Source of the DNA: an uncultured Verrucomicrobiae bacterium
GTDB lineage: Bacteria > Verrucomicrobiota > Verrucomicrobiia > Chthoniobacterales > Chthoniobacteraceae
DNA: 64,000 nt
Assembly: GCA_963769025.1 (NCBI GenBank)
Contig: CAVYKI010000012.1
Span: forward strand, 160,001 to 224,000
Reading direction: 5' to 3'
A program made the position numbers and the translations under genes. The notes under the pieces were generated by a model. That model did no database searches and was not told where the DNA came from. It saw only the letters and a list, made by a program, of their open reading frames with translations. Shown here in pieces: positions 1 to 64,000 of the stretch. Position 1 is the first letter of the stretch, and every line of letters begins with the position of its first letter.

Positions 1-989
1 CTGTGGAGTTCGATGCCGGACGACGCCCTCTTCGCCGCGGCCAAAGGCGGCACCCTGAACGGCGAGGGTCTGAAGAAGGAGGTGGACCGGCTGCTGACGG
101 ACAGCCGGATCAACCGCTTCATCGACGACTTCTCGCGGCAGTGGCTGCAACTGCACCGCGTGGGCATGTTCCCGCCGGACAAGAAGCTCTACCCGAGCTA
201 CGACGCGTGGCTCGAGACGAGCATGCGGGCCGAGCCGGTGGAGTTTTTCCGCGAGATGTTCGCGAAGAACCTGCCCATCGACGGCTTCATCGATTCCGAC
301 TGGACCATGGCCAATGCCCGGCTCTGCGATTTCTACGGACTGCCGGAGCCGAAGACGGGCGGCTTCCAGCGCGTCTCGCTCAAGCCCGAGGATCATCGCG
401 GCGGTCTGCTGACGATGGGCGCGGCGCTCGGGCTGACCTCGGACGGCACGCGCCATCGCCCGGTGCATCGCGGCGTCTGGCTCAGCGAAGTGATCTTCGG
501 CAAGACGCCCCCGCCGCCGCCGGCGAACGTGCCCGCCATCGAACCCAACCCGCCGGAAAGCCCCAAGGCCACCCTCCGCCAGAAAATCGAGGCGCACCGC
601 AACAACGCGAACTGCGCCGCCTGCCACGCGAAGATCGACCCGCTCGGACTCGCCTGGGACAACTACGATGCCATCGGCCAATGGCGCACCCGCGAGAAGG
701 TCGCCGACGGGAGTCGGCGAGGATCCCGTTGGTCAATCCCTCCGGCGTGATGCCCGACGGCCGCCCGTTCAAGGATTCCGTCGAATTCAAACGCCTGCTG
801 CTCGAGGACCGCGACAAGTTCGCGCGCGCCTTCATCGAGCATCTCTGCACCTACGCCCTCCGCCGCGTGCTCACCGTCGACGACCAGGACGACATCAAGG
901 CCATCGCGGCCGAAGCGAAGAAAAACGAATACGGGGTCAAGGACATCGTCCGCGCCGTGGCCCTGTCCGACCTCATGCGCAAACGCTGA
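1..989 (+). CDS. DUF1592/DUF1588/DUF1585 (PVC cytochrome-c-like) protein, 5'-partial, one apparent frameshift near 720
   Basis: [29 protein letters not shown] heme motif and IDPLG in one frame; C-terminal [12 protein letters not shown]...DIVRAVALS in another frame. Confidence 0.85.
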
Positions 990-1018
990 CAAGCCCACCA
1001 ATCCACCAACTCCATCCT

Positions 1019-2399
1019 ATGAGCAACTACCTTTCCCAATCCTGGCTGATCGACCGCCGTCATGCCCTCCGTGCGCTTGGGCACGTTGCATCTCGCTGCC
1101 GTTGCTGGAATGCATGGTCCCGCTCCGGGCGGCGGAGGCAGCAAACCGCCACGCCGCGGCGCAGCGCCTTCATCTACCTCGCGAACGGCGTCCATTCGCT
1201 GAACTACCAGATCACCACGCCGGGCAAGGACTACCAGTTCTCCCGGTCGCTCAAGCCGCTGGAGAAGCACCGCGAGGTGATCACGCCGATCAGCGGTCTG
1301 CATCACCCGGGAAGCCTCAGCCATCACCACAACTGCATCACCGTCTGGCTGACCGGCGGAAAGCTCGGCCCTTCGGATCGCAACACCATCTCGGTGGACC
1401 AGAAGATGGCCGAGATCACCGCGCAGCACACCCGCTACCCGTCGCTGGAGGTCGCCCTCACGCAGGAGTCCCTCGCCTGGACCGCCGACGGGGTCCGGCT
1501 GCCCGCGATGCGTCGTTGCAGCGAGATCTTCGCGTCGATGTTCGAGGAACCGAAAGGCGGCACCGCGGCCCAGCGGCGGGCCTTGCGCCGCAAAGGCAGC
1601 GTCCTCGACGCCAACCTCGCCGAAGTGCGCCGGCTCGAGCAGAAAATGGGCATCCGCGGACAAAGGACGCATGGATCAATACCTCACCTCCGTTCGCGAG
1701 GCGGAGATCCGCACGCGGCGGGCCGATGCGTGGCTCGATACGCCGCTGCCCGCCGTCTCCGACGCCGATCGCAAACGCACCAACCGCGACATCGCCGACA
1801 CCATGGCGGGCGATTATTTCCGCACGGTCTATGACCTGATGGTGCTCGCGTTTCAGACGGATGTGACGCGCGTGGCCACCTTCAGCCTGGGCGGCGAGGG
1901 CGAGGCCATTCGCCATTCCCGAGATCGGCATCACCGAGTCGCGCCATCAGCTCAGCCACCACGGCGGCGATCCGGGCTACATGGAAAAGCTCACCAACTA
2001 CGACACCTTCGCCATCGAGCAGTTCAGCTACTTCCTCACCCGGCTCGCGGAGACGAAGGACCTCAACGGCAAGCCGCTCCTCGGCTCGACGATGGCGCTC
2101 TTCGGCAGCGGCATGTCCTACGGCCACAGCCACGGCAACGCCAACCTCCCGCTGGTGCTCGCCGGCGGCTCGGACCTCGGCCTGAAGCACGGCAGCATCT
2201 CGATTTCAACAAGAGGCCACAAGATTTCCAAGGCTACGCGCTCGGCGCGGACGGAGCGCTCACCACCGCGCATTACCAGCTCTGCAGCCGCCCCGCGAAC
2301 ACCGACGCCCACATGAGCAACCTGCTCCTCCTGATGGCCCAGCGCATGGGCGTGGAGACCGACAAGTTTGGCGACAGCAACAAGGTGATCGCACTGTAA
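1019..2399 (+). CDS. DUF1552 domain protein, several apparent frameshifts
   Basis: Tat-like IDRRHALR N-terminus, [51 protein letters not shown] spread over three frames; follows the DUF1592 gene as is usual. Confidence 0.85.
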
Positions 2400-3715
2400 T
2401 GAAGCGGTTCTTAGTTCCTCGTTCTTGGTTCTTGGTTTGTTCCTGCTCGGTCGCGCTTGTTGGTTCGTTGGTCGTTCAAGCGACCGCTGCCAACGAAGAA
2501 CCAAGAACAAAGAACCAGGAACGAAGCCTTTCCGCCCCGAGGCGGGGAAGTTTCCCCCTCTGGAAAAGGCGCACTCCTACCGGGGCGAACTCGTGTTCGT
2601 GGATCATGCCAACCGCCGCGGCAGCATCCGCGTGCAAGCGGCGGGCACGTTTTTCCGCAACGCCCCGCATCCCTTCGCCATGCTCCCCTACGGCATCGTC
2701 CGCTATCACGGCGCACCGGCGGATCTCCGGGACATCCCGCTCGGCACCGTGCTGCACGTCCGGGCCTTTCTCCCGCCGGACCCGAAGATCTCCGCCGTGC
2801 CGGTGTTGCCGGTCAACAACAAGGAGAAGATCGCGGGCTACAGCGGCACCGGCGTCGCACCCGCCGAGAACCACGTCCTCCTCCTCGAAGACGAGCCCAG
2901 CCACTGCCTGCGCGAGGGCAAGGTCTGGAAGCTGAAGGAAGTGGACCTCAAGAACAACGAGGGGATGATCGTCGCCAGCCGCGAACCGAAGGCCGGCGGA
3001 GACGGCAAGGCCAGCGAGGAAAAGCTGACCTTCGACGCCGCCACCCGCATCTGGCGCGGCCGCGAATGCCTCGGCGATCGCCGACTTGATCGCCGAGGGC
3101 ACCTGGCCCGCCGAGCGGGAAGAAATCGCTCGACGGCCAGGCCGTCCTGCTCGGCATCACCTGGAAGCCCACGCCGGATGGCGTGTTCACCCGCTTCCAC
3201 ATCTCGGACATCTGGCTGGATGACACCGCCACGCAACGCGCCGCGCAGATTCAAACCGAGACGCACAAGGCCTTCATCCGCAGCCGCTGGATGCCCGCCT
3301 GGGTCGATGCCGTCGAGTATGGCAAGTTCGGCCGCGCCACCGTGACCGCGACCTTGTTCGGCGGCATGGACGCCTCCCTCTACGCCGATTTCCAGAAAGG
3401 CAGCCAGGTGCTCGATGAATGCGGCCGAGAACACCTTGAAGCACGCCGGCGGCGCCTACGGCCCCGCGCACATGGCCTCCAAAGGCCCCATCCTCGACGT
3501 CACGAAGGCGTCCGGAGATGTCCCTCTGGGCAGCAGCGGCATCCAAATCCGCTTTGAGACGGACCTCATCATCGAAGGCATCCGCCCCACGCAGAGTCGT
3601 CCGCGTCCGCCCCGCGAACTGGCCCCAGGTGCAAGTGCCCCGGGAGGAATACCTGAACGACGGCTCCAACCCCGAAGACCGCTTCCCGACCCCGGCCATC
3701 TTTCCCAAATACTGA
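2399..3715 (+). CDS. Uncharacterised secreted protein, copy 1 (frameshifted paralog of 9761..11017)
   Basis: Pieces [26 protein letters not shown]...[13 protein letters not shown] align with the intact 418-aa ORF; single-base insertions near 2525, 3080, 3115, 3415, 3590. Confidence 0.85.
2407..2527. repeat. Inverted heptamer arrays (GGTTCTT-like / AAGAACC-like) inside signal-peptide coding region
   Basis: gttcttagttcctcgttcttggttcttggtt versus aacgaagaaccaagaacaaagaaccaggaacgaag. Confidence 0.75.
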
Positions 3716-4007
3716 TGCCTCCTCGTTCTTCGTTTTTTGTTGCCCAGCGAGACGCCGAGAACCGAAGCCGTCATCCGCGCCATCGGGAGCGCACCCGGCA
3801 AGTTCGAGAAGATCAACATCACCACCGAGGCGCTAAAGACGGCGAGAGGCGGTGAACGTCCCGCGCGCCAAGAATCGCGGATGGTTTGTCGAGGTTTGAG
3901 GTGCAATGCGCGTAAACTTCTGCATGCGATTGGAGGCGCGTTTTCGGGTGTGCTTGCTTGGAAAATCAAACTGACAGAGTCACGTTTTCTCCTGCGTTTT
4001 TTGAGTC

Positions 4008-4040
4008 CCTCATCTTCTCCTCATGTTGTGCGAAGATAAT
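4008..4040 (+). promoter_or_regulatory. Candidate OmpR-family direct-repeat box plus -10-like hexamer
   Basis: cctcatcttct cctcatgttgt (11-nt period) followed by gataat, upstream of the response regulator. Confidence 0.35.
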
Positions 4041-4069
4041 GTGGTCGAGCGTTTCACTCTGCTCCCACC

Positions 4070-4750
4070 ATGCGTGTCCTTTTAGTCGAAGATTCCATTC
4101 ACCTGCGCCAGCCGGTGGCCAAGGCGCTTAAGGCGTCGGGGTTTGCCGTCGATGCGACTGGCGACGGCGCGGAGGGCTGGCAGATGGCGCAGGATCATGA
4201 CTACGACGTGATCGTCCTCGACATCATGCTGCCGGGAATGGATGGCCGCGAAGTGCTCAAGCGGCTGCGGGCGTCGGGGAAGGAAACGCCGGTGCTTTTT
4301 CTCACGGCGAAGGATGCCATTGAAGATCGCGTGGCCGGATTGCGGTGGGGCGCGGACGATTATCTTGTGAAGTCGTTCGCCATCGAGGAACTGATCGCGC
4401 GGGTGGAAGCGCTGGGGCGGCGGAAGTATGCGCAGCGGTCGCCGAAGCTGGCGGTGGCGGATTTGGAGCTGGACCAGAGTGCGAAGACGGTGCGACGCGG
4501 CGGATGCGACGTGGAACTCGCGCCCCAGTTGTTCGCGCTTCTCGAGTATTTGCTGCTGCGCAAAGGGCAGGTCGTCTCGCGCACGGAGATCGAGGAGCAC
4601 ATTTACGACGAGCAAGTTTCGCCGATGAGCAACGTCGTGGACACCGCGGTATGCGCGCTGCGCCGCGCGATCGCGGTGTCGAATGATAGCGTTCCGCTCA
4701 TTCATACGCGGCGAGGAATGGGCTACGTCATCGAGGAACCGCCGCGGTGA
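4070..4750 (+). CDS. OmpR/PhoB-family response regulator
   Basis: MRVLLVED, LDIMLP, FLTAKD, GADDYLVK receiver domain and winged-helix IHTRRGMGY. Confidence 0.95.
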   Translation: MRVLLVEDSIHLRQPVAKALKASGFAVDATGDGAEGWQMAQDHDYDVIVLDIMLPGMDGREVLKRLRASGKETPVLFLTAKDAIEDRVAGLRWGADDYLVKSFAIEELIARVEALGRRKYAQRSPKLAVADLELDQSAKTVRRGGCDVELAPQLFALLEYLLLRKGQVVSRTEIEEHIYDEQVSPMSNVVDTAVCALRRAIAVSNDSVPLIHTRRGMGYVIEEPPR

Positions 4751-5189
4751 GAAGCATCCGCACGCAACTGCTCGCGTGGCTGCTCCCTGGCTTCGCCGTC
4801 GTCTGCGTGGCCGCGGGCGTGGGCGTTTATTTTTCGGAGCGGCAGGCGTTCGAGGCGGATCTCGATGCGCGGCTCGGCAAACTCGCCGGTCTCGCGCGGC
4901 TGGCCTTGCGCGCGCAGAGGACCAGTGGTGCGGAGACGACACGCGGACCGACGGTGAGAGTGTTCAGCACGCGCGAGGAGTTCAAAACGCCGGGGCAGTA
5001 TTTCGAGCAATGGACCGCCGCCGGAGCGGTGGAGCGAAAGTCGCCAAATCTCGGGAGTATCGATTTGCCGCGTCCGGCAGAGTTCCCGCGCGACGAACTG
5101 CGCTACAACGGCACCTTGGACAATGGCGATAGGGTTCGGGTGAGCGCCGTGCGGATTCCTCAGATCGGCTCGGCTCGGCCCGCGGATTT

Positions 5190-5190
<1 letters not shown>
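4747..5190 (+). pseudogene. N-terminal fragment (TM1 plus periplasmic part) of a sensor histidine kinase; no TM2/HAMP/HisKA/HATPase follows
   Basis: GTGA overlap with the regulator; MRSIRTQLLAWLL-TM-DLDARL N-terminus typical of QseC/CusS-like sensors; sequence switches to EF-hand/PSD1 at about 5190. Confidence 0.7.
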
Positions 5191-8004
<2,814 letters not shown>

Positions 8005-8023
8005 CCGCCTGCTTCCCCACCAC

Positions 8024-9460
8024 ATGACAACGCCATTTTCTCCTGATCCCCGCTCGCCGTTTTTCTCCCGCCGCGAGATGCTGAAAACACTCTCCAGCGG
8101 CTTCGGCTACCTCGCCTTCGCGGGCCTCGCCACGCGCGCTGCCGAGCGCCAGCGCCGCGAGGGACCGCTCGCGCCGAAAGCAGCCGCACTTCGCGCCGCG
8201 GGCGAAGCGCGTCATCTTCCTCTGCATGCGCGGCGGGCCGTCGCACGTCGATACCTTCGATTACAAGCCCAAGCTCACGGCCGACACCGGCGCGCCGGCG
8301 ACACGTCCCGGCACCAAGCTGCTCGGCTCGAAATGGAAGTTTGCGCAGCACGGACAGAGCGGACTCTGGATTTCCGAGCTCTTCCCGAATGTCGCGAAGC
8401 CATGCCGACGAGCTCTGCCTGCTGCGCTCGATGCAGACCGACCTGCCCGCGCATCCGCAGGCCTTCCTGCAAATGCACACCGGCTCGTTTCAGTTCGTCC
8501 GGCCGTCACTCGGCGCCTGGACGCTCTACGGCCTCGGCAGCGAAAACGAAAACCTCCCCGGCTTCGTCACGCTGACTCCGCCAGCAGCCTCCGGCGGTGC
8601 GCAGAACTACGGCTCGTCGTTTCTCCCCGCGATCTATCAGGGCACGCGCATCGGCGCCGATAATCGACCCATCGCCGGCGCCGAAATCCGCAACCTCCAC
8701 TCGCCGCTCCGCCCGCGAGGTTCAGCGCGCCGAACTCGATCTGGTGCAGACGCTGAACCGCGAGACGCTGCGGCGCGACGGCTCGAATCCCGACGTCGAG
8801 GGCGTGATCGAGAGCTACGAACTCGCCTTCCGAATGCAGAAGGAAATGCCGCAGGTGATGGACCTCTCGCGGCGAGAGCGAGGCGACGAAAAAGCTGTAT
8901 GGCATCGCCGACTCGCCAAGCGGCGATGGGCGTGGGCAAGGCGCAGCGGCGGAGCACCGACGACTTCGGGCGCAAATGTCTGCTGGCGCGGCGCCTCGTC
9001 GAGGCCGGCGTGCGCTTTGTGGAAATCTCGCACGGAGACTGGGACCAGCACTTCAATCTCACCACTGCGCTCGGAGCCAACTGCCGCTCCGTCGATCAGC
9101 CGATCGCCGGCGCTGCTCACCGATCTCAAGCAGCGCGGCCTGCTCAAGGACACGCTCGTGATCTGGGGCGGCGAATTTGGCCGCACCCCGCACGCGCAGG
9201 GCAACGACGGACGCGACCACAACAACAAAGCCTTCACGATGTGGATGGCCGGCGGCGGCGTGAAAGGCGGCTTCGCCCACGGTCTGACCGACGATTACGG
9301 CTACGAAGCCGTCGAGGACAAAGTCCACGTCCACGACCTCCACGCCACGATCCTGCACCTGCTGGGCCTCGACCACGAGCGCCTCACCTACCGCTACGCC
9401 GGCCGCGACTTCCGGCTCACGGATGTGAAGGGGAATGTGGTGAAGGAGATCATGGCGTAG
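8024..9460 (+). CDS. DUF1501 domain protein (Tat substrate), several frameshifts
   Basis: [62 protein letters not shown]. Confidence 0.9.
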
Positions 9461-9492
9461 TCGGGGCGATGCAATTTCGAAGGGGCGGGAGG

Positions 9493-9636
9493 ATGCTGCC
9501 GCGTGTCTCCGGCACGTCGAACAACTCGAACTGCGTCTCCACGATCAGCCTCTCCGTAAGCGGTCCGCCGACGCAGGCAGAGATGCAGCAGATGCAAGCG
9601 AAGCTCAACGAGCTGATCGCGGCGCTGCGGCGGTAG
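9493..9636 (+). CDS. Small ORF or remnant ending in PPTQAEMQQMQAKLNELIAALRR
   Basis: Coding-like codon use; amphipathic C-terminal helix resembling a small-protein/fibre-like motif; probably 5'-truncated. Confidence 0.4.
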   Translation: MLPRVSGTSNNSNCVSTISLSVSGPPTQAEMQQMQAKLNELIAALRR

Positions 9637-9710
9637 TCGGCAGTAATCAGGAAGGCGCCGCGCGTTCGGAATGTGCAGGACTGATCACTGATGGCTGATC
9701 ACTGCTTACT
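9635..9710. repeat. Intergenic inverted heptamer array (CTGATCA-like)
   Basis: agtcggcagtaatcag ... ctgatca ctgatgg ctgatca ctgctta ct. Confidence 0.65.
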
Positions 9711-9760
9711 CGCCTTCCAAGCGCGCCGAACTAAGAAACTGGGAAACAAGCACCAATGAC

Positions 9761-11017
9761 ATGAACCCCGCCGCCCCCCTGCTCACCGCTCTCTTGTGCG
9801 TGCTCACCACCGCCGCACCTGCCGCCGACGAGCCGTTCCGTCCCGAGGCGGGGAAGTTTCCCCCTTTGGAAAAAGCGCACTCCTATCGGGGCGAACTCGT
9901 GTTCGTGGATCATGCGAACCGCCGCGGCAGCCTCCGCGTGCAAGGAGAGGGCGTGTTTCGCCGGAACGATCCGCACCCTTTCGCCATGCTCCCCTACGGC
10001 ATCGTTCGCTATCACGGCGCACCGGCGGATCTGCGGGACATCCCGCTCGGCACCGTGCTGCACGTCCGGGCCTTCCTCCCGCCGGACCCGAAGATCTCCG
10101 CCGTGCCGGTGCTGCCGGTCAACAACAAGGAGAAAGGCGCAAGCTATGGTGCTGCCGGGACTGCACCGGCCGAGAACCACGTGCTCCTCCTCGAAGACGA
10201 GCCCAGCCACTGCCAGCGCGAGGGCTTGGTCTGGAAGCTGAAGGAAGTGGAACTCAAGAACAACGAGGGGATGATCGTCGCCAGCCGCGAACCGAAGGCT
10301 GGCGCAGACAGCAACGACAGCCACGAAATGCTGACCTTCGACGCCGCCACCCGCATCTGGCGCGGTCGCGAATGCCTCGCGCCCGCCGACTTGATCGCCG
10401 AGGGCATCTGGCCCGCCAGCGGCAAGAAATCGCTCGGCGGCCAGTCCGTCCTGCTCGGGATCACCTGGAAGCCCACGCCCGGCGGAGTTTTCACCCGCTT
10501 CCACATCTCGGACATCTGGCTGGACGACGCCGCGATGCAACGCGCCGCCCATCACCAGACCGAGACGCACAAGGCTTTCATCCGCAGCCGCTGGATGCCC
10601 GCGTGGGTGGATGCCGTCGAGTATGGCAAGTTCGGCCGCGCGACCGTGACCGCGACCCTGTTCGGCGGCATGGACGCCTCCCTCTACGCCGATTTCAAGA
10701 AGGGCATCCCGGCGCTGATGAATGGGGTCGAGAACACCTTGAAGCATACCGAAGGGGGCACCGCCGGACCCGCGCAAATGGCCGCACGAGGCTCCATCCT
10801 CGACGTCACGAAGACGCCCGGAGACGCCCCTCTGGGCAGCAGCGGCATCCAGATCCGTTTTGAGACGGACCTCATCACCGAAGGCATCCGCCCGACCCGA
10901 GTCGTCCGCATCCGGCCCGCGGCCTGGCCCGATGTCCACATGCCGCGGGAGGAATACCTCAACAGCGGAAGCTTCGAAGACCGCTTCCCGACGCCTGCCA
11001 TTTTTCCCAAGTACTGA
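9761..11017 (+). CDS. Uncharacterised secreted protein, copy 2 (intact, 418 aa)
   Basis: Signal peptide [22 protein letters not shown]; uninterrupted ORF; near-identical to 2399..3715. Confidence 0.9.
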
Positions 11018-11165
11018 TCCCCCCTTGTTCTTCGTTGCCCAGCGAGATACCGAGAGCGACGCTGGAGCGAATGCGATCAAACCGCCGAAGTGCGTATCGA
11101 TCCGGCCCTACAGTGGCTGTCCGCACCGGGCCATCACGGAAGGCGCGCCGCGGCGCACTCCGTCA

Positions 11166-11199
11166 ACGCGCCGTGGGACTTTTCCCGCGGGACGCGCGT
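11166..11199. terminator. Hairpin between convergent genes
   Basis: ccgtggga-cttt-tcccgcgg stem with acgcg/cgcgt outer arms; no clear U tract. Confidence 0.35.
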
Positions 11200-13949
11200 C
11201 AATTCAGGTAGCGGAAATCCGAGGTCGCGAACAGCGCGCGGCAGAAACTTGTCCACGCGGCCTTCACGTCCTCGGCGTTCTTCATGCCTGGCGATGCCTT
11301 GTCACCCTTGCTCCAGTTGCTCGGGAATTTCTGGAAGAAATTCCACGCGGCGGTGCGCTCGTTCTGCGTCGGCGAACGGCCTAGTGCGATCCAATACGCG
11401 AGTGCCACGCGCTGATCGAGGTTCGCGCCCACGCCGCCATTCGGGCCGGCGGGATACGCCGACATCACGCGCTCCGCGAGCTTCCGCGAGGCGGCTGCGA
11501 CCATGTCGCCATTCAGGAGGAAGAGCGCCTGCGCGGGGACATTCGTCGTGTCGCGCGCGCCGGTGACGAGGCTCGCGTCGCTGAAGTCGAAGACCGCGAG
11601 CGCATCCGGCGGCACATCGCGAGCGATGGGCAGATAGACGCTGCGGACCATCGTCGTGGCGCCGCTGTTGATGAGCATGTCCTCCGAGGCTCCGCCTCGG
11701 CGGAATCCCGGCCCGCCGATGGGACCGTCGCCGGCCTGCGAGAGCAGCGAACCCATCGGCGGGGAAAGCTGAATCTGCTGGCTCGCGGAGAGCATCGCGT
11801 CGCGGATGCATTCCGCGTCGAGCCGGCGCTTGCTCATGCGCCATTGCATCGCGTTCTCCGGATCCGCGGCGAACGCGGCGGGCTCGTAGTCGGAGGAAAG
11901 CTGGTACGCGTGGCTCATCACGATGTCCCTCGCGAGCTTCTTCACGCTCCAGCCGTAGCCGCCGGCGGAGGCGGGCGTCTGGAATTTCACCGCAAGGTAA
12001 TCGAGCAGCGCCTGGTTGCTCGGCTTCTTCCCGGTCGTCCCAAAATTATCCACGCTCTCCACGATTCCGCGGCCGAAGAGCGTGTGCCAGACGCGGTTCG
12101 TCATCACGCGCGACATGAGCGGATTCGAGGGCGAGGTCATCCACTCCGCGAGTTCGCGGCGTCCGCTCTCGCTTCTCGGAATGGCCGTGGCGGTTCCGGG
12201 CGTGAGCACCGCGGGGAAGCTGCGCGGCACTTTCTCCGTCGGCTTGTCGGCCTCGCCGCGGGCATACAGCGCGCTGTCGGCCACCGAGGCAAATTCCGGC
12301 GGGCGGCCCTGCCGTTGAAACGGACCGCGGCGGAGGAATTCGCCGAAACGTCCCCCACCCGGTCCGCCCTTCGCGGCGGGCAAATCCTTCACGCCCATCG
12401 CGAGCGCCTTCGAGCGGCCGTTCTCGTCGAAACCCTTCAACTGCGTCTCCAGCTGGCCGATCTGCGTGGTCACGATCAGGATGCGCTGGAGCTGATTCCC
12501 GGAGGGCGGAGTGCCGCCGTTCGGTCCGCCGGCCATGCGGGCGGCGAAACCCTCGCGCTGCTCCTTCCGCAAATCCTCGAGCCGCTTTTCGATCTGCGCC
12601 CGTTCCGTCGAAGGAAGCGTCTTGTCCGACACCGGCGCGCCCGCAGGCAGCGTGATCAATTCCGTCGAGCGGCGGTTCTGGATGCCGCTCGCGGTGCCGT
12701 ACAGCGTGTCCGTGCTCAGGAAAATCCCGGCCAGCGCGTAATACTCGCGCTGCGAAATCGGATCGAATTTGTGGTCGTGGCAGCGCGCGCAGGAAATCGT
12801 GAGCCCGAGCATCGCCTGCGAGACGGTGTCCACCTGCTCGTCCGCGAGATCGAGGCAGAATTGCCGCGGGTTCTGCTCGTTCAGCCCCTTCGGGCCGATG
12901 GCGAGGAAGCCGGTCGCAACGAGGCGGTCGGCCTTCTGCGATTCGCTCTCGGCCGGCAGCAGATCGCCGGCGAGTTGTTCGCGGACAAATTGATCGTACG
13001 GCTTGTCCTGATTGAACGCATCGATGACGTAGTCGCGATACCGCCAGGCGTGCGGGAAGGCGATGTTCACGTCCTTGCCGCTGCTCTCCGCGTAGCGCGC
13101 GACGTCGAGCCAGTGGCGGCCCCAGCGCTCGCCGAATTGCGACGAGGCAAGCAGCTTGTCCACCCATTTGCCGAGCACGGCCTGCTGCTGCGCCGCGGCC
13201 GTCTGCGGGTTGGCGCCCGCGGCCTTCCAGTCGTTGAAAAACTGCCCGACATCGATCGGCGACGGCGGGAGGCCGGTGAGATCAAAGTAAATCCGGCGCA
13301 GCAAGGTCGCTGGATCGGCATCGCCGACGGGCTTCAGCTTTTTCTCCTCGAGCGCGGAGAGGAGGAAACGGTCGATGTCCCCGCGCGCCCATGCCGCGTT
13401 CTTCGGCTGCGGCACGGCCTGCGCCTTGGGCGGCTGGAAGGACCACCAGTTTTTCGCGTCCTCCTTGCTGTATTTTTTCACCACGGCCGCCGCGCCCGTG
13501 CGCGGGTCGGGGGCGCCCATTTTCACCCACGTTTCAAAATCCTTGATGACCGCATCGGGCAGCTTGCCGCCGCTCTTTTCCGGCGGCATGGCGAAGTCCT
13601 TGTTCGTATAGCGTATCGCCTCGATCAGGATGCTCTCGTCGAGATTGCCGGGCACGACTGCGGGGCCGCTGTCGCCGCCGCGGAGCGTGCCCTCGCGCGT
13701 GTCGAGCACGAGGCCGCCCTTCACTTTCGCCGCCTTTTCCGAGTGGCATTTGTAGCAGCTCTCAGAAAGCACGGGACGGATCTTCTTCTCGAAAAAATCG
13801 ATCTGCTCCGCGGTCGCCTTCGCTTCCGCAGCGGGCAGGAACGCGGGCTCCTCCGTCTTTGCATTCGCGGGTTTCTGTTCCGAGTCGATGGCCGCCCAGA
13901 GCGCGCCCGTGGCGGCGAGGGAGAGTGAGAGGGCGATGCGCAGTTTCAT
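11199..13949 (-). CDS. Planctomycete cytochrome c + DUF1549 + DUF1553 protein
   Basis: Signal peptide [49 protein letters not shown]; intact ORF. Confidence 0.93.
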   Translation of the reverse strand: MKLRIALSLSLAATGALWAAIDSEQKPANAKTEEPAFLPAAEAKATAEQIDFFEKKIRPVLSESCYKCHSEKAAKVKGGLVLDTREGTLRGGDSGPAVVPGNLDESILIEAIRYTNKDFAMPPEKSGGKLPDAVIKDFETWVKMGAPDPRTGAAAVVKKYSKEDAKNWWSFQPPKAQAVPQPKNAAWARGDIDRFLLSALEEKKLKPVGDADPATLLRRIYFDLTGLPPSPIDVGQFFNDWKAAGANPQTAAAQQQAVLGKWVDKLLASSQFGERWGRHWLDVARYAESSGKDVNIAFPHAWRYRDYVIDAFNQDKPYDQFVREQLAGDLLPAESESQKADRLVATGFLAIGPKGLNEQNPRQFCLDLADEQVDTVSQAMLGLTISCARCHDHKFDPISQREYYALAGIFLSTDTLYGTASGIQNRRSTELITLPAGAPVSDKTLPSTERAQIEKRLEDLRKEQREGFAARMAGGPNGGTPPSGNQLQRILIVTTQIGQLETQLKGFDENGRSKALAMGVKDLPAAKGGPGGGRFGEFLRRGPFQRQGRPPEFASVADSALYARGEADKPTEKVPRSFPAVLTPGTATAIPRSESGRRELAEWMTSPSNPLMSRVMTNRVWHTLFGRGIVESVDNFGTTGKKPSNQALLDYLAVKFQTPASAGGYGWSVKKLARDIVMSHAYQLSSDYEPAAFAADPENAMQWRMSKRRLDAECIRDAMLSASQQIQLSPPMGSLLSQAGDGPIGGPGFRRGGASEDMLINSGATTMVRSVYLPIARDVPPDALAVFDFSDASLVTGARDTTNVPAQALFLLNGDMVAAASRKLAERVMSAYPAGPNGGVGANLDQRVALAYWIALGRSPTQNERTAAWNFFQKFPSNWSKGDKASPGMKNAEDVKAAWTSFCRALFATSDFRYLN

Positions 13950-14025
13950 GACGATGTCGTTCTTGAACCTCTCCAGACGCGACAAGTTGCTCGCAAATTA
14001 CATCCCATTGCAGCACAGCACGCCC

Positions 14026-16755
14026 ATGATTTCCGCCGATCATGGGCCTGATGTTCACTCGACACTGACGCCGGAGCACCGGCGCATGAGCGAGGAGGCG
14101 CACCGCGAGGAAAACTGGAAGCGGTGGGGGCCTTACCTGAGCGAACGGCAGTGGGGCACGGTGCGCGAGGACTACTCGGCGGATGGCGATGCGTGGCGCT
14201 ACTTCCCTTTCGACCAGGCGCGCTCGCGCGCCTACCGCTGGGGCGAGGACGGACTCATGGGCATCTGCGATCGGCAGGCGCGGCTGTGCTTCGCGCTCGC
14301 GCTGTGGAACGGACGCGATCCGATCCTGAAGGAACGACTCTTCGGCCTCACGAACGGCGAAGGCGCGCACGGCGAGGACGTGAAGGAATGCTACTGGTAT
14401 CTCGACGCGACGCCGACCTCGTCCTACTTGCGCGCGCTCTACAAGTATCCGCAGGCGGAGTTCCCGTACGCGCGTCTGCGCCAGGAAAATGCCGGGCGCG
14501 CGGCGACGCTGCCGGAGTTCGAGCTGGCGGACACGGGCATTTTCGACGGCGACCGCTACTTCGACGTCGCCGCGGAATATGCGAAGGGCGGGCCGGAGGA
14601 CATTTTGATCCGCATCACGCTCGAAAACCGCGGCCCGGACGCCGCGAAGCTGCATGTGCTGCCGACGCTGTGGTTCCGCAACACGTGGAGCTGGTGCCCG
14701 GATGTCGAGCGTCCCCTGCTCCGCCAGATCGGCGTGCATTGCATCGAGGCCGCGCACACGACGCTCGGCGATTACCGCTGGGTGCTCGAAGAGGAGGCGC
14801 CGGTGCTTTTCACGGAGAACGACACGAACACCGCGCGCGTTTTCGGCGCGCCGAATGTGCAGCCGTTCGTGAAGGACTCGATCCACGACCACGTCATCCA
14901 CGGCACGTCCGGCGCCGTGAACCCCGCGCAGACCGGCACGAAATGCGCCGCGCATTACATCCTCGATGTGCCGCCCGGCGGGCGGAAGGTGCTGCGCTTC
15001 CGGCTCGGCGACACGTTCGATCTGCCGCCGGGCGCGTTTGCGGATTTCGACACCGTCTTCGCCGCACGCCGCGACGAAGCGCACCGCTTCTACGCCACGA
15101 AATGCGCACCGGCGCTCGGCGACGAGGAGCGCAACGTGATGCACCAGGCCTACGCGGGCCTGCTGTGGTCGAAGCAATTCTACTACTACGATGTCCGCCG
15201 CTGGCTCGCCGGAGATCCGACCCAGCCGCGCCCGCCCGCCCACCACGCGCAGACGCGCAACGCCGACTGGCCGCACCTTTACAACGCCGACATCCTCAGC
15301 ATGCCGGACAAGTGGGAATACCCGTGGTACGCCGCGTGGGATCTCGCCTTCCACATGATCCCCATGTGCCGGATCGATCCGTATTTTGCAAAGGGCCAGC
15401 TCCTGCTGCTGCTGCGCGAGTGGTATCTGCGGCCCGACGGCGCGCTGCCGGCGTACGAGTGGAACTTCTCCGACGTGAACCCGCCCGTGCATGCGTGGGC
15501 CTGCTGGCGCGTGTACAAAATCACGGGCGAGCGCGGGCAGCGCGACACCTTCTTCCTCGAACGCTGCTTCCAGAAGCTGCTGCTGAACTTCACGTGGTGG
15601 GTGAACCGCAAGGACGCGCGCGGGAAGCATCTCTTCGGCGGCGGCTTCCTCGGCATGGATAACATCGGCCTCTTCGACCGCTCGCGGCCGCTCCCGAATG
15701 GCAGCACGCTCGAGCAGGCCGACGGCACGGCCTGGATGGCATTTTACTGCCTCACGATGCTCTCGATGGCGCTCGAACTCGCCAAGACGCGCCCCGCGTA
15801 CGAGGACATCGCGAGCAAGTTCTTCGAGCACTTCGTGGACATCGCGGAGGCCATCAACACGCTCGACGGCACCGGCCTTTGGGACGAGGAGGACGGCTTT
15901 TACTACGACCACATCCGGCAGAGCGGCGGCGCATCGTCGCCGTTGAAAGTGCGCTCGCTTGTCGGCCTCGTGCCGCTGCTCGCCGTCGAGGTGCTCGACC
16001 AGAATGTCATCCGCTCGCTGCCGGGCTTCCGGAAACGGATGCACTGGTTCCTCGAGAACCGCCCGGAGATCGCGAAGCACGCGAGCTACATGGAGCGCGA
16101 CGGCGCGGATGGCGGCGAGATGCGCCTGCTCGCCATCCCGAGCAAGCAACGCCTGCTGCGCGTGCTCCGCCGGCTGCTCGATGACGCGGAATTCCTGTCG
16201 CCGCACGGCATCCGCTCGCTCTCCCGCGCGCACCGCGACGCCGCATTTTGCTTTTTCGCGGAAGGTGGCCACGTATGCATCCAGTACGAGCCCGGCGAGA
16301 GCACCGACGGCATGTGGGGCGGCAACTCGAACTGGCGCGGCCCGATCTGGTTTCCGCTCAATTACCTGCTGCTCGAGGCGCTCGAGCGCTACGACCACTT
16401 CTACGGCGACACCGTGCAGCTCGAGTTCCCGCTCGGCTCCGGAAAAATGCTGAACCTCACGCAAATCTCCGCCGAACTCGCGGGCCGGCTCACGCATCTT
16501 TTCCTGCCGGACAAAAACGGACGCCGCCCCTGCCACGGCGACGACGCACTTTCCGAGCGCCTCGCCACCGACCCGCACTGGCGCGACCTCGTGTGGTTCC
16601 ACGAATACTTCGACGGCGACACCGGCCGCGGCCTCGGTGCCAGCCACCAGACCGGCTGGACTGCCCTCGTCACCCGCTGCCTGAACACGGTGGGACGGCT
16701 GGCCAGCTTTGATTCGCACGGCGAGGCATCCGGCTCCCGCCGTGGCCGCGATTAG
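14026..16755 (+). CDS. MGH1-like glycoside hydrolase (GH63-like glucosidase)
   Basis: WGPYLSERQWGTVREDYS, SMPDKWEYPWYAAWDLAFH, GGFLGMDNIG, GGNSNWRGP, GLGASHQTGWT; start codon uncertain (14026 or 14086). Confidence 0.92.
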   Translation: MISADHGPDVHSTLTPEHRRMSEEAHREENWKRWGPYLSERQWGTVREDYSADGDAWRYFPFDQARSRAYRWGEDGLMGICDRQARLCFALALWNGRDPILKERLFGLTNGEGAHGEDVKECYWYLDATPTSSYLRALYKYPQAEFPYARLRQENAGRAATLPEFELADTGIFDGDRYFDVAAEYAKGGPEDILIRITLENRGPDAAKLHVLPTLWFRNTWSWCPDVERPLLRQIGVHCIEAAHTTLGDYRWVLEEEAPVLFTENDTNTARVFGAPNVQPFVKDSIHDHVIHGTSGAVNPAQTGTKCAAHYILDVPPGGRKVLRFRLGDTFDLPPGAFADFDTVFAARRDEAHRFYATKCAPALGDEERNVMHQAYAGLLWSKQFYYYDVRRWLAGDPTQPRPPAHHAQTRNADWPHLYNADILSMPDKWEYPWYAAWDLAFHMIPMCRIDPYFAKGQLLLLLREWYLRPDGALPAYEWNFSDVNPPVHAWACWRVYKITGERGQRDTFFLERCFQKLLLNFTWWVNRKDARGKHLFGGGFLGMDNIGLFDRSRPLPNGSTLEQADGTAWMAFYCLTMLSMALELAKTRPAYEDIASKFFEHFVDIAEAINTLDGTGLWDEEDGFYYDHIRQSGGASSPLKVRSLVGLVPLLAVEVLDQNVIRSLPGFRKRMHWFLENRPEIAKHASYMERDGADGGEMRLLAIPSKQRLLRVLRRLLDDAEFLSPHGIRSLSRAHRDAAFCFFAEGGHVCIQYEPGESTDGMWGGNSNWRGPIWFPLNYLLLEALERYDHFYGDTVQLEFPLGSGKMLNLTQISAELAGRLTHLFLPDKNGRRPCHGDDALSERLATDPHWRDLVWFHEYFDGDTGRGLGASHQTGWTALVTRCLNTVGRLASFDSHGEASGSRRGRD

Positions 16756-16913
16756 CAAAGAGTCCTACCCGAAGTCCGTCTGGAATTCGTTGTTGGCAGC
16801 CTTTGCAAAAGCGGGCCTCATGCCGGGCATAGAAACCGCCCGCCAGCGCGAGAAAAACCGCGTGGCCGGAGCCATCGCACGACCCGAACCGACACGAAGA
16901 GCACGACCGAACA

Positions 16914-19900
16914 GTGAAATTACCTCAAGAGATCATCGTCGTGCTGGGGATGCACCGGAGCGGCACATCCCTCATCGGACAGATGCTGAACAACCTGGGA
17001 TTTGCGCTCGGCAAACACCCGATGCCGGCGGGGACGGAGAACGAGAAGGGGTACTTCGAGAACACGAAGCTGATGGAGTTTCACGACTTCGTGCTGGAGG
17101 AGGCTGGCTCCAATTGGAACGACCCGCATCCCATCCCGGAGGAATGGTGGACGGATGCGCGCCTGCGGCATTTTTCCGCGAAGCTCGCGACGCTGATCGC
17201 GGATGAGTTCGAGGGCTGCGAAAAAGTGCTCATCAAGGACCCCCGCATGTGCCGGCTGCTGCCCTTGTGGCGCGCGTACTTTGCGACCGCGGGCATCCGG
17301 CATCGCTGGTTGCTGCTGCTGAGGCATCCTGTTTCCGTCGCGAAATCGCTCGAGCGCAGGGACGGCTTCAGCAGGGGCTACGGATTTCTCCTCTGGGTGC
17401 AGCATGTCCTCGACGCCGAGCGGCAGACGCGCGCCACAGACCGGCTGCTGCTCACCCACGAGGAGGTGATCGACGGGACTTACGCGGCGCCGCTCGCCCG
17501 GCTTCTGGAGATGGCTCCCGATGCCGTGCGCGAATCCGGCAGGAAAGCCGTGGAGCCAAGCCTCGTGCATCACCACGGCACCGAGCAGGAATTTGGCAAG
17601 GATCGCGTCGCCGAACTGGCCAGGCGTTCGTGGGACGAGCTCACGCGCCCGGATGAGAATGGCGGTCCGCGGCGGGATGCGCTGGACGCGCTCTGGAACG
17701 AGTTCGCGTCGCTGCAGGCGGTGATTCCCAGCGAGTTTGCAGGGATCTCGACGGCGGGAACCGATCGGCTCGGCAAACGGACATCGCTGTATTGCGACAT
17801 CGGCGGCGGATTTTCGGAATCGGCGAAATGCGAGGCCGATTATGTATTGAGAGCGGGCGTCCTGATCGCGCAGTTCAAGATTCCTCCCGCGTGGAACGGG
17901 CGGATCAAGGCGTGGCGGTGGGATCCCGTCGAGGGGAGTTTTCTCGCGTGCCGCGACCTGGAGGCCACGGACAACCAGGGCCGCGCGTATCAGCTCGAAC
18001 CGCAGGGCACGATGGGAACGTCCGACGGTTGGGTGATGTTCGCGACGCGGGATCCCATGGTGAAAATAACGCCGGCCCCGCTGGGGAGCGTTTCGTCGCT
18101 CACGGTGAGCGCGCGCCTGCGGCCGATTCTGCTGTCGGAAACCACCGATGCCCAGCGTGGCGACGCAGAAAATGTGCGGGAGGCGCGTCAACTTCCGCCA
18201 GGCCACGATTCGGCGCGCATCGCGGTGGACGTCGCGACAAGGGCCCGGACGCGAGCGGTGCACCGCGCCATCAAGTATTCCCTCATGTCGCGGCTTTCCG
18301 CGCTGCTGCCGTTTCTCTTCACGCTGCGTGCGAAGACGCGGCGCGCCGTCCGGAACCTCCGGCAGTTGGGCGCCTTTGACGCGAAATTCTACGAAGCCCA
18401 GTTGCCGTCCGGTTTCTGGATTTACCGGCCAATCGTCCACTACTGGGTCTTCGGGCGGACGCTCGGCCTGAAGCCGTATCCATACACCGGCGGCGGCGAC
18501 GGAATCACGGCCAGGAAACGGGTCGTCTTCTATTCCGCCGAACCGCTCACGCCGGGACATGCCTACCGCGTGCGGATGTATTCCGAGGCGCTCGCCTCGA
18601 GGGGATACGATGTCCACATCTGCGTCCCCGGCAAACTCGGTGCCGGGGTTTCCATGCTCGAACGCAACGGTGCGCTGGTGATCTGGCGGGCCGCGTGGGA
18701 CAAAAACATCGCGGCGCTCATGGATGCCGCGCGTTCCGCGGGCACCCGGATTATTTTCGATGTCGATGACCTGATGTTCGAGCCGAGCCTCGCGAAGGTC
18801 GAAGTGATCGACGGCATCCGCACCGAGGGCTTTCAGGAGGATAGCATCGCGGAGTACTACCGGCGCGTGCGGCGCACGTTGCTCGCCGCAGATTTCTGCA
18901 CGTGCCCGACCCAGTCGCTCTCCACGGCGATGCGGCGCTTCAGCAAGCCGACAATGGTTCTGCCCAACGGCTTCGACGAACCGACGCTTCTCCGAAGCCG
19001 CAAGGTTGCGGCAAGCCGCCGGACGCAGCCCGGAGACGGCCGCATCCGGCTCGGCTATGCCGGCGGTTCGCGGACGCACCAGCGCGATTTCGCCCGCGCC
19101 GCGGGCGCCGTCGCACGCGTGCTGCGCGAGCATCCCGAGTGCCTGCTCGTCGCCTTCCGCCTCCGCAAGCCGGAGGGCGACATCCCGTACCTGAACATCG
19201 CGGAATTTCCCGAACTCCTCGGGCTCGAATCCCAGATCGAATGGCGGAACTTCGTCCCGCTCGAGGAAGTGCCGGATGAACTCGCGCGCTTCGACATCAA
19301 CCTCGCGCCGCTGGAAACGGGCAACCCTTTCTGCGAGGCGAAAAGCGAGCTGAAGTATTTCGAAGCCGCGCTGGTGGACGTTCCCACGGTGGCATCGCCC
19401 ACCGCCCCTTTTGCCGCCACGATCCGGCACGGCGAAACCGGCTTCCTCGCCGCGGACGAGGCGGAGTGGCACGCGTCGCTCAAGCGCCTCGTGACGGAGC
19501 CGGAACTCCGCGCCTTGATCGCGCGAAACGCGTTTTTCGACGTGCTGTGGCGTTACGGTCCGGAACGCAGGGCGGAGATGGCCGAGGCGTGCATCGAGCA
19601 GGTGCTGGGTGATGCGCGGACGGCGGCCCGCTTCTACGAGCTCGAAGTGCGGCGCAAGGTCGCGCCGCGCCGGCCGCTGCCCGAGATTCCGGAGTTTGAA
19701 ATCGTCGCCGAGTACGGGATCCGAGCGCAGAGCGACGTGGCGGTCGTCATCCCGCTCTACAACTACGCGCAGTTTCTGGAGGAGGCGCTCGAATCCGTGC
19801 GCCTCCAGACGCTCCGCTCGAAGGAACTGATCGTGATCGACGATTGCTCGACGGACGATTCGCTCGCCGTCGCGAAGCGGTGGATGGAGCAGCACGGCCA

Positions 19901-22289
19901 TGAATTTACCCACGCCGCCCTGCTGCGGAACCGCCGGAACTCCGGGCTCGCCCTCACGCGCAACGCCGGGTTCTCGTTTTCCGAGGCGCGCTACATCATG
20001 CCGCTCGATGCGGATAACATGATCGAACCCGAGTGCCTCGAACGCTGCCTGTCGGCCATCGTCGAGACCGGCGCCGCCGTGGCGTTCCCCGCCATCCAGC
20101 AATTTGGCGACGCAACGGGGATCCTGAGCGCGAGCCTCTGGCGCCCGGCGCGGCTCGCCGGCGGCAATTACATCGACGCGATGGCGCTCGTGCGACGGAG
20201 CGCGTGGAGCGCCGTCGGCGGATACCGCCGCATGAAGACGATGGGCTGGGAGGACTTCGAGATGTGGTGCCGTTTCGTCGAGGAGGGCTTCTGGGGCGCA
20301 TGGGTGCCCGACCGTCTCGCGCTCTATCGCGTCCATGGTGTCTCGATGATCCAGGTCGCCCGCAACGCGGACGAAAAGCGCACAAATCTCATCGCCGAAA
20401 TGCGCGAGATCCATCCTTGGGTGGATGACGCCGCGCTGGCGATGACCTGGCTGGATCGCTCCGCGCTCGACGACCCGGCCGCGAAGAATCCCGCGACGGA
20501 TCGCAGCGGTCCCGCATCGCCATCCGCGGCGCGTCCGCGAACCCGCGAGCGGCTGTTGGAGTTGCTGCCGCTGCTGCGCTGCCCAGAAACGGGGAAGCCG
20601 CTGCGGATCGTGTCGGACGAATGGATCGAAACGGAGGACGGATCCAAGCGCTGGCCGGTGAAGGACTGGCACCCGGTTTTCGTCGGCGATGCGGCGCAGA
20701 CTCGCGTCTTCCCGGACACGCACCTGAGCAATCCCGTGCCTGCAAAGGCGCTCGAACTGGCGGAGGATGCGACCGGCCCGGTGCTGAACATCAGCGCGGG
20801 CGGCTCGCAGACGTGGCTGCCGAATTTGATCGAGGTCGAGATGGCGATCTTCCGCAACACCGACGTGGTCGGCGACGGCCACGCGCTTCCTTTCGCCGAC
20901 GGTGTCTTCGACGCCGTGCTCGCGATCAATGCCTTCGAGCATTACCGCGATCCGCACAAGGCCGTGGCGGAGATCCTGCGCGTGCTGAAGCCCGGTGGAA
21001 AGGTGTTCATCCACTCCGCATTCACGCAGCCGCTGCACGAGCCGCCGTGGCATTTTTTCAACTGCACCAAGTTCGGCCTGCTGCGCTGGTTCGAGCCGTT
21101 CGAGGTCGTGGAGATCGGTGTGTCGGAAAACTTCAACCCGATCTACGCGCTCTCGTGGCAGGCGTCCGAACTGCTGGCGCTCGTGAAGGCCGAGTGCGGG
21201 GAGCGTTCGGCGAAGCGCGTGGGATCGATGACGCTCGCGAAGGTCGCGGAATTTTGGCGCGAGCCAAAGGCGCGGGAGGATCGCTGCTGGGAGGATTTCC
21301 GCATGCTCTCGCAGGAGGCCCAGGAACGGCTCGCCGCGGGCTTCGAGTTTGTCGGCAAAAAGCCGGGCGCGCTGCAGGCCGGGCCCGCGCCGGCCGGGAA
21401 CGTTCGCGCGAACGCCCCGTCCGCGCGCAACAGTTCGGATTCCCCGCGGCCTCGCAGCCGCGAGCGGCTCATGGAATTGGTGCCGCTGCTGCGCTGCCCC
21501 GAGACAGGGCAGAAGCTGCGTCTGGTGTCCGCCGAACGTCTGGAAACGGAAGATGGATCCAAGCGCTGGCCGGTGCAGGACTGGCATCCGGTGTTCTTCG
21601 GCGCGGAAGGCCAGACACGCGTCTTCCCCGACACGCACCTGAGCAATGCCGTGCCCCCGAAGGCACTCGATCTCGTGAGGAATGCCGCCGGCCCGGTGCT
21701 CAACATCAGCGCGGGTGGCTCGCACACGTGGCTGCCGAATTTGATCGAGCTGGAGACGGCGATTTTCCGGAACACCGACGTGGTCGGTGACGGCCATGCG
21801 CTGCCATTCGCCGACGGCGTTTTCGATGCCGTGCTCGCGATCAATGCATTCGAGCACTACCACGATCCGGACAAGGCGGTCGCCGAGATCCTTCGCGTGC
21901 TGAAGCCGGGCGGAAAGGTGTTCATCCACACCGCATTCCTCCAGCCGTTGCACGAACCGCCGTGGCATTTTTTCAACTGCACCAAATTTGGCCTGCTGCG
22001 CTGGTTCGAGCCGTTCGAGGTCGTGGAGGCGGGCGTGTCGGACAACTTCAACCCCATCTACTCCCTTGCCTGGCAGGCCTCGGAGATTCTCACGGTGATG
22101 CAGGACGAACGCGGGTCCGGCACGGCGAAGAAGACGGGCGCGCTCACGCTGGAGAGGCTGGCGGGATTTTGGCGCGAGCCGAAGGTACGCGAGGAGCGGA
22201 CCTGGGAGGACTTCCGCCTGCTCTCGCAACCGGCGCAGGAGCGCTTCGCCGCCGGGTTTGAGCTGATCGGAAAAAAGCGCCGGGAATGA
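16914..22289 (+). CDS. Multidomain glycan-modifying protein: sulfotransferase-like + GT-B (GT4-like) + GT2 + two (Trm112-like + class I methyltransferase) modules
   Basis: VLGMHRSGTS and KDPR; FDVDD and KSELKYFEA; VVIPLYNY, IDDCSTD, PLDAD; twice LLRCPETG...LNISAGG...DGHALPFADGVFDAV...LRVLKPGG. Confidence 0.9.
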   Translation: MKLPQEIIVVLGMHRSGTSLIGQMLNNLGFALGKHPMPAGTENEKGYFENTKLMEFHDFVLEEAGSNWNDPHPIPEEWWTDARLRHFSAKLATLIADEFEGCEKVLIKDPRMCRLLPLWRAYFATAGIRHRWLLLLRHPVSVAKSLERRDGFSRGYGFLLWVQHVLDAERQTRATDRLLLTHEEVIDGTYAAPLARLLEMAPDAVRESGRKAVEPSLVHHHGTEQEFGKDRVAELARRSWDELTRPDENGGPRRDALDALWNEFASLQAVIPSEFAGISTAGTDRLGKRTSLYCDIGGGFSESAKCEADYVLRAGVLIAQFKIPPAWNGRIKAWRWDPVEGSFLACRDLEATDNQGRAYQLEPQGTMGTSDGWVMFATRDPMVKITPAPLGSVSSLTVSARLRPILLSETTDAQRGDAENVREARQLPPGHDSARIAVDVATRARTRAVHRAIKYSLMSRLSALLPFLFTLRAKTRRAVRNLRQLGAFDAKFYEAQLPSGFWIYRPIVHYWVFGRTLGLKPYPYTGGGDGITARKRVVFYSAEPLTPGHAYRVRMYSEALASRGYDVHICVPGKLGAGVSMLERNGALVIWRAAWDKNIAALMDAARSAGTRIIFDVDDLMFEPSLAKVEVIDGIRTEGFQEDSIAEYYRRVRRTLLAADFCTCPTQSLSTAMRRFSKPTMVLPNGFDEPTLLRSRKVAASRRTQPGDGRIRLGYAGGSRTHQRDFARAAGAVARVLREHPECLLVAFRLRKPEGDIPYLNIAEFPELLGLESQIEWRNFVPLEEVPDELARFDINLAPLETGNPFCEAKSELKYFEAALVDVPTVASPTAPFAATIRHGETGFLAADEAEWHASLKRLVTEPELRALIARNAFFDVLWRYGPERRAEMAEACIEQVLGDARTAARFYELEVRRKVAPRRPLPEIPEFEIVAEYGIRAQSDVAVVIPLYNYAQFLEEALESVRLQTLRSKELIVIDDCSTDDSLAVAKRWMEQHGHEFTHAALLRNRRNSGLALTRNAGFSFSEARYIMPLDADNMIEPECLERCLSAIVETGAAVAFPAIQQFGDATGILSASLWRPARLAGGNYIDAMALVRRSAWSAVGGYRRMKTMGWEDFEMWCRFVEEGFWGAWVPDRLALYRVHGVSMIQVARNADEKRTNLIAEMREIHPWVDDAALAMTWLDRSALDDPAAKNPATDRSGPASPSAARPRTRERLLELLPLLRCPETGKPLRIVSDEWIETEDGSKRWPVKDWHPVFVGDAAQTRVFPDTHLSNPVPAKALELAEDATGPVLNISAGGSQTWLPNLIEVEMAIFRNTDVVGDGHALPFADGVFDAVLAINAFEHYRDPHKAVAEILRVLKPGGKVFIHSAFTQPLHEPPWHFFNCTKFGLLRWFEPFEVVEIGVSENFNPIYALSWQASELLALVKAECGERSAKRVGSMTLAKVAEFWREPKAREDRCWEDFRMLSQEAQERLAAGFEFVGKKPGALQAGPAPAGNVRANAPSARNSSDSPRPRSRERLMELVPLLRCPETGQKLRLVSAERLETEDGSKRWPVQDWHPVFFGAEGQTRVFPDTHLSNAVPPKALDLVRNAAGPVLNISAGGSHTWLPNLIELETAIFRNTDVVGDGHALPFADGVFDAVLAINAFEHYHDPDKAVAEILRVLKPGGKVFIHTAFLQPLHEPPWHFFNCTKFGLLRWFEPFEVVEAGVSDNFNPIYSLAWQASEILTVMQDERGSGTAKKTGALTLERLAGFWREPKVREERTWEDFRLLSQPAQERFAAGFELIGKKRRE
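20532..22280 (+). repeat. Internal tandem duplication, units about 20532-21365 and 21447-22280 (915-nt period)
   Basis: Long identical peptide runs in both units, e.g. QPLHEPPWHFFNCTKFGLLRWFEPFEVVE. Confidence 0.95.
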
Positions 22290-23224
22290 TTTCCCCGCGC
22301 GTCAGCGTCCTCATCCCGACGTACCGCTACGCCGGCTACCTGCGGGAGGCGATCGACTCCGTGCTCGCTCAAGACTTCACGGATTTCGAACTGCTGGTGA
22401 GCGACGACTGTTCGGGCGATGGTTCCGCCGAGATCCTTCAGGAATACGCCGCGCGCGACCCGAGGGCCCGCGTGAACATCCACCCGGCGAATGTCGGAAT
22501 GGTGCCGAACTGGAACTGGTGCCTGCGCGGGGCGCGCGGGGAATTTGTGAAGTTCATCTTCGGCGACGACATGCTCGCGCGGCCCGACGCGCTCGGGAAA
22601 ATGGTCGCGATGCTCGACGCGCACCCGGAGGCGTCGTTCGCGGCATCTGCGCGGAACGTGATCGATGAAAAATCCCGCGTCACCGGCGTGTGGTCGCACC
22701 TCGGCGAGCCGGGAGTCCACGACAGCGGCGACACGATGTTCCGCTGCCTCGGAGAAGGAAACATGATCGGCGAGCCCACGGCGGTCATGTTCCGCCGCAG
22801 CGCTGCCGGCCGGGGGTTTTCCGAGAGTTACGGGCAGATGGTCGATCTCGAGATGTGGCTGCATCTGCTCGGCCACGGGCCGCTCGTCTATGCGTCGGAG
22901 GCGCTCTGCGCATTCCGCCGCCATCCGCTCCAGCAGACCGAGGTGAACAAGGCCACCGACGTGAACAGCAGCGAGATCCTCCGCCTCATCCTCGACTACG
23001 GCGACAGCCCGGTCCTGCAGGGACGTGATACGCGCGGCGTGGCATTTCGCCGTCTTTACAAAACCCGGAAAGCCGCCGCCGGGAACCCCGCCGTCGCTGC
23101 GGCACGGGAGCAGTTGCTCGGCCGCCTCGGCCGCCCGGCCTATTGCGCGCGCTGGCTCGGGCGAAAGCTCGCGAATCCGTTCACCGCGCTCGCAAAAGCC
23201 CTCTCAAAAACGAAACGGCCATGA
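22286..23224 (+). CDS. Glycosyltransferase family 2
   Basis: VSVLIPTY, SDDCSGD, NWNWCL, GDD, NMIGEPTAVMFR; ATGA overlap. Confidence 0.92.
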   Translation: MISPRVSVLIPTYRYAGYLREAIDSVLAQDFTDFELLVSDDCSGDGSAEILQEYAARDPRARVNIHPANVGMVPNWNWCLRGARGEFVKFIFGDDMLARPDALGKMVAMLDAHPEASFAASARNVIDEKSRVTGVWSHLGEPGVHDSGDTMFRCLGEGNMIGEPTAVMFRRSAAGRGFSESYGQMVDLEMWLHLLGHGPLVYASEALCAFRRHPLQQTEVNKATDVNSSEILRLILDYGDSPVLQGRDTRGVAFRRLYKTRKAAAGNPAVAAAREQLLGRLGRPAYCARWLGRKLANPFTALAKALSKTKRP

Positions 23225-23398
23225 GCAAGACTGCACGGGGATTTTGCCCGGAAATTTTCTTGAGTTCGAGAAACGGGTCGCGGAGCGTCGCATGAATGTC
23301 ACCACTCCACCGCCACGCGCCGAGGAAGCCGCCGGGCGTTGCGGTACGAAAATTTTCCGCGAAGCCGATTCCTCAAAGCACTGCATGAAGACCCGGGA

Positions 23399-25594
23399 AT
23401 GAGCTCAGCCATCAAGCGGACATGCATCGTCAGTTGCGAGATCGTCGGGCCGCATAAGAATGGCGGCATCGGCACCCATTGTTTCTATCTGGCGAAGTTC
23501 CTGAGCCGGTCGCTGGGGGAGGACGTGACGATCGCCTACACCGGGGCCATCGAGGTCAGGGACGAGGCATACTGGAAGGAGTGGTTTCAGCGCGAAATGG
23601 GAGTCCGCTTCGTCTGGGTTTCCGCGAAGGAAGACGAGTTGCCGCCCGCCGGATGGGGCCCCAGGCAGGCCCGCATCGCGCGGTGCGTGTTCGACTGGGT
23701 GCGCGAGCAGGATTTCGACGTGTGCCACTTTCAGGAGATGCTCGGACACGGCTACCGCTGCTTCCAGGCGAAGCGGCTCGGGCTGGCTTTCCGGGATACG
23801 GTGCTCACCTGCACGCTGCACAGCTCGTGGGACTGGATCTGCCAGGCGATGCAGGTCTTTCCCATGGCCGGGGCGGAAGAACTCCAGACGAAGTACATGG
23901 AGCGCTACTGCATGGAGAATTGCGACATCGCCATGAGCCCGAGCGAATACATGTTCCAATGGGCGAAGGCGAATCGCATCGCGCTTCCGGCGAATCATCA
24001 CGTCCTCCCCTATCTCCTCGACTCGGGTCTTCGCCACTCCGGCTACGAGCCCGCGAACGGAAAGATCATCTTCTTCGGCAGGCTCGAGACGCGCAAGGGG
24101 CTGGTCCTCCTGCTGGAAGCCCTGTGCGAACTTGAGCGGCGGGGAAATTTCTCCGGTCGCCAGTTGGAGGTCACGCTCCTGGGCAAGGTCGCGCAAACGC
24201 CGGACGGGAACGCGACGGTGACCGTCGAAAAGTATCTCCCCCGGTTTTCGAAGGTCATCCGCATCGTGTTCAAGAGCGACCTGGGGCATCAGGAGGCGCA
24301 CGATTACCTCCTCGCCAACCGGGACGCCCTCGTCGTCTGTCCGTCGCTTGTGGATAACTCGCCGTTTGCAGTCATCGAATGCCTGCAACTCGGGGTGAAC
24401 ATCATCGCCGGCAGATCCGGCGGCATCCCCGAGTTGTTTGCGGACGACACGCGGCTGTTCAATCCGGAGCCGGTGGCGTTCGCGGAAAAGATCGAGGCCG
24501 GTCTCCTGAACCGCCTTCCGCCGCCGGTGAAGCGCTACGATTCGGAACGTTCGGCGCAGCTCTGGACCGAATTTTCCCGGAAGACTGTCGCCGATTTTCC
24601 ACAGGGAAAAACGCCCACTGGGGCGCCGCGGGTGCAGGTGATCGTCGGGGTCGATGCGGCGGAATCCGATCTGGAGCCGATCCTGCGCGCAGTGCAGCAA
24701 CAGACGTTGAAGGACCAACCCGTCACGGTCCTGCACCAAAAGACCGCCCACGCTTCCGCTGGCGCATTCGCCGAGGCGAAGAAGAAGTTCGGCGCGCCGA
24801 CTTGGAATTTCATCGAGCTGGACGACCCGTCGGCTCCCGTCCCGGTCGCGGAAGGGGCCGATCTGATCGCCTTTGTCGGCCCGTGCTGCGTGCCGAAGCC
24901 GCAGTGGCTCGAGCGCATGGTGACGGCGATCCATTTTCAGGGCCTCGATGCCCTGACCTGCTGCACCGAGGTCGCTACGGATGTGGATTTCACCCCGCCC
25001 CTTTCCGTGCACGAGGCGCTCGGCGCGTGCCTCGAAGCCGGGGTTTACGCAAACATGTTCGGCCTCGGGTGCGTCGTCATGAAGGCCGGCGTCGCGCCAA
25101 CGACCCCGGGCGGTTTCAGCCAGCTGTTTTCGCGCGAGGGGCTCTGGGCGTTTCTTGCGGACCTTGTGCTTTCCGGCAAGCGATGTGATGCGCATCCCGA
25201 AGTCCTCGCCCACGTGACCAGCACCGATTTCGCGATGACTTTCGGGCGCCCGAACTATGCCGCGCATGCGGAGGTGCTCCGGCATTTTGCGCGCGACTGC
25301 CCCGCGTGGATCGGCCGACTGCTCAACAATGCTGTCGGCTCGGAAATCACCGTCGGTGCGATCACCGCCGAATACCGGCGGGCGGCTGCCGATATCCAGC
25401 GGCTCCTCGCCGAGGTGCAGATGGCGAGGAAACGGCAGAAGGAGGCGGAAGCCACGCCTTCCATCCGGCGGATCGCCTCCAAGCTGAACCGCGAGGCCTC
25501 AAGACTTTTCAAACAGATCAAAAACCTCGGCAAAAAAAACGGCGGCGCGCCATCCCGGCCAGACGCCCAGGACCGAAAGACCAGCAAACCATGA
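23399..25594 (+). CDS. Glycosyltransferase (GT4 domain plus degenerate GT2-like C-terminal domain and coiled tail)
   Basis: NGGIGT, FFGRLETRKG, PSLVDNSPFAVIE, GGIPE. Confidence 0.85.
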   Translation: MSSAIKRTCIVSCEIVGPHKNGGIGTHCFYLAKFLSRSLGEDVTIAYTGAIEVRDEAYWKEWFQREMGVRFVWVSAKEDELPPAGWGPRQARIARCVFDWVREQDFDVCHFQEMLGHGYRCFQAKRLGLAFRDTVLTCTLHSSWDWICQAMQVFPMAGAEELQTKYMERYCMENCDIAMSPSEYMFQWAKANRIALPANHHVLPYLLDSGLRHSGYEPANGKIIFFGRLETRKGLVLLLEALCELERRGNFSGRQLEVTLLGKVAQTPDGNATVTVEKYLPRFSKVIRIVFKSDLGHQEAHDYLLANRDALVVCPSLVDNSPFAVIECLQLGVNIIAGRSGGIPELFADDTRLFNPEPVAFAEKIEAGLLNRLPPPVKRYDSERSAQLWTEFSRKTVADFPQGKTPTGAPRVQVIVGVDAAESDLEPILRAVQQQTLKDQPVTVLHQKTAHASAGAFAEAKKKFGAPTWNFIELDDPSAPVPVAEGADLIAFVGPCCVPKPQWLERMVTAIHFQGLDALTCCTEVATDVDFTPPLSVHEALGACLEAGVYANMFGLGCVVMKAGVAPTTPGGFSQLFSREGLWAFLADLVLSGKRCDAHPEVLAHVTSTDFAMTFGRPNYAAHAEVLRHFARDCPAWIGRLLNNAVGSEITVGAITAEYRRAAADIQRLLAEVQMARKRQKEAEATPSIRRIASKLNREASRLFKQIKNLGKKNGGAPSRPDAQDRKTSKP

Positions 25595-26325
25595 ACGACG
25601 CCGCCAACACGAAACCCGGGGAATCCACATTTTGGCTGCGCCTCGGCCTGCATCGCTTCGCACCGAAGCTGACTGTGCCCGAAATTTTTCCGCCCATCGA
25701 GGAGGAGTTCAAAAACTACCGCCAGTTTTTCAAGGGGAACGTCCTCAACGCCGGTGCGGGAAGTCGCGACATCCGGCCGCTCATCGAGGGGAAACTCTTC
25801 AATCAGGACCTTCCCACCGGCCTGCATAACGCAAACATCGATATCCTCTCGCCGCTGCATCAAATCCCCGTGAAGGAGGGCTTTTTCGACGCCATCATTT
25901 GCAACGCCGTCCTGGAGCACGTCGAGAATCCCGAGGAAGTAATGGCGGAATTTGCGCGCGTTTGCCGGCCCGGCGGCGTGCTGTTTCTCTGCATCCCGTT
26001 CATGCAGCCCGAGCATTGCGACCCGACCGATTTCCAGCGCTACACGATCGCCGGACTGCGGACTCTCGTGGAGAAACACGGGTTCACCGTCGAGAAAATC
26101 GAGGGCGTCCATTCCGTTTACACGACGCTCGCGTGGATCGTCATGGAGTGGCTCAACTCGAAAAACACCTTCGGGCATTTCCTGCTCAAATTGTTCTTCT
26201 TTCCCTACCTTCGCAGAAAGATCCGCACGTCGAACTTTCACGTCCACTCGCTCGCTTCGGCATTCCGCACGCTGGCCAGACGAAAGGGCGGCCCCGCGCC
26301 CACGCCAAGCGCTCCGGCCAGCTAG
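25591..26325 (+). CDS. Class I SAM-dependent methyltransferase
   Basis: VLNAGAG, FDAIICNAVLEHV, RVCRPGG, PTDFQRYT; ATGA overlap. Confidence 0.9.
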   Translation: MNDAANTKPGESTFWLRLGLHRFAPKLTVPEIFPPIEEEFKNYRQFFKGNVLNAGAGSRDIRPLIEGKLFNQDLPTGLHNANIDILSPLHQIPVKEGFFDAIICNAVLEHVENPEEVMAEFARVCRPGGVLFLCIPFMQPEHCDPTDFQRYTIAGLRTLVEKHGFTVEKIEGVHSVYTTLAWIVMEWLNSKNTFGHFLLKLFFFPYLRRKIRTSNFHVHSLASAFRTLARRKGGPAPTPSAPAS

Positions 26326-26428
26326 TCGCGCATGCGCAACCTTCGAGAGTGTCCGCAAACGCGGGGGCTTTCGATTTTCGAGTCTCCCTGCTGCAAAGCC
26401 GTGGCCAGACGGCCGAGCGATCTGCTTT

Positions 26429-27205
26429 TTACGCCTGCCGAGGCTTCCTGGCTTCCATGAACAGGGAATCCGGTTTGCGGACCGAGCGGTCGGGCAAGAC
26501 GTCCAACTGATAGGACTCGAACTCGGGAAGGCCGGATGTGAAGGCATCCACCGCAGTCACATCGACGAAGCCCGCCGCCTCAAGGAGCAGGCGCAGCGAG
26601 TAGGAATCGTACATCCATTGATGCACCTCGCCCGACAGCCTGAAGCTTCCGACTTGTTCGGCCGTTGCCTTGGCACGTTGCCCGTCGATCCACTCGTAGT
26701 TGAGGCCTTCCTCGCAGAGCTTGCGGATCTCTGGCAGTTTGCTGGCCACTTCGTGGCCGAAGCGCTCGATGACGTAGTCCTGCGCCGGAATCGGGTGTTG
26801 GCAGAGATACTTGAACATCTCGCCGCCGTCCGGGTGCTGGCGCCCGACCTGATCGAGCAGCTCGATGACGCTCCACTCGTATCGTTCCTTGCAAACCGGA
26901 TCGCCGGCCCGTGCGCCGCGCAGATTGGCGAGATACAGTTCGGCGACGACCTCCAAGTTTGGAACGGCCACGCGCATCAACCCGCCAGGCGTGAGCACGC
27001 GGAAGCACTCGGCAATGAAAGCGGAAGCCCGCTCGCGGGGAATGTGTTCAAGGACATGGGAGTGATAGATCACCTCCGCGCTACCCGAGTCGAATGGCAG
27101 TGGGTTCCGAAGATCATGTGCGATCACCGACGGATCCGCCGGGGCGACGTCCAGATTGACCCAATCGCGGTGAAAGTTGCGACCGCAGCCGAGATTCAGT
27201 TTCAT
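26429..27205 (-). CDS. Class I SAM-dependent methyltransferase (glycan-cluster type)
   Basis: KLNLGCG, YHSHVLEH, RVLTPGG, GEVHQWMYD, RKPDSLFMEA. Confidence 0.9.
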   Translation of the reverse strand: MKLNLGCGRNFHRDWVNLDVAPADPSVIAHDLRNPLPFDSGSAEVIYHSHVLEHIPRERASAFIAECFRVLTPGGLMRVAVPNLEVVAELYLANLRGARAGDPVCKERYEWSVIELLDQVGRQHPDGGEMFKYLCQHPIPAQDYVIERFGHEVASKLPEIRKLCEEGLNYEWIDGQRAKATAEQVGSFRLSGEVHQWMYDSYSLRLLLEAAGFVDVTAVDAFTSGLPEFESYQLDVLPDRSVRKPDSLFMEARKPRQA

Positions 27206-27235
27206 GCGGTCCGGAGGGGGCGCGGCTGCACAAGC

Positions 27236-28180
27236 CTATCGGCGGAACCAGACGCCAGTTTCATCGATGGTGGTGACTTTGAACTGCAGTCCGCGGCGCT
27301 GCTCGAATTCGTTCACCGCCTGCCGGCAGCCTTCCCAGTAACCGTAGTCATCGATCTGGACCCGCCCGCCTGGGACGACCTGGTCGAACAGGTTTTCGAG
27401 GATATCCATCGTCGAAGCGTACCAGTCGGCGTCCATGTGCAGCAACGCGATCGGGCCGACGCGCTCACGCCAGATCGGCAGAGTCTCGGAGAACAACCCT
27501 TTGACCGGTTGGACGAGGCTTTCGACGCCGAGCTTCGTGCAAACCTCGAGGAGCGAGGATTCCGGGGCGGAGCACGTCCCGGTGCCCCAGCCGGTCGCCT
27601 CGGCGTGCTTGCCATACGACAGGTCGCAGTCGGAGGCCTTCGGCATGCCGGCGAATGTGTCGAATGAATAGAGTTTGCGCGGCCGGCGACTGTGCCGGGC
27701 GATGATCGTCGAAAGGAGGCCCGACGATCCGCCCGCCGCCACGCCACATTCTACAAAGTTCCCCGGCAAGTCCTCCTCGCACACAGCCCGGGCCAGAGTA
27801 TGGAGCGAAACGAGCCGCGCCTCACTCAGCATCGTGAAAGAACGGACAATTTCGAACAGCTCGCAAAACTCGGGATCGGTCGATGTGGGCTTTGGAGGAA
27901 CCGGAGCCAGCGCGGCGAGTTGTGACGCGGCGAAGTGATTGTCCGGGAAGTATCGGAGCTCTTCCTTGAGCGCCTCCATGGCCGCGTACGGCTGGCCCAT
28001 TTTGACGAAACAAAGGGCCCGGAGCATGTCCGCGTTGGCGATGGGAACCTGGCGCGCTTTGAGGAGATTCAGGGCCGTGAATACCCCCTCAGTGTTTCCC
28101 GCTTCGATGGCTGCCACCATTTTCTCCAAACCGGTCGGAGACGACGGGTCGATTGTAGTCAGCGATTCGATGGAGCTCAT
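27236..28180 (-). CDS. TylF/MycF/NovP-family O-methyltransferase with N-terminal TPR-like helices
   Basis: GNFVECGV, FDTFAGMP, KGLFSETLP, LLHMDADWYAST, IDDYGYWEGC. Confidence 0.92.
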   Translation of the reverse strand: MSSIESLTTIDPSSPTGLEKMVAAIEAGNTEGVFTALNLLKARQVPIANADMLRALCFVKMGQPYAAMEALKEELRYFPDNHFAASQLAALAPVPPKPTSTDPEFCELFEIVRSFTMLSEARLVSLHTLARAVCEEDLPGNFVECGVAAGGSSGLLSTIIARHSRRPRKLYSFDTFAGMPKASDCDLSYGKHAEATGWGTGTCSAPESSLLEVCTKLGVESLVQPVKGLFSETLPIWRERVGPIALLHMDADWYASTMDILENLFDQVVPGGRVQIDDYGYWEGCRQAVNEFEQRRGLQFKVTTIDETGVWFRR

Positions 28181-28335
28181 GCCTTCGGCGAAGCTGTCAG
28201 TTGCCAGTCTCGCGCGGCAAGCCATTTCTCGGCGCGCGATGCGGCGATGGCAGAAAGGGCGACGTCCCTTCATCTCCGCGGTGCGATGCGAGGTCCGCGG
28301 GCTCGTTTCCGCCGCGCTTTTGCGCCCCGCGCGGC

Positions 28336-29352
28336 TCAGGCCGCAGCGTGGCTGGCCTCCGTGTGGGACTGCTCCTCGGCGGTCTTCCGGCGAAGAAAAC
28401 CGTTGGTGCACCAAGTGAAGTTGTGGCCGAAGAAATCACAGTAATTCACATCCATCTCATACTCGTTTGCATGGACGCCGAGGAATTCCTTCAGCGCCTG
28501 ATGCGGCCCCGAGTTGCATCCCGGGATCTCCACCAAATCCGAGATGATTCCATCCTCGACCACGATGTAGTCGCCCGGCTGGAGCCACTGGTGAAAGAAC
28601 CGCAAAGCGGCGATGGAGGTCTCGTACTGGTGGTCCGCGTCTTCGATGACGAGCCACGGCTTCGGAAGCTGCGCCAGGAACGATTCCGAGAGGCATGTGG
28701 CGAGATTCCTGCCATCTCCCGCCATGAATGTCACCCGCGGATGGGAAACCGAGTCCACTTTCACCACGTCGATGGAGTAGATGTGCCCGTCCACGCCGAT
28801 GTTGTTCAGCAAATCCCCGAACCACAACGCGCTGCCGCCCGACTGCGAGCCGATCTCGATGATGGTCATCGGCTTGAGCTGCCAGAGGAGCATCGGATAA
28901 AGCGCGATATCGAAAGGGTTCTTCAGCATCGTGACGCCGCGGTAACGATAGTTGAAGAGGTTCGCCTGAATCGAAATGAGGGTCTCGCGCTGAATCCCTG
29001 TGTTCCAGTTCCGGTCAGCTAGGACGGCGTGGCGGTTCACATGCGGCTTTAAGAACTGGGACATCGCGTTCAGCCGGGCCCTTGCGTTCGCGTGGGATGG
29101 GTCCAGCGCGAGAACCTGTCCGTAGGTCTCGTACGCCTCGACGGAGCGCGCCAGATTTTCGCTGCGAAGACCTTTCTGAAAGAGCGCCTCGGCGGGACTG
29201 GGCTCCGCGGTCTCCGTCGGTCCCGCTGGCGCCGGGTGATCGCCACGCGATGCCGAGGCTCCTGCAAATGGAGCACCGGACCGCTCCGGCACGGGCTGGT
29301 CTTCCCCTTTGACAGGATTCGCACGAGTAAAGAATTGCTTCCACCATTTCAT
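28336..29352 (-). CDS. CmcI/cephalosporin-hydroxylase-family (rhamnosyl O-)methyltransferase with a TPR-like segment
   Basis: YRGVTMLKNPFDIALY, IIEIGSQSGGS, VIEDADH, YIVVEDG, NGFL. Confidence 0.9.
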   Translation of the reverse strand: MKWWKQFFTRANPVKGEDQPVPERSGAPFAGASASRGDHPAPAGPTETAEPSPAEALFQKGLRSENLARSVEAYETYGQVLALDPSHANARARLNAMSQFLKPHVNRHAVLADRNWNTGIQRETLISIQANLFNYRYRGVTMLKNPFDIALYPMLLWQLKPMTIIEIGSQSGGSALWFGDLLNNIGVDGHIYSIDVVKVDSVSHPRVTFMAGDGRNLATCLSESFLAQLPKPWLVIEDADHQYETSIAALRFFHQWLQPGDYIVVEDGIISDLVEIPGCNSGPHQALKEFLGVHANEYEMDVNYCDFFGHNFTWCTNGFLRRKTAEEQSHTEASHAAA

Positions 29353-29828
29353 GGGTTTCGGGTCGCAGGAAGTCCCGTCGATTGCAAGGAGCGAAATCAC
29401 CCGACGACACAGCGTCGCGAACCCGGAAATGACGCTGACTTTTGGACGTCACCGTCGGGCCGTCCTCCTCCGCAAACACGGCTGAAACAGCCGGGGAAGC
29501 GCCCAAATACGAAAGGGAAAACAAATGAACGCCTTTCTGCCCTGATTGCTCCACGCCAGCATGACCTTCCTCGTTGACTTGCCCTCCCGGGAGAAAGACA
29601 AGAACGGCATGCACTCCATGTTCACGCGCGTTGATCCCCTTCCGCATCGTCCTTTTTGAATTGTTTTGGAAATTTTGAACATGATTTCTCCGAGTTTCGG
29701 CGGGGAGCGGAACACGGCCGGACACCGGAACCACGAGGCCAGTCGCGTGGTCAAAGCGCCACACACCCGCATGGTCCGCCAACCGCTCGCGGAAGTTGAA
29801 CCGCCCAAAAGTGCCGGAAACACCGCCG

Positions 29829-32273
29829 ATGGACGACGGTAGCAATCCACCCAATGATTCGCAGCCACCGCCCGGCCCGTTGGAGCGGCTGGCCGAGGAC
29901 TTTGAAAAGAGTGCCCAATCGTGCACAGAGCCCGGAAAGGCATGCGCGACGAAAGAACAGCAGGCCGCCGCCTTCCATCGTGCCGCATTGCTGCTTCGAG
30001 CTGAGATAAGCCGGCGCGCGAATCGGGCGCGTTACGTCGGCATTTTCCTGTGCTTCCTGGCCGCGATCTTGGCCGGCCGGTTGATCTACCAGCAGTGGCG
30101 CGCGTCAGAGCCTGATTATTCGAGGACGCTTTCGGTCGAAGTGTCATCCCCCGGACATCGGTATGTGGAGGTCTTCTGGAATGATCCCGATAAGTTTCCA
30201 GACGCGCGAACCGTTCTGACTCAAACCCCAGCCGCACGGCAGGACTGGAAAGTGAAAATTGAACTCCTTGCCGCCAAAAACCCTCGTTCGGCGGGCACCG
30301 TAACCACCCTCACGGGCATTTTCACGCCCGAGCAACACGTCGATCTTTCCGATCCGAAGATTCAGGCGGGCGCGTGGGCGTTTGCCAAGGATCCGTGGGC
30401 GGCATCAGGCCAAAGTCTCAGTGCGGTGCCTGATGGTACACCCCGGAGCATTTCGGCGGAACTCTCAGGTGGTCGGTTGACGATTGAGTTTTGGGAGAGT
30501 CCTTTCGGCGGAAAACTCAGGGTCGAGGCCAACGGACTATTGCACTACGTCGACACCTACAGTGTCGGCTATGCGCTCGGTCAGTTCCGCCTGCTTCCAA
30601 CCGTGCCTGCAGGTCGGGATTTTGTGCAGCATTCCGCGATCGTGAAGCTCGGACCGCAAAACTGGGACAGGCTCACATTTAAGACGGAAGGCGACACGGT
30701 TCCCGAGATCCGGCATGCGTTCATCGACGGGGAGGAATTGCAATCGGCCGGCCCCGGCACCTACCGGCTGCCAAAGCGCCTTCAGAAGGTGCGGCGAGCC
30801 GCGACGATCGCAGGATTCACCGCCGGGATTACTGTCCTGATGGCTGGACTCCTCGTCGTGAGACTATGGACGAACCGAAAGCGTTCCAAATGGGTCACCT
30901 TCAGCCTGCCATTGGTTCTCTCAATCGGAAGCGCCCTCCTGTGGACAGCCATTTTCAATCCCGGAAACGTCGACATCGACTCATGGAACCAATGGCTTCA
31001 AGGCCTGTGGAACAATTACCACACTTGGTACCCGCCGCTCATGGCGATGTTGATGCACGGGGTCCAGACGTTTGGTGGGAGCATGACCACGTATGCATTC
31101 ATTCAATCAGTCTTCCTCTGGCTGCCGATTTTCCTGATTCTTCGGGATACACTCGCCTCCAACCGCGCGTGGATTATCGGTTGCGCCTTATTTCTCCTCA
31201 ACCCCGCGCTTTGGACCTACAGCGTCACGGTCATGAAGGACGTGGGAACCGCTGCCACGGGGCTGTGGTCCATCTGGTTCTTTCTGCGCTATTTCCGGTC
31301 CCGCCGGCCTTGGGATTTTTGGTCGGCGGTATGGTGCTGTTCCCTGATGGTCGCCTTTCGGGTCAATAGCTTGCTGATCGTCATGGTACCCCTCGCCATA
31401 GTGCTCTTGGAAAAGCACCGCGGTATTCTTTGGAAGGCCGCCAAATGCCTCGCCGTGTTAATCCTCTGCCTTACACCAGACTGGCTCGCAAAGAATTCTC
31501 CAGTGGTTCACGGCAAGGCGAGCTTCTTCGGGCCGCTCTTCATGAGCAGTTATACAGGGATCGTCTCGAAACTCCCGGCGGACGGGGCGGAGTTCCGGTC
31601 CGAACAAGAGCGGTTTGACAGGATTTTTGGAGAGGGGAAACTGAGCGAATATATCGCCATCTACGATCCAAGGATTATCGTTGGCATCCTGACACCCTTG
31701 GGCGGGAAGCTGCCCCCGGTCCCGGTCCGGAAATTGGAAGAGGAACGAAGATTTATCCTTACGCGGACAGCATTGCTTGCGCTCCGGCATCCGGCGCTTT
31801 TCCTGACCCATAAATTAACCAATGCACAGGTCCTGTTTCAGTACCCGCAGCCATCTACCGGTGCGTTTGCACGGGGAGTGGTTGAGAACGATTTGGGAAT
31901 AATCGCCAACTCGCGATTCCCAGCATGGCGGCAACGGATCATTGAATTTGGCGTCTGGTGTACACAGCATACTCTGATATTCCATCACTACGTCGCACAG
32001 ATTCTTGCACTCATCGCAGTGCCGTTTCTTCTCTGGTTTCGAACTTATTCCGGCATCTTCATCGTTGCGAATGGCCTCATTTATACCCTTAGCCTCGTGA
32101 TTCCGGACATGTTTGGTGAATGGCGGTATCTTTTTTTCTCCTACCTCTGTAATTTGCTGTGCATCGTGCTGGCGCTGGAGTGCTGCATCAGGGCGGTGAA
32201 ACGGAGGTTCCGGCGTGCGGCGCTTCCTGTGTCGGAAAATGACTCCTTGCCAGCCCTTCAGCCCGGCTCATAA
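29829..32273 (+). CDS. Multi-pass membrane protein, putative GT-C-fold glycosyltransferase with a large extracytoplasmic N-terminal domain
   Basis: PGNVDIDSWNQ...YHTWYPP loop, MKD, FRVN and EWRY motifs with about 10 or more hydrophobic segments; directly upstream of a polyprenol-P sugar synthase; start uncertain (29796 or 29829). Confidence 0.65.
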   Translation: MDDGSNPPNDSQPPPGPLERLAEDFEKSAQSCTEPGKACATKEQQAAAFHRAALLLRAEISRRANRARYVGIFLCFLAAILAGRLIYQQWRASEPDYSRTLSVEVSSPGHRYVEVFWNDPDKFPDARTVLTQTPAARQDWKVKIELLAAKNPRSAGTVTTLTGIFTPEQHVDLSDPKIQAGAWAFAKDPWAASGQSLSAVPDGTPRSISAELSGGRLTIEFWESPFGGKLRVEANGLLHYVDTYSVGYALGQFRLLPTVPAGRDFVQHSAIVKLGPQNWDRLTFKTEGDTVPEIRHAFIDGEELQSAGPGTYRLPKRLQKVRRAATIAGFTAGITVLMAGLLVVRLWTNRKRSKWVTFSLPLVLSIGSALLWTAIFNPGNVDIDSWNQWLQGLWNNYHTWYPPLMAMLMHGVQTFGGSMTTYAFIQSVFLWLPIFLILRDTLASNRAWIIGCALFLLNPALWTYSVTVMKDVGTAATGLWSIWFFLRYFRSRRPWDFWSAVWCCSLMVAFRVNSLLIVMVPLAIVLLEKHRGILWKAAKCLAVLILCLTPDWLAKNSPVVHGKASFFGPLFMSSYTGIVSKLPADGAEFRSEQERFDRIFGEGKLSEYIAIYDPRIIVGILTPLGGKLPPVPVRKLEEERRFILTRTALLALRHPALFLTHKLTNAQVLFQYPQPSTGAFARGVVENDLGIIANSRFPAWRQRIIEFGVWCTQHTLIFHHYVAQILALIAVPFLLWFRTYSGIFIVANGLIYTLSLVIPDMFGEWRYLFFSYLCNLLCIVLALECCIRAVKRRFRRAALPVSENDSLPALQPGS

Positions 32274-32285
32274 CCTTTTACTCCC

Positions 32286-33500
32286 ATGGCTTTATCGACA
32301 TCCCAATCGGAATCCCCCACCGGAAGCGACCGGATCGGGGCGGGCCGATGCGAACTTTCAGTGGTGATGCCGTGCCTCAACGAAGTTGAGACAGTGGGTA
32401 TTTGCGTTGCAAAGGCGCGGCGCTGGATTGAGTCCAATGGGTTGAACGCCGAAGTAATCGTGGCCGATAACGGAAGCACGGACGGTTCCCAGAAAATCGC
32501 AGAAGAAAATGGAGCGATCGTCGTCCCCGTACCGGAGAAAGGATACGGCGGCGCGCTGATGGGCGGCATCGCCGCAAGCCGAGGCGATTACATCATCATG
32601 GGGGACGCGGATGACAGCTACGATTTCTCCGTTCTGGGGCCATTCGTCGAGCGACTGCGTCAGGGCTACGGGCTCGTCCAAGGGTGCCGCTTGCCGGGGG
32701 CCGGCGGGGAAATCAAGCCGGGCGCGATGCCAGTGCTGCACCGGATCGTTGGCAACCCGTTCTTCTCACTGCTCGCGCGAATTTGGTTCAAAGCGCCAAT
32801 CCACGACATTTACTGCGGGCTGCGAGGGTTTAGCAGGCAGTGTTACGAGCGGCTTGGATTAAAATGTGTCGGAATGGCGTTCGCGACCGAAATGGTGATT
32901 AAAGCCAGCCTGTTTCGGGAGCGAATCTCCGAGGTGCCGATCACGCTCCACCCCGACGGACGTGTGACCCGGCGCCCTCACCTCAAGACATTCCGCGACG
33001 GCTGGCGGACCCTGCGGCTTTTTCTGATGTACGCACCGCGTTGGCTGTTCCTCGTGCCCGGCGGGGTTCTGATTGGCCTCGGCTTGCTCGCCTATGCCCT
33101 CGCATTGCCAGGAATTGCCATTTTCGGCGCGCAACTCGATGCGCACACGCTGCTCTTTGGGAGCCTCTCACTGCTCTGCGGCGCGAACGCAATCTGGTTT
33201 GCCGCTGCGACCAAGGTGTTTGCGATCAGCGAAGGAATGCTGCCGGAAGACCCGCGGCTCACGCGCTTTCTTAGCGTCGTGAATGTGGAGCGCGGTCTGG
33301 TGGCTAGTGCAATTGGCTTGATTGCCGGTCTGGCATTATTGGGGTTCGCCGTTCTGGAATGGCGATCGACGGGCTTCGGCAGGCTCGATTACTCACATAC
33401 GATGCGCCTGGTGATTCCCGGCGCAACCCTCGCCGCGCTCAGCTTCCAGCTCATCCTCTCCATCTTTTTCCTCGGAATCCTCGACATGCACAAGAAATGA
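32286..33500 (+). CDS. GT2 polyprenol-phosphate sugar synthase-like (DPM1/GtrB-like) with C-terminal TM helices
   Basis: VVMPCLNE, ADNGSTDGS, GYGGAL, MGDADDSYD, FRDGWR. Confidence 0.92.
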   Translation: MALSTSQSESPTGSDRIGAGRCELSVVMPCLNEVETVGICVAKARRWIESNGLNAEVIVADNGSTDGSQKIAEENGAIVVPVPEKGYGGALMGGIAASRGDYIIMGDADDSYDFSVLGPFVERLRQGYGLVQGCRLPGAGGEIKPGAMPVLHRIVGNPFFSLLARIWFKAPIHDIYCGLRGFSRQCYERLGLKCVGMAFATEMVIKASLFRERISEVPITLHPDGRVTRRPHLKTFRDGWRTLRLFLMYAPRWLFLVPGGVLIGLGLLAYALALPGIAIFGAQLDAHTLLFGSLSLLCGANAIWFAAATKVFAISEGMLPEDPRLTRFLSVVNVERGLVASAIGLIAGLALLGFAVLEWRSTGFGRLDYSHTMRLVIPGATLAALSFQLILSIFFLGILDMHKK

Positions 33501-34126
33501 GCTTCTTGGACACGCTACACGGCGGCTATGTCCATAGACGCCGCATAACGCGCCTCGCGTTCGCTATCGGCGGCTTGCTTCCGGAAAATTCCAGCCTGCT
33601 GGATGTGGGAGCCGGTGATGGTCGGTTGTCGGCAATGCTCAAAGCCGGCAAATCATCGCTCGATGTCACAGGCATCGACGTTTTGGTGCGTCCCGAGACA
33701 CAGATCCCGGTGAGGCATTTCGACGGCACGCATATTCCCCAAGCCGATCAGAGCTGCGACTATGTCCTGTTTGTCGATGTGCTGCACCATACGGACGACC
33801 CATCGATCTTATTGCGCGAAGCAGCGCGCGTCGCCCGGCGTGGGGTCATCATCAAGGACCATCTGCGCGAGGGAATTCTCGCGAATCGCACCCTCCGATT
33901 CATGGACCGCGTGGGCAACTGCCGGCATAACGTCGCGCTGCCTCACAACTACTGGTCCTTAAAGCAATGGCAGGCGGCGTTCGATGAAATCGGACTTCGG
34001 GCGGCGCAATGGATATCGCAGCTGCACCTTTACCCCATTCCGGCTGACTGGATCTTCGGCAGATCCCTGCATTTCCTCGCGTTATTGGAACGAACGAACG
34101 CGTCTGCTGACGCCCATTCCGTATGA
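33497..34126 (+). CDS. Class I SAM-dependent methyltransferase
   Basis: LLDVGAGDG, VDVLHH, IIKDH; ATGA overlap. Confidence 0.9.
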   Translation: MSFLDTLHGGYVHRRRITRLAFAIGGLLPENSSLLDVGAGDGRLSAMLKAGKSSLDVTGIDVLVRPETQIPVRHFDGTHIPQADQSCDYVLFVDVLHHTDDPSILLREAARVARRGVIIKDHLREGILANRTLRFMDRVGNCRHNVALPHNYWSLKQWQAAFDEIGLRAAQWISQLHLYPIPADWIFGRSLHFLALLERTNASADAHSV

Positions 34127-34833
34127 ACGGGGATCCCGTTCGCCCCGACACCGGGGCACCGGTTCACTCGGCGGAATCGCAGGAATGTTGCTCGGGCGAA
34201 TGGGAGCGGGCTTATGCGCGCTTCGAAACCCCTGAGGAGGAAATCGCAAAATTCGTTCGCCGGTTGCGCGACATCGGGGCCGAAAAATGGCCGCGCGACT
34301 GGCAAATCCTTGAGCTGTGTTCGGGACGCGGCAACGGCCTCCGCGCACTCGAAGCATTGGGCTTTGGATCCATCGAAGGATTGGACCTTTCCGCTCCGTT
34401 GATTAGCCAATATCGCGGTCCTGCAAAATGTTATGTCGCGGATTGCCGCAAGTTGCCGTTCGAAGATGCGAGCCGCGACGTGATTCTGGTGCAGGGCGGA
34501 CTTCATCATCTGCCTGAATTGCCGGGCGATCTCGAACGAACGGTCCACGAGGTTCAACGCGTTCTGAAACCTGGCGGGATTTTCGTTCTCGTGGAGCCGT
34601 GGCTGACGCCGTTCTTGCGAATCGTCCACATGGTGTGCCGGCAGCGGATTGCCAGAAGGTTGTCGGGGAAAATTGACGCCCTGGCGACGATGATCGAGAT
34701 CGAGTGGACGACCTACGACCAGTGGCTAAGCCAGCCCGATGCCATCCTTCGCATTCTGCGCCAGTCCTTCAAGGCGAACATGTGCAAGCCAGCCTGGGGC
34801 AAACTTACGGTCGTTGGTCAGAAGCGTGCGTAG
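34123..34833 (+). CDS. Class I SAM-dependent methyltransferase
   Basis: ILELCSGRG, GLDLS, GGLHHL, RVLKPGG; ATGA overlap. Confidence 0.9.
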   Translation: MNGDPVRPDTGAPVHSAESQECCSGEWERAYARFETPEEEIAKFVRRLRDIGAEKWPRDWQILELCSGRGNGLRALEALGFGSIEGLDLSAPLISQYRGPAKCYVADCRKLPFEDASRDVILVQGGLHHLPELPGDLERTVHEVQRVLKPGGIFVLVEPWLTPFLRIVHMVCRQRIARRLSGKIDALATMIEIEWTTYDQWLSQPDAILRILRQSFKANMCKPAWGKLTVVGQKRA

Positions 34834-35052
34834 CCGAGCGTCTTTCAGCGGTAGCTTGCGTTGGCGGACAGGGCGTGAGCACGCGGGACGGGGGACGGAG
34901 GGCGGTGCCAACGGCGCATGAGTCCGCCCTGCGGGTTGCAGACTGGAAGCGCCCCCTCAAGTCCGCCAACGGCGCGCACGTTTCCCGAGTCCACGCCATG
35001 GCCTCCGCCGTCAACCGCTGTGTCCACGTCGGCCTCCGGGAAAAAGCGGCAG

Positions 35053-35124
35053 TGGGTCGGGCGAGACTCGAACTCGCAACCAACGCCTTAAAAGGGCGCT
35101 GCTCTACCATTGAGCTACCGACCC
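35053..35124 (-). tRNA. tRNA-Lys(TTT), CCA not encoded
   Basis: Reverse complement GGGTCGG TAGCTCAATGGTAGAGCA GCGCC CT TTT AA GGCGT TGGTT GCGAG TTCGAGT CTCGC CCGACCC A folds as a cloverleaf. Confidence 0.97.
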
Positions 35125-35244
35125 GTGGCCGAAACGAGCGCTGCAACTAAGGCACGCCGCCACGTGACGCAAGCGGGAAACGAAGTAAGCCGCCCACTCC
35201 TCCACGATGACACTGGCGGCAAAAGCCGCTAGCGTCCCGTCCCA

Positions 35245-36393
35245 ATGCCACTCCCCAGTCTTTCAAAATCCGCACGCCGACGCATCGCCGTGCTTGGTGC
35301 GCTCCTTGCGGCTGCCGTCGCAGGCGTGATCTGGCAGTGGCCGGAGATTGAGGCGCGTTGGTATCCGGCGGCTGCATCCGTTGCCACGCCGAAGCTCGCG
35401 TGCGCGGAGGTGCAGGCGCGCTCGCTTTATTTCAACGGCCTCGCGCTCCCGTGGCTCGAGAAATTCCGGCCCGAGCTCCTGACCGCCGAGGACCGCGACG
35501 CGACGAGTTCCCGGCGGCGGGCATTCGTCCAGGCGCCGCAAAACCCGAAGCTCTTCCGCCAGCTCGATCGCCAGCATCATTTCGACACGCTCCTTCTCGT
35601 GGGCGAGCCGAGCAACTACCGGCGCCTGCTCGATCATCTCCTCGAGCCCGAGCCGGGCAAGCGCGACTTCCAGCTCGTCTATCTCGACCACTGGGCGTTC
35701 ATTTTCAAACGCGGCGCGGCGCGTGAGTGGGTGCCTGCCGATGCGGAAGCGGTCCGGGCGCGGCTCGGGAATATTCGCACGCGGGACCAAGCCACCTTCC
35801 TCGCGATGGCCGCGGGAAAAATGCTCGCCGTCCGGCAGGTCGAGACGGCGAAGCGCTGGCTCGATGAGGCCGCGGCGCTCGACAGCCGATCGATCGACGT
35901 GCTCGCCGGGCTGGCCGGTTATCAAATCACGATCGGCCGCTGGGTGGAAGCCGAGACCTATGCGGACAAGGCCCTCAAAAAGGATCCCAACTCCGTCCCT
36001 GCGCTTGCTGCGAAGATCGTCGCGATGCGCGCGACGCGTCACCACATCGACGCGTTCAAGTTTTCCGAAAAGCTCAACAGGCTCCTGCCCGAGGACCCGG
36101 TGCGGCTCTGGCAGCACGCTCAACTGGCCCACGAGGCAAAGCAAAATGCAGTCGAGATCAAGGCGCTGACACGGCTCATCGCGCTCGCCCGCGAAGAAGG
36201 GCGGCCCTCGGCCGAGTATGAGTTTTTCCTCGGCGAAGCCCATGCGCACGAAGCGCTCGACAATGCGGAGCACGCGCCCCTCGCGCTCCAGCATCTCCGG
36301 CTCGCCGTGGCGGACCCGGCGCTTCCGGCGGACAAGCGGAAATTTGCCGAGGAACGAATCGCGGTCATCCTCAAGCGCACGGGGCTGAAGTGA
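35245..36393 (+). CDS. TPR-containing membrane-anchored protein
   Basis: N-terminal TM; helical repeats such as AETYADKALKKDPNSVPAL. Confidence 0.7.
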   Translation: MPLPSLSKSARRRIAVLGALLAAAVAGVIWQWPEIEARWYPAAASVATPKLACAEVQARSLYFNGLALPWLEKFRPELLTAEDRDATSSRRRAFVQAPQNPKLFRQLDRQHHFDTLLLVGEPSNYRRLLDHLLEPEPGKRDFQLVYLDHWAFIFKRGAAREWVPADAEAVRARLGNIRTRDQATFLAMAAGKMLAVRQVETAKRWLDEAAALDSRSIDVLAGLAGYQITIGRWVEAETYADKALKKDPNSVPALAAKIVAMRATRHHIDAFKFSEKLNRLLPEDPVRLWQHAQLAHEAKQNAVEIKALTRLIALAREEGRPSAEYEFFLGEAHAHEALDNAEHAPLALQHLRLAVADPALPADKRKFAEERIAVILKRTGLK

Positions 36394-36454
36394 CGCCGGG
36401 AGCGGTTGCCAAAAGCGCGCGCGCGGCCAAGAATTCCCCAACCTTTCCATCCCG

Positions 36455-37312
36455 ATGCACCTGAGATTTTCCATCGCCAACCTGTGCGCCGCGCTTTTGC
36501 TCGCGCCCATCGCGCAGGCGGAGGAATTGATCTCCATCCGCGGCGCGCAGGTGGCCGCCGAACCGGTGAACGCGGCGGCGGCGGCGATCAAAAAGGTCAC
36601 GGGGCTGGAGTTTCACGTCGTGACCGAGGGAGGGAGCGGCGGAGCCGTCGCCGGCATCGCGGAGGATGTCGCAGAGGTCGCCCTTCTCAGCAGGAAAATC
36701 CTTTCGCGAGAGCACGCGGCGTGGCCCGACAGGAAATTCAGCGAAGCGCAGTTTGGCATGCAGGCGCTCCTCGTCATCGTGCCGGGACCGGTGTGGAAAA
36801 GCGGCGTGCGTGCGCTTACGAAGGATCAACTCCGCGACATCTACGAGGGCCGGGTGAAGAACTGGAAGGCGCTCGGCGGCGAAGACCGCAAGATTGTCTT
36901 CTACAACCGCGATGTGAGGAGCAGTGCGTGGGAGATGTTCATGCTCTTCCTCTACGACGACCCGCGAAGGGCGCCGCCAAGCGACGCCGAGGTGCTGGTG
37001 GAGCCGAGCGATGTCACCACGGCAGTGGACTACAATGGCGGGTCCATCTGTTTCCTCGAGTACGGCGCGCCGCGGCCGAACGCCATCCACACGCTGGGAA
37101 TCCGCCAGGCGGATGGCTCCGTGGTGGAGCCGACCGCCGGGAACATCGCATCCGGCCGCTACGAACTGGCGCGGCCGCTCGTCATCGCGGCGGCGCGCAA
37201 GCCCGCAGGCAAGGTCCGCCGCTTCGTGGAATTCATGCTGGGCGCGGAAGGGCAGGCGTTCGTGAGCAAGACCGGCCACATTCCAAACGCGGAGCTGGCG
37301 GGGAAGAAATAG
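36455..37312 (+). CDS. PstS-like periplasmic substrate-binding protein
   Basis: Signal peptide, GGSGGAV, LSRK, LTKDQLRDIYEG.VKNW, IASGRYELARPL. Confidence 0.8.
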   Translation: MHLRFSIANLCAALLLAPIAQAEELISIRGAQVAAEPVNAAAAAIKKVTGLEFHVVTEGGSGGAVAGIAEDVAEVALLSRKILSREHAAWPDRKFSEAQFGMQALLVIVPGPVWKSGVRALTKDQLRDIYEGRVKNWKALGGEDRKIVFYNRDVRSSAWEMFMLFLYDDPRRAPPSDAEVLVEPSDVTTAVDYNGGSICFLEYGAPRPNAIHTLGIRQADGSVVEPTAGNIASGRYELARPLVIAAARKPAGKVRRFVEFMLGAEGQAFVSKTGHIPNAELAGKK

Positions 37313-37318
37313 CGGCCC

Positions 37319-38671
37319 TCAAAGAAGGAGCCGGCACGCCGCGATCGCGCAAATCACCGCGATGAGGTCGGCCGTCAGCCCTGCCGCGATCGCGTGACGG
37401 GTCTTCCGGATGCCGACGCTGCCGAAGTAAACGGCGAGCACGTAAAACGTGGTCTCGGTGCTCCCGTAGATCGTCGCGGCCATCCGCGAGATGAGGGCAT
37501 CCGCGCCGTGCGTCTTCACGATGTCGGTGAAAATCCCGAGCGACGCGCTGCCGCTGAGCGGGCGCATCGCCGCAAGCGGCAGCAGGTCGGGCGGAAAGCC
37601 GGCGTATTCGAGCGCCGGGCGCAGCGTCTCGGTGACGGCCTGCACGACGCCCGCATCGCGCAGGAGGCGGATGGCGACGAGCATCGCGACGAGGAAAGGG
37701 ATGATCCGCTTTGCCGTCTCAAATGCCTCCTTCGCCCCCTCGCAAAACTGTTCGTACACCTTCACCCCGCGCAACGCCGCGACTAGCGGGATGAAGCCGA
37801 ACAGGAATGGAACCGCCAGCACCGACACGGCGCGCAGGATGCGCTGCGGGGTGCCGAGGTCCGGCCAGAACTCCCCGTGCCGCCACTTTGCGTGAAGCGC
37901 GACTGGCAAGGAGTCCGCGAGCTTCGGCCACACGAGCGCGAAAAGCATCCACGCGATGCAAAGCAGGAACGCCCCGAGCAGCACGTGACCGGTGCGGCTG
38001 ATCGGGCTCGGCTCGATTTTCTCCGCCGCGACCTCGGTCGTGTCGGCGGCGGCGGTCGCTTCCACCGGCTCCGTGTCCGGCACGACGCGGAAGACCCGGA
38101 GCCGCGACAGGAGCCGCGCCGCGATGACGCCGCACGTCATCGCGACCGCAGTCGCAAGGATCGCCGGGACGACGATGTTCGACGGGCTCTTCGCGCCCTG
38201 CACGGCGAGGATACTGATGGCGGTCGTCGGGATGAGCTGGAGGCTCGCGGTGTTCACGGCGAGGAAGGTGACCATAGAGTTGCTCGCGACGGTCGGGTGC
38301 GGGTTCAGCTTTTGCAGCAATGCCATCGCGCGGAGGCCGAGCGGCGTCGCGGCGTTGCCGAGGCCGAGCATGTTGGCGGCCATGTTCATCACCATCGCGC
38401 CCATCGCGGGATGTTCCGCGGGCACGTCTGGGAAAAGGCGTCGCATTACCGGGCGCAGGCCACGAGCGAGTTGCCGCACGAAGCCCGCGCGTTCGGCGAG
38501 GCGCATCATGCCGAGCCAGATCGCCATGAGGCCCACGAGCGGCAGCGCGATGTCCATGACCGCGGATTTTGCCGTCGAGAATGCGCCCTCGGTCATCGGC
38601 TCCAGCCGCCCGCTGAATCCGCCGACGAGGACGGCGACGAGCACGATCGCGAGCCAGATGACATTCAGCAT
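37319..38671 (-). CDS. SpmA/SpmB fusion (nucleoside-recognition Gate domain) membrane protein
   Basis: ANMLGLGNAATPLG and RPLSGS...GSTETTFYVLAVYFGSV. Confidence 0.93.
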   Translation of the reverse strand: MLNVIWLAIVLVAVLVGGFSGRLEPMTEGAFSTAKSAVMDIALPLVGLMAIWLGMMRLAERAGFVRQLARGLRPVMRRLFPDVPAEHPAMGAMVMNMAANMLGLGNAATPLGLRAMALLQKLNPHPTVASNSMVTFLAVNTASLQLIPTTAISILAVQGAKSPSNIVVPAILATAVAMTCGVIAARLLSRLRVFRVVPDTEPVEATAAADTTEVAAEKIEPSPISRTGHVLLGAFLLCIAWMLFALVWPKLADSLPVALHAKWRHGEFWPDLGTPQRILRAVSVLAVPFLFGFIPLVAALRGVKVYEQFCEGAKEAFETAKRIIPFLVAMLVAIRLLRDAGVVQAVTETLRPALEYAGFPPDLLPLAAMRPLSGSASLGIFTDIVKTHGADALISRMAATIYGSTETTFYVLAVYFGSVGIRKTRHAIAAGLTADLIAVICAIAACRLLL

Positions 38672-38770
38672 TCCGGGGAGGATGAACGTGCCGGCGGGGC
38701 GCAGGCAAGCATCGCCCTTCCCAAAGCGGCGCGGCGTGCTTATCTTCCGCGCCCTTTTCCGAAAAACATC

Positions 38771-39964
38771 ATGCCGTTACCAAGCATCATCGACCCGTCG
38801 CGCACCGAGCGCATCGAGTTCAGCAACGATGAAATCGCACGCTATTCGCGCCATCTCATCATGCCGGAGGTGACGCTCGACGGTCAGAAAAAGCTGAAGG
38901 CCGCGAGTGTGCTGTGCATCGGCGCGGGCGGGCTCGGATCGCCGATTTTGCTCTACCTCGCCGCCGCGGGCGTCGGGCGGCTGGGCATCGTGGACAATGA
39001 CGTCGTCGATTTTTCCAACCTCCAGCGACAGGTGATCCACGGCACGAAGGACGTCGGCCGCAGCAAGTGCAAGTCGGCGCGCGAACGTATCCGCGACATC
39101 AATCCGAACGTGCAGGTGGACATCTACGAGACGTATTTCACCTCGGAGAATGCGCGCAAGATCGCGGAGCCGTACGACATCATCATCGACGGCACGGACA
39201 ACTTTCAGACGCGCTACCTCTCGAACGACCTCTGCGTCTTCACGAAAAAGGCGAACGTGTACGGCAGCATCTTCCGCTTCGACGGGCAGGCGACGGTGTT
39301 CGCGCCGCACCTCGGCGGCCCGTGCTACCGCTGCATGTTTCCCGAGCCGCCGCCGCCGGGCATGGTGCCGACTTGCGCGGAAGGCGGGGTGCTCGGCGTG
39401 CTGCCGGGGATCATCGGCGTCATCCAGGCCGTCGAGGCGGTGAAGCTGATCTGCGGCGTCGGCGAGACGCTCATCGGACGGCTGATGAATTTCGACGCGC
39501 TCGGGATGAAGTTCCGCGAGTTCAAACTGCGCAAGGATCCGAAGTGCCCGGTCTGCGGGCCGAACCCGACTGTCACGGATCTCATCGACTACGATCAGTT
39601 CTGCGGCATCCCGCAGCAGAAGAAGCGCGAGGAGGAGGATGCGCTCGTGCCGCACGTCACCGTCGAGGAACTGAAGGCGCGGCTCGAAGGCGGCGGCAAA
39701 TTCCGGTTCATCGACGTGCGCGAGCCGTTCGAGTGGGACATCTGCAGGTTGGAAAAGAGCGAGCTCATCCCGATGGCGAAGCTCCCGGCGCGCATGAGCG
39801 AATTCGACAGCGCGGAGGATGTGATCCTCATCTGCAAAAACGGCGCTCGGAGCGCGCACGCGGTGAAGATGTTCAACGAAGCGGGATTCACGCGCGTGTG
39901 GAATGTCGCCGGCGGATTGCTCGACTGGTCTGACCGCATCGACCCGACGCTGGCGAAATACTGA
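38771..39964 (+). CDS. moeB: MoeB/MoeZ adenylyltransferase with C-terminal rhodanese
   Basis: RYSRH, GAGGLG, SNLQRQ, DGTDNF, CYRC, CPVC, rhodanese CKNGARS. Confidence 0.93.
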   Translation: MPLPSIIDPSRTERIEFSNDEIARYSRHLIMPEVTLDGQKKLKAASVLCIGAGGLGSPILLYLAAAGVGRLGIVDNDVVDFSNLQRQVIHGTKDVGRSKCKSARERIRDINPNVQVDIYETYFTSENARKIAEPYDIIIDGTDNFQTRYLSNDLCVFTKKANVYGSIFRFDGQATVFAPHLGGPCYRCMFPEPPPPGMVPTCAEGGVLGVLPGIIGVIQAVEAVKLICGVGETLIGRLMNFDALGMKFREFKLRKDPKCPVCGPNPTVTDLIDYDQFCGIPQQKKREEEDALVPHVTVEELKARLEGGGKFRFIDVREPFEWDICRLEKSELIPMAKLPARMSEFDSAEDVILICKNGARSAHAVKMFNEAGFTRVWNVAGGLLDWSDRIDPTLAKY

Positions 39965-39970
39965 GCGGCG

Positions 39971-40213
39971 ATGAGCTTTCCCATCGAGCTGCTGCGCTGT
40001 CCGATCTCCGCGCAGACGATGAAGGCCGCGCCGGAAAACGTCGTTCGGTTGTTGCATGAGCGCCAGCAATCCGACGCACTTCGCACGCACGGCGGCGAGC
40101 CGGCGGAGCCGTTCGAGGACGGGCTGCTCAGTGAAAATGGAGCGTGGTTTTACCCCATCCGCGGCGGAATCCCCGTGATGCTGGCGAGCGAGGCGATCGC
40201 CGTCGCGTGCTGA
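39971..40213 (+). CDS. Trm112-like small protein
   Basis: LLRCPIS...YPIRGGIPVML. Confidence 0.8.
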   Translation: MSFPIELLRCPISAQTMKAAPENVVRLLHERQQSDALRTHGGEPAEPFEDGLLSENGAWFYPIRGGIPVMLASEAIAVAC

Positions 40214-40273
40214 TCGCGGCGCCGTGAGCGGATGGGAAATGTGACGGTTTAGCGACAGTTCAGGGGCGGACGC

Positions 40274-41185
40274 GTGACATCGGGCGGCAGGGTGCGGATG
40301 AAAGTTGACGGGCGCACCAGACCGGTGACGATGCGCGCGATGAAGGAGCGCCCGACCAGCGGTCCGTTGCTTTCCCGGCGATTCGGCCTCGTGCTGATTC
40401 ACCTGGCCGAGGAGACGCGGCGTGAGCTCGAGAGAGTGGCGGCGCGGCCGGGACGGGCCATCCATTCGGTACGGACGCGGATGAAAAATCTGCGCGCGCT
40501 CCTGCTGCTGGTGAAGCCGCGTCTCCCGAAGCCCGCGCGGAAGGGAGTCGATGCCCTCGCGGGCGCGCTGAAGGACGCGTTCTCCGATCAGCGCGACGCG
40601 GAAGTGATCGCAACGTTGCGTGCAAAGCTGGCCGGGCGGAGCGGTGCCGCGCCCAATGGCAAAGTGACGCCGGCGGAAATTGCGAGAAACAAGGCGGCGA
40701 AACGGAATGCCACCCGGCTGGTCCGGATGGTGTCGAAGCTCGGGCTCGACGGGCTTTCGTGGCCCGAAGTCTTCGCCGGCTATCTGAGGAGCTACCGGGC
40801 GGGACGAAAGGCGATGAAGGCGTGCGAGCGCAAGCCCGCCAGCGGGGCCTTTCACAAGTGGCGGCGGCCGGTGAAGGATCTGTTTTACCAGTCGCAGGCC
40901 TTGCAGCCGCTCGACGGCATGAAGGCGCGCCGGCGCGCGGCTGAGCGACTGGGCAACAGGCTCGGAAAGCTGAATGATCTCCGGATGCTCCATGCCGAGG
41001 CGAAGAAATCCCGCGACTCGCGAATGGGGAAACGCATCGCGAAAAAGGAGCGGGCGCTCACGGCGGCAATCTTCAAGGCGGCGGAAAAACTTTTCGCCGA
41101 ACGCCCGCGGGACATCGAACGGGCGCTGGAGCGCTGCGTGAGATTCCAGCCGTCGCTCGCCGCGACGGCCGTGCGGCAGACGTGA
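40274..41185 (+). CDS. CHAD domain protein
   Basis: IHSVRTRMKNLR, RDAEV, FHKWRRPVKDLFY, LGKLNDL; adjacent to ppk1; start uncertain. Confidence 0.85.
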   Translation: MTSGGRVRMKVDGRTRPVTMRAMKERPTSGPLLSRRFGLVLIHLAEETRRELERVAARPGRAIHSVRTRMKNLRALLLLVKPRLPKPARKGVDALAGALKDAFSDQRDAEVIATLRAKLAGRSGAAPNGKVTPAEIARNKAAKRNATRLVRMVSKLGLDGLSWPEVFAGYLRSYRAGRKAMKACERKPASGAFHKWRRPVKDLFYQSQALQPLDGMKARRRAAERLGNRLGKLNDLRMLHAEAKKSRDSRMGKRIAKKERALTAAIFKAAEKLFAERPRDIERALERCVRFQPSLAATAVRQT

Positions 41186-41194
41186 GCGGCGTGC

Positions 41195-43321
41195 CTAGCG
41201 CGGGCGGGGCCGCGGCTTGAGCTTCGGTCGGACGATGCGCGGCTTGCGCCGGTTTGGGCGCACTTCACCGAGCGCCAGCGCCATGAATTCCGCCTGGCTG
41301 TCGCGCTTCGGATCGCCTTCGGCACGCGGGACCGGCGCGTAGCCGCCCTCGGGTTCGAGCAGCCACGCCTTGGTGTTGTCGGCAAGCTGGCGCCCGAGGA
41401 TTTCGGTCATGATGCGTCCGCGCAACGCCTCGTCCTCGACGGGAACGACGAGCTCGACACGGTTGTAGAAGTTCCGCGACATCCAGTCGCCGCTGCCGAT
41501 GAAGACCTCGGGCTTGCCGGCATTTTCAAAACAGAAGACGCGCGAGTGCTCGAGGTAGCGGCCGACGATGCTGCGCACGGTGATGTTCTCGCTGAGGCCC
41601 GGCACGCCCGGCCGTAGGCAGCAGATGCCGCGGATGATCAAGTCGATCTTCACGCCCGCCTGCGAGGCGCGGTAGAGCGCCTCGATGGTCTTGGCGTCGC
41701 TGAGCGAATTCATCTTCGCGATGATGCGCGCGGGCTTCTTGCGCTGCGCATTTTCCGCCTCGCGCTGGATGAGTGCGAGGACGCGCGGGAGCAAATCGAA
41801 CGGCGCGACGAGCAGCTTTGCCATCGGCTGGAAACGGCCGTAGCCAGTGAGCAGGTTGAAGAGGTTCGTCGCGTCCTCGCCGATTTCGGGCGAGGCGGTG
41901 AGCAGGCTGAGGTCGGTGTAAAGGCGCGCGGTCGTCGGGTTATAGTTGCCCGTCGCGATGTGGATGTAGCGGCGCAGGCGATCATCGTCCTTGCGCACGA
42001 CGAGCGTCATCTTCCCGTGAACCTTGTGGCCGACGAGCCCGTACACGACGTGGACGCCCGCTGCCTCGAGGCGCCTCGCCCACTCGATGTTGTTCGCCTC
42101 GTCGAACCGCGCCTTCAGCTCCGTGACGGCCGTGACCTGCTTGCCGCTCTCGGCGGCGTGCATGAGCGCGCCGACGATGCGCGCGTCGCCGCCGGTGCGG
42201 TAGAGCGTCTGCTTGATCGCTAGGACGGCGGGATCGCGCGCGGCCTGCTCGAGAAAATCCACGACGGTATTGAAGCTCTCGTACGGACTGTGGATGAGCA
42301 CGTCGCGCCGGCGGATCGTGGAGAAGAGCGAGGCGCGGTCGCGGACCGCGGTGGCGATGGGCGCGATGAAGGGCGCGTCGCGCATCTCCGGCGAATGGGC
42401 GGCCTCGTAGATGGCCATCAGCCGCGTGGGATTCACCGGGCCGTCGATGATGTAAAGGTCGTCGTCGGTGAGGCCGAAATTATCGAGCAGCAGCTGCCAG
42501 ATGGGCTGCGGGCAGCTCTCGTCCACCTCGAGCCGCACGGCCTCGCCGCGGCGGCGGTTGCGCAATTCCTCTTCGACGGCCTTGAGCAGGTTGCCCGCGT
42601 CGATCTCGTCCACGTAGAGCTCGCTGTTGCGCGTGACGCGGAAGCACCACTGGCCGCGGATTTTCGTGCCGGGAAAAAGGTCGCCGAGGTAGTGGCCGAT
42701 GAGCGTGGCGAGGAAGACGAAATCCATCTTCCCGTTTTCGCGCGGCAGGCGCACGAGGCGCGGCAGCACGCGCGGCACCTGCACCACCGCGAGGCGCGAG
42801 ACGGTCTCGCCGTCCTGCTCGATGTCGAGGCTCACGCCGATGTTCAGCGACTTGTTCAGGATGTGCGGGAAGGGGTGCGCCGGGTCCACGGCGAGCGGCG
42901 TGAGCACCGGGCGGACCTGCACGCGGTAGTACTCGTCCAGCCACTTGCGGTCGGACTCCTTGAGCTCGCTGTATTCGAGGAAACTGATGCCCGTCTTCGC
43001 GAGCTGCGGGCGCAGTTCGCCGCGCCAGAGCCGGTATTGATCCTCGACCATGCGGCGGACGCGCCGCGTCACCAGCCGGAGGATTTCAGCCGCGGTTTTC
43101 CCATCCATGCTCGGCTGGGCCACGTCGCTCTCCATCTGCTGCTTGAGGCCGGCCACGCGCACCTCGAAAAATTCATCGAGGTTCGAGCTGACGATGCAGA
43201 AGAATTTGATGCGCTCGAGGAGCGGGTTCGCGGGGTTGTGCGCCTCGGCCAGCACGCGCTGGTTGAACTCCAGCCAGCTCAGCTCGCGATTCAGGAATAT
43301 GTCGGGTGGAAAATCAGTCAT
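41195..43321 (-). CDS. ppk1: Polyphosphate kinase 1
   Basis: NRELSWLEFNQRVL, SNLDEFFEVRVAGL, IKQTLYRT, ELKARFDE, GRYLEHSR. Confidence 0.97.
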   Translation of the reverse strand: MTDFPPDIFLNRELSWLEFNQRVLAEAHNPANPLLERIKFFCIVSSNLDEFFEVRVAGLKQQMESDVAQPSMDGKTAAEILRLVTRRVRRMVEDQYRLWRGELRPQLAKTGISFLEYSELKESDRKWLDEYYRVQVRPVLTPLAVDPAHPFPHILNKSLNIGVSLDIEQDGETVSRLAVVQVPRVLPRLVRLPRENGKMDFVFLATLIGHYLGDLFPGTKIRGQWCFRVTRNSELYVDEIDAGNLLKAVEEELRNRRRGEAVRLEVDESCPQPIWQLLLDNFGLTDDDLYIIDGPVNPTRLMAIYEAAHSPEMRDAPFIAPIATAVRDRASLFSTIRRRDVLIHSPYESFNTVVDFLEQAARDPAVLAIKQTLYRTGGDARIVGALMHAAESGKQVTAVTELKARFDEANNIEWARRLEAAGVHVVYGLVGHKVHGKMTLVVRKDDDRLRRYIHIATGNYNPTTARLYTDLSLLTASPEIGEDATNLFNLLTGYGRFQPMAKLLVAPFDLLPRVLALIQREAENAQRKKPARIIAKMNSLSDAKTIEALYRASQAGVKIDLIIRGICCLRPGVPGLSENITVRSIVGRYLEHSRVFCFENAGKPEVFIGSGDWMSRNFYNRVELVVPVEDEALRGRIMTEILGRQLADNTKAWLLEPEGGYAPVPRAEGDPKRDSQAEFMALALGEVRPNRRKPRIVRPKLKPRPRPR

Positions 43322-43482
43322 GGCTCGTGCGCGTGGCCGCCGTGTTTTCCAAGGCTGCCAGCGCTGGCAATGGCCAGCAAGCCCGGCAATGTGACATCGC
43401 CTTTCCTCGAAAGCGGGCGCTCTGCTTGCAGCGCGGGACGCCGCCGTGGTAAAGCGCGCGGATGCCGTCCGATCATTCGTCC

Positions 43483-44241
43483 ATGAAACTGCGCGACCCC
43501 GTCGGACTGAGGAAGGGGCGTTCGCTCGACGACCTCGTCCACGAGGAAGTGTCCGCCAAGGCATACAAGCACGACCTCCGCGAGGCGCAGCTCGAGCTGC
43601 TGACGTGGCAGCGCCGGCTCACGGAAACGAAGAACAACGTGATCGTGGTGATGGAAGGCCCGGACGCGGCGGGGAAGGGCGGAGCCATCAAGCGGCTCGT
43701 CGAACGGCTCGATCCGCGACTGGTGCGTGTCCACTCGACGGTGAAGCCATCGAGTGACGAGAACGAGCGGCACTACCTCTGGCGGTTCTGGTCGCGCCTT
43801 CCGCAGTACGGGCGGATGGTCGTGTTCGATCGCTCGTGGTACGGGCGCGTGCTGGTGGAGCGGGTCGAGGGTTTCTGCAGCCCCGCGGAATGGAAACGTG
43901 CGTACCGGGAGATCAACGAATTTGAGCGCCAGCTCCTCGACGACGGCACGATCATCATCAAGCTCTTCCTCTTCATCACGAAGGACGAGCAGCTCGTGCG
44001 CTTCAAGGCCCGCGAGGCCGACCCGTACAAGCACTGGAAGATCAGCGACGAGGACTGGCGCAACCGCCGGCATTGGAAGGAGAACATCGAGGCCGCGCAG
44101 GACATGCTTTTCAAGACCTCCACCGAGCGTGCGCCGTGGAATGTGATCGGCGCGAACTACAAGTGGCACACCCGCGTGAAGGTGGTAAACGCGGTCGTCG
44201 AGGCGCTTCACAAGGCAAAGCTCCGCGATTCCGCGCTATGA
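43483..44241 (+). CDS. ppk2: Polyphosphate kinase 2 family protein
   Basis: EGPDAAGKGG, FDRSWYGRVLVERV, WKISDEDWRNR; alternative start 43462. Confidence 0.92.
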   Translation: MKLRDPVGLRKGRSLDDLVHEEVSAKAYKHDLREAQLELLTWQRRLTETKNNVIVVMEGPDAAGKGGAIKRLVERLDPRLVRVHSTVKPSSDENERHYLWRFWSRLPQYGRMVVFDRSWYGRVLVERVEGFCSPAEWKRAYREINEFERQLLDDGTIIIKLFLFITKDEQLVRFKAREADPYKHWKISDEDWRNRRHWKENIEAAQDMLFKTSTERAPWNVIGANYKWHTRVKVVNAVVEALHKAKLRDSAL

Positions 44242-44903
44242 GACTCGCGGCCTATGCGATGGCGGTGCTGCTGCTGGCGGGCTGTGAAAGACCGGATACC
44301 GGCCGCGAGGCCGTGGACCTCGGCGACAAGCGCGCGAAGCTCGGCGCCTACCGCGAAGCCGTGCGCGCATACGAGGGCGCGCTCGACGGCACCGCGAAAA
44401 CCGCGGAGGTCCACTACAAGCTCGGCGTCCTCTACGACGACAAGCTGAAGGTGCCGCTCTCCGCGATTCACCATTACGAGCGCTACCTCGAACTCGTCCC
44501 CACGGGCGGACGCTCGAAGGAAGCGAAGACGGCCAAGACCGATTGCGAGAAACGCCTTCATCTCACGCTCAAGGACGGCGGCCTGATGACGACCGCCGAG
44601 GCCGCGCGCCTGCGCAACGAGAACGAACGCCTGCGCAAGGACCTCGCCGAACTTCACGCCCTGAAGCCCCCTCCCCCGCCCAACGCACCGATCCCGGGCG
44701 GCACGGACAAAATGCCTCCCGGCGCCCGCACGCATCTCGTGGCGAAGGGCGACACGCTCGCCTCCATCTCGTTCAAGTACTACCGCAATCGCGCGAACTC
44801 GTCCCAGATCAAGGACGCGAACTTCAACCAGCTCGGCGGAAAGGACATCATCAAGCCCGGCATGACGCTCATCATCCCCGAGGCTGCGAAGCGGAAAAAA
44901 TAG
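44238..44903 (+). CDS. TPR + LysM lipoprotein
   Basis: LLAGC lipobox, TPR helices, HLVAKGDTLASIS...IKPGMTLIIP. Confidence 0.88.
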   Translation: MRLAAYAMAVLLLAGCERPDTGREAVDLGDKRAKLGAYREAVRAYEGALDGTAKTAEVHYKLGVLYDDKLKVPLSAIHHYERYLELVPTGGRSKEAKTAKTDCEKRLHLTLKDGGLMTTAEAARLRNENERLRKDLAELHALKPPPPPNAPIPGGTDKMPPGARTHLVAKGDTLASISFKYYRNRANSSQIKDANFNQLGGKDIIKPGMTLIIPEAAKRKK

Positions 44904-44948
44904 CTGCGCTTGCGGGCAGGCCGCGCAGCCGCTATCACCCGCGCGCAA

Positions 44949-45749
44949 ATGACCATCATTGATCACGAGTTCGCTGACATCGCCACGCCGGGCGGGCCGA
45001 TGCGCGCGCACATCTTCCGACCCGCGGCTCCGGGGAAATATCCCGCCATCTCGCTCTTCTCGGAAATCTTCCAGGTCACCGGCCCCATCCGCCGCACGGC
45101 TGCGATGCTCGCGGGCCACGGCTTCATCGTCGCAGCGCCGGAAATCTTCCATGAATACGAACCCGCCGGCACGGTGCTCGGCTATGACAGCGCCGGCGCC
45201 GACCGCGGCAACTGGTGCAAGCAGGACAAGCCGATCGCGGCCTACGACGCGGACCTCGCGGCGCTCCGCGAGTTTTTGAAAACGCACCCGAACAGCACCG
45301 GGCGCCTCGGCTCCATGGGTCTCTGCATCGGCGGCCATCTCAATTTCCGGAACTGCTTCAGCCCCGACATCCGCGCGGGCGTGTGTTTTTACGCGACGGA
45401 CATTCACAAGATCGAAACCCACAAGCGCGGCCTCGGCGAAGGCATGGCCGACGACACGCTCGAGCGCGCCCGGCGCGGCGACATCAAGGCCGAGCTCCTC
45501 ATGGTCTGGGGCAGGCAGGACCCGCACATTCCCTTCGAGGGCCGGATGCAGATTCGCCGCGCACTCGAGGAAGGTGGCGCCAATCACCAGACCTTCGAGG
45601 TGAACGGTGCGCACGCATTTCTCCGCGACGAGGGGCCGCGCTACAATCCCGCGCTCGCCCGCCAGTGCTACGGCCTCGCCATCGAGCTCTTCCAGCGCCG
45701 CCTCGGCGAAGGCGACCTGCCCGCCGAAGCCGCCGGACCGAAGCACTGA
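44949..45749 (+). CDS. Dienelactone hydrolase family protein
   Basis: SEIFQVT, GLCIGG, QDPHIP, HAFLRDEG. Confidence 0.92.
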   Translation: MTIIDHEFADIATPGGPMRAHIFRPAAPGKYPAISLFSEIFQVTGPIRRTAAMLAGHGFIVAAPEIFHEYEPAGTVLGYDSAGADRGNWCKQDKPIAAYDADLAALREFLKTHPNSTGRLGSMGLCIGGHLNFRNCFSPDIRAGVCFYATDIHKIETHKRGLGEGMADDTLERARRGDIKAELLMVWGRQDPHIPFEGRMQIRRALEEGGANHQTFEVNGAHAFLRDEGPRYNPALARQCYGLAIELFQRRLGEGDLPAEAAGPKH

Positions 45750-45885
45750 TCGGAAACCCGCGAGCGGCTTGCGGAATCCGCAGGAAATCCGGACTCCCTC
45801 GCCCGTCATCGGCAATGCGTCCCGTTCGGAGCGGACGATGATTTCCGGATTGTCTTAGCCGCGCCGCGGGAATGGACTCCCGCGC

Positions 45886-47598
45886 ATGAAACTCCCCTTC
45901 CATCCCAAGCGGTTCGCCTTGGCGTTCGTCGGTCTCGCGGCACTGACTTTCACGCAGTGCAACAAACCCGGTGCCGGAACCTCGGCCGGCTCGCCGCCCA
46001 CGGTGAACCCAGGCGCGACGGGAAATTCCATCGCGCTCATCGGCGAAGGCGCTTCGCCTTCGTTCCGCGCAGTCGCATCGCGACTGGAACTCGGCGGGCG
46101 CTCCTTCGAATACTCGGAGACCGGCGGCGCGCCGGCACTCGCGGCATTTTTGGATGAAATCATCAAGGCTCTCCCGGCCTCCGAGCGCAAAGACATCCCG
46201 GCCGGCTTCACCTTTGCGGAGCTGTTCAGCCTCCTCGGCGTCGATTCGGTCGCCGCCACGGGATCGAGCTCGCGCGCACGCGCCGATGGTTCGTTTCACT
46301 CGCGCAGCTTCGCCTACATGCCGCAGGGCAGGAAGGGCCTGCTCACGTTGGGCGGCGGGCCTGCGGCGAAACTCATGCTCCTCGACATCGCACCAAAGGA
46401 CACGGACCTCGCGCTGGAGTTTCCGCTCTACCTGAAGGATTTCGCGCGAGAGGCGATGCCCAAAATCCTCGCGATGATTCCGCCCGCGGAGCGCGCGCAG
46501 GTGGAGCGGCAAATGTCGCAGCCAGTCCCGCCGCTCGGGCTCAGCGGCAGGCAGATCATCGAGAAGCTCGACGCCCACATCGGCATTTTCCTCCGGCTCG
46601 ATCCGACGCAGAAATTCCAGCCGTCGCCCGATGCGCCGCCGATGCCGGGCATGGACGGCGTGATCGCGATCGACCGCCTCGGCTGGCTCGTCGAGGCGCT
46701 GAAGCCGCAGTTCATGCCGATGCTCTCGCAGCCCGGCGGCCCGGTGAAGGTCACCGAAGAAGGCGGCGTGCTCACGATTCGCTTTACGGGCCCCGCCGGA
46801 CCTCCGCCGATGGACTACCAGCCCGTCGTGCGCTTTGACCCGAAGGCCGACCGCATCCTCATCGCCACGCGCCCCGCGCTCTTCGACTCGGTCGTGGCGG
46901 GCACGGAAAAAATCACCCAGGGCGCGGACTTCACACAGGCGTGGCGCGACCTCCCGAGCGACGGCAACACCTGCATCTACGCCTCATCGCGCCTGCTGCA
47001 GACCATCAGCGACCTCATCGCGAAGTCCGCACAGACCGCGAGCACATCGGCGGCGGACGCGGCGTTGGCGGGGAAATTTTTCGGTTGGGTGAAACCGCTC
47101 CTCAGCCGCGGACAGGCGATGGTGATCGCAAACCAGCCCGACGGCATCTTCGCGCTCTCGAACACCTCCATCCCCGCGGGCTCCTCGACGATGACCGCGG
47201 TCTCCACGGTCGCCGTGCTGGCGGCATTTGCGCTGCCCGCCGTTTCGAAGGTCCGGCTGAAGGCGGTGGAGGCCAGCGAACTCAACACTCTGAAACAGGT
47301 GCAACTCGGCCTGAGGATGTATGCCGCGGACAATGACGGAAAATATCCCCCGGCTCTCTCGGCGCTCGCCCCAACCTACATCGGGAGCAGTCAGATCCTG
47401 GAGTTCACCGATCCCCGAACGAAACAACGCACGCCGTGGCTTTACCGCAGTTCGCTCTCCGAGGGATCCCCGGGCAGCGAGGTGCTCGTCGCCGCGCCGG
47501 TGGCATCGCCGGACCGCAAGCGCGCCGTCGGATTCAACGACGGCAGCGTGAGGAGCATCCCGGAGGCCGAATTCCAAGGCCTGTGGAACCGCAAATAG
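45886..47598 (+). CDS. Putative lipoprotein with C-terminal pilin/DUF1559-like domain
   Basis: Signal ending FTQC; C-terminal VAVLAAFALPAVSKVR...LKQVQLGLRMYAADNDGKYP...VGFNDGSV. Confidence 0.7.
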   Translation: MKLPFHPKRFALAFVGLAALTFTQCNKPGAGTSAGSPPTVNPGATGNSIALIGEGASPSFRAVASRLELGGRSFEYSETGGAPALAAFLDEIIKALPASERKDIPAGFTFAELFSLLGVDSVAATGSSSRARADGSFHSRSFAYMPQGRKGLLTLGGGPAAKLMLLDIAPKDTDLALEFPLYLKDFAREAMPKILAMIPPAERAQVERQMSQPVPPLGLSGRQIIEKLDAHIGIFLRLDPTQKFQPSPDAPPMPGMDGVIAIDRLGWLVEALKPQFMPMLSQPGGPVKVTEEGGVLTIRFTGPAGPPPMDYQPVVRFDPKADRILIATRPALFDSVVAGTEKITQGADFTQAWRDLPSDGNTCIYASSRLLQTISDLIAKSAQTASTSAADAALAGKFFGWVKPLLSRGQAMVIANQPDGIFALSNTSIPAGSSTMTAVSTVAVLAAFALPAVSKVRLKAVEASELNTLKQVQLGLRMYAADNDGKYPPALSALAPTYIGSSQILEFTDPRTKQRTPWLYRSSLSEGSPGSEVLVAAPVASPDRKRAVGFNDGSVRSIPEAEFQGLWNRK

Positions 47599-47616
47599 CC
47601 CGGGCCGGCCTGACGC

Positions 47617-48099
47617 CTACTTGAGCTTCAGGCTGTCCACGTGCTTGCGCAGCTTCGCCTGCAGTGCAGCCCACTGCGACTCCTTCGCCGTGGCGGTGAC
47701 CAGATACACGCGATCCCCTTTCTTCAGTGCGCGAGCGTAAAAGTGAAGGTCGCCGCTTTTGGTGGTGGCAGCGTATTCAGCACGCCATTCGTCCTCGCTC
47801 TTTTGCTCCTCGGAAAGGATTTTCCACTTCATCTCGACAAACTGTCCCTTCGAGAGCGCCGCGTATTCCTTGATGGTCCCCTTATACGGCTGGATGTTCA
47901 CGTTGATGTTCGGCGCGAAGCCCTCGCTGACCGGAAGAAACATCAGGATCGCCGTCGTCGTCGCTCCGCCGGGTTCGCCGTCCAGCGCCTCGATCTCGAA
48001 TCCGTATTGCGGAAGATCGATCGTGCCTGCCCCGGCGTGTGGCAGGAAAGACGTGAGAAGGAATGAAAGGGCGACCGCGGTGAGCCTGATGAGTTTCAT
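47617..48099 (-). CDS. Secreted PsbP/DcrB-like protein
   Basis: Signal peptide, FAPNINV, VYLVTATA. Confidence 0.6.
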   Translation of the reverse strand: MKLIRLTAVALSFLLTSFLPHAGAGTIDLPQYGFEIEALDGEPGGATTTAILMFLPVSEGFAPNINVNIQPYKGTIKEYAALSKGQFVEMKWKILSEEQKSEDEWRAEYAATTKSGDLHFYARALKKGDRVYLVTATAKESQWAALQAKLRKHVDSLKLK

Positions 48100-48229
48100 G
48101 GTCTGCAGAGAATGTGTGGCTCACGCGGTGAGGTCAACGGCGCGCTGCGGCGCGGACGTGGGCTGGCAAGGGGGCACAAAAAGGATCGGCTCGCCAATGC
48201 GCACGCGCATGGTTAATTCCGGCGTTTCC

Positions 48230-49498
48230 ATGACCTCCAAGACTCTCCTCCTCGCCGCCGCGCTCTTCACTTTCACCCTCCATGCCGAGGAAAACTGGCC
48301 GCAGTTCCGCGGGCCGAACGGCGACGGCCGCTCGGATGCAAAATCGCTGCCCGTCGAGATGGGCGAGGGCGTCAATGTGAAGTGGAAGGCTGCGACGCAT
48401 GGCAAGGCGTGGTCTTCGCCGGTCATCTGGGGGAATGAAGTGTGGCTCACGACCGCGACCGAGGACGGCAAGGAACTCGGAGTCATGGCGTTCGACAAGA
48501 CGACCGGGAAGGTGCTGCACGACAAGGTGCTCTTCCGCGTCGAGACGCCGCAGTTTTGCCATAAGTTCAACAGCTACGCGTCGCCGACTCCGGTCATCGA
48601 GGAAGGGCGCATCTACGTGAGCTACGGATCGCCCGGCCTCGCCTGCCTCGACACGAAGACGTGCGCGGTGCTGTGGGAGCGGCGTGATTTCGTGTGCAAT
48701 CACTTCCGCGGGTCGGGGAGTTCGCCGGTGATCTGGAACGGGTTGCTCTTTAATCATTTCGACGGCAGCGATCACCAGTTCGTCGTCGCGCTCGACAAAA
48801 ACACCGGCAAAACCGTGTGGAATGTGAAGCGCTCGGTGGACTACAAGGACATCGAGCCCGACGGGAAAGTGCAGGCGGACGGCGACTGGCGGAAGGCTTA
48901 CGCGACGCCGCAGGTGATCGAGTGGCAGGGCAAGCCGCTGCTGCTCTCCAGCGGCGCGAAGGCGCATTACGGCTATGAACCGATGACCGGCAAGGAAGTG
49001 TTCCGCTTCGAGGAGGCCGGAGCGCACAGCTCCGGCTCGAGGCCGGTGGTCGGCCATGGGATGTGGTTCATCACGCCGGGCTTTGGGAAAAGGAACCAGA
49101 TCGTCGCAGTGAAGCTCGGCGGCAGCGGGGCGCTCGACGAATCGTCCGTCGCGTGGCGCGCTGCGAAGATCGCGCCGAGCAAGCCGTCGCTGCTGCTCGA
49201 CGGCGAGTACCTGTATGCCGTGGACGACAAGGGCATCGCGTCGTGCATCGAGGCAAAGACCGGCGAGGTGAAGTGGAGCGAGCGCGTCGGCGGCGACTAC
49301 TCGGCGTCGCCATTGCTCACGGCGGGACGGCTCTACTTTTTCAGCGAAAACGGCACCGTGACGGTGCTCGCCGCGGCACCCGAGTTCAAAAAGCTCGGCG
49401 GTGGAAAATTTGATGACGGCTTCATGGCCGCACCCGCTGTGAGCGGCAAGGCGATGTTCCTGCGCACCAAGTCGGCGCTTTACCGCGTGGAGGAATAA
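48230..49498 (+). CDS. PQQ-like beta-propeller repeat protein
   Basis: NWPQFRGP, WSSPV, ASPTPV, ALDKNTGKTVW, YSASP. Confidence 0.9.
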   Translation: MTSKTLLLAAALFTFTLHAEENWPQFRGPNGDGRSDAKSLPVEMGEGVNVKWKAATHGKAWSSPVIWGNEVWLTTATEDGKELGVMAFDKTTGKVLHDKVLFRVETPQFCHKFNSYASPTPVIEEGRIYVSYGSPGLACLDTKTCAVLWERRDFVCNHFRGSGSSPVIWNGLLFNHFDGSDHQFVVALDKNTGKTVWNVKRSVDYKDIEPDGKVQADGDWRKAYATPQVIEWQGKPLLLSSGAKAHYGYEPMTGKEVFRFEEAGAHSSGSRPVVGHGMWFITPGFGKRNQIVAVKLGGSGALDESSVAWRAAKIAPSKPSLLLDGEYLYAVDDKGIASCIEAKTGEVKWSERVGGDYSASPLLTAGRLYFFSENGTVTVLAAAPEFKKLGGGKFDDGFMAAPAVSGKAMFLRTKSALYRVEE

Positions 49499-49503
49499 CC
49501 CGC

Positions 49504-50433
49504 GTGCCGTCGCTCGTCGAAAGTCTCGCGCTCCTCGCCGACGCCACGCGGCTGCGGCTGCTGCTGCTGCTCGGCGAAGAGGAGCTGTCGGTCGTCGAGC
49601 TGCAGGAGATTCTCGGCATGGGCCAGTCGCGGATTTCCAACCATCTCGCGCAGCTCCGGCAGGCGGGCCTCGTGCGCGACCGGCGCTCGGGAAAAAACAT
49701 CTACTACGCGCTGATCGGCCGCGAGGCGATGCCCGACCTCGATCCGATCCTGACCGCCGCGCGGCGCGAGATCACGGAGGCTGAGCACGACCGCACGGCG
49801 CTCAAGGTCGCGGTGCAGAAGCGCAACGACCGCACGCGGGAATACTTCAACAAGCTGGCCGGAAAGTTTGGCCGCACGCACTGCCCGGGGCGGACGTGGG
49901 AGGCCGTGGCGCACTTCCTTTTCCTTCTCGTGCCGCCCTCGACGATCGCCGCGGACCTCGGCGCGGGCGAAGGCGCGCTTTCGCAGCTCCTCGCGAAGCG
50001 CGTGCAGAAGGTGATCGCCGTGGACAACAGCGAGAAGATGGTGGAATTCGGCGTGAAGCTCGCGAAGGAACACGGCCTGCAAAATCTCGAATTCCGGCTC
50101 GGCGACATCGAGCAGCCGCCCATCGATCCTGACAGCGTGGATCTCGTGCTGCTGAGCCAGGCGCTGCACCACGCCGAGCATCCGCAGGCTGCGATCGCCG
50201 CCGCTCACAAGGTGCTGAGGAAGGGCGGGCGCATCGTCGTGCTCGACCTGCTGCAGCATCAGTTCGAGGAAGCGCGGGAACTTTACGCGGACCGCTGGCT
50301 CGGCTTCGGCGAGGCGGATCTGCATGGCTGGCTGGAGAAGGCGGGCTTCGGCGGGATCGAAGTCATGACCGTCGCGCGCGAGCCGCAGCCGCCGCACCTT
50401 CAGACGCTGCTCGCGACGGGCGTGAAGGCCTGA
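49504..50433 (+). CDS. ArsR-family HTH + SAM methyltransferase-like regulator (SahR-type architecture)
   Basis: LADATRLRLL, GQSRISNHL, ADLGAGEG, SQALHH. Confidence 0.9.
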   Translation: MPSLVESLALLADATRLRLLLLLGEEELSVVELQEILGMGQSRISNHLAQLRQAGLVRDRRSGKNIYYALIGREAMPDLDPILTAARREITEAEHDRTALKVAVQKRNDRTREYFNKLAGKFGRTHCPGRTWEAVAHFLFLLVPPSTIAADLGAGEGALSQLLAKRVQKVIAVDNSEKMVEFGVKLAKEHGLQNLEFRLGDIEQPPIDPDSVDLVLLSQALHHAEHPQAAIAAAHKVLRKGGRIVVLDLLQHQFEEARELYADRWLGFGEADLHGWLEKAGFGGIEVMTVAREPQPPHLQTLLATGVKA

Positions 50434-50434
50434 C

Positions 50435-51040
50435 CTACTCCGCGCGGATCTCGATGGGCGTGCCGGCGCGCACCTTCTCGAAGATGAGCGGGGCGATCTC
50501 CTTCGGGACTCGGATGGAACCGTGCGCCGCCGGATAACCGGGCAGGATGCCGCCGTGGATGCCGAAGCCAGCGACCGTGAACCGGCAGAAATGCGTCATC
50601 GGCTCGGCGACAAAGCGCGTGCCCGCCGGCGCGACATCGAGCCTCATGCTCACGCCCGAGCGGACGGTGCGCCCGAGCTTGTCCACGAAGCTGCCGTAGT
50701 ATGCGGACTGCATGCCCTTCACTTTTTCCAGCACCGAGAAAGTCCCCACCGGCGTGGGACCGCCGCGTTTTCCCGAGGAGATGGGCGTGTCGATGCACAC
50801 CTTCTCGCCGTTCATCAACATGGCCCGCTGGGTGGCGAGGTTGACGACGATCCGCGTCTTTTCCGGCGTCGCCGCTGCGAGCAATTCCGGGACTACACGC
50901 GGCGGGTCCTGTTTCCGGATCATATCGGCCGGGGTCTTCGCAGGCGGCTTGCCGGAGTCCTCCGCGGGCACGGCGACGCCCCGCGGGACTGCGAGCATGC
51001 ACACGGCGGCTGCGAGGATGGGGCGGAACGTCGGAAACAT
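50435..51040 (-). CDS. YkuD/L,D-transpeptidase family protein (catalytic Cys appears as Ser)
   Basis: IVVNLATQR, PISSGK, TPVGTF, GIHGGILPGYPAAHGSIRVP. Confidence 0.85.
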   Translation of the reverse strand: MFPTFRPILAAAVCMLAVPRGVAVPAEDSGKPPAKTPADMIRKQDPPRVVPELLAAATPEKTRIVVNLATQRAMLMNGEKVCIDTPISSGKRGGPTPVGTFSVLEKVKGMQSAYYGSFVDKLGRTVRSGVSMRLDVAPAGTRFVAEPMTHFCRFTVAGFGIHGGILPGYPAAHGSIRVPKEIAPLIFEKVRAGTPIEIRAE

Positions 51041-51148
51041 GCTGCGGTGTTTGTATGGAACGGTTTCTCCGCGCCGCAATGACAGAAATCGATGAGCCGC
51101 GTTGCCACGGTCCCGGCACGTGCCTATAAGCAGGCCCGCCCGTTCACC

Positions 51149-52948
51149 GTGTCCATCCAAGCACTCATCACCGCGATGCTGGCCCTCATGCTGGCTCCGT
51201 TCGCCACGGCACAGGCCCGTCGCGACCGCGCAGGCGCGGCGCCGCCGCCGGTGGTCCCGCAGACCATCGAGATGAGGCGCGGGGAACAAATCGCCGTGCC
51301 GCTCGCCATCTACGGCGCACGCGGCGAGACGCTCGAGTTTCTCATCCGCACCCCACCCGCGCACGGACGCCTCTCCGCGGTGAAAAACACCGGGCTGAAC
51401 GCGGCGACGGTGACCTACATTTCCTCCGCACGCGGCACCGCCGATACGGATCGATTTGCATACGCGGCGCGCAGCTCCGAGGGCGTCTCGGCCCCGGGCC
51501 TGATCACGATTCGCTTCGTGGAGCCGGTGGTGATGCCGGCGAAACTGAAGGCGCCGCTCGATCTGGAATTTCCGCCGGTCTTTCCCGGGCAGCGCAGCAC
51601 GGTGGAGATGGAACTCGCGAACCAAGGCGGCGGAGTGATCGAAGGCGACGTGGCTGTGCCGGAACCATGGAGCATCGAGGGGCTGAAAATTTTCCGCCTC
51701 GGCGCGGGACAGCGCACGACATTCAAGATCGTCTTCACGCCAGCCGAGCCCGGCATCCGGACCGGTGAGGCGGTGATCAGCGGCCCCCAGCGAAAGCTCA
51801 TCCCGCTCCGCGCCTCCGCGGAGGTGCGGCTCGCGGCGACACCGACACAACTCAAACTCACCGCTCAGCCGGGCAGCCAGACGCGGATGGGCGTGCTGAA
51901 GATTGCGAATCATTCGGAGGAAGATGCGACCGTCACGGTGGATGCCGGCGCGCGCCTGCTGACGGATCGCGTCGTGAAAGTCCCCGCGCGTGGCAGTTCC
52001 GCGGTGCCTGTCTTCGCCGACGCCGTCGACGCCGCTGCCTTTGACGACGTCGTTAAGCTGAGCAGCAAGGAATGGAAGGCGACGGTCCCCGTGCGCGCAG
52101 TCGCCGTGGGTCCCATCCTGAAATTCACTGCGCCGGAAGTGAACATCACCGGGAGCGACAAAGGCCTCGAGGCAAGCGGCCTCGCAATCCTCGAAAATGC
52201 AGGCGGCGAACCGGTGACCGTTCGCCTGGACGTCGGCCGTCCCTTTGCGTTGGAGGCGCGTGTCGCAACGGCGCCCGCGCGCGGTCGCGTGGAAATTCCA
52301 ATCCTCGTGCGCGATTCCGGGCCGGGCACTTTCCGCTCGAGCCTGAAGGCGACGGGCGACGGAGGTTCCGCAGTCGTGGCGGTGAAGGCGGAGATCGCCG
52401 AGGCGCTCGCGGTGCAGACGAAAGCAAGCGCGCCCGAGACGCAGGTTGAAAAGGAGGAACCAGCGGCCGCTCCGGACAACGACGCTCGCGACACCACGGT
52501 GCCCGAGATCCCGACGGATGCGCGCGAGGTTCCGAACGGGCTGGGAAAGCTGGCCCGCAACATCGGGATGAATTCCGCATCGCTCGACTGGCCGCTCGCT
52601 CTCGGCCCAGCGGACAACGTGCGTGTCGAGGAACGGGTGCTGTCCTTCGCCGAAGGCGACACGCTGCAAGTCGGATGGTCGCCGCTCCCGAACGTGAGCA
52701 TCGCTCCCTCCGCCGAGCGCGTGGTCGCCGAGCTGCGCGGGCTCAAGCCGGGAACCTTTTACACAGTCAGGGTCGTGAGCGGAAAGGACGCGGAGGCAGC
52801 GGTGCTGTTCACGGCGGATTTTTGGACGCCCGCAAAGAAGCCGTTCTTCACCGGATCGCTTCTCACGCCGCTGCTGGTGTGCGCGCTGTTCCTTCTCGCG
52901 CTCGCGGTCTGGCGTTCGCGCCGCGCACCAGCCGCGGCTCGGAAATAA
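51149..52948 (+). CDS. Surface protein with Ig-like beta-sandwich repeats, FN3-like domain and C-terminal TM anchor
   Basis: Signal-like N-terminus, TPPAHGRL/DRFAYAA, LEFPPV...LANQGG, LRGLKPGTFYTVRV, terminal TM plus basic tail; start uncertain (51092-51176). Confidence 0.65.
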   Translation: MSIQALITAMLALMLAPFATAQARRDRAGAAPPPVVPQTIEMRRGEQIAVPLAIYGARGETLEFLIRTPPAHGRLSAVKNTGLNAATVTYISSARGTADTDRFAYAARSSEGVSAPGLITIRFVEPVVMPAKLKAPLDLEFPPVFPGQRSTVEMELANQGGGVIEGDVAVPEPWSIEGLKIFRLGAGQRTTFKIVFTPAEPGIRTGEAVISGPQRKLIPLRASAEVRLAATPTQLKLTAQPGSQTRMGVLKIANHSEEDATVTVDAGARLLTDRVVKVPARGSSAVPVFADAVDAAAFDDVVKLSSKEWKATVPVRAVAVGPILKFTAPEVNITGSDKGLEASGLAILENAGGEPVTVRLDVGRPFALEARVATAPARGRVEIPILVRDSGPGTFRSSLKATGDGGSAVVAVKAEIAEALAVQTKASAPETQVEKEEPAAAPDNDARDTTVPEIPTDAREVPNGLGKLARNIGMNSASLDWPLALGPADNVRVEERVLSFAEGDTLQVGWSPLPNVSIAPSAERVVAELRGLKPGTFYTVRVVSGKDAEAAVLFTADFWTPAKKPFFTGSLLTPLLVCALFLLALAVWRSRRAPAAARK

Positions 52949-52955
52949 TCTCCCG

Positions 52956-55040
52956 CTACTCGGCGATCGCGGCCTCGACGTGCGTCTGCGACTTCGACGC
53001 GGGATCGCCGCTCTTCCAAAGTGCGCCCTTTCCGAGTTTCAGCAGGCCGGTGACATCGCCAAACGTCGCGGCCCCCGGCTGGAACCAGGGGCTGTAGATG
53101 CTCGCGGCGTCGAGCAACCGCACGCCCTTCGCATCGAGCACGGCCTTGCTCACGTAGCCGTCGGACAGCGCGCGCGCGGCGGCGGCGATGGCGGCGGTCT
53201 TGTCGAGCGCGACGAGCACGACGCCCGACGAGCGGTGTTCGTGGTCGCGGGCGAACGCGAGCAGCGTGAGCACGTCGTGGACGCGCTGGACGAAGAGCGA
53301 GTGATTGTAGCCGAACGTGAACGCCGCGGCTTCACGCGGGTTTTTCACCTTGCGGACCGGCATGTCGGACTGGCCGTCGGAAAGAAACTCACCCTGCATG
53401 AAAAGGTCGGCCGCGATGACGCTCACGCCGGCTGCGAGCAGGCGCGCCACGTCGGCGTTCGGCTGGCTGCCGTCGAGCAGCGGCGCCTTACCTTTTTCCG
53501 TCAGCCAGATCACGGTGCGCCCGTTCCATTTCTTCGGGTGGAAAAAGACGCACGGCACCGCCTCGTGACGGGCCTCATTGGTCACGACGCCGCGCATGAG
53601 CAACCAGTCGCCACGGTCCTCCTTTTTGAACGTCGATCGATCCATCGCGGCCTTCTCGCCGGCGAGCGGTCGGGCGACGATTGCCTCAAGAGCCGGCCGC
53701 GCGATCTTTTCAAAACCGGCGGCGAGGTTCTTGTCGGTGTCTTCCTTCGACCACTTCAGCAGCTTTTTCTCGAAGTCCGGGCCGGCGGCGGGCGCGGGAT
53801 GCTGTGCGTCCCATACGGTGAGCTGGTCGCGCGTGAGCGGCTCGTAGTCGCGCTCCTTCAGCCACTCGCCGGCGAGGCCGAGGCGGAAGTGCGTGTTGAG
53901 GAAATCGTAGATGTGCTCGCGCGTGACGAGGTTGTAGTTGTGCGGATGATCCGGGTGGTCGAAGAGCTTCACGCTGTCCGGCGCGCCCAGGTTTTTCCAG
54001 TGCTGCGCGAGGTCGGGGAAGCCCTTCGTGGAGAGATTCACCGTCCAGTCCTTCGCGGTCGTGAGGCCCATCGGCTTCGGCGCGAAGAGCGCGGCGAACT
54101 CGATGTTGCCGGTGCCGACACGCAGCAGGCTCGCATTTTCGCACGTGCAGCCGCCCTGCATCGCGGTGCTCACCATCACGCACGGCACCGAAACGGTGAT
54201 GCGCGGATCGAGCGCGGCGAGGATCATGGACTGCGTGCCGCCGCCGCTCGCGCCGGTCACGGCGAGGCGCTTCGGGTCCACGTCGTCGAGCGCGGTGAGG
54301 AAGTCGAGCGACCGGACGTTATTCCACGTCTGGATGCCCATGATGTTCTGGCTGTACGTCTCCGCCTGCGGCGAAAAGAGGCCCCATTTTCCGGGCTCCG
54401 GCGAGATCATCTCCGGCCGCTGAACCTTGAAGCCGTGCGCGATGGCCGCGGCGATCTGCTGCGAGTCGCTGTTGCCGAGCATGTCGCTCACGAAGGCGAC
54501 GCAGCCCATGCGCGCGAGTTGCACGCCCATGGATTGGAAAATTGTGCGCCCGCCGATCAACGAGCGTTCCTGACCGGCCTCGATTTCCTTCTTCAGTGCG
54601 GCATCCGCCTTTTCCCAAAAGCGCGCGTCCTGCCAGTGCCCGTGCGTGACGATGACGGCGGGATGTTTTCCCGGCTGGCCTTTGGGCCGGTAGAGATTCC
54701 CCGTGTGGAAGAGGCCCGGCATCGGCTCGAAGTACACTTTCTCCACCGTGTAGCCGTCGCGTTCGACCTTGCCGTGGATGACGGCGTTCAGCGGCGTGCG
54801 CGTTGGCTCCGGCCAGAGGCCGAGGGCCACGCGCATCTGGGTCTTCAGCGTCGCGGCGCGATTCTCCCACACGGCCTTCGAGTCCGGCGGCGACCACGGG
54901 AAATAGCCGTCGAGGTCTTTGAGGGGCTGCAGGCGGATATCGTCGGGAAGCGATGCCGCGGGCAGCACGCGGGGCGACTCGGCGGCGAAGGTGAGAAACG
55001 ACGTGAGCGCGGCGATGGCGCAGAGGGGGAATGCTTTCAT
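52956..55040 (-). CDS. Acetylxylan-esterase-like alpha/beta hydrolase
   Basis: GYTVEKVYF, HGHW, TGASGGGTQ, MQGGCTCEN, HNYN. Confidence 0.88.
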   Translation of the reverse strand: MKAFPLCAIAALTSFLTFAAESPRVLPAASLPDDIRLQPLKDLDGYFPWSPPDSKAVWENRAATLKTQMRVALGLWPEPTRTPLNAVIHGKVERDGYTVEKVYFEPMPGLFHTGNLYRPKGQPGKHPAVIVTHGHWQDARFWEKADAALKKEIEAGQERSLIGGRTIFQSMGVQLARMGCVAFVSDMLGNSDSQQIAAAIAHGFKVQRPEMISPEPGKWGLFSPQAETYSQNIMGIQTWNNVRSLDFLTALDDVDPKRLAVTGASGGGTQSMILAALDPRITVSVPCVMVSTAMQGGCTCENASLLRVGTGNIEFAALFAPKPMGLTTAKDWTVNLSTKGFPDLAQHWKNLGAPDSVKLFDHPDHPHNYNLVTREHIYDFLNTHFRLGLAGEWLKERDYEPLTRDQLTVWDAQHPAPAAGPDFEKKLLKWSKEDTDKNLAAGFEKIARPALEAIVARPLAGEKAAMDRSTFKKEDRGDWLLMRGVVTNEARHEAVPCVFFHPKKWNGRTVIWLTEKGKAPLLDGSQPNADVARLLAAGVSVIAADLFMQGEFLSDGQSDMPVRKVKNPREAAAFTFGYNHSLFVQRVHDVLTLLAFARDHEHRSSGVVLVALDKTAAIAAAARALSDGYVSKAVLDAKGVRLLDAASIYSPWFQPGAATFGDVTGLLKLGKGALWKSGDPASKSQTHVEAAIAE

Positions 55041-55133
55041 CGGTCGCGACAGTGGCAGGCGTCGGAACGGGCGGCAATGCCGGGATGAAGATTGCGTGTT
55101 GTCTTCCCCGTCGGCATGCGGTTGAAATCGCTC

Positions 55134-55610
55134 ATGTTCAGTGGCTCAGTACCCTTTGCGCGTCGGGTGAACACGGTTGCAGGTTTGGAAACCCTGGTCG
55201 GAATCCATGTGACCGGCGAAGTGCCGGAGGTGTATTGGGCGGATTCGCACAGCAATTTTCTATTCGTCAGCGAACGCGAGGCGCGCGAAGCGGTGAGCGA
55301 CCCCTACTACCAGCAATTCCTCCCCGACGTGGATTGGACGCAGACCGCGATCCGGGAGGTGAATATCTACCGTTCGTATTGCTCGGACCCGGCTGCGCTC
55401 TGGCTGGTCATCGAGAAGACGTCGGAGCGTTATGGCGCGCTCAACGTGGTGAAGAAGCAAGGACGCTGGCGGGCGTCCTTTGGGGGCACCGGAGGCAAGG
55501 AAGCACGGACCGCGGCGGTCGCCGTCTGCCTCGCGGCTCTCAGGGCCGCTGATCTCGACGTGGACATCGACCACGACCGCGTGGATGCCGACCTGAGCTG
55601 CAGGCCGTGA
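55134..55610 (+). CDS. Hypothetical protein, phage ABA-sandwich-like domain
   Basis: LETLVGIHVTG...YCSDPAALWLVIEK...WRASF...ARTAAVAVCLAALRA; start uncertain. Confidence 0.55.
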   Translation: MFSGSVPFARRVNTVAGLETLVGIHVTGEVPEVYWADSHSNFLFVSEREAREAVSDPYYQQFLPDVDWTQTAIREVNIYRSYCSDPAALWLVIEKTSERYGALNVVKKQGRWRASFGGTGGKEARTAAVAVCLAALRAADLDVDIDHDRVDADLSCRP

Positions 55611-55635
55611 AGACGCCGGGGCGCGGCGATAGCCG

Positions 55636-56262
55636 CTAGCGGGCGGCCGCGAGCAGGCGATCGAGACCGTCGAGGCATAGCTGCGACCACGTCTCCAGCG
55701 CGTCGCGGCGGGCGCGGAGTTCCGGGATGGTGAGGAAGCCCGACTCCGTGATGACGGCTTCGCGCTTTCGCGCCGCGTCACTTTCCAGACGGAAAATGTG
55801 CACCACGCCGAGGTGGACCTTCCCGACGTCGTTGGAGTCGTCGTTCAGGAGCGCGACGGTGTGGTTGGTGTATTTCGTTTCGATGAAGACCTCCTCTTCG
55901 ACCTCACGGCGAACCGCTTCGTTGTAGTGGTCGCGATCGAGATTGTGGATGCCGGGAAGATGCTCATCGCTATCGTTCATGTGCCCGCCGATGCCGAGGC
56001 TCCCCTTCGCAACAAGGCGCTGCTCGCCGGCCTTTTTGCCGCGGACGTAGTGAAACACCGAGTCGCCGTGAACCAGCAGCACGTAGGGGATGATCTGCTT
56101 CAGATCGGGATTCGTCTCCGCCGGGCCACGCGCGGTGAAGAAGTTGTTTTTCCGGGCCAGCAGCACGGGCAGGTAGCGGTCCACCTCGAAGCACAGCCCC
56201 TGGAACATGCCGAGTTCTTCGAGCAGCGGGCGGCGGACGACGAGGATGTTCTCTTCTTTCAT
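55636..56262 (-). CDS. Predicted NUDIX-family phosphoesterase
   Basis: KQIIPY, SLGIGGH, RREVEEE, VGKVHLG, ETWS. Confidence 0.88.
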   Translation of the reverse strand: MKEENILVVRRPLLEELGMFQGLCFEVDRYLPVLLARKNNFFTARGPAETNPDLKQIIPYVLLVHGDSVFHYVRGKKAGEQRLVAKGSLGIGGHMNDSDEHLPGIHNLDRDHYNEAVRREVEEEVFIETKYTNHTVALLNDDSNDVGKVHLGVVHIFRLESDAARKREAVITESGFLTIPELRARRDALETWSQLCLDGLDRLLAAAR

Positions 56263-56348
56263 CCCTCCCGTTTAACCGGGCTGGCGATTTTTGAGACAAA
56301 AAAATCGAACGGCGACGCCCTTTCGAGTGACAACATGTCTGCTCCCCT

Positions 56349-56843
56349 GTGCAAAACGAACCTTCTCCCGACGCGTGGCGCGACTGGCTCCGCCATCATG
56401 GCGCCCGCTTTCTCCTTTATGCCCGGCAGCAGACCCGCACGGAGTCGGATGCCGAAGACATCATGCAGGACGCCATCGTCGAGTCGTGGCAGCGCGCAAG
56501 CGGCATGCCCTCGGACGCGCTCGTCTTTTCCACCATCCGCCGACGGGCGATCGATCTCGCGCGGAGCAGTGACCGGCGCCATGTCCGCGAAGAGGAAGCC
56601 GGCGGGCCTGCCGTGGAGTGGGCATCGCCGGATATCGAGGAACGTGAAACCCAACGCATTCTCGCCGAAGCCGTGAATTCGCTGCAACCCAACTACCGCG
56701 AAGTGGTGACCCTGAAGGTCTGGGGCGGCCTCACTTTCCAGGAAATCGCCGAAGTCACGGGAGTCCCGCTGAACACGGCCGCCTCGCGCTACCGCTACGC
56801 GATCGAGGGGCTGCGGGAGAATTTGAAAGGAGTCGTGCTGTGA
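56349..56843 (+). CDS. ECF RNA polymerase sigma factor
   Basis: DAEDIMQD, RAIDLAR, LTFQEIAE, NTAASRYRY. Confidence 0.92.
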   Translation: MQNEPSPDAWRDWLRHHGARFLLYARQQTRTESDAEDIMQDAIVESWQRASGMPSDALVFSTIRRRAIDLARSSDRRHVREEEAGGPAVEWASPDIEERETQRILAEAVNSLQPNYREVVTLKVWGGLTFQEIAEVTGVPLNTAASRYRYAIEGLRENLKGVVL

Positions 56844-57307
56844 GTGACATCGATCCCATCGAAGATGCGCTGCGCAAAATGCGGCCCGCGGAACTGGAAC
56901 CCTCGCTCATGGCGCGGCTTTCCGCGGCGCGTCCGCGCAAGGAAACGCAGCCGACGCATTCCGCATGGCGCGAGGGGCTGCTGCGCTGGTTGCTGCCGGT
57001 CGCGGCGAGCGCATGCGTGGCCGTCGCGACGTTCCTTTTGCTCGAGCGCACCCGCACGCCCGATGTGCGCGAAGGCGGGGCGGACGGCATCACGTCGGCG
57101 GGCTCGCCGCTGCCGGTGGAGAGCCAGGATTACCTCGTGAGCGCGCAGCCGGTCGGCATCGTCGTCGCTCCGAACCAGCAGCCTTACCGGATCATGGACG
57201 TGCAGTGGCTCGAGTATCAGACGGTGCGGGAGCGCTCCGACGGCCCGGCGCTCCATACGGCCACGACGCGGCGCGACATCATCCCCGTCGCTCTCGAACT
57301 TTACTGA
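56840..57307 (+). CDS. Putative anti-sigma factor
   Basis: GTGA overlap with the sigma gene, single TM helix. Confidence 0.65.
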   Translation: MSDIDPIEDALRKMRPAELEPSLMARLSAARPRKETQPTHSAWREGLLRWLLPVAASACVAVATFLLLERTRTPDVREGGADGITSAGSPLPVESQDYLVSAQPVGIVVAPNQQPYRIMDVQWLEYQTVRERSDGPALHTATTRRDIIPVALELY

Positions 57308-57332
57308 ACCCTCAACAACCGAACCCCACATC

Positions 57333-58358
57333 ATGAAAACGAAAATCCTGACCCAGACCATCGCCGCGCTGCTCGTCGCGCTCCCCGTCGTGCATGCCGA
57401 AGACCAAAAGGCGGAGGAGAAGAAGGACGCGGCCAAGCAGGGCAAGACGAGTTCATCGTCATCCGTCGTCACGTCCGCCGATGGAACCGCAACCGTGACC
57501 ATCGACATCAACGGCAAGAAGGAGACGCGCACCTTCAAGCTCGGCGACGGGAACAACACGTTCACCTTCGGCAAGGAAGGCGACGGCGCGAAGGCGGCGG
57601 GTGGCGGGAAAATGCAACCGGTCAAGGAGCAGGCGAAGCGCGAGAAGGGCCCGTGGGTCGGCATCGCGATGGAGCCCGTGCACGACGTCGTCCGCGCGCA
57701 GCTCTCGCTCGCGCCGGGCGAGGGAATCGTGGTCAGCCATGTCGCGCCGGACAGCCCCGCGGCGAAGGCCGGTCTGCAGCCGAACGACATTTTGCTGCGC
57801 TTCGAGGACCAGATCCTCCTCGAGCCGCTGCAGCTCCGGAAATTGATCGCCATGAAGAAGCCCGGCGACACGGTGAAGCTCGGCTACCTGCGCAAAGGCG
57901 AGCGCAAGGACGCGAGCGTGACGCTCGTGGAACACGAAATCGAGCCGATGGAGAACAACCCGGCGCAGTGGCTGAAGGGAATGCCCGGCTTTCCGATGCT
58001 GCCGGGGCCGGGAATGGAAAACCGGCTCGAGCGTTTCCAGGAACAGCTCAAGCAACTGAAGGAAAAGCATCCCGGCGTGATCGTGGACAAACGCGAGTGG
58101 TTCAGCGGAGCGCCCGAGCAGATGCTCAAGGGCCCGATCGAAAAACTTCTGCGGGGCCTGGAGGATTCGAAGCTTCCGAAGGACGAAATCGAGAATCTCC
58201 GCAAGCAACTGGAGAACGCGAAACGCAGTTCCGAGGAGGCGATGGAGCACGCACGCCGTGCGGTGGAAGAAGCATCGAGGGCGCTCAACGAAGGACGAAA
58301 GCCGTTCGAAAAGGAGAAGAAAGGCGAACAGCCGAAGAAGCCCGGCGAGCCGCTGTAA
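57333..58358 (+). CDS. Secreted PDZ domain protein
   Basis: Signal peptide, WVGIAM, VAPDSPAAKAGLQPNDIL. Confidence 0.88.
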   Translation: MKTKILTQTIAALLVALPVVHAEDQKAEEKKDAAKQGKTSSSSSVVTSADGTATVTIDINGKKETRTFKLGDGNNTFTFGKEGDGAKAAGGGKMQPVKEQAKREKGPWVGIAMEPVHDVVRAQLSLAPGEGIVVSHVAPDSPAAKAGLQPNDILLRFEDQILLEPLQLRKLIAMKKPGDTVKLGYLRKGERKDASVTLVEHEIEPMENNPAQWLKGMPGFPMLPGPGMENRLERFQEQLKQLKEKHPGVIVDKREWFSGAPEQMLKGPIEKLLRGLEDSKLPKDEIENLRKQLENAKRSSEEAMEHARRAVEEASRALNEGRKPFEKEKKGEQPKKPGEPL

Positions 58359-58384
58359 GGCGGAACCGATCCGCCAGCGCGATT

Positions 58385-58831
58385 TTACCGGTGCCTTTCC
58401 TCCGGCAGGAGGAATGCGCTTTTGATCACATTGATGCGCGGCTCGCCGTCGCCGACGACGACCTCGACGATGTCGAATCGGAAGTTCACCTCGGGCCGGT
58501 CGAGCAGCCGCAGCCACGCGCGCGCGCCGCGTGAGATAAGCTCCTCCTTCGCGCGATCCACGGCGTCGGCGGGGCGTCCAGCCTCCTCGCTGGTGCGCGT
58601 TTTTACCTCGGCAAAGACGAGCGTGTTCTCCACGAGGTCGCGAAGCACGAGGTCCACCTCTCCCCCGCCCTTTGCGCGGAAGTTCCGGTAGAGCACCTTG
58701 CAGCCGTGCCTGCGGAGATGGCGCTCCGCGAGCCGTTCGCCGCGCCGGCCGAGCGAATGCCGCGGGTCAGAGGGCGAGTTCCGCCTGGCGAACCGGGAGA
58801 AAAGACCGGCGATGGATTGGACAAGGCCCAT
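58385..58831 (-). CDS. yraN: YraN/UPF0102 family protein
   Basis: GRRGERLA, RNFR, GEVDLV, FAEVKTR, RFDIV. Confidence 0.9.
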   Translation of the reverse strand: MGLVQSIAGLFSRFARRNSPSDPRHSLGRRGERLAERHLRRHGCKVLYRNFRAKGGGEVDLVLRDLVENTLVFAEVKTRTSEEAGRPADAVDRAKEELISRGARAWLRLLDRPEVNFRFDIVEVVVGDGEPRINVIKSAFLLPEERHR

Positions 58832-59384
58832 GTTGCTTGAGCGCTGCGAGGTGTTGTGGCGTGCCGTAGCCCTTGTGCCGGGCAAAATCGTAGCCGGGGA
58901 ATTTCGCGCACATCTCTACCATCAGCCGGTCGCGCGTGACCTTCGCGATGACGCTCGCCGCGGCGATGCTGAAGCTCAGCGCGTCGCCCCCGACGAGCGC
59001 GGTCTGCGGCACGGGAAAAGGGCGCACGGGAAGCCCGTCGATGAGCACGTGCTGCGGCTGCGGAGTCAGCTTTGCGACCGCCCGGCGCATGGCCTCGTGA
59101 GTGGCGCGGAGGATGTTCAGGCGGTCGATTTCATCGTGCTCCACGATGGCGACCGCCCAAAAGATTTTGCCGTTTCCAGTGAGCTCGCCGTAGATCGACT
59201 CACGCACAGCCTCGGGGAGTTGCTTGGAATCGTTGAGTTTCCGATGCCGAAACTTCTCCGGCAAAATCACCGCCGCGGCGACCACCGGCCCGGCGAGCGG
59301 ACCCCGGCCGGCCTCATCCACTCCCGCCACCAAAAGCAAACCTCGCGAGCGAAGGTCAGCTTCACGCGCGAGGTTGCAGGCCAT
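58767..59384 (-). CDS. rnhB: Ribonuclease HII
   Basis: GVDEAGRGPLAGPV, DSK, SIAAASVIAKVTRD, HKGYGT, HRRSF. Confidence 0.97.
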   Translation of the reverse strand: MACNLAREADLRSRGLLLVAGVDEAGRGPLAGPVVAAAVILPEKFRHRKLNDSKQLPEAVRESIYGELTGNGKIFWAVAIVEHDEIDRLNILRATHEAMRRAVAKLTPQPQHVLIDGLPVRPFPVPQTALVGGDALSFSIAAASVIAKVTRDRLMVEMCAKFPGYDFARHKGYGTPQHLAALKQHGPCPIHRRSFLPVRQAELAL

Positions 59385-59409
59385 GGGAATGGCAAATGGT
59401 AGATGGTGC

Positions 59410-59793
59410 TTACGCGGCCGCGGCAGGCGCGACCTCGGCCGTTTCGCGCGCCTTGTCCTTCACAGCCAGCGCGGCCTTGCCGGTGCGGTTGCGGAGGTAG
59501 TTCAACTTGGAACGGCGCACGCTGCCCTGGTTTTCGACCGCGATTTTCGAGATGCGCGGGGAATGCAACGGGAACACGCGCTCCACGCCCTCGCCGTAAC
59601 TGATGCGGCGGACGGTGAAGCTGGCGTTGATGTCCGTGCCGCGGCGGGCAATGACGACTCCGGTAAACTTCTGGATGCGCTCCTTGTCGCCTTCCTTGAC
59701 GATGGTGTGGACGCAGATGGTATCGCCGACATTGAACCCGTTACGGTCCGACTTGAGTTGCGACTTGTTGATTTTTTCGATGATGTTCGACAT
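59410..59793 (-). CDS. rplS: 50S ribosomal protein L19
   Basis: GDT, EGDKERIQ, FTVRRISYGEGVERVFP, VRRSKLNYLR. Confidence 0.97.
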   Translation of the reverse strand: MSNIIEKINKSQLKSDRNGFNVGDTICVHTIVKEGDKERIQKFTGVVIARRGTDINASFTVRRISYGEGVERVFPLHSPRISKIAVENQGSVRRSKLNYLRNRTGKAALAVKDKARETAEVAPAAAA

Positions 59794-59876
59794 AAGCCCG
59801 GTTGGGTTCAAAAAGGGGCGGCGTATTTACCCGATCCGCACCGGCACGCAACCGAAATCTCCGACCGCCTTCCGAC

Positions 59877-60356
59877 ATGGATGAAATCATCGACCTGCAC
59901 AGCGACCAATACTTCATGGGCGAGGCCCTGCGGCAGGCGCATCGGGCGTGGGAGCGCGAGGAGGTGCCGGTGGGCGCGGTGGTCGTCCACAATGGCCGGA
60001 TCATCGCCCGCGCCTTCAATCAGGTGGAGACCCTGAAGGACGCGACGGCGCATGCGGAAATGCTCGCCATCACGCAGGCCGAGGCCGCCATCGGCGACTG
60101 GCGACTGAGCGAATGCGACCTCTACGCGACCAAGGAACCCTGCCCGATGTGCGCCGGCGCGCTCGTGCACGTGCGGATGCGGCGGGTGATTTTCGGCTGC
60201 CCCTCGGCAAAGGACGGCGGCGCGGGAGGCGTCGTCGATCTGCTGCGGCACCCGAAGCTGAACCACCAGTGCGAAGTCACCGGCGGCGTGCGCGAAAAGG
60301 AATGCGCGGAGATGCTCAAGGCGTTCTTCCGCGAGCGGCGCGCAGAGCAGCCGTAG
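59877..60356 (+). CDS. tadA: tRNA adenosine(34) deaminase
   Basis: EVPVGAV, DATAHAE, EPCPMCAGA, LNH, FF. Confidence 0.93.
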   Translation: MDEIIDLHSDQYFMGEALRQAHRAWEREEVPVGAVVVHNGRIIARAFNQVETLKDATAHAEMLAITQAEAAIGDWRLSECDLYATKEPCPMCAGALVHVRMRRVIFGCPSAKDGGAGGVVDLLRHPKLNHQCEVTGGVREKECAEMLKAFFRERRAEQP

Positions 60357-60369
60357 GCGCGGGAGGGTG

Positions 60370-60450
60370 ATCCGCAGATTACGCAGATTTTCGCAGAGCC
60401 TCGGAAACGGGATGCCTCAAAAGTCTGCGCCCATCTGCGGAATCTGCGGA
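60370..60450. repeat. Intergenic palindromic element made of CGCAGATT-like 9-mers
   Basis: atccgcagattacgcagattttcgcaga ... tctgcgcccatctgcggaatctgcgga, between convergent tadA and queA. Confidence 0.85.
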
Positions 60451-60457
60451 ATCTCCG

Positions 60458-61510
60458 CTACACGATCAGCATGCAGTCGCCGTAGCTGTAGAAGCGGTAG
60501 CGCTCGCGGATGGCCTCTTCGTAGGCACGCAGGATGAACTCCCGTCCGGCGAGTGCGGACACGAGCATGAGCAGCGTGCTTTGCGGGAGGTGAAAGTTCG
60601 TCAGCAGCATGTCCACGGCGCGCGGTTGGAAGGGCGGGCGGATGAAGATGTCGGTGCTTCCCGCGGCGGCGCGCACGGGACGACCGATGCTTTCGAGCAC
60701 GCGCGCGCTCGTGGTGCCGACGGCGACGATGCGTTTCGCGGCGTTGCAGGCCGCGGCGGTTTCCTCGCTCACTGCGAAGCGCTCCGAGTGCATCCGGTGG
60801 TCCGCGAGATCGTCCACGAGCACGGAGCGGAATGTGCCCACGCCGACGTGCAGCGTGACGAACGCGTGCGGCACACGCGCGAGGATTTCCGGGGTAAAGT
60901 GCAGCCCCGCGGTGGGCGCGGCCACGGCTCCGGCCTCGCGCGCGAAGACCGTCTGGTAGCGCACGTTGTCCGACGCCTCGGGCTTGCGCTCGAAGTACGG
61001 CGGGAGCGGGATTTCGCCGTGCGTGTCCAGGTCCACCGCGTCGAGGAATTCGATCATGCGTTCGCCTTCCGGCTCGATGCCGCGCACGACGCCGGCCACG
61101 CCGCCGACATGCACGAGCGCGCCGAGCCGCATCTTGCGCCCGGGCTTCACGAGGCATTTCCAGAGGTAGGGCGTCCTCGCCGAGGACGCCGACGCATCGG
61201 CCGCTGTGGCCCCGGGATTCTCGCCGGAGGAATGGGGCGCTTTCGGCGAAAGCGCCCTGCCCTCGAGGAACAGCAGCTCGATCTTGCCGTCGTCCGAGAA
61301 TGCCCGTGCCGGGATCACGCGCGTGTCGTTCAGCACGACGAGATCGCCGCTTTCCAGATACGACGGGAAGTCGGCGAACTTCCGGTGCTCGATGCGCTGT
61401 TCGGCGCGGTGCAGCACCATCATGCGGGAACCATCGCGTCGCTCGGCAGGGTAGCGCGCGATGAGTTCTTCCGGCAGGGTGTAATCGTAGTCGGCGGTTC
61501 GCAGGCTCAC
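60458..61510 (-). CDS. queA: S-adenosylmethionine:tRNA ribosyltransferase-isomerase with in-frame insertion
   Basis: DYDYTLPEELIA, NDTRVIPAR, PLPPY, AVAAPTAGLHF, TNFHLP, YRFYSYGD; GTG start. Confidence 0.96.
   Translation of the reverse strand: MSLRTADYDYTLPEELIARYPAERRDGSRMMVLHRAEQRIEHRKFADFPSYLESGDLVVLNDTRVIPARAFSDDGKIELLFLEGRALSPKAPHSSGENPGATAADASASSARTPYLWKCLVKPGRKMRLGALVHVGGVAGVVRGIEPEGERMIEFLDAVDLDTHGEIPLPPYFERKPEASDNVRYQTVFAREAGAVAAPTAGLHFTPEILARVPHAFVTLHVGVGTFRSVLVDDLADHRMHSERFAVSEETAAACNAAKRIVAVGTTSARVLESIGRPVRAAAGSTDIFIRPPFQPRAVDMLLTNFHLPQSTLLMLVSALAGREFILRAYEEAIRERYRFYSYGDCMLIV
61163..61264. mobile_element. REPIN-like inverted REP pair (GTAG type) in frame inside queA
   Basis: + strand GGTAGGGCGTCCTCGCCGAGGACGCC; - strand GGCAGGGCGCTTTCGCCGAAAGCGCC. 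Confidence 0.85.
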
Positions 61511-61568
61511 AGGGCGGCGAAGGTTCCGCGTCGCGCGCGCGGCGTCCACTTCCGAATTGGAGCGCGAG

Positions 61569-61693
61569 TGTGGAGCGCTGGCGTCCCCGCCGGCCACGCT
61601 CATCTGCGAAGCACCATTCTTCTTCGCACGCCGGACAGAGAAGGTGGCGCTTCGCGTTGTGTTGCATGGCCGGCGGGACGCCAGCGCTCCACA
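61569..61693. mobile_element. REPIN-like inverted REP pair (GGAG type), intergenic
   Basis: tgtggagcgctggcgtccccgccggcca ... tggccggcgggacgccagcgctccaca. Confidence 0.88.
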
Positions 61694-61736
61694 TTTCCAA
61701 ATCGCCCTCCGCATTCCGCCGCTGTATGCGCGGGCC

Positions 61737-64000
61737 ATGCGAATGCTCCCCCTCCTGCTCATCACCGCCGCGGTTTGCAGCGCCGCCGTCACGCCGCCGG
61801 AGCAGATCAAGGTGCCGCCGGGGTTCAAGGTCGAACTCCTGCGCGAAGCCGGGCCGCGCGAGGGCTCGTGGATCTGCATGGCGCAGGACGGCCAAGGGCG
61901 GCTCTACATTTCGCCGCAGGGCGCGATCCCGGAGAGCGGCTTCGGCAAGGACAACAAGTGGGGCGGCATGTGGCGCACGACGATCGTCATGACCGAAAAT
62001 CCCACCGGCAATATTCAGCCGCACATCATCAAGTGGGAAAGGGTGAAGGTCCCCGTCGGCGACGCCATGGGCATGCTCTGGGCGTTTGACTCCCTCTACG
62101 TCTCCGGCATGGGGCCGCAGGGGCGCGGCATCTACCGCTGCACTTCCAGCAAGCGCGACGGCAACCTCGACACCGCCACGCTTTTCAAGGCAATCCCCGG
62201 CGGCGCGGGCGAGCACGGCGCCCACGCCATCGTCCTCGGGCCGGACAAAAAGCTCTACATCGTCAACGGCAACAGCACCGGCATCCTCGACGGCCTCGCG
62301 CCCGACTCCCCGTATCGCCATTGGGGCGAGGACGACCTCCTCCCGCGGCTGAAGGATCCCGTCGCCACCTTCTTCGACAAGCTCAAGGCCCCCTACGGCT
62401 GCGTCTATCGCACCGACGCCGACGGCACGAAGTGGGAGCTCTTCGCCGGCGGCTTCCGCAATCCCTACGACATCGCCTTCAACCCCGACGGCGAGCTCTT
62501 CACCTACGACAGCGACATGGAGTGGGACCGCGGCCTCCCGTGGTATCGCCCCACGCGCATCCTCCACGTCGTCCCCGGCGGCGAATACGGCTTCCGCGAA
62601 GGCAGCGCGAAATGGCCCGCGTATTTCCCCGACTCGCTCCCCGCCGTGGCCGACATCGGCGTCGGCTGCCCCACCGGCATGAAGTTCGGCACCGAGGCGA
62701 AGGGCTGGCCGGAAAAATACCGCCGCGCGCTCTTCATCCACGACTGGACATATGGCCGCATCCTCGCCGTCACCCTCCACGAGAAAGGCGCGAGCTACAC
62801 CGCGAGGAACGACCTCGCCAGCCATACCTACCCGCGGGACGCCGAGGCGAACGGCGACGTGGAAGTCTTCCTCAGCGGAAAAGGCATGCCGGTGACGGAC
62901 CTGGAATTCCTGCACGACGGCTCGATGGTCTTCACCGTCGGCGGCCGCGGCACCGCGGCGGCGCTGTATCGGGTGAGCTACGTTTCCGGCGCCCCCTCCG
63001 GGGCGCATCGCGATTCCACCGGTAATCCGGTGGTTTCACCACCGGCTAATATCCTTCGTCCCTCCGGGACGAACGCAAGCGCACCGTCAACGAGCAATCC
63101 ATCCGCAAACTATCCGCCCGCCAACAATGCGCCGGAGGCGCAGCGGAAGTTAGCCGGTGGTGCAGCGAGCGAAGCGAGCGCAACCACCGGATCGCTGACA
63201 GCAAAAGCAAGCGCCCCGGATGGGGCGCGGGAAGGCGTCAGCGAAAAGCCAAAGCATTCAGGCGGTTTCGATGAAGCCGTCGATCGGGAAGACGTGCGCA
63301 AGATGATGCTTTGGTCCGCGTCCGTTGCCACTCGCGACCACTATGCCCTCCAAGACTCGTGGCCATCAAACCGCGACATCGGGACACCTCGGGGGCTTGC
63401 CGGTAGAATGGTGATGGAATCCGGCCTTTACCCCGAGTTCAGAAACAAAGCCCTCAATGAAGCGGATGATGCTATCGCACTTCCTTCATTGCTCGCGCTC
63501 GCCCGCGTGGGTGCCTCTACAGATCAAGCGGCCATTCTCGCAAGACTCACCAAATTCCCCCTCGCCTCGCTCTCCGACGACTTGAAGCTCCTCAAACTCC
63601 GCGTCCTCGAACTGAGCTTCGCGCGGCAGGGGCGGCCTTCGGAGGAACGGGTGAAGGCCCTGATGGAGGAACTGCTGGCGCATTACCCGGCAACGAACGT
63701 GGCGAAGGGCGCGGCGGCGAGTGGAGCGCTGCCGTCCCCGGCGGCCACGACACCAAACGGCGAAGCCGCACTTCCCAATGGCGCACGGAATGCAAACGCG
63801 CATGAAAGTGGCGCTGCGCGCGGAGCGACCTGGCCGGCGGGGACGCCAGCGCTCCACTCGCCGTCGCTCCCCGTGGATGACCCCGCGTGGCGGCTGAACC
63901 GCGAGCTTTGCGCCCTCCTCGTCTGGCTCTCGAATCCCGAACTCGGCGAACCGAACTCCGCACTTCCGGCGAAGGCGCAGGGCGCGGCGCGTCCGCAATC
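61737..64000 (+). CDS. PVC-type putative heme-binding / membrane-bound dehydrogenase-like beta-propeller protein, 3'-partial (absent from the ORF track because it runs off the window)
   Basis: MRMLPLLL signal, IKVPPGFKVELL, GEHGAHAI, GGFRNPYD, TYDSDMEWD, WYRPTR, GCPTG, DWTYG, GGRGT, LLALAR, LNREL; I read no stop codon in this frame from 62940 to 64000. Confidence 0.88.
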   Translation, partial: MRMLPLLLITAAVCSAAVTPPEQIKVPPGFKVELLREAGPREGSWICMAQDGQGRLYISPQGAIPESGFGKDNKWGGMWRTTIVMTENPTGNIQPHIIKWERVKVPVGDAMGMLWAFDSLYVSGMGPQGRGIYRCTSSKRDGNLDTATLFKAIPGGAGEHGAHAIVLGPDKKLYIVNGNSTGILDGLAPDSPYRHWGEDDLLPRLKDPVATFFDKLKAPYGCVYRTDADGTKWELFAGGFRNPYDIAFNPDGELFTYDSDMEWDRGLPWYRPTRILHVVPGGEYGFREGSAKWPAYFPDSLPAVADIGVGCPTGMKFGTEAKGWPEKYRRALFIHDWTYGRILAVTLHEKGASYTARNDLASHTYPRDAEANGDVEVFLSGKGMPVTDLEFLHDGSMVFTVGGRGTAAALYRVSYVSGAPSGAHRDSTGNPVVSPPANILRPSGTNASAPSTSNPSANYPPANNAPEAQRKLAGGAASEASATTGSLTAKASAPDGAREGVSEKPKHSGGFDEAVDREDVRKMMLWSASVATRDHYALQDSWPSNRDIGTPRGLAGRMVMESGLYPEFRNKALNEADDAIALPSLLALARVGASTDQAAILARLTKFPLASLSDDLKLLKLRVLELSFARQGRPSEERVKALMEELLAHYPATNVAKGAAASGALPSPAATTPNGEAALPNGARNANAHESGAARGATWPAGTPALHSPSLPVDDPAWRLNRELCALLVWLSNPELGEPNSALPAKAQGAARPQ
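62984..63233. mobile_element. Two inverted copies of a multi-hairpin REP-like element, in frame inside the CDS
   Basis: Both arms read hairpin(CCGGAGG)-TTAGCCGGTGGTG..AACCACCGGAT-..GCGCCCCGGAnGGGGCGC. Confidence 0.85.
63711..63867. mobile_element. REPIN-like inverted REP pair (GGAG type), in frame inside the CDS
   Basis: 37-nt arms 63711-63747 and 63831-63867 with 3 mismatches; same family as 61569-61693. Confidence 0.9.

Follow-up and report, generated by a model that had tools for sequence, protein, structure and literature searches.

The closest described counterpart of the locus analysed here comes from Opitutus terrae, for which Di Nocera, De Gregorio and Rocco (2013, PMC3733652) tabulate 70 rows of intragenic REPs, belonging to three families (GTAG-17, -18 and -19) and distributed over 62 ORFs. 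As described there, many of these REPs are dimers, some ORFs have two hits or two families, the targets include UvrA and QueA (Oter_2037, residues 101-124), and the authors propose neutral insertion into loops or linkers. The initial annotation of our sequence had cited the Rickettsia palindromic elements (Ogata et al.) as the precedent, i.e. several families translated in frame in unrelated proteins (as summarised in PMC10969869 and PMC3733652); O. terrae turns out to be nearer. REPIN-RAYT (TnpA-REP) systems are characterized by inverted doublets with a variable spacer, a GT[AG]G foot and covarying stems, which flank a Y1 HUH gene; according to the same sources REPINs are almost exclusively extragenic, occur in hundreds of copies and have a resident RAYT, and members of RAYT subclass 2.4 carry in-frame REPs within their own gene (10.1101/2021.07.10.451892, PMC6006769, PMC8266576). 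The movement of REPs in the cell is still described as unresolved in PMC8266576. Also relevant are the "TIRtrons", IS200/IS605-type TnpA elements with long flanking inverted repeats (PMC3733652), and Acido-Lenti-1 (RF01687), listed by Rfam as an sRNA (PMC2864571).

The window, by which we mean the whole analysed stretch of 64,000 nucleotides from an uncultured Verrucomicrobiae bacterium whose genome is likely a Chthoniobacteraceae MAG, contains none of the profiled families in its first 60 kb, whereas seven elements lie between 60.3 and 65.8 kb. The queA gene (60458..61510, minus strand), found in one copy in the genome, encodes a full-length S-adenosylmethionine:tRNA ribosyltransferase-isomerase (NF001140, 392.8 bits, cut-off 324) and includes element A (61163..61261, minus strand), a GTAG-footed REP doublet with arms at 61165-61190 and 61235-61261. 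Between the divergent starts of queA and of the gene beginning at 61737 lies the intergenic element B (61569..61693), a GTGG-footed doublet whose terminal arms pair over 19/19 bp (fold z = -9.0, with 0/200 shuffles equally good). The 61737 gene (61737..64000, plus strand, continuing past the window) encodes a PVC-type heme-binding CxxCH protein with a predicted beta-propeller, a helical domain and a cytochrome c domain. It contains element C (62984..63233, plus strand), an in-frame segment of 85 aa in which two ends of an IS200-type TnpA element face each other, and element D (63707..63871, plus strand), an in-frame GTGG-footed REP doublet with its core at 63721-63857 and 41-nt arms that are 90% complementary. 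A 29-nt arm is common to B and D (93% identity), and the inverted repeat of D reaches 14 nt past this family arm. Part of the left arm of C (63027..63071, plus strand) matches Acido-Lenti-1 over the full model length, at 36.2 bits against a gathering threshold of 37 (E 1.1e-5).

The three unrelated in-frame inverted-repeat elements reported in the initial annotation (queA houses A, the 61737 gene C and D) are thus all in place, as is the fourth, intergenic copy of one of the families, namely B. Two elements had been overlooked: a third in-frame insert of the 61737 gene, whose start alone (63948..64000, plus strand) falls in the window and which extends for about 150 nt beyond it, ending in a 7-nt-periodic inverted repeat, and element E (60371..60450), which represents a fifth family and lies just outside the annotated range, in the intergenic region between tadA and queA. 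The 9-nt-periodic arms of E form an inverted repeat (fold z = -5.3); its family comprises 19 elements in the genome, 0 of them inside genes, and an E arm also flanks a GxxExxY gene in a relative (G014, locus L292). The absence of stops and frameshifts holds for A, C and D, through which the host frames stay open, but the 61737 frame breaks about 150 nt past the window: the assembly has an 830-aa ORF, and the heme-binding C-terminus lies in a different frame. Since the assembly shows 16 frameshift junctions in the 41 kb aligned to the relatives' ORFs and 11/11 complete orthologs have an open frame, this break, which no read spanned, is probably an assembly indel.

Family A is the most thoroughly sampled of the families in the window, with 81 arms and 51 elements genome-wide, of which 9/51 are internal to genes, including two cases in tails past the end of a Pfam domain. 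Its feet are GTAG in 67/81 arms, GCAG in 8 and GTGG in 2. The doublets are oriented foot-outward in 26/51 A elements and in 2/3 elements of the low-copy B/D family (5 arms, 3 elements), whose arms start with GTGG; family C, likewise low-copy, has 8 arms in 5 elements. At each of 10 stem positions 73-80 of the 81 A arms are paired, with alternative pairs at 5 positions (e.g. CG 48/GC 24, TA 34/GC 30/CG 13 and TA 44/CG 34), and the compensatory stem changes noticed earlier are therefore real, seen as alternating pairs among the arms. The family-A pattern is patchy across the genus (7/30 genomes). In QueA, element A forms a 33-aa loop between two beta-strands. The nearest empty alleles have 8 aa there, no target duplication was seen at element A, and the loop measures 6-8 aa at 17/27 parsed congener loci. 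The loop is occupied by family A in 3 genomes, the present one included, and by an unrelated family in another (G010). In the QueA tree the window allele branches with two empty alleles as its sisters (100/99 support), separate from the other two A carriers.

In the 61737 protein, the core of which is 93-99% identical across species, at least three loops are hypervariable across 12 orthologs. Element D occupies an inter-helix loop and brings it to 64 aa, as compared to 4 aa in 6/12 orthologs; at this loop three families are distributed over 5/12 orthologs, including two distinct GTGG-footed families at the same spot with similar outer junctions. As in QueA (33 vs 8 aa), the loop DNA is replaced, not merely interrupted, by the insert (64 vs 4 aa). 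In orthologs the loop of the third insert is filled by REP doublets or by tandem arrays. Element C is placed where the predicted propeller meets the helical domain. Its right half (~63130-63233) is also present in 5 congeners, so that the half-C peptide is retained in 6 genomes, and its left half is found only here. The constraint on the shared half is relaxed relative to the core (23/96 variable sites vs 22/228); third-position changes are not enriched in the insert compared with the core (Fisher p 0.77), and there is no signal at the peptide level. Pieces of the C arms are 76-95% identical to the flanks of TnpA genes at two loci (L027 and L028), but in C the gene-facing sides point outward, opposite to the ends around these genes. 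This reversed arrangement and the different histories of the two halves led us to reject C as an internal-deletion derivative, in which a left end would be followed by a right end. C is not a RAYT-type REP either: it has no GT[AG]G foot, and its partner exceeds the NF033573 cut-off, not that of NF047646.

Comparison with relatives reveals empty as well as refilled sites. Sediment contigs contain joints without A, B, D and E, i.e. empty alleles; no sequencing run matched half of the sequence words, and we assign no habitat. B is absent from a close relative, where the joint omits 130 nt and already has the terminal 9 nt of the element. At a linker in UvrA three families are distributed over 7/8 genomes, with an identical junction in three of these genomes (G000, G014 and G004); this junction and the strong identity of the 61737 core suggest that some alleles are shared by descent or through recombination. 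The insert peptides are lacking in the orthologs that were checked for them, in keeping with the view of the initial annotation that these segments are insertions. In the predicted structures the inserts lie between secondary-structure elements, where their low pLDDT is partly due to the lack of alignment support.

The partner genes of A, B/D and C were found only in other genomes. A RAYT in a Pontiellaceae MAG (L201; NF047646, 88.2 bits, cut-off 80) has family-A arms clustered on either side, B/D-type doublets flank RAYTs in two congeners (G024 and G001, loci L268 and L271; 90.1 and 84 bits), and C arms flank an IS200-type TnpA in G001 and G019 (NF033573, 60.3 and 57 bits, cut-off 55). The label REP/REPIN-like suits A and B/D by their feet, doublets and RAYT partners, and A also by its stems, but not C, which is IS200-type; all three have Y1 HUH partners in relatives. 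Further families of this genome have GxxExxY genes and four-helix-bundle genes as their partners. In this assembly, which is 83% complete, we did not find the cognate transposases of A, B/D and C, so that recent movement here is conjectural: Pfam Y1_Tnp returned from this genome a single 347-aa protein that lacks flanking REPs, and no short TnpA came up in tblastn with IS200-type queries. In agreement with the earlier remark, we found no RAYT in the window, but the genome does have one short RAYT, detected with queries of another RAYT type, which lies in frame inside thrS. The arms of this RAYT form a different, low-copy family, and we rejected it as the mobiliser of A, B/D or C. Whole RAYT domains with REP arms are in frame in ThrS here and, in relatives, in CarB, ClpB and a nucleotidyltransferase-like protein, the last at a site that is empty here and holds cassettes in 4 congeners. 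RAYT domains were seen neither in 61737 orthologs nor in QueA orthologs, for the latter among the best 120 matches.

Genome-wide we counted 239 elements, 26 of them internal to genes and in frame, even though coding sequence makes up at least 77% of the genome; roughly nine copies in ten lie outside genes. Among the 26 there are 21-nt hits that could be native coding sequence, and the genes were called by our own procedure on an assembly rich in frameshifts. In this genome 19 cases are in frame and 8 are candidate broken ones, none of which proved to be a disrupted gene. In relatives (77 elements), the homology-anchored cases give 7 in frame, representing 5 distinct sites only, and 1 broken (L342), which is a real disrupted gene; for 10 of the 17 in-frame cases there the only evidence is the open frame, and one of these 10 (L325) resembles a chance match. 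The earlier claim that selection retains only frame-preserving events is therefore right in that frame-breakers are rare and too strong in its "only". The frames themselves are biased: 7/7 reverse arms are read in a single one of their three open frames (p about 0.001), and Arg-rich frames account for 2/15 arms against an expected fraction of 0.42 (p 0.018), both p-values overstating the significance because neither the arms within a doublet nor orthologous sites are independent of each other. The reversed-profile control gave 0 matches for A, B/D and C and is uninformative for the periodic families F4, L and I. De novo k-mer clustering was dominated by coding repeats. A generic inverted-repeat scan found fewer internal hits (23) than the codon-shuffled controls (28 and 26), so that only its strict tier (7/111 internal, compared to 3 in the control) is usable. 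The scarcity inside genes could reflect target choice instead of selection.

The explanation we favor, and consider probable, is that unrelated gene-less palindromic families are copied in trans by Y1 HUH transposases and retained in tolerant surface loops. It is built on direct observations: the DNA anatomy, the empty and refilled alleles, the pairing with transposases elsewhere, the few frame-breakers and the frame bias. A RAYT (for A and B/D) or an IS200-type TnpA (for C) would bind the hairpin on single-stranded DNA, cut near the four-base foot and transfer the doublet, with a short target stretch replaced and no duplication generated; the cleavage chemistry described in PMC8266576 speaks for the explanation. 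Insertions that shift the frame, introduce a stop, hit a structured protein or encode an Arg-rich peptide would be purged. Those remaining would be translated and nearly neutral, adding a floppy Ala/Ser/Pro-rich peptide. A loop tolerant of one insert would be hit repeatedly, hence the different families at the same place among congeners, and some alleles may also have moved by homologous recombination. The elements are likely selfish, surviving where the added peptide is harmless. On this reading we are dealing with several parasites and a single filter rather than with one system run by the host. The initial annotation had proposed a single multi-family system writing loops into proteins, and this idea is not supported: the families have different partners (two RAYT types and an IS200-type TnpA), about nine copies in ten are outside genes, the assembly yielded no cognate transposase for A, B/D or C, and the QueA, UvrA and 61737 loops of congeners are empty or differently filled.

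It is possible, though in our opinion unlikely, that targeting and not only selection decides where the elements settle, in that a GTAG- or GTGG-footed hairpin already in the loop is cut by HUH transposases and the doublet swapped, frame and position being inherited. Such swapping would fit the two GTGG-footed families with similar outer junctions at the D loop, the 14 nt by which the D repeat exceeds the family arm, as if D lay inside an older hairpin, the terminal 9 nt at the relative's empty B site, the 3' junction common to independent A insertions in QueA, and the presence of seven elements within 60.3-65.8 kb compared with none of the profiled families in the first 60 kb of the window. 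However, the ancestral 8-aa QueA loop has no hairpin foot, and a sequence-specific target leaves unexplained the non-RAYT repeats and tandem arrays in the same loops. Somewhat more doubtful is the derivation of in-frame doublets from former REP-RAYT-REP cassettes that lost the transposase domain. The whole in-frame cassettes in ThrS, CarB, ClpB and the nucleotidyltransferase-like protein are in its favor, as is the coincidence, by coordinates and not by alignment, of the nucleotidyltransferase-like site with the REP dimer of O. terrae Oter_1564. Yet doublets are mostly intergenic and already flank free RAYT genes, the ends of C are oriented opposite to those around TnpA, and no RAYT domain was seen in 61737 orthologs or among the best 120 QueA matches.

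We regard as improbable the strong version of the initial annotation, i.e. a host-maintained system that diversifies loops with adaptive peptides. The hypervariable 61737 loops, the retention of the half-C peptide in 6 genomes and the non-random frames could be read in this way, but the hosts are unrelated housekeeping and metabolic proteins, the partner genes of the families are unrelated, the peptides vary by species at one loop, close relatives manage without them, and third-position change is not in excess. Very improbable, finally, is that the inserts are absent from the protein, owing to removal from RNA or to dead or misassembled host genes. The 61737 frameshift in this assembly and the strong hairpins might suggest it; against it, queA is single-copy and scores above the family cut-off, insert-bearing orthologs are open in independent assemblies, a soil-run contig matches the 269 nt immediately downstream of C without differences, and splicing would make frame conservation needless. 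Contigs from RNA libraries of a 97%-identical relative, which can include DNA, extend from the 61737 gene body into the C half-arm and keep it.

A tentative extension, which we consider less likely than not, is that housekeeping proteins have tolerant loops that act as lasting landing pads, where palindromes are swapped by HUH transposases and unrelated repeat systems; essential proteins (ThrS; ClpB and CarB in relatives) would offer RAYTs a refuge like that of a never-splicing intein, and gene-less doublets would be the empty state of the same cycle. In any case, filled and empty alleles of one loop in about 30 congeners provide natural before/after junctions, which document replacement and not clean insertion. 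With them, the selective filter acting on frame and peptide can be counted and the protein sites that tolerate insertions are mapped by nature, and they provide a free-living case in which repeats add 25-85 residues to enzymes. The literature outside subscription journals yielded no paper on the repeated replacement of families at the same loop, on the frame bias of such inserts, on whole RAYT cassettes or domains in frame in housekeeping proteins, or on repeats flanking GxxExxY or four-helix-bundle genes; the text of PMC3000692, on indels in PVC proteins, does not contain "palindrom", "repeat" or "mobile".

The core phenomenon has already been published for the phylum, which limits the surprise. 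Like O. terrae as described in PMC3733652, our bacterium belongs to the same phylum and has several REP families in frame, with QueA and UvrA among the hosts. The families here are apparently different from those of O. terrae and are joined by an IS200-type end doublet and by GxxExxY- and four-helix-bundle-linked repeats, with inserts of up to 60-85 aa. Families turn over at one loop among congeners, whereas the reported O. terrae inserts in genes of the same category are mostly at different sites (PMC3733652). With REPINs, as characterized in the sources cited above, A and B/D share the foot and the doublet, family A the stem covariation, and all of these families the flanking of RAYTs, seen in other genomes; unlike REPINs, the families here comprise 3-51 elements each, of which roughly one in ten is internal, and their cognate RAYT was not found in the assembly. 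The Rickettsia elements, compared by their published description, are CGTC-tagged units of ~150 bp with a conserved peptide, whereas the elements here have GTAG or GTGG feet and spacer peptides that vary. Element C has the same ends as the flanks of TnpA in congeners, a resemblance to TIRtrons, and its left arm scores just below the Acido-Lenti-1 threshold, but it is gene-less, reversed and in frame in a protein.

The palindromic elements that the initial annotation had placed inside genes were found with open host frames: element A (61163-61261) in queA, and elements C (62984-63233) and D (63707-63871) in the divergent gene starting at 61737. Element B (61569-61693), of the same family as D, was also present, while the inventory had overlooked another intergenic element, E (60371-60450), and, within the 61737 gene, a third insert. 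The compensatory stem changes were borne out by covariation in family A. Genome-wide, the arm profiles matched 81 (A), 5 (B/D) and 8 (C) times, and the reversed profiles gave no matches. From 60371 to the window end and on to position 225811 of contig C12, seven profiled elements and the third insert lie within 5.5 kb, whereas no element of the profiled families occurs in the window's first 60 kb. An intergenic inverted repeat at 2410-2526, whose 28-nt arms consist of short periodic units, is not among these families.

Judged by empty alleles in relatives, the window inserts can be regarded as true insertions: sediment contigs carry alleles without A, without B, without D and without E. Among 28 congener queA loci fetched (27 parsed), the loop comprises 6-8 aa in 17 and 14-20 aa, without a clear palindrome, in 6, while palindromic inserts of 30-46 aa occur in 4 (three with family A, namely the genome under study, G000, as well as G014 and G004, and one, G010, with an unrelated family). 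Element A replaces a 24-nt loop, with no target duplication seen. The site is a turn of a few residues in solved QueA structures; in our model, whose fold matches QueA, the insert lies between two strands with pLDDT <50, partly owing to missing alignment support. In the tree, the window QueA groups with two empty alleles (support 100/99), separately from the other family-A carriers, so that two gains, or recombination, may account for family A in QueA. The two organism-named QueA homologs both belong to Chthoniobacteraceae (80% identity), which makes the host a likely member of this verrucomicrobial family. Of the best 120 homologs, 109 were parsed, and loops of at least 15 aa were found in 23/43 of the best-ranked vs 9/66 of the others; judged from the peptide only, long loops bear signatures of seven repeat types.

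The product of the 61737 gene is a PVC-type heme-binding CxxCH protein (C-terminal domain above the cut-off, N-terminal match below), with C predicted to lie where the propeller meets the helical domain, and D in a loop between helices. The gene's frame is broken ~150 nt past the window end, after the third insert, but since 11 of the 12 ortholog loci fetched are complete and open (the remaining one is truncated at its contig end), this is probably an assembly error. The assembly (13 contigs, 5.34 Mb, completeness score 83%), in which the window is C12:160001-224000, is noisy, with 16 frameshift junctions in a total of 41 kb aligned to ORFs of relatives. The D loop has 4 aa in 6/12 orthologs and is occupied by three families in 5/12; the right half of C is common to 6/13 orthologs, and the left half was found in G000 alone. 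The third loop of some orthologs (L092, L093, L095, L097, L099) contains long tandem arrays of 21-nt period, up to 228 aa. Among six species the core (window 62400-62700) is 93-99% identical, far more than their queA genes (83-90%), which suggests its recent exchange. The UvrA linker harbors three families across 7/8 genomes, with an identical junction in three genomes; this identity and that of the 61737 core would speak against purely independent insertions. The uvrA gene of G000 (L255, C9:977237-981121) carries two family-A doublets in frame.

Against home-made gene calls, which span 77% of the genome, the 239 elements that twelve profiles revealed in the G000 contigs divide into 163 intergenic, 50 at gene ends, and 26 internal and in frame, some of the latter doubtful (short matches, or tails past the domain end). 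Internal copies make up 9/51 for A, 2/47 and 0/26 for two other families (F3 and F4), and 0/19 for E; low-copy families beyond these profiles add further cases. Each of the 19 scanned host ORFs has a Pfam match, and the insert falls within the matched domain, or divides it, in at least five of them (transpeptidase, Hsp70, thiolase, DUF7133, DUF1553). Random insertion is expected to break the frame in at least 2/3 of cases. A flank-based classifier assigned 19 elements in G000 as in frame vs 8 as candidate broken, and a gene-disrupting insertion was proven in 0/8 of these. Among 77 elements of five relatives, 7 are in frame vs 1 broken when anchored by homology, 10 count as in frame solely by virtue of an open frame, 57 are intergenic or terminal, and 2 lie at contig ends. 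The proposal that only frame-preserving events are kept thus agrees with the rarity of broken copies, but not with the single broken copy in a relative, which is a real disruption. Internal family-A arms (n=15) use Arg-rich frames in just 2/15 cases, and reverse arms occupy one of three open frames in 7/7, although frame counts, being small and non-independent, do not separate selection from target choice.

A single multi-family loop-writing system, as initially proposed, was not borne out, because A, B/D, C, E and other families pair with different partner genes. In a Pontiellaceae MAG (L201), a RAYT (REP-associated Y1 HUH transposase) is surrounded by a cluster of family-A arms; RAYTs of the congeners G024 and G001 are flanked by B/D-type doublets, and IS200-type TnpA genes of G001 and G019 by C arms, which are oppositely oriented in the window; the left arm of C matches Rfam Acido-Lenti-1 slightly below threshold. 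An E arm flanks a GxxExxY gene in G014, and two further G000 families flank four-helix-bundle genes. Short periodic inverted repeats surround genes of both kinds (L290-L318); gene-less copies exist, some in frame in proteins, one of them (G000:C3:614643-614742) 1.4 kb from a GxxExxY gene. The 83% complete assembly yielded no transposase cognate to A, B/D or C. The sole short RAYT found there lies in frame inside thrS (L289:938-3463, minus strand; G000:C10:13437-15983), with arms unlike A, B/D and C; this complete RAYT-like domain sits between 58-nt inverted repeats, and the locus scores 567.9 bits with the thrS profile (above cut-off) and 73.9 bits with NF047646 (below its cut-off of 80). A Y1 HUH protein of 347 aa, extended at its C-terminus (L001:826-1869, minus strand), lacks REP flanks. 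In relatives (L273-L280, L284, L287) RAYT domains with REP arms lie in frame in CarB, ClpB and a nucleotidyltransferase-like protein, and others are fused to RecF and to a CDF transporter; the orthologous G000 sites are without the RAYT domain.

The anatomy, the partners, the empty or alternative alleles, the scarcity of broken copies and the frame bias are observed. They are probably best explained together by elements that would be moved in trans, replacing target DNA locally, by purifying selection that would filter the insertions, and by translation of retained inserts that would be near-neutral. According to PMC8266576, RAYTs act on single-stranded REP DNA, which they cut and rejoin at CT or CA with the foot as guide; REP spread in vivo is, by the same account, still unexplained. 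An unlikely alternative is that transposases aim at old feet already in loops; somewhat less likely again, doublets may be remnants of in-frame RAYT cassettes, in line with the whole cassettes in ClpB, CarB and the nucleotidyltransferase-like protein. Adaptive diversification of the loops appears improbable. The shared half of C is ~2.5 times as variable as the 61737 core and has no codon-position signal. Least credible is that inserts are removed or host genes dead: two studies provide contigs from RNA libraries, which may contain DNA, that extend in a relative of 97% identity from the gene body into the shared C half-arm.

The in-frame palindromes of G000 are real, and in-frame REPs of several families have already been published for O. 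terrae. In PMC3733652 this species stands out as having the most intragenic GTAG repeats, and the supplement of that paper comprises 70 rows, 62 ORFs and three families, with QueA (residues 101-124) and UvrA among the targets. Rickettsia palindromic elements are an older precedent, and PMC6006769 describes REPs in frame inside RAYT genes themselves. Our search of freely available literature found nothing on family turnover at one loop among congeners, on non-RAYT families in the same loops, or on housekeeping proteins that contain a whole RAYT cassette. Element C is not a REP. A and B/D differ from REPINs in copy number and in that no resident cognate RAYT was found in the assembly, but their behavior is REPIN-like and they share most membership features; the double insert in G000 uvrA resembles the double inserts reported for O. 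terrae uvrA in PMC3733652.
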